Below, in pieces: positions 1-9,295 of a stretch of 9,295 nt of DNA (positions within the stretch are counted from its first letter, which is position 1; the number at the start of each line of letters is the position of its first letter). The translations under genes and the position numbers were made by a program. Location of the stretch: the NCBI GenBank assembly GCA_048939465.1, contig JBHLPL010000077.1:1-9295 (forward strand), given 5' to 3'. This stretch comes from Promethearchaeota archaeon. Its GTDB lineage: Archaea > Asgardarchaeota > Odinarchaeia > Odinarchaeales > JBHLKK01. The notes under the pieces were generated by a model. That model searched no databases and was not told the DNA's origin. It saw only the letters and a list, made by a program, of their open reading frames with translations.

Positions 1-84
1 TAAGAGCAGAGAAGGCAAAGCACAGAAAGGCACAGACAGCAGAACCAGGGAGACCAGGCATACATATTGTGGTCTAATTACCAT
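1..84 (-). CDS. N-terminus of a probable secreted or membrane protein (runs off the left edge)
   Basis: Manual translation from ATG at 84 gives MVIRPQYVCLVSLVLLSVPFCALPSLLL with no stop to the edge: a basic residue followed by a long hydrophobic stretch, as in a signal peptide or signal anchor. An in-frame ATG at 138 and GTG at 141 are alternative starts. Not in the ORF track because it is truncated. Confidence 0.5.
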   Translation of the reverse strand, partial: MVIRPQYVCLVSLVLLSVPFCALPSLLL

Positions 85-214
85 CTTGTTACCTTGATAA
101 TAATCCCAGCAAAGGAAGCAACGAAAAGTCAGAGCCATCACATATCAAAAACTCCCTCAAGAAGATGTGGATAATTCCACGCATGTTGCGGAATCCTCAA
201 TCCGAGGGGCGGCG

Positions 215-233
215 ATAAACGATATATATAAAA
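215..233 (+). promoter_or_regulatory. Archaeal BRE/TATA promoter of the zinc-ribbon gene
   Basis: Purine-rich ATAAACGA followed by TATATATAAAA (223-233). A start site about 25 nt downstream would lie just before the RBS at 271-277. Confidence 0.55.
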
Positions 234-270
234 GAAAGCTTTCCAAAATATTAGATTGTCAAGTTAATTC

Positions 271-277
271 AGGAGGT
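271..277 (+). promoter_or_regulatory. Shine-Dalgarno site
   Basis: AGGAGGT, 11 nt upstream of ATG 289. Confidence 0.7.
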
Positions 278-288
278 CGTAACTTCCT

Positions 289-435
289 ATGGCTGAACGA
301 ACCAAGTGTCCGAGATGCGGAGGCTTTAATGTCACTAAAGAAGACGACAAGTCAGAGGCGATAGGATATGCAGGTCATATTCCCATATACAGCAAAAGAT
401 TCATCTGCCACGACTGCAGAAATGAATGGAAGTAA
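289..435 (+). CDS. Small zinc-ribbon protein, 48 aa (below the ORF track cutoff)
   Basis: Manual translation: MAERTKCPRCGGFNVTKEDDKSEAIGYAGHIPIYSKRFICHDCRNEWK*. CxxC-x29-CxxC with terminal EW. Has an RBS, TATA box and downstream T7 run. Confidence 0.85.
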   Translation: MAERTKCPRCGGFNVTKEDDKSEAIGYAGHIPIYSKRFICHDCRNEWK

Positions 436-444
436 CCACTCCAC

Positions 445-451
445 TTTTTTT
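445..451 (+). terminator. Oligo-T archaeal terminator
   Basis: TTTTTTT beginning 10 nt after the TAA at 433-435. Confidence 0.55.
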
Positions 452-539
452 GGTATAACTCAGGACTCTTGAAGAACTGGAAGGTTTAGAACTCCTCAGT
501 TCAGTCCACCCCCCCAGATTTCGCAACGAGTCTTGATAA

Positions 540-548
540 TTTTAATAA
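540..548 (+). promoter_or_regulatory. Putative TATA box for glmM
   Basis: TTTTAATAA ending about 30 nt upstream of ATG 578, consistent with a short-leader transcript. Confidence 0.4.
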
Positions 549-577
549 GTAACCACGAGGTTTACTTGTAGCGGTAG

Positions 578-1993
578 ATGGGCATGAAAAGACTCTTTGG
601 AACGTCAGGTGTCCGGGGTGTATACAACACCGAATTTACGCCCCTAATGGCTCTGAAGATGGGACTATCCTTGGGGACATATCTTAGTGGAAAGTCTGTT
701 GTTGTGGGGAGAGACGTAAGAACAACTGCTCGTTCAATTGAATGCGCAGTCACGTCGGGCTTGGTAAACACAGGGTGCAGAGTCCATAAAACGGGGGTTG
801 TTACTACGCCGACTCTTGCATACATGACGAAGTATCTTGATGCATCAGCAGGTATCATGATAACTGCCTCTCACAACCCGCCACCTGCAATTGGCTTGAA
901 ACTATGGAACCCTGATGGAATGGGGTTCACGTTAGAACAAGAGAAGGAAATCGAGAGGATATACTTCAAAGAAGCTTTTTCACCAAAACCATGGCATCTC
1001 TTAGGGAAAACTAAGAACACGGAGACTGCAAACTCTGTTCATATAGAGATGATAAAGAAGAACGTCAATCTCAAGACTATTAGAAAAAGAGGGTTCAGAC
1101 TGGTTGTTGACCCAGGATGTGGAGCAGCTTACAAGATCGCACCCAGATTATCGAGAGAACTAGACTGCAGAGTGACTAGTCTAAATGCCCAGGGAGATGG
1201 CTTTTTTCCAGGGAGAGATCCTGTACCGTCTGAGGAGAATCTAAAGGATCTATCTGCTCTGGTTAGTGCTACTTCTGCTGATCTGGGTGTAGCTTTTGAT
1301 GGAGATGCAGACCGCGTTGTCTTCACAGATGAGAAAGGAAAGGTCATAGAGGGCGATCGACTTCTAGCTGCCTTGGCCAAACGAGAGATCGAGAACGGCG
1401 GCAATGGAAAAACCGTCACTACTATAGAGGGCAGCATGGTAATTGAGGAAGTCATAAACCAATCTGGTGGCGAAGTCTTCCGAACACCTGTAGGTGATAT
1501 TCAAGTAGCAGTTAAGATCAAACAATGCGGAGGTATGCTTGGTGGGGAAGCTTGTGGAACATACATATGGCCTAAGGCTCACTACGCGCCTGATTCCTTG
1601 CTTACAGTGGGAAAGCTGCTTGAATTCCTTGCCGATGATGGGATCGAGATGAGTGAGTTCATTTCATCAATACCCAGATACCCCATTCTGCGCGAGAGGA
1701 TTGAATGTCCTGACAGGTGTAAACAAGTTTTGATGGATAGTTTAGAAAAAAAGCCAAGCATGTTGTTGGAGGAGATGTTTCAAGTACAGAAGGTCGACGG
1801 TTTGCGTTTGCTATCAAACGAAGGCTGGATTCTGATACGCCCTTCTGGAACCGAGCCATTCATACGCCTGACTGTTGAAGCCAAGAGCACTGATGTTGCC
1901 AAAAACTATCTAAAGGAATTGAGCGAGAGACTATCTGGGCTGATTGACAGGCTCAGAAGCAGTAGGAAGCGAGAATTACGTACTGGGAAATAG
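578..1993 (+). CDS. glmM: Phosphoglucosamine mutase / alpha-D-phosphohexomutase (archaeal GlmM/PMM type)
   Basis: Family motifs RLFGTSGVRG, GRDVR, phosphoserine loop ITASHNP, metal loop FDGDADR, sugar loop GGEACG, and C-terminal IRPSGTEPFIR. Substrate (GlcN-P versus Man/Glc-P) cannot be fixed from motifs alone. Confidence 0.9.
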   Translation: MGMKRLFGTSGVRGVYNTEFTPLMALKMGLSLGTYLSGKSVVVGRDVRTTARSIECAVTSGLVNTGCRVHKTGVVTTPTLAYMTKYLDASAGIMITASHNPPPAIGLKLWNPDGMGFTLEQEKEIERIYFKEAFSPKPWHLLGKTKNTETANSVHIEMIKKNVNLKTIRKRGFRLVVDPGCGAAYKIAPRLSRELDCRVTSLNAQGDGFFPGRDPVPSEENLKDLSALVSATSADLGVAFDGDADRVVFTDEKGKVIEGDRLLAALAKREIENGGNGKTVTTIEGSMVIEEVINQSGGEVFRTPVGDIQVAVKIKQCGGMLGGEACGTYIWPKAHYAPDSLLTVGKLLEFLADDGIEMSEFISSIPRYPILRERIECPDRCKQVLMDSLEKKPSMLLEEMFQVQKVDGLRLLSNEGWILIRPSGTEPFIRLTVEAKSTDVAKNYLKELSERLSGLIDRLRSSRKRELRTGK

Positions 1994-2368
1994 GTTAGCT
2001 ACCATTTTTGCATAATTCCTGAATACACTTACAGTATTGCCAAGGCTAGTCATTGACCTTCCGGCACCTATCAGAACTAGCTCTCCTGCTCCAGATAACA
2101 CTATATAGCCCTTTGCTCCCGTAACGATAACTTCCCATAAATCGCCAAATCCCATTCTGGATGAAGCGGTCTCCCCCACATGAAGCATGGCAGCCGAGAT
2201 CGCTGACATCAAATCTGGTTCAACGTCATAGCCAACGGTTTTAAATGCAAGTCGTTGCCCCTCACGCGTAACACAAGCCAAAGCCTCAAGCTCTGTTTTC
2301 ATTGCAATCTCACTAAGGTAGTTGGCCAGTTTCTTTGCTTTTTCTGGAGTGATTTTAACGGACGACAC
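1976..2368 (-). CDS. Roadblock/LC7 (MglB-like) domain protein, 130 aa
   Basis: Typical roadblock pattern: helix, ALACVTREGQRLAF strands, DLMSAISAAMLHVGETASSRMGFGDL helix, EVIVTGAKGYIVL-GAGELVL strands, C-terminal helix. GTG start 7 nt after AGGAGGA. The 3' end overlaps glmM convergently by 18 bp. Confidence 0.85.
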   Translation of the reverse strand: MSSVKITPEKAKKLANYLSEIAMKTELEALACVTREGQRLAFKTVGYDVEPDLMSAISAAMLHVGETASSRMGFGDLWEVIVTGAKGYIVLSGAGELVLIGAGRSMTSLGNTVSVFRNYAKMVANLFPST

Positions 2369-2375
2369 CCATAAA

Positions 2376-2382
2376 TCCTCCT
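2376..2382 (-). promoter_or_regulatory. Shine-Dalgarno site for the roadblock gene
   Basis: AGGAGGA on the minus strand, 7 nt from GTG 2368. The nearer ATG at 2372 is only 3 nt away and opens a 5-codon frame. Confidence 0.7.
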
Positions 2383-2419
2383 AACGGAATTATACGCCAG
2401 TTGCGACAGGTTCCGGTCT

Positions 2420-3316
2420 TTACTTTTTCTTTCCCTTTTTCTCTTTTGTTTCCTTTTTCTGCTTTTTCTCTTTACTAGGAACATCTATCTTAAAGAAATC
2501 GACTAAATCACTCAGGTGCAGCTTCATTTCTTCTCGCAGTGAACGAGGGGTAGCACCCTCGGCAGGAACTTCGATAGTTTTCCCTGTTTTAAGGAACTCC
2601 ACAGCTAAAACCCGACCCTTGTCCACAATTACTCTAGGTGTGTATCCCTCTGCAAAGAATATTCCCTCGGGCAGCTTAGCAGCTTTTTCAAGTTTTGTTT
2701 CGACTTTTTTTTCCCCCAGAAAAATAGTTCTGTATTCTGTGATTGCATACACTTCATTTCCAACAATGACCAATTCTCTTTCGTATCCGCGAGGAATCTC
2801 GATTTTCTCAAGTTTTGAGATCACCTCTGCTTCAAGTGGTGTAACGATTGATATGTCAGGGGAGGGCGTAGGAGATGGAGCGGGTGGAGTAATCTGGGTT
2901 CTTGGTGCTTCTGGTTTTCTAACGGGCTCAGGAGCAGGAGCAGCCGGCGTTGGAACAGATTTGGGAATTGCGACGGGTGCAACGGGAGGCTTGGGTTCAG
3001 CCGGAAGCGGAGGACGCTTGGCTTTCTTCGGTTTGACTCCTATTGAATTGAGAAACTCTTCTGATTCGTCACCTTCATCGATGCTCAAAGTCTTATAGGT
3101 CAGTCCTCTCTCTTGTCTTATTTGGTTGGCTACTCGGGCACTAATAAATTTCTGTCTGACAGGAGCGCCACTGCCTTTCCATATCCATACTTTCTTTGTG
3201 TCATCATCTATCAGAATAAGAACCTTATCGCTGGCCAAATGACTCTTAATGGGCTTATCCCCTTTTAGCTCGTCTAGGTCGCCAGAATCTGATACACCAT
3301 AGACTATCATAGCCAT
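2420..3316 (-). CDS. Single-domain gelsolin-like protein with Pro-rich linker, additional C-terminal domain and polybasic tail (1DGelX-like architecture), 298 aa
   Basis: The N-terminal ~93 aa match the gelsolin repeat pattern (LASDKVLILIDD..KKVWIWKGSGA..RQKFISARVANQI....IDEGDESEEFL). Start moved from the track's TTG 3385 to ATG 3316 because AGGAGA lies 8 nt upstream and a TATA box falls inside the longer ORF. Confidence 0.8.
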   Translation of the reverse strand: MAMIVYGVSDSGDLDELKGDKPIKSHLASDKVLILIDDDTKKVWIWKGSGAPVRQKFISARVANQIRQERGLTYKTLSIDEGDESEEFLNSIGVKPKKAKRPPLPAEPKPPVAPVAIPKSVPTPAAPAPEPVRKPEAPRTQITPPAPSPTPSPDISIVTPLEAEVISKLEKIEIPRGYERELVIVGNEVYAITEYRTIFLGEKKVETKLEKAAKLPEGIFFAEGYTPRVIVDKGRVLAVEFLKTGKTIEVPAEGATPRSLREEMKLHLSDLVDFFKIDVPSKEKKQKKETKEKKGKKK

Positions 3317-3324
3317 TACATCTC

Positions 3325-3330
3325 TCTCCT
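3325..3330 (-). promoter_or_regulatory. Shine-Dalgarno site for the gelsolin-like gene
   Basis: AGGAGA, 8 nt upstream of ATG 3316. Confidence 0.6.
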
Positions 3331-3363
3331 GCGTTTTGGTTTCAATCTTTATTATTATTTTCC

Positions 3364-3380
3364 TATAATTTAACTTTTCC
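3364..3380 (-). promoter_or_regulatory. BRE/TATA promoter for the gelsolin-like and roadblock genes
   Basis: Minus strand GGAAAAG-TTAAATTATA. The predicted start site near 3340 lies just upstream of the RBS. Confidence 0.55.
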
Positions 3381-3454
3381 TTCAACCATTATTAACTGCA
3401 ACAGTCTTGAAACAAAATCCTCCAACCATCGCAAGGGTTCACTTCAGGGGAAAT

Positions 3455-4975
3455 CTATCGTAAGCAATCCTCTATAGCCTTGGGCAGCATTTCTATAATA
3501 TCAGTGGCAACAACGTGATATCCCAGCTTATCCACAACCAAGTCGCCAGATCGACCATTAATGAATGCGGCCGAAACTGCGGCTCTAAATGGATCAGAAC
3601 CTTGCGAAAGAAATGTCGCCACAATGCCACTGAGGACATCACCTGTGCCTCCCACTGTCATGCCAGGATTTCCGGTAACGTTAATCTTGTAAGATTCTCC
3701 ATTTGAAATAATGTCTTCATGTCCTTTGAGAAGTAAAACTACGCCGAGTTCTCTTGCTGTCTTCATTACTTTGTTGATTCTACTCTGAAGATTGTCAGAT
3801 GAAGGCAGGACTTCGCCGGTTAATTTATTATATTCGCCGGCGTGCGGCGTTAAGACAGCAGGTACCCCTTTCAAGATTGTTTTCTCCTTCGCCATTGCCT
3901 TCAGGGCATCTGCATCAATTAGTGCTGGTTTGCCCAACTTCTTGATAGTATCCAAGATTTTAAGTACAGCATCCATTGTTTGTGACTCAACACCTAAACC
4001 AGGGCCGATGGCTACACAGGATGCCCAATCGATTAATCCTTTCAACAATGGGAGCGCATTCTCAGTAAGAACATCCCCAGGTAAGCTGCGGACAATTAGG
4101 TTCGGAGAGAAGCTCCTTACTGCATCGACGACGCTGTTCGGAGTGGCGACAATTACCAGGTCCGCCCCAGTTCTGAGGGCAGCGGAAGCTACAAATGTAG
4201 GGGCTCCGTGATAGTAGCTGCCTCCCCCAATGACCAGGATCTTCCCAAACTCGCCTTTTCTTGCATACGGGCTGCGTTTTCTTACAGTCGCTCCCACATC
4301 TCCAGGTCCTGCAACGATTTCTGCTTCTGGTGGAATCCCGATTCCAGCCACCGTGAGTTCGCCAACATATTGACCTGCTTTCAATAGTCCAGATTTGACC
4401 TTGTGGAATGTTATCGTCATATCTGCTTTAACTGCTCGATCAGATACCTCTCCATTAGATGCGTCTACTCCTGTCGGCGCATCAACAGCTACCTTAAACC
4501 CAGTGGAAGAATTGATCATGTCAACGGCCGTGGCAATGGGATCCTTAAGCTTCCCTGAAAATCCAGTTCCGAGAATAGCATCTACGACTATCTCTGCGTT
4601 CGCCACCAGTCTCTCGACTTCGGGGCCTTCTGAAGAATCTCCCAGAATCACCTTATTTACGGTTAGCTGCATTTTATCTAGGATTGCCCAGTTCCTCCGG
4701 GCTTCAGGAGTGCGAATCCTGTCAGGATGGCCCACCAGAACAAGCCATACTGTGGCTCCTAGCCCGGCCAGATGCCTAGCTGCAACGAATCCATCTCCGC
4801 CATTGTTTCCTGGGCCAGTGAAGATTACGACCTTTTTACCTTTGACCTTCCTGGAGCGATTAATGGCATCCGCCACACCTCGTCCCGCATTCTCCATTAG
4901 GACACGAGGTGAGACTCCCAAATAGCTGGAGTTCTTGTCAATAATTCTCATCTCTTCAACAGTAATAGTATCCAA
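3455..4975 (-). CDS. nnr: Bifunctional NAD(P)H-hydrate epimerase / ADP-dependent NAD(P)H-hydrate dehydratase
   Basis: YjeF_N motifs GPGNNGGDG, DAILGTG and AVDAPTG. Ribokinase-like C-domain motifs IGPGLG, IDADAL, VLTPHAGE, LLKG and GNPGMTVGGTGDVLSG. TTG start preceded by GGGGGG. Confidence 0.95.
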   Translation of the reverse strand: MDTITVEEMRIIDKNSSYLGVSPRVLMENAGRGVADAINRSRKVKGKKVVIFTGPGNNGGDGFVAARHLAGLGATVWLVLVGHPDRIRTPEARRNWAILDKMQLTVNKVILGDSSEGPEVERLVANAEIVVDAILGTGFSGKLKDPIATAVDMINSSTGFKVAVDAPTGVDASNGEVSDRAVKADMTITFHKVKSGLLKAGQYVGELTVAGIGIPPEAEIVAGPGDVGATVRKRSPYARKGEFGKILVIGGGSYYHGAPTFVASAALRTGADLVIVATPNSVVDAVRSFSPNLIVRSLPGDVLTENALPLLKGLIDWASCVAIGPGLGVESQTMDAVLKILDTIKKLGKPALIDADALKAMAKEKTILKGVPAVLTPHAGEYNKLTGEVLPSSDNLQSRINKVMKTARELGVVLLLKGHEDIISNGESYKINVTGNPGMTVGGTGDVLSGIVATFLSQGSDPFRAAVSAAFINGRSGDLVVDKLGYHVVATDIIEMLPKAIEDCLR

Positions 4976-5040
4976 ACTATTGTCCCCCCACGATTGCCAG
5001 AGTAGAGTATCTGAAACTTCTTGGGTTTTAAGATTATCCG

Positions 5041-6876
5041 TCAGTCCTTAAGACCTAGCAGAGTGACTACGGCCGCAGCAAAGACCTTAGCCCCCTCAAT
5101 CATATCGTCGATTTCTATGTACTCATTAGGGCTATTGCATTTCTCTTCATCCCCCGGGCCGAATATACATACAGGTGTCTTACTCTGAACCAGAATCTTT
5201 GCCAGGTTATTTTCTTTGGTTTCAGAGAAGGCGGGTTCCTGATTAGCTGTATTGAACAAACCGTCTCGAACTGCCATCACTATGGGAGCATCAACAGAAG
5301 AAGCAATTTTAGGAGGTTCAGGCAACTGCTCAATGGTTACATCAACATCAGAATCCGATATTTTGATATTATCAACGAGTTTTCGAACTTCATTAAGTAT
5401 CTTTTCATTGTACTCCTTGTACAGATGACGGATGTCCAATGTCGCTTCCGCCCATTCGGGAATACCACCCACACCAGGCATTCCTCGAATCTCCCTTATG
5501 TTAATTGAGCATTTGGCAAGCAGCGGATATTCGTTTCCATCGAAATCGCTAAATCTGATCAGCACTTTGACGAGTTTCTCGGCGGCGTTGATGTCCCTTA
5601 GCGAAGGTTCAAACACCCGTCCTCTGCTTGTAAGTCTGAAGGCTAGTGTCTCCAGTTCAATAGTCTTTATAGTTTTGCAACCAGTAGGGCTGGCTACGAT
5701 GGCATGACTTGGGATAAGTCCTACCTCTTCTATCAGATGCTTCAATCCGATTCTTCCGTCGCCCAATCCATCAGCTACTGCAGCCACCATTATTTGACCT
5801 TTTAATTGTACGTTAAGAACATGTATTGCTCTAAGGGCCATTAAAGCCGAGACCAGAGGTCCTTTACTGCAACAAGCCCCTAGCCCGTATATCCTGTGTT
5901 CTTTTTCAACGGCGTCCAGCGGCGGATGCTTCCAACCCTGAACTTGGGGTGAAACATCATGATGACAGACAAGGAGAACGGATGGTTCCCCTTCTTCGCC
6001 TGACCAACTAACAACATTCGTTCTATCTTTTTCACTTTCATAGACTCTGAACCTGATATTGTCTTTCAGTAGCTCTTCCAAGATTATTCTAGCTGCTCTA
6101 AATTCATGTCCCGGAGGGTTAGTTGTATCAGCACTTATGAGGCGTTTCAATAAATCTACGAAGTCATCTCTATGGGATTCGATCCATTCGTAGACATCCA
6201 TAACAATGTCTGGGAGTATTACAGGCTCGCTGGGGAGCAAATCAGCAGTGGTTGCAGGGATTTCAGATTCTGTTTCGACTTCAGGAACTAGGGCTGCTGA
6301 AGTATCCACAGAGATCTCTGGAGGTATTCGGGCGGGAACCTCAGTTTCGATTTCCTCAGGCTTCTCACCGGCCGTAACAGTCGCTACTATCTTGAATACG
6401 TCCGCCACTTTTTCTCCGGTTTTGGCACTCGTCTCCACATAATCCATCCCGAGCTCGTCGGCTAATTCTTTTCCTTCCTCATAGCTTACTTCCCTTGCCA
6501 AATCAGTCTTATTGCCGACCAGTATTCCAGGAACAGCCCCGACCACCGAGTCAATATCCTTAAACCAATGCCTGACATTCTCAAATGATGGTCGGTTAGT
6601 GACATCGAAGACATAGATGACCCCCCTGGCTCCAGGATAGAATATTCTACGAAGATCTTTGAAGGTATCCTGACCGCCTAAATCCCAGATTTGCAGTTTG
6701 GCTGAAATACCATTAAGATCTACATTCTTAATGGCGAAGTCAGCTCCGATGGTCTTCTTATAGGTCTCTTTGAATGAATCTTCAGTGAATCGTAGAATAA
6801 GACTGGTCTTGCCGACCATGCCGTCTCCAACAGTAATTATCTTGAACATATATTTTGTGGCTCTAGGCAAATCCAT
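5041..6876 (-). CDS. Fusion of a Rab-like small GTPase (aa ~8-170), an acidic Pro-rich linker (aa 171-225) and an M20/ArgE-DapE-like domain with a degenerate active site (aa 226-611)
   Basis: G1 GDGMVGKT, G2 KTIGADF, G3 WDLGGQ, G4 NKTD, G5 ETSAK. M20 landmarks LLKRLISADTTNPPG.E, RTNVV, HHDVSP..GWKHPP, IYGLGA..SKG, INA, IPEWAEATLDIR and FGPG....SPNEYI. One uninterrupted 611-codon ORF. Confidence 0.9.
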   Translation of the reverse strand: MDLPRATKYMFKIITVGDGMVGKTSLILRFTEDSFKETYKKTIGADFAIKNVDLNGISAKLQIWDLGGQDTFKDLRRIFYPGARGVIYVFDVTNRPSFENVRHWFKDIDSVVGAVPGILVGNKTDLAREVSYEEGKELADELGMDYVETSAKTGEKVADVFKIVATVTAGEKPEEIETEVPARIPPEISVDTSAALVPEVETESEIPATTADLLPSEPVILPDIVMDVYEWIESHRDDFVDLLKRLISADTTNPPGHEFRAARIILEELLKDNIRFRVYESEKDRTNVVSWSGEEGEPSVLLVCHHDVSPQVQGWKHPPLDAVEKEHRIYGLGACCSKGPLVSALMALRAIHVLNVQLKGQIMVAAVADGLGDGRIGLKHLIEEVGLIPSHAIVASPTGCKTIKTIELETLAFRLTSRGRVFEPSLRDINAAEKLVKVLIRFSDFDGNEYPLLAKCSINIREIRGMPGVGGIPEWAEATLDIRHLYKEYNEKILNEVRKLVDNIKISDSDVDVTIEQLPEPPKIASSVDAPIVMAVRDGLFNTANQEPAFSETKENNLAKILVQSKTPVCIFGPGDEEKCNSPNEYIEIDDMIEGAKVFAAAVVTLLGLKD

Positions 6877-6945
6877 CCCCCAAAATCATATCCTTTTTCT
6901 TGTCATATTACTTTTTCTGCCTTATACTAGAGTTAAGAATCTCTT

Positions 6946-6980
6946 TATCCTGTCAATATTATTATAATAGGGACAAGATA
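6946..6980. promoter_or_regulatory. AT-rich TATA-like core flanked by an imperfect inverted repeat, in the divergent promoter region
   Basis: TATCCTGTC (6946-6954), 17-nt spacer, GACAAGATA (6972-6980): 8 of 9 bases complementary. The spacer contains the palindrome TATTATAATA (6960-6969). Confidence 0.35.
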
Positions 6981-7139
6981 TAATAAAATTTCCATAATGA
7001 TGCGGATGATAGATTGCTATCTTGATTTCTTTAGAACCTCTTTTCACTATTCTGTGATTATCATAAAAGCAGGGCTTCCTCTTTGCGAAAGAATTAAATG
7101 TTTAGGAACGAAACTTTAGATTGATCAAAGCTTTCGGTG

Positions 7140-7982
7140 ATGAAGTTGATACGAGAGGTTCTGGTATTGGACAAAAGTGGGGAAAAACTCTTTCACCGAG
7201 CATATACAAAGTCTAAGGAGATTTCAGTTGATGCTATACTGCCCACAATTCTAGGCGCGTCTGAGAGAATGGAAATGGGGAATATTGAGCATACAAACAT
7301 TGTTCGTTTTCGGTTCTCCTACCTCAAGTCGCACGGCAAGATATTCGCAGTGCTTAGTGATAGGACTAACTCGGAGCGGGAGATTCAAGAGGCTTTACTG
7401 CAGATAACGACCAACTTCCTTAAGAGGTTTGGACAAGAGTCTCAGACAAATAGTAGCCCCAAGCTGGCCGACGGTTTCAACAAAGAAGTAATAGAAATCG
7501 TGAGTAAGCTCCCTGTGAAACTATCCTTAGTCGGATTCGGTGGTGTTGGAAAGACTACTATACTTCGCCTTCTGCGAAAAGAGGAAATTCCGATGAAGTA
7601 TATTCCGACAATCTTCGCCGACAGAGAACCACTCACAGTTACGGTAGGAATTTACTATGTTATGGTATTTGATTTCGCAGGTCAGGAGCAATTTATGGCT
7701 GCTTGGGATATACTTGTCAAGGGAACGGAGGTCATTGCTATAATCATTGACTCTACGGTGGACAACATGAAGCTAACAAAAGAAAAGATCTTTCCTTTGG
7801 TCAGAAGTAAAGCACCTTACTCAAAGATTATAGCAATTGCAAACAAGCAGGATCGTGGAAATGCAATTCCTCCCGAGGAAATTGAAGAGATACTTGGTGT
7901 TAAGACCTATGGCCTAGTGGCTATAGAGAAATCACAGCGATCCAACCTTTTGGAACTCTTGGAGAAGATAATCTTAGAATAG
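7140..7982 (+). CDS. Longin-domain + small GTPase fusion (Arf-like features), ~280 aa
   Basis: The N-terminal ~125 aa follow a longin pattern (IREVLVLDKSGEKLFHRAY ... FAVLSDRTNSEREIQEALLQITTNFLKRF). C-terminal G1 GFGGVGKTT, G2 YIPTI, G3 FDFAGQ, G4 ANKQD, variant G5 LVAI. Start uncertain: GTG 7137, ATG 7140, or TTG 7146 after a GGTGA RBS. Confidence 0.85.
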   Translation: MKLIREVLVLDKSGEKLFHRAYTKSKEISVDAILPTILGASERMEMGNIEHTNIVRFRFSYLKSHGKIFAVLSDRTNSEREIQEALLQITTNFLKRFGQESQTNSSPKLADGFNKEVIEIVSKLPVKLSLVGFGGVGKTTILRLLRKEEIPMKYIPTIFADREPLTVTVGIYYVMVFDFAGQEQFMAAWDILVKGTEVIAIIIDSTVDNMKLTKEKIFPLVRSKAPYSKIIAIANKQDRGNAIPPEEIEEILGVKTYGLVAIEKSQRSNLLELLEKIILE

Positions 7983-8054
7983 CAGGTATTCAGCTCATCA
8001 ACTCAAATCGGAGATTAAGAATCGATGTTCGAGAGATTTTGCTCTTCTATCGGT

Positions 8055-8068
8055 TGATTTATAAATCA
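8055..8068 (+). promoter_or_regulatory. TATA box of the nadX-nadA operon inside a 14-bp perfect palindrome
   Basis: TGATTTATAAATCA with a TTTATAAA core at 8058-8065, about 50 nt upstream of ATG 8115. Confidence 0.5.
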
Positions 8069-8114
8069 TAATCCTTATTTTTCACTTCTAGGAAATAGTC
8101 TGCAGGCGGAAGAG

Positions 8115-8945
8115 ATGGCAAAACTCAAAGTGGGATTGATCGGGTGTGGGGCAATCGGAAACCTTATCTCTAAAGCAATTGAGGAAGGCAAAGCCGGAGA
8201 TACTGAACTGGTAATGGTATATGATGTGATAAAAGAAAAGGCTGAAGAGTTTGTACAGCTGATGCCGGAGAGACCAAGAGTAGCCGATACTGCGGAGGAA
8301 ATCATTGAAAGTGATCTAATTAACTTGGTTGTAGAGGCAGCTTCTCAGGGGGCTGTTAAGGAATATGCAGTTAAGATTCTAAATTCAGGAAAGGATCTTT
8401 TAATTTTGAGCATCGGAGCTCTTGTAGATAAACAACTACTGAAAGCGATTGAAGAAACTGCGGAGAGAAACGATAAGATAGTCTATCTCCCGTCAGGGGC
8501 AGTGGTTGGCCTTGATGGTGTGAAATCCTCTTCAGTGGCTAAGCTTTCTGAAGTATTATTGACCACACGAAAGAATCCTGAAATACTGAAAGGAGCACCC
8601 TACATCATTCAGCACAAGATTGACTTGGATTCGGTGAAGGAGCCAACTGTAGTCTATGCCGGGTATGCTGAGGAGGCAGCAAGAATGTTTCCCAAGAATA
8701 TTAATGTTGCCGCAGTTCTAAGCTTGGCAGGAATTGGGGCAGAAAGAACCAAAGTCCGAATAATAGCGGATCCGACAGTGCACAAGAATGTCCATGAAAT
8801 CGTTGTAAAAGGGGACTTCGGTACCTTAAAGACTCACGTGGAGAATGTACCCTCATCCCACAACCCTAAGACAAGTTATCTTGCAGCGCTCTCAGTTATC
8901 AGAACGTTAAGAAAAATCGGAGAACACATACAAATAGGAACTTGA
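8115..8945 (+). CDS. nadX: L-aspartate dehydrogenase (de novo NAD synthesis)
   Basis: Rossmann motif KVGLIGCGAIG, plus VVEAASQ.AV, LSIGAL, YLPSGAVVGLDG, TTRKNP, FPKNINVAA and NPKTSYLAALS. Immediately upstream of nadA. Confidence 0.95.
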   Translation: MAKLKVGLIGCGAIGNLISKAIEEGKAGDTELVMVYDVIKEKAEEFVQLMPERPRVADTAEEIIESDLINLVVEAASQGAVKEYAVKILNSGKDLLILSIGALVDKQLLKAIEETAERNDKIVYLPSGAVVGLDGVKSSSVAKLSEVLLTTRKNPEILKGAPYIIQHKIDLDSVKEPTVVYAGYAEEAARMFPKNINVAAVLSLAGIGAERTKVRIIADPTVHKNVHEIVVKGDFGTLKTHVENVPSSHNPKTSYLAALSVIRTLRKIGEHIQIGT

Positions 8946-8960
8946 TAATTGGCGATCGAC

Positions 8961-9295
8961 ATGCGTTCGCTAAATAGACTGCAAAAGAAAGTATTGCAAC
9001 TGAAAGAAAGAGAAAACGCCGTGATGTTGGTCCATAACTATCAGGTATCAGAAATACAGGAAATAGCAGATTTCATCGGAGATTCTCTTCAGCTTTCCAT
9101 TAAGGCCGCTGAAGTTGAGAACATGGATTATATCGTTTTTTGCGGAGTAGATTTCATGGCTGAAACTGCTTCGATCCTTAACCCGAACAAGAGAGTAATA
9201 CTACCAGCGATAGAGGCCAGATGCCCCATGGCTGCTATGCTTACGGCGGAAAAGGTGATTGAAGCAAGAGGGCAACATCCGGATGCCCTAGTTGT
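8961..9295 (+). CDS. nadA: Quinolinate synthase A, 5' part (runs off the right edge)
   Basis: Manual translation: MRSLNRLQKKVLQLKERENAVMLVHNYQVSEIQEIADFIGDSLQLS...IVFCGVDFMAETASILNPNKRVILP..EARCPMA. Shows HNYQ, GDSL, VFCGVxFMAE and the first Fe-S Cys (CPMA). Alternative in-frame TTG at 8949. Confidence 0.95.
   Translation, partial: MRSLNRLQKKVLQLKERENAVMLVHNYQVSEIQEIADFIGDSLQLSIKAAEVENMDYIVFCGVDFMAETASILNPNKRVILPAIEARCPMAAMLTAEKVIEARGQHPDALV

Follow-up and report, generated by a model that had tools for sequence, protein, structure and literature searches.

One gene in the window (the whole 9,295-nucleotide stretch of DNA that was analyzed) encodes a single chain in which a Rab-like GTPase is followed by an M20 peptidase fold. 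Our preferred reading, to which we assign a probability of roughly 55%, is that a working Rab-like switch is tethered to an M20 module that is no longer a hydrolase, is likely a structural appendage, and has been eroded stepwise within an Asgard-specific family. The 611-amino-acid product consists of a Rab1/Ypt1-like G domain, a linker, and an ArgE/DapE-type M20 fold that includes the lid (Table 1). Pfam recognizes Ras (PF00071) at residues 12 to 165 (E value of 8.7e-52, 175.4 bits), Peptidase_M20 (PF01546) at residues 302 to 603 (E value of 1.4e-19, 71.3 bits against a cutoff of 24.6), and M20_dimer (PF07687) at residues 429 to 505 (28.6 bits against a cutoff of 21). With both halves matched in one frame of 611 codons, the claim of the first-pass annotation that one continuous open reading frame joins a Rab-like G domain to an M20 fold is borne out.

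The junction between the two halves is genuine and not an assembly artifact, a point that the first-pass annotation had advised checking. Four diverged copies are in frame: that of the window and three others from the genus (from an NCBI metagenome-assembled genome [MAG], a Logan assembly, and a GTDB genome), which are 83 to 89% identical in amino acid sequence and have an unbroken frame and unchanged gene order. In addition, a 5,774-bp contig from a different sample's run spans the junction, covering positions 4900 to 7000 with two substitutions, no indels, and no joint. Strain variants within the fusion frame lie at third codon positions in 23 of 25 cases and are synonymous in 22 of 25, and the synonymous variants include 14 across the linker/M20 boundary. 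Such Rab-M20 fusion genes are misdescribed by current database annotation, which names them “M20/M25/M40 family metallo-hydrolase,” “ArgE/DapE family deacylase,” or “Rab family GTPase, partial.” The single-chain form is rare and, as had been supposed, apparently undescribed; full-text literature searches found no mention of a Ras/Rab-M20 fusion, an absence that is not itself proof of novelty.

TABLE 1 Features of the fusion gene and its surroundings (positions in the window; residues of the 611-amino-acid product)
Feature	Positions	Strand	Basis or remark
Whole fusion gene	5041-6876	(-)	611 aa + stop; TGA at 5041-5043
Rab-like G domain, residues 8-170	6367-6855	(-)	Pfam Ras, PDB matches, AF2, dN/dS
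G1 P-loop GDGMVGKT, residues 17-24	6805-6828	(-)	G, G, V, and GKT invariant family-wide
G3/switch II DLGGQ with catalytic Gln69	6670-6684	(-)	Core residues invariant in fusion lineages
G4 NKTD, residues 122-125	6502-6513	(-)	Read in sequence and family alignment
G5 SAK, residues 150-152	6421-6429	(-)	Read in sequence and family alignment
Linker, residues 171-224 (54 aa)	6205-6366	(-)	Glu/Pro-rich, predicted disordered
M20 (ArgE/DapE-type) module, residues 225-611, catalytically degenerate	5044-6204	(-)	Pfam, TIGR01910, Foldseek, dN/dS
His305-His306-Asp307	5956-5964	(-)	Sole canonical M20 site positions retained, being the first metal His plus its Asp
Cys336, replacing metal-bridging Asp	5869-5871	(-)	GACCSKG versus GRGxxDxKG
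Gly370-Leu371, replacing catalytic Glu and metal-ligand Glu	5764-5769	(-)	ADGL versus ADEE
Ser396, replacing metal-ligand Glu	5689-5691	(-)	Alignments
Lid/dimerization domain, residues about 405-515	5332-5664	(-)	PF07687, 28.6 bits
Asn581, replacing last metal-ligand His	5134-5136	(-)	Alignments
Bifunctional NAD(P)HX epimerase/dehydratase (YjeF_N + Carb_kinase), downstream, same strand	3455-4975	(-)	
AT-rich intergenic region	6877-7136		Common to fusion gene and divergent longin-Arf-like GTPase gene

Judged by its closest matches, the G domain is Rab-like and not Rag-like. Its best solved relatives are Rab1A (E value of 1.8e-43) and a Thorarchaeota Rab (7EZB; E value of 6e-39), the best 60 PDB matches are all Rab, Ypt, Sec4, or Thorarchaeota Rab structures, and the Ras score of 175.4 bits compares with 55.6 bits for Arf and 22 bits for Gtr1_RagA. 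All five G motifs and the catalytic Gln reported at first pass were found (GDGMVGKT, T42, DLGGQ with Q69, NKTD, and SAK), as were the RabF-like words; IGADF and KLQIW match RabF1 and RabF2, while FYPGA and VFDVT approximate RabF4 and RabF5, the resemblance to RabF3 to RabF5 being only approximate. The core G1, G3, G4, and G5 residues and the switch I Thr (T42) are invariant across the fusion family, with variation at the remaining motif positions, and the G domain is intact in every fusion lineage, whatever the state of the M20 half. AlphaFold2 (AF2) confidence across the domain is high (pLDDT mostly 81 to 98), and dN/dS is 0.03 to 0.09. A prenylatable C-terminal Cys motif (CC, CXC, or CAAX) is absent from the protein, whose chain runs on through the linker and M20 module to end in ...LLGLKD; other Asgard Rabs likewise lack prenylation cysteines (PMC10933270). 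Pfam gave no match to a COR or roadblock (Robl_LC7) domain in the fusion protein at an E value of ≤0.01, Roc being matched by the G domain only and the 22-bit Gtr1_RagA match lying in the same region.

The M20 module has kept its fold and lost its catalytic site. The full-length M20 fold proposed at first pass was recovered, with catalytic and lid domains identified by Pfam and Foldseek matches to DapE (5VO3; TMt of 0.80) and ArgE (7RSF) at E values of 1e-27 to 1e-24 and TMt values of 0.67 to 0.80. The catalytic set within that fold is, however, incomplete: 5 of the 7 catalytic or metal-ligand positions are replaced, and only H305 and D307 remain. Of the di-metal ligand set (His, bridging Asp, Glu, Glu, and His), H305 stays and the other four are lost, their positions now being occupied by C336, L371, S396, and N581, and the general-base Glu of the DEE/xEE motif is Gly370. 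Alignment to Escherichia coli ArgE (7RSF) and the family alignments agree on these columns, and the replacements are invariant in the three aligned copies (the window and two of the three other genus copies). The score against the NCBIfam ArgE/DapE family deacylase model (TIGR01910) is 156.8 bits, under the cutoff of 217.6. The same genome contains at least one separate M20 open reading frame with the conserved HxD, GxGxxDxK, and DEE motifs of the catalytic site.

For the M20 module, dN/dS is 0.03 to 0.07, which indicates purifying selection as strong as that on the G domain. The idea of a repurposed metabolic domain, raised at first pass, fits because the catalytic Glu and four of the five metal ligands are gone, yet strong purifying selection persists. 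Selection of this kind, acting on the module as a whole, would be expected just as much if the module bound a ligand. In the genus copies, moreover, Cys and His residues that are invariant (C304, H306, C335, C336, and C580) have been gained in what was the pocket, and the site could thus be remodeled for a metal or ligand instead of being dead.

The linker is ∼40 residues longer than its counterpart in Jordarchaeales and Freyarchaeia in the alignment, its dN/dS is 0.17 to 0.59, and AF2 assigns a pLDDT of <50 to residues 177 to 213. Two confident domains were predicted both for the fusion protein (pLDDT mostly >90 over residues 225 to 611; pTM of 0.77) and for the Freyarchaeal orthologue (with a 9-residue low-confidence linker; pTM of 0.70). 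Neither model had a confident fixed interdomain orientation, and pTM alone neither shows nor excludes docking. Complex prediction for the G domain (residues 1 to 175) with the M20 module (residues 225 to 611) gave a score of 0.10 and a mark of 0.34, which are not evidence either way.

The first-pass annotation had considered that the fusion might exist in no other genome, but it is present in at least five Asgard lineages. Word-index searches returned only two close fusion homologues; more distant members were recovered by searching genomes in six frames. Among the GTDB species genomes searched, the fusion was found in 3 of 3 from its own genus, 5 of 5 Jordarchaeales, and 6 of 6 Freyarchaeum. 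All four order-mates have a fusion open reading frame of 557 to 563 amino acids with a Ras match of 181 bits and no Pfam match in the C-terminal half, where a domain of ∼370 amino acids nevertheless persists. A further fusion, of 587 amino acids, occurs in L023 (an “Odinarchaeia” MAG). The seven M20 site positions are all kept in Freyarchaeia, six are kept in Jordarchaeales, two are kept in the genus studied here, and none is kept in L023 or the order-mates. In the order-mates, deletions take out the loops that once bore metal ligands, and the lid region is without large gaps. The nearest MAG is labeled “Candidatus Hodarchaeota” by NCBI, and the GTDB order-mates are genomes of 1.3 to 1.4 Mb.

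Outside the Asgard archaea, every relative of the M20 half is a stand-alone protein. In the M20-half tree, the fusions fall in a single clade together with two stand-alone sequences (SH-aLRT of 85), and the stem of the genus is 1.42 substitutions per site, compared to 0.40 to 0.54 for the others. In the G-domain tree, forcing all 12 fusions together gave a log likelihood 22.5 units better than that of the free search (p-AU of 0.79). The trees are thus compatible with a single origin, and the fusion family most likely arose once. As one fusion is found with its enzyme in intact, half-eroded, or unrecognizable states, the family would therefore record an enzyme becoming a noncatalytic part of a GTPase.

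We propose the following. (i) The ancestor would have been a Rab-like GTPase fused, in one event, to an active M20 deacylase. (ii) Erosion would have been stepwise, from the intact site still seen in Freyarchaeia, through loss of one ligand in Jordarchaeales and of five of seven positions in the genus studied here, to loss of all positions in L023 and deletion of the loops in the order-mates. (iii) The M20 module would no longer act as a di-metal hydrolase and would keep its two-lobed fold and lid for dimerizing or for binding a partner, presenting or pairing the tethered G domains, with the GTPase as the active part. M20 enzymes dimerize through the lid domain, and we infer dimerization or scaffolding by this module, as well as any coupling to nucleotide state. 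We rejected the possibility that conservation is highest in the lid (dimer) region: identity to L023 is 20% in the lid and 26% in the catalytic lobe, and the lid is not better conserved between lineages. The dimer interface is therefore not singled out as a conserved feature.

As proposed at first pass, a dead M20 pocket could instead serve as a ligand sensor, binding a metabolite (such as a dipeptide or an N-acyl amino acid) and relaying its occupancy to the Rab-like switch, which would make the protein a nutrient-sensing GTPase in one chain. The ancestral enzyme had a substrate pocket, which is still visible in Freyarchaeia, the residues lining the pocket do not vary within the genus, and a fold that has lost catalysis while remaining under strong purifying selection is seen in many ligand-binding pseudoenzymes. 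We nevertheless consider a sensor of this kind unlikely. Pocket residues are unconserved between lineages, L023 keeps none of the seven site positions, and in the order-mates the fusion persists although the loops that bore the ligands are deleted, a pattern that favors a scaffold over a ligand pocket conserved in the family. The lack of a confident fixed domain orientation in the AF2 models, with their disordered linker, and the Rab-like rather than Rag-like G domain also weigh against it.

A more far-reaching reading, which is quite unlikely, is that the M20 module serves the Rab-like switch as its own effector or sensor. Ancestrally a GTPase-gated deacylase, as it would still be in Freyarchaeia, it would have turned into a regulatory pseudoenzyme in this lineage, reporting a metabolite (an N-acyl amino acid, a dipeptide, or metal/redox state via the new Cys/His cluster) to the G domain or pairing two G domains. 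If this were true, an Asgard small GTPase would for the first time have an identifiable effector, and the family would hold a stepwise natural record of enzymes becoming regulatory subunits of GTPase signaling before eukaryotes.

The gained residues C304, H306, C335, C336, and C580, with the retained H305, might together make up a new metal or redox center rich in thiolates, with another catalytic activity or a metal- or redox-sensing one. In the alignment, they group around the positions that once held metal ligands, and they are invariant in the three aligned copies (the window and two of the three other genus copies), but such a center is distinctly unlikely given that the general-base Glu is Gly and that the Cys/His pattern is missing from L023, the order-mates, Jordarchaeales, and Freyarchaeia and is therefore genus specific.

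Targeting or gating of a still-active M20 hydrolase by the G domain, with weak activity of the genus protein, is very improbable for the protein studied here. Replacement at five of seven positions includes the catalytic Glu and the bridging Asp, the ArgE/DapE model score is under its cutoff, and the M20 stem is ∼3 times longer than in lineages with intact sites. On the other hand, the Freyarchaeal and Jordarchaeal orthologues keep 7/7 and 6/7 site positions, respectively, and a gated enzyme is therefore probably the correct reading for those lineages. An artifact, or an M20 half that is a functionless remnant drifting to loss, is barely credible, as nothing more than the loss of catalytic residues speaks for it, against a frame kept by four diverged copies and independent contigs, an M20 dN/dS of 0.03 to 0.07, and retention of a C-terminal domain of ∼370 amino acids even where Pfam cannot recognize it.

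The closest known proteins to the proposed switch with its structural appendage are the Rab-M20 fusions of Jordarchaeia (“Ca. Freyarchaeum deiterrae” WXG40460.1 and Jordarchaeales MEM1724104.1), deposited as “ArgE/DapE family deacylase.” They share its domain order, length class (575 to 576 amino acids), and ∼38% overall identity, and both halves group with it in trees; they differ in site conservation (7/7 or 6/7, versus 2/7), in their shorter linker, and in gene context. The G1 to G5 motifs, catalytic Gln, and RabF1/RabF2-like words are shared with the Thorarchaeota Rab (7EZB; PMC10933270) and with eukaryotic Rab1, Rab8, Ypt1, and Sec4. Unlike Asgard and eukaryotic Rabs, the protein does not end after the G domain but continues in a 440-residue C-terminal extension (linker plus M20). 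The two-lobed fold with catalytic and lid domains is that of ArgE/DapE/LysK-type M20 metallohydrolases (TIGR01910; 7RSF, 7UOI, 5VO3, and 5XOY). In contrast to those enzymes, the module is fused to a GTPase and has neither the catalytic Glu nor the bridging Asp, and three more ligands are missing as well.

In Rag/Gtr (with a roadblock C-terminal domain) and Roco (Roc-COR) proteins, the chain continues beyond a Ras-superfamily G domain into a domain that is not a GTPase and mediates dimerization. The appended domain here differs in coming from a metabolic enzyme, roadblock and COR domains are absent, and dimerization would be a putative property. The first-pass annotation had also drawn a parallel with CASTOR and SAMTOR upstream of the Rag GTPases. 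A metabolic-enzyme-type fold without its original catalysis is indeed found in a GTPase-linked setting in both cases, and the repurposed domain fits, but the parallel is only an analogy because the G domain is Rab-like and not Rag-like. CASTOR1 and SAMTOR are separate proteins that act on Rag GTPases via GATOR complexes and whose ligand binding has been demonstrated, whereas the present module is covalently attached to a Rab-like domain, and any ligand binding by it is hypothetical.

Asgard archaea encode dozens of Rab/Ras/Arf-like GTPases, and we know of no identified effector for them. In the fusion family, the partner can be identified because it is part of the same chain, and its natural states range from active enzyme to unrecognizable relic, with the switch intact in all of them. 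The family is therefore a tractable system for a Rab-like switch in a prokaryote, and it illustrates cleanly how a pseudoenzyme can evolve while purifying selection continues.

The fusion gene is separated from the downstream YjeF gene by a 65-bp gap with no oligo-T run, an arrangement shared by the genus and the distantly related L023. The upstream intergenic region, a putative promoter region, contains TATA-like runs, and GGGGG lies just before the ATG. A roadblock protein is also encoded in the neighborhood. In Jordarchaeales and Freyarchaeia, the context comprises a Nudix gene upstream (Jordarchaeales), NikR downstream (Freyarchaeum), thioredoxin-reductase-like genes, and RpiA. No partner gene is conserved across the whole family among the contexts compared (the genus, L023, Jordarchaeales, and Freyarchaeum), and therefore no function was drawn from gene context. 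A loose “metabolite repair” theme (YjeF and Nudix) is a lead only.

The fusion is encoded by a single uninterrupted ORF of 611 codons, in which all motifs quoted by the first-pass annotation were found. The solved structures nearest to its G domain are Rab1A (E = 1.8e-43), Rab8, Sec4, Ypt1, and a Thorarchaeota Rab, 7EZB (E = 6e-39), and the label "Rab-like" is therefore justified. The M20 half, judged by alignment to Escherichia coli ArgE (7RSF) and to the fusion family, is CATALYTICALLY degenerate. The first metal His (H305) and its Asp (D307) are retained, while the bridging Asp is replaced by Cys336, the general-base Glu and neighbouring ligand Glu by Gly370-Leu371, the next ligand Glu by Ser396, and the last ligand His by Asn581; these replacements are identical in 3/3 aligned copies (the window and two of the three other genus copies). 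Over residues 240-598, the NCBIfam ArgE/DapE subfamily model scores 156.8 bits, below its cutoff of 217.6. The fold is intact (AF2 mean pLDDT 88, mostly >90 over residues 225-611), with Foldseek matches to DapE, ArgE, and LysK at TM scores of up to 0.80. At least one separate M20 ORF in the genome has the conserved catalytic-site motifs HxD, GxGxxDxK, and DEE.

The Glu/Pro-rich linker has a pLDDT of <50 over residues 177-213 (AF2). In the Freyarchaeal orthologue, the linker is far shorter and again low in confidence (residues 175-183), and the model has a pTM of only 0.70 although its pLDDT is 92.6. Judged by pLDDT and pTM, neither model points to the G domain being held in one orientation on the M20 module.

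Features of the fusion protein, its gene, and the neighbourhood in the window and related loci
Feature	Position	Strand	Remark
Fusion ORF	window 5041-6876	-	
Ras-family G domain	residues 12-165		Pfam, E 8.7e-52
Peptidase_M20	residues 302-603		Pfam, E 1.4e-19
M20 dimerisation/lid domain	residues 429-505		Pfam
Roadblock (Roadblock/LC7) gene	window 1976-2368	-	eukaryote-signature
Gelsolin-like gene (gelsolin repeat, second domain)	window 2420-3385	-	eukaryote-signature
Longin + Arf-like GTPase fusion gene	window 7137-7982	+	eukaryote-signature; divergent from Rab-M20 gene
Bifunctional NAD(P)HX epimerase/dehydratase (YjeF_N + Carb_kinase)	window 3455-4975	-	directly downstream of fusion, same strand
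YjeF_N + Carb_kinase gene in relatives	L023 5837-7393; L001 8904-10421; L002 3055-4572		
Fusion ORF, "Odinarchaeia" MAG	L023 4001-5764		587 aa
48-aa ORF beside PGM/PMM	window about 289-435; L001 13452-13598; L023 7750-7896		gene callers (L001, L023)
Aspartate dehydrogenase + NadA	window 8115-9293	+	NAD biosynthesis cluster
Aspartate dehydrogenase + NadA, then quinolinate phosphoribosyltransferase (QPRTase)	L001 2740-5379		longer related contig
QPRTase gene	L021 12975-13841		Jordarchaeal; ~3 kb from fusion
Nudix/NikR neighbours	L019 7735-8166; L020 7497-7907; L021 10094-10495		Freyarchaeum/Jordarchaeales loci
Stand-alone Rab-like GTPase gene	L021 4051-4623		~3.6 kb from Jordarchaeal fusion gene

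The fusion has carriers in the window's genus, Jordarchaeales, Freyarchaeum, locus L023 of an "Odinarchaeia" MAG (GCA_054383415.1), and the order-mates (a family sister to the window's own within the same GTDB order). When 400 Asgard species genomes were searched in six frames for the M20 half, ORFs of fusion length (575-612 aa, with a P-loop at the N terminus) were recovered from three groups, namely the window's genus (3/3), a Jordarchaeales family (5/5; identity taken from NCBI records), and Freyarchaeum (6/6). NCBI and GTDB labels of these MAGs conflict, and lineage names are provisional. L023 holds the best G-domain match elsewhere (62% identity); because of a short N run inside its gene, the annotation lists two products there, a "partial Rab family GTPase" and a 371-aa protein without a name. 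These C-terminal 371 aa have no Pfam match, and the sequences that they match best within the phylum are precisely the fusion proteins. All four order-mate genomes have ORFs of 557-563 aa whose G domain is strongly conserved (Ras, 181 bits) and whose C-terminal half can be aligned to the M20 scaffold. Of seven catalytic and metal-ligand positions, the Freyarchaeal proteins retain all and L023 none; the Jordarchaeal proteins lack one ligand Glu. In the order-mates, the metal-ligand-bearing loops (window residues about 308-333 and 573-583) are deleted, and the lid region aligns with no large gaps. In an exhaustive HMMER search of 1.84 billion cluster representatives, just two of the clusters among the 150 best M20 relatives were of fusion length; the non-Asgard relatives examined all stand alone.

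Small-GTPase domain fusions confined to narrow subsets of the Asgard archaea have been described before (bioRxiv 10.1101/2020.10.19.343400), and longin and roadblock fusions have been listed (PMC10933270). The first-pass annotation knew of no described Rab-M20 architecture, and no mention of one was found in the literature searched. Public records for the fusion genes name one half only.

In quick tree searches supported by SH-aLRT only, a single clade (SH-aLRT 85) unites the M20 halves of the three fusion groups with two stand-alone sequences. The stem to the window's genus measures 1.42 substitutions per site versus 0.40-0.54 for groups with an intact site. A G-domain tree with 12/12 fusion sequences held as one clade had a likelihood 22.5 units above that of the free quick search and was not rejected (p-AU 0.79). 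Both halves are therefore compatible with a single origin and later divergence, in which the passage between Jordarchaeia and the window's order may have been vertical with losses or by transfer.

Across the family, the switch (invariant core G1, G3, G4, and G5 residues and switch-I Thr) and a two-lobed domain of ~370-390 residues are constant, whereas the former active site varies, so that a structural role is the most economical reading of the M20 module. ArgE/DapE-type M20 enzymes dimerise through the lid, and the module may now provide a dimerisation or docking platform for the tethered Rab-like G domain. We give this reading, family history included, a probability of about 0.55, with far stronger support for the history than for the scaffold role. 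A ligand sensor, as proposed by the first-pass annotation, is an unlikely alternative. Less probable still is a metal or redox site remodelled from Cys and His residues in this genus alone. Residual enzyme activity is more doubtful again.

That the fusion is an artefact or a neutral relic is very hard to credit. The junction, for which the first-pass annotation had wanted misassembly excluded, is genuine: diverged copies keep the frame, an independent contig spans it, and variants follow the frame. Three more copies with 83-89% protein identity each read through in a single frame amid the same set of neighbours; one is from NCBI MAG GCA_048886745.1 (labelled Candidatus Hodarchaeota), one from another GTDB species genome, and one from a Logan assembly of a separate run. 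The stretch 4900-7000 is spanned, with two substitutions, no indel, and no joint, by a contig of 5,774 bp from a mangrove metagenome sample that is not marked as the source of the window, and a second run covers 4900-6576 with zero differences. In a third study, a co-existing strain carries many differences; 23 of the 25 variants listed fall at third codon positions of the fusion frame, and 22 are synonymous, 14 of these at 6094-6235, at the linker/M20 boundary. Metagenome run X7 contains two co-existing strains of the window's organism, ~8% apart at synonymous sites over 6056-6272. Among four close genus copies (Nei-Gojobori; dS near saturation for some pairs), the G domain had a dN/dS of 0.03-0.09, the M20 module 0.03-0.07, its lid 0.04-0.10, and the linker 0.17-0.59. 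Constraint on the dead enzyme domain is thus as strong as on the switch, and the domain is not a decaying passenger.

The window is rich in eukaryote-signature modules around the fusion and also contains housekeeping genes (PGM/PMM, NAD(P)HX repair, aspartate dehydrogenase, and NadA). The order of the roadblock, gelsolin-like, and longin-Arf genes is kept in the genus (related contig L001) and only partly in L023. Beyond the genus, the one neighbour retained beside the fusion is the NAD(P)HX repair gene, still adjoining it where the G domain is only 62% identical, and the order fusion-YjeF-48-aa ORF-PGM is common to L023 and the window. Co-transcription of the two genes is possible, because they share a strand, their 65-bp gap contains no oligo-T run, and their adjacency is kept in a distant lineage. 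Recurrence of the 48-aa ORF suggests a real small gene. Genes for NAD biosynthesis occur in the window, in contig L001, and in one Jordarchaeal genome (see table).

No neighbour is common to the whole family among the window, L023, Jordarchaeales, and Freyarchaeum contexts. In Jordarchaeales, the gene immediately upstream of the fusion, on the same strand, encodes a small Nudix hydrolase; in Freyarchaeum, a gene for the nickel-responsive regulator NikR lies 22 bp downstream. Two thioredoxin-reductase-like genes and RpiA are found near the fusion in both groups, and one Jordarchaeal locus carries a second Rab-like GTPase gene.

Follow-up and report, generated by a model that had tools for sequence, protein, structure and literature searches.

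The window analyzed here, a stretch of 9,295 nt of DNA from a Promethearchaeota archaeon, carries a gene whose 611 aa product joins an intact Rab-like GTPase to an M20-type metallopeptidase domain that is probably catalytically dead. The best explanation, to which we assign a probability of about 0.7 as a whole, is that the M20 domain is a pseudoenzyme that lost its catalytic residues within an already existing fusion and that it has been retained to serve the GTPase as a structural or binding body.

The gene lies on the reverse strand (5041-6876), where the list of open reading frames shows 611 open codons closed by a TGA stop at 5041-5043. Its translation matches the Pfam families Ras (8.7e-52), Peptidase_M20 (1.4e-19) and M20_dimer (1.4e-6), and its orthologues, with 83-89% identity, are full-length and reside on independent contigs. 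An assembly chimera was considered and is ruled out, as the identical architecture is present in three genomes of the genus and in a Logan contig.

The Rab/Ras-like GTPase domain (aa 8-170; 6367-6855, reverse strand) is defined by its Pfam Ras score of 175 bits, its motif codons and its solved relatives, of which the closest are Rab1A (7eq2, E 1.8e-43) and a Thorarchaeota Rab (7ezb, 7e-39). All of the G1 to G5 motifs are intact, namely GDGMVGKT (G1), T42 (G2), DLGGQ with the catalytic Gln Q69 (G3), NKTD (G4) and SAK (G5), and the dN/dS of the domain is 0.04-0.09. The C-terminal prenylation Cys motif of eukaryotic Rabs is absent: the G domain is followed by the linker and the M20 half, with ...LLGLKD as the C terminus of the protein. 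The linker (aa 171-222; 6211-6366, reverse strand) is an acidic, Pro/Ser/Thr-rich segment of about 50 aa that varies in length and evolves rapidly, and in the orthologue alignment both indels and substitutions cluster within it. Given this long flexible linker, there is no hint of a fixed interface between the GTPase and the M20 half. A predicted complex of the two scored 0.05 (mark 0.32), a value that says nothing for or against docking.

The remainder of the protein is the M20 half, to which positions 5041-6201 of the first-pass annotation correspond (approximately aa 226-611). It is composed of a first catalytic segment (aa 223-400; 5677-6210) with an NPPG motif, an inserted lid or dimerization domain (about aa 401-529; 5290-5676) and a second catalytic segment (aa 530-611; 5044-5289) in which FGPG is kept, all on the reverse strand. 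Alignments define both catalytic segments, and the AlphaFold2 (AF2) model also supports the first. The lid is recognized by Pfam (the M20_dimer match, PF07687, spans aa 429-505), column statistics, the AF2 model and its dN/dS.

From a manual comparison with DapE and ArgE motifs, the first-pass annotation had concluded that four of five metal ligands and the catalytic base are gone. Its substitutions and residue numbers are exact, and HMMER and MAFFT alignments gave the same assignments. Specifically, phmmer alignment with E. coli ArgE (7rsf) and E. faecium DapE (7uoi) identifies the residues opposite the HxD, GxxD, DEE, GEPT and H-x-x-[DN]-E motifs, and the positions of interest read C304 H305 H306 D307, L332, C335 C336, D369 G370 L371, S396, G419/E423/S425, C580 N581 and E585. 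Residue frequencies were taken from a MAFFT alignment of 152 sequences, of which 149 were the best representatives retrieved by an exhaustive search.

The only metal ligand that remains is H305, the HxD His that binds metal 1 in active enzymes (codon CAT, 5962-5964, reverse strand as for all codons below), which is His in 147 of 149 relatives; D307, which is Asp in 148 of 149, is also kept. At the bridging-Asp position of GxxD (Asp in 147/149) the window protein has C336 (D336C; TGC, 5869-5871), and R332 has been replaced by Leu. The general-base Glu and the metal-ligand Glu of DEE, found in 143/149 and 139/149 relatives, respectively, have become G370 and L371 (E370G and E371L; GGA TTG, 5764-5769). 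S396 (E396S; AGC, 5689-5691) occupies the GEPT ligand position, which is Glu or Asp in 141/149, and N581 (AAT, 5134-5136) takes the place of the C-terminal His ligand (His in 137/149), while E585 is kept. The lid motif GxxxHxS is reduced as the annotation described, leaving G419/E423/S425: the lid His, which completes the active site as an oxyanion or substrate contact and is present in 147/149 relatives, is E423 (GAA, 5608-5610). The lid GG..N motif is altered as well (G466M, N470G).

All seven canonical residues are found in 123 of the 149 relatives, and the window's clade is without six of them. One of six catalytic columns is kept; among the 28 non-catalytic columns with a conservation of 85% or more, 21 are kept (Fisher p = 0.014). 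These counts point to a concentration of losses on catalytic positions far greater than chance or misalignment would give. Misalignment was also addressed separately and rejected, since phmmer pairwise alignments, the MAFFT alignment of 152 sequences and a MAFFT L-INS-i alignment of 24 all agree, and none of them restores Asp, Glu or His at the lost ligand positions. With one of five metal ligands left (H305), and with the general-base Glu and the lid His gone, the M20 half is predicted to be unable to run a di-metal amidohydrolase reaction. Furthermore, it scores 156.8 bits against the NCBIfam ArgE/DapE model TIGR01910 (cut-off 217.6). This cut-off is passed by an active Rab-M20 fusion (P0028, 295.5 bits) and by a separate, canonical stand-alone M20 enzyme (L006, 280.4 bits) that is kept in the same genome as the window protein. 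Pseudo-M20 domains are not unique to this protein, as the stand-alone proteins P0119, P0169 and P0086 also lack three to five catalytic residues.

The fold appears to have survived these changes, as had been claimed along with the full length of the open frame. Both Pfam domains of the M20 half score above threshold (PF01546, 71.3 bits with a cut-off of 24.6; PF07687, 28.6 bits with a cut-off of 21). The AF2 model of this half has a pLDDT of 93.8 and a pTM of 0.90, with values of 78-96 in the lid block, and its best PDB matches in Foldseek are DapE (7uoi, E 1.3e-28, TM 0.74-0.77) and ArgE (7rsf, E 2e-27). As modeled, the C-terminal 390 residues are a true two-domain M20 fold of the ArgE/DapE type, with an alpha/beta catalytic domain and an inserted lid.

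Selection rather than decay had been proposed for this half, and substitution rates bear this out. Its dN/dS is 0.06-0.07 at dS values of 0.57-1.4. Full reliability is limited to the closest pair (dS 0.57), as dS values above 1 approach saturation. This ratio equals that of the GTPase half and that of active Freyarchaeial orthologues (0.03-0.07). The lid domain alone gives 0.05-0.09, whereas the linker gives 0.24-0.69. Within the M20 half, synonymous differences number 105-162 and non-synonymous differences 35-71. The dead form is represented by four sequences only, which are 83-92% identical, and the invariance of individual residues among them adds little to the overall dN/dS. The stem leading to the dead clade measures 1.35 substitutions per site, compared with 0.33-0.51 for its neighbors, and is followed by slow evolution. 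As judged by these rates, the dead M20 half is held by purifying selection as strong as that on active orthologues, and it combines the homology to an enzyme, the loss of catalytic residues and the selection by which a pseudoenzyme is defined.

Relatives of the window protein suggest the order in which these changes took place. A 576 aa metagenome protein (P0028) with an intact site is colinear with the window protein and 36% identical across both halves. The existence of a fusion with an intact site could not have been known from the window sequence alone. We compared active sites in 11 genome loci from two families (five f15, six f16) and in P0028. The Rab-M20 fusions of Freyarchaeia and Jordarchaeia (for example P0028 and loci L057, L059 (CP147778.1), L054 and L060) have the same colinear arrangement of a Rab-like GTPase, a linker and an ArgE/DapE-type M20 domain with a lid. 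Unlike the window protein, the Freyarchaeial fusions (f16) keep the H-D-D-E-E-E-H set and the lid His, whereas the Jordarchaeial fusions (f15) are missing only the Glu at the position of S396. They also pass the TIGR01910 cut-off, which the window protein does not, and their linker is much shorter. A LeuRS gene is located near these fusions and likewise in the window's lineage. The immediate neighbors differ, with NUDIX and thioredoxin-reductase-like genes flanking the Freyarchaeial and Jordarchaeial fusions, and Nnr, Roadblock and gelsolin-like genes flanking that of the window. The gelsolin-like identity is putative, as Pfam does not name this neighbor. The Roadblock protein of the window is encoded at 1976-2368, and a longin-GTPase protein is encoded at 7137-7982.

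The order to which the window belongs also contains a 557 aa 'GTP-binding protein' of Candidatus Odinarchaeum yellowstonii (P0177), which together with three relatives is orthologous by synteny. The gene order fusion, Nnr, 286/321 aa protein, Roadblock, PGM is common to the window and Odinarchaeum, and the Rab-like N-terminal half is 49-54% identical to that of the window protein. Pfam detects no M20 domain in the Odinarchaeum protein. Its C-terminal half matches the M20 profile in hhalign with 95.8% probability (E 6.7e-9, 336 columns), and in BLASTP against the window M20 half the similarity is significant over the last 138 residues only (E 5e-6). An AF2 model of this half, made from a four-sequence alignment, reached a pLDDT of 55.6, insufficient for a fold search, and the assignment of M20 ancestry therefore rests on hhalign and synteny. 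The site is more eroded than in the window protein: a loop of about 21 aa with the bridging Asp is deleted, and the His of HxD is absent. Omega is 0.11-0.17, compared with 0.06-0.07 for the M20 half in the window's clade. As far as can be judged from sequence, the Odinarchaeum C-terminal half is a non-catalytic M20 relic under purifying selection.

A single fusion clade is compatible with the tree of the M20 half, for which constraining the fusions to one clade improves lnL by 8.6 (p-AU 0.68), and with the tree of the GTPase half (p-AU 0.19). The data are compatible with one origin for all of the fusions. The active site is complete in Freyarchaeia, is minus one ligand in Jordarchaeia, is nearly all gone in the window's genus and is more eroded in Odinarchaeum. 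Since colinear fusions with an intact site or with one ligand missing exist, catalysis was probably lost inside an existing Rab-M20 fusion, and the fusion would be older than the loss.

What the dead domain might do is a matter of weighing several readings. That it does nothing, and is a functionless remnant degenerating neutrally, would fit the long stem branch and the further erosion in Odinarchaeum. This is very improbable, because its omega is that of active orthologues, the fold is predicted confidently, the linker shows how relaxed sequence evolves within the same gene, and neither the four copies of the dead clade (f1) nor the four Odinarchaeum copies contain a stop or frameshift. A remodeled site, in which Cys336 and His305 (possibly with C304, C335, H306 and C580) would form a new mononuclear metal or redox-active thiol center and serve as a different catalyst or a redox sensor, is improbable too, if less so. 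The bridging Asp has been replaced specifically by a Cys adjoining another Cys, Cys residues also flank H305 and N581, all of these residues are invariant in the four known sequences, and thioredoxin-reductase-like genes flank the active fusions. However, Cys is common at positions 304, 335 and 580 of active M20 enzymes (18, 19 and 10 of 149), which makes the cluster partly background, and the four sequences are too alike for invariance to be informative. Apart from C336, metal site 2 has no ligands (L371, N581), the general base is Gly, and these Cys and His residues are all missing from the Odinarchaeum orthologue. D307 is another residue that could in principle belong to a mononuclear Cys/His site.

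Somewhat less unlikely, though still doubtful, is a sensor in which an N-acyl amino acid or peptide-like metabolite would occupy the dead M20 cleft uncleaved and this occupancy would be relayed to the Rab-like switch, creating an amino-acid-sensing GTPase module. The cleft-forming two-domain fold and its hinge are retained with high confidence, and several second-shell and pocket residues are kept (K338, R483, E585 and N430). A metabolic input is also suggested by the ancestral fusion, in which the GTPase was coupled to a working deacylase, and the neighboring genes function in NAD repair and NAD synthesis. However, closed-state substrate contacts have been replaced (His423 to Glu, G466M, N470G and R332L), which makes a fit of the ancestral ligand unlikely. 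In Odinarchaeum the orthologue is conserved even though a whole active-site loop is deleted, an argument against the pocket as the target of selection. Because the residues that contact substrate are replaced and the Odinarchaeum pocket is eroded further, we favor a protein-binding or scaffold role over sensing of the ancestral substrate.

The best reading is that the pseudoenzyme has been retained for a structural or binding role in the GTPase. Before it lost catalysis, the M20 body may already have cooperated with the Rab-like switch. Within the Odinarchaeum-related order, it would then have been kept solely for its non-catalytic task, as a rigid, probably lid-dimerizing scaffold or as a partner-binding body. 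Either the nucleotide state of the GTPase would gate the interactions of the M20 body, or the M20 body would hold the GTPase in a complex.

To our knowledge, almost nothing is known about the targets of Asgard small GTPases, which are investigated as precursors of the switches used in eukaryotic membrane traffic and signaling. Here, a GTPase partner is encoded in the same polypeptide. Related lineages carry the fusion in intact, partly eroded and fully eroded forms, and the family thus offers a natural experiment on the passage from an enzyme to a non-catalytic module, and the active Freyarchaeial, dead window-genus and minimal Odinarchaeum proteins are constructs with which the role of a Rab-like switch in an archaeon could be probed. 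We tentatively suggest that the Rab-M20 family could be an Asgard-specific signaling device, in which a metabolic deacylase body provides a Rab-like switch with a built-in effector or dimerization platform, possibly acting with the conserved neighboring Roadblock protein and the gelsolin-like neighbor. The series from Freyarchaeia through Jordarchaeia and the window's genus to Odinarchaeum might then record the stepwise birth of a GTPase effector domain. If true, the way in which metabolic enzymes gave rise to regulators and effectors of eukaryotic GTPases would have a precedent in prokaryotes. Annotation is affected as well: the NCBI name 'M20/M25/M40 family metallo-hydrolase' for an 83%-identical orthologue (P0004) over-calls an enzyme, and 'GTP-binding protein' in Odinarchaeum misses the relic domain. 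We found no description of a Rab-M20 fusion or of an M20 pseudoenzyme in the available portions of the literature on Asgard small GTPases, M20 enzymes and pseudoenzymes, including PMC10933270, PMC12962969, PMC11266112 and the preprint of Liu et al.

The window protein shares its two-domain fold and motif order with ArgE/DapE/LysK deacylases (7rsf, 7uoi, 5vo3 and 5xoy; Foldseek E 1e-28 to 1e-25, TM 0.65-0.77; sequence E 4e-12). Unlike these enzymes, it carries a GTPase in the same polypeptide, it falls below the subfamily cut-off, and its general base, its lid His and four of its five metal ligands have been replaced. Pseudo-metallopeptidases serve as binding modules in nicastrin and the transferrin receptor (M28 fold) and in Spt16/Ebp1 (M24 fold). 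The principle is the same, in that a metallopeptidase fold devoid of ligands is kept as a binding or scaffold domain; however, these proteins belong to other peptidase families, are eukaryotic, and none is known to be fused to a small GTPase. Family M20 is absent from the pseudo-peptidase discussion in the available portion of one review (PMC11266112). Among GTPases, Asgard longin- and Roadblock-GTPase fusions are described as multidomain small GTPases in the accessible part of PMC10933270. Like Roc-COR (ROCO) proteins, these fusions covalently tie a Ras-superfamily G domain to a larger dimerizing or regulatory body. Instead of COR, longin or Roadblock, the partner in the window protein is a fold derived from M20 enzymes, and the G domain is Rab1-like rather than Roc or Rag-like.

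The fusion gene occupies positions 5041-6876 of the minus strand as an uninterrupted open reading frame of 611 codons that ends with TGA. Pfam matches above the gathering thresholds identify a Ras-family GTPase domain (residues 12-165; 8.7e-52), a Peptidase_M20 domain (residues 302-603; 1.4e-19) and an M20 dimerisation, or lid, domain (residues 429-505; 1.4e-6), and a Glu-, Pro-, Ser- and Thr-rich linker of approximately 50 residues connects the GTPase and M20 halves. All of the GTPase motifs are intact: GDGMVGKT (G1), T42 (G2), DLGGQ with Q69 (G3), NKTD (G4) and SAK (G5). The solved protein closest to this half is Rab1A (E 1.8e-43), and the closest archaeal one is a Thorarchaeota Rab (7ezb; 7e-39). 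A prenylation motif is absent from the sequence of the fusion protein.

A first-pass annotation had read positions 5041-6201 (approximately residues 226-611, the M20 half) as a catalytically dead peptidase retained for a non-catalytic role. Its residue numbers were exact when checked against the codons and translation, and the motif losses it had placed were reproduced, with agreement between phmmer matches to ArgE/DapE and an alignment with 149 relatives. A phmmer search of all PDB chains gave matches for the M20 half to ArgE from E. coli (7rsf; 4e-12) and DapE from E. faecium (7uoi; 4.5e-12). The ArgE match pairs (window/ArgE) 'chhd' with 'ghtd', 'lgaccskg' with 'lgtadmkg', 'adglgd' with 'adee-t', 'ivaspt' with 'iigept' and 'kcnspney' with 'qahqpdey'.

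The alignment comprised the window's clade and the best 149 of 7,035 relatives recovered when 1.84 billion representatives were searched exhaustively with HMMER. The protein keeps H305 (His in 147/149 relatives) and D307 (Asp in 148/149). It carries Cys at position 336 (Asp in 147/149), Gly at 370 (Glu in 143/149), Leu at 371 (Glu in 139/149), Ser at 396 (Glu or Asp in 141/149), Glu at lid position 423 (His in 147/149) and Asn at 581 (His in 137/149). The full set of seven canonical residues is present in 123 of the 149 relatives, and the window's clade lacks six. This loss falls selectively on catalytic positions: of the columns whose conservation in the relatives reaches 85% or more, 21 of 28 non-catalytic positions are kept versus one of six catalytic positions (Fisher p = 0.014). 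Those retained include NPPG, R285, W315, P319, G331, G333, K338, G377, G419, N430, A431, D481, R483, G575 and E585, and other altered conserved positions (R332L, G466M and N470G) lie in the lid or near the substrate pocket. At the level of its fold the domain belongs to peptidase family M20. Because it scores 156.8 bits on the NCBIfam ArgE/DapE subfamily model, under the cut-off of 217.6, and departs from six of the seven canonical catalytic residues, the domain should not be annotated as a hydrolase. The same genome also encodes a canonical stand-alone M20 enzyme (280 bits on TIGR01910). A few unfused M20 representatives (P0119, P0169 and P0086) also lack three to five of the seven catalytic residues, so loss of the active site is a recurrent event in this subfamily even among proteins with no fused GTPase.

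Structure prediction indicates that the M20 fold is intact despite the lost catalytic residues, as had been proposed from the sequence. An AlphaFold2 model of this half, built from a 70-sequence alignment, has a mean pLDDT of 93.8, a pTM of 0.90 and no segment below 50. Foldseek superposes the predicted model on DapE, ArgE, carnosinase CN2, 5-nitroanthranilate aminohydrolase and LysK in the PDB (E 1e-28 to 1e-25; TM 0.65-0.77).

The proposal that the domain is under selection rather than in decay also held. All six substitutions are identical in the window protein and its three close orthologues, namely P0003 from a Logan contig (89% identity), P0004 from MAG GCA_048886745.1, labelled Candidatus Hodarchaeota (83% identity), and one from another genome of the genus. 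Neutral drift of the M20 half is ruled out by a Nei-Gojobori dN/dS of 0.06-0.07 (dS 0.57-1.28), although dS nears saturation above 1, which leaves the closest pair (dS 0.57, omega 0.069) as the sole fully reliable comparison. The corresponding values are 0.04-0.09 for the GTPase half and 0.24-0.69 for the linker. Since the M20 half matches that of Freyarchaeial fusions with an intact active site (0.03-0.07), the dead domain is under constraint comparable to that of a functioning enzyme.

The fusion predates the catalytic loss. The second-best match of the exhaustive search, metagenome protein P0028 (576 aa, 33% identity), is also a Ras-M20 fusion; it is colinear with the window protein across both halves (36% identity, E 5e-127) and has a complete site (H-D-D-E-E-E-H plus the lid His). 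Among 400 genomes of the phylum, the dead form is confined to three genomes of the window's genus, and fusions of 587-611 aa occur in two more families, from Freyarchaeia (including G117, CP147778.1) and Jordarchaeia. All six Freyarchaeial copies are canonical at the active site. All five Jordarchaeial copies (L011, L015, L023, L025 and L026) have Gly in place of the GEPT Glu ligand, the position of S396 (IVGGxTR); in addition, the general base is replaced by Gly in L025 and the lid His by Tyr in L015. With an M20 dN/dS of 0.07-0.16, higher than that of Freyarchaeia, the Jordarchaeial fusions may represent an intermediate stage of erosion.

In the M20 tree, Freyarchaeial and Jordarchaeial fusions form a starred clade, and the window's clade, also starred, has a stem of 1.35 substitutions per site versus 0.33-0.51 for its neighbours. 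When all fusions are constrained together, the tree gains 8.6 log-likelihood units over the free search (p-AU 0.68). In the GTPase tree, where the rows nearest the window are from the sister (Odinarchaeum) family, the topology that unites every fusion in one clade is not rejected (p-AU 0.19). Stand-alone M20 proteins of 400-408 aa with intact sites (L016 from genome G291, and P0029) group with the Freyarchaeial/Jordarchaeial clade (support 82), and represent either the unfused ancestral type or secondary loss of the GTPase.

The sister family in the same GTDB order is Odinarchaeum, whose orthologue in Candidatus Odinarchaeum yellowstonii (P0177, 557 aa) is named 'GTP-binding protein'. Its N-terminal half is Rab-like and 49-54% identical to that of the window. 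No Pfam domain was detected in the C-terminal half of approximately 350 residues; profile-profile comparison aligns it with M20 over 336 columns (95.8% probability, E 6.7e-9), with approximately 21 residues deleted at the expected bridging-Asp loop. The dN/dS of this half is 0.11-0.17. Together with the window's dead domain, this relic indicates that the whole order carries a Rab-like GTPase joined to a non-catalytic M20 remnant, which is eroded to two different degrees. The MAG encoding P0004 (locus L053) is labelled 'Candidatus Hodarchaeota archaeon' by NCBI versus a genome-collection placement in the order of Odinarchaeum, with which its small genome (~2 Mb) and common synteny agree.

Gene order is also shared. 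The fusion is followed on the minus strand by Nnr (YjeF_N + Carb_kinase; 3455-4975), a protein of 321 aa without a Pfam match (2420-3385; 286 aa in Odinarchaeum) and a Roadblock/LC7 protein (1976-2368). This order is conserved between the window's genus (also L053) and Odinarchaeum (L066, 9651-12556), with 46-69% identity per gene; PGM on the other strand and then LeuRS lie beyond. The Roadblock protein may regulate the Rab-like domain. Divergently transcribed from the fusion is a 281-aa protein (7137-7982, plus strand) with an Arf/Rag-like GTPase domain and a weakly longin-like N-terminus (Fuz_longin_1, 7e-4, under the cut-off). It adjoins the fusion across the genus (L001, L002 and L053), but no counterpart was found next to the fusion of Odinarchaeum. 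Genes for de novo NAD synthesis (aspartate dehydrogenase, NadA and NadC; 8115-9293, plus strand; L001 1740-4379) cluster just beyond it; Nnr, an NAD(P)HX repair protein, flanks the fusion on the opposite side.

At Freyarchaeial and Jordarchaeial loci (L054, L057, L059, L060 and L003), the genes directly upstream of the active fusion are conserved and comprise a NUDIX hydrolase and two thioredoxin-reductase-like (Pyr_redox_2) genes. In Freyarchaeia the fusion is followed by a NikR-like gene, to which Pfam assigns RHH_1 + NikR_C in L003; the putative counterpart of 143 aa in L057 and L059 is linked by a match between these two loci only. An Nnr gene lies approximately 5.5 kb from a Jordarchaeial fusion (L060, 14652-16223).

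Derived from an active Rab-deacylase fusion, the M20 body of the window protein is folded, strongly constrained and devoid of the family's catalytic apparatus, and it is permanently joined to a Rab-like switch that appears functional. We infer that this body was already serving the GTPase, structurally or through interactions, while it was an enzyme, and that this role alone may now be kept by selection. DapE and ArgE dimerise through the lid, and candidate roles would include similar lid-mediated dimerisation or partner binding. Scaffolding or partner binding ranks above metabolite sensing because pocket and lid residues are also replaced and the Odinarchaeum orthologue deletes the active-site loop. 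A remodelled centre in which C336 acts with H305, flanked by C304, C335, H306 and C580, is conceivable. However, Cys is a common variant at three of these positions in active enzymes, metal site 2 has no ligand apart from C336, and the set is absent in Odinarchaeum.

A non-catalytic role for an inactive peptidase fold follows a principle well established by nicastrin, the transferrin receptor and Spt16. M20 is not covered by a review of the pseudoenzyme principle (PMC11266112), and our literature search found no paper on Rab-M20 fusions or on the series of stages in their erosion. Multidomain GTPases of Asgard archaea that have longin and Roadblock partners are already known (PMC10933270; Liu et al. 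preprint).
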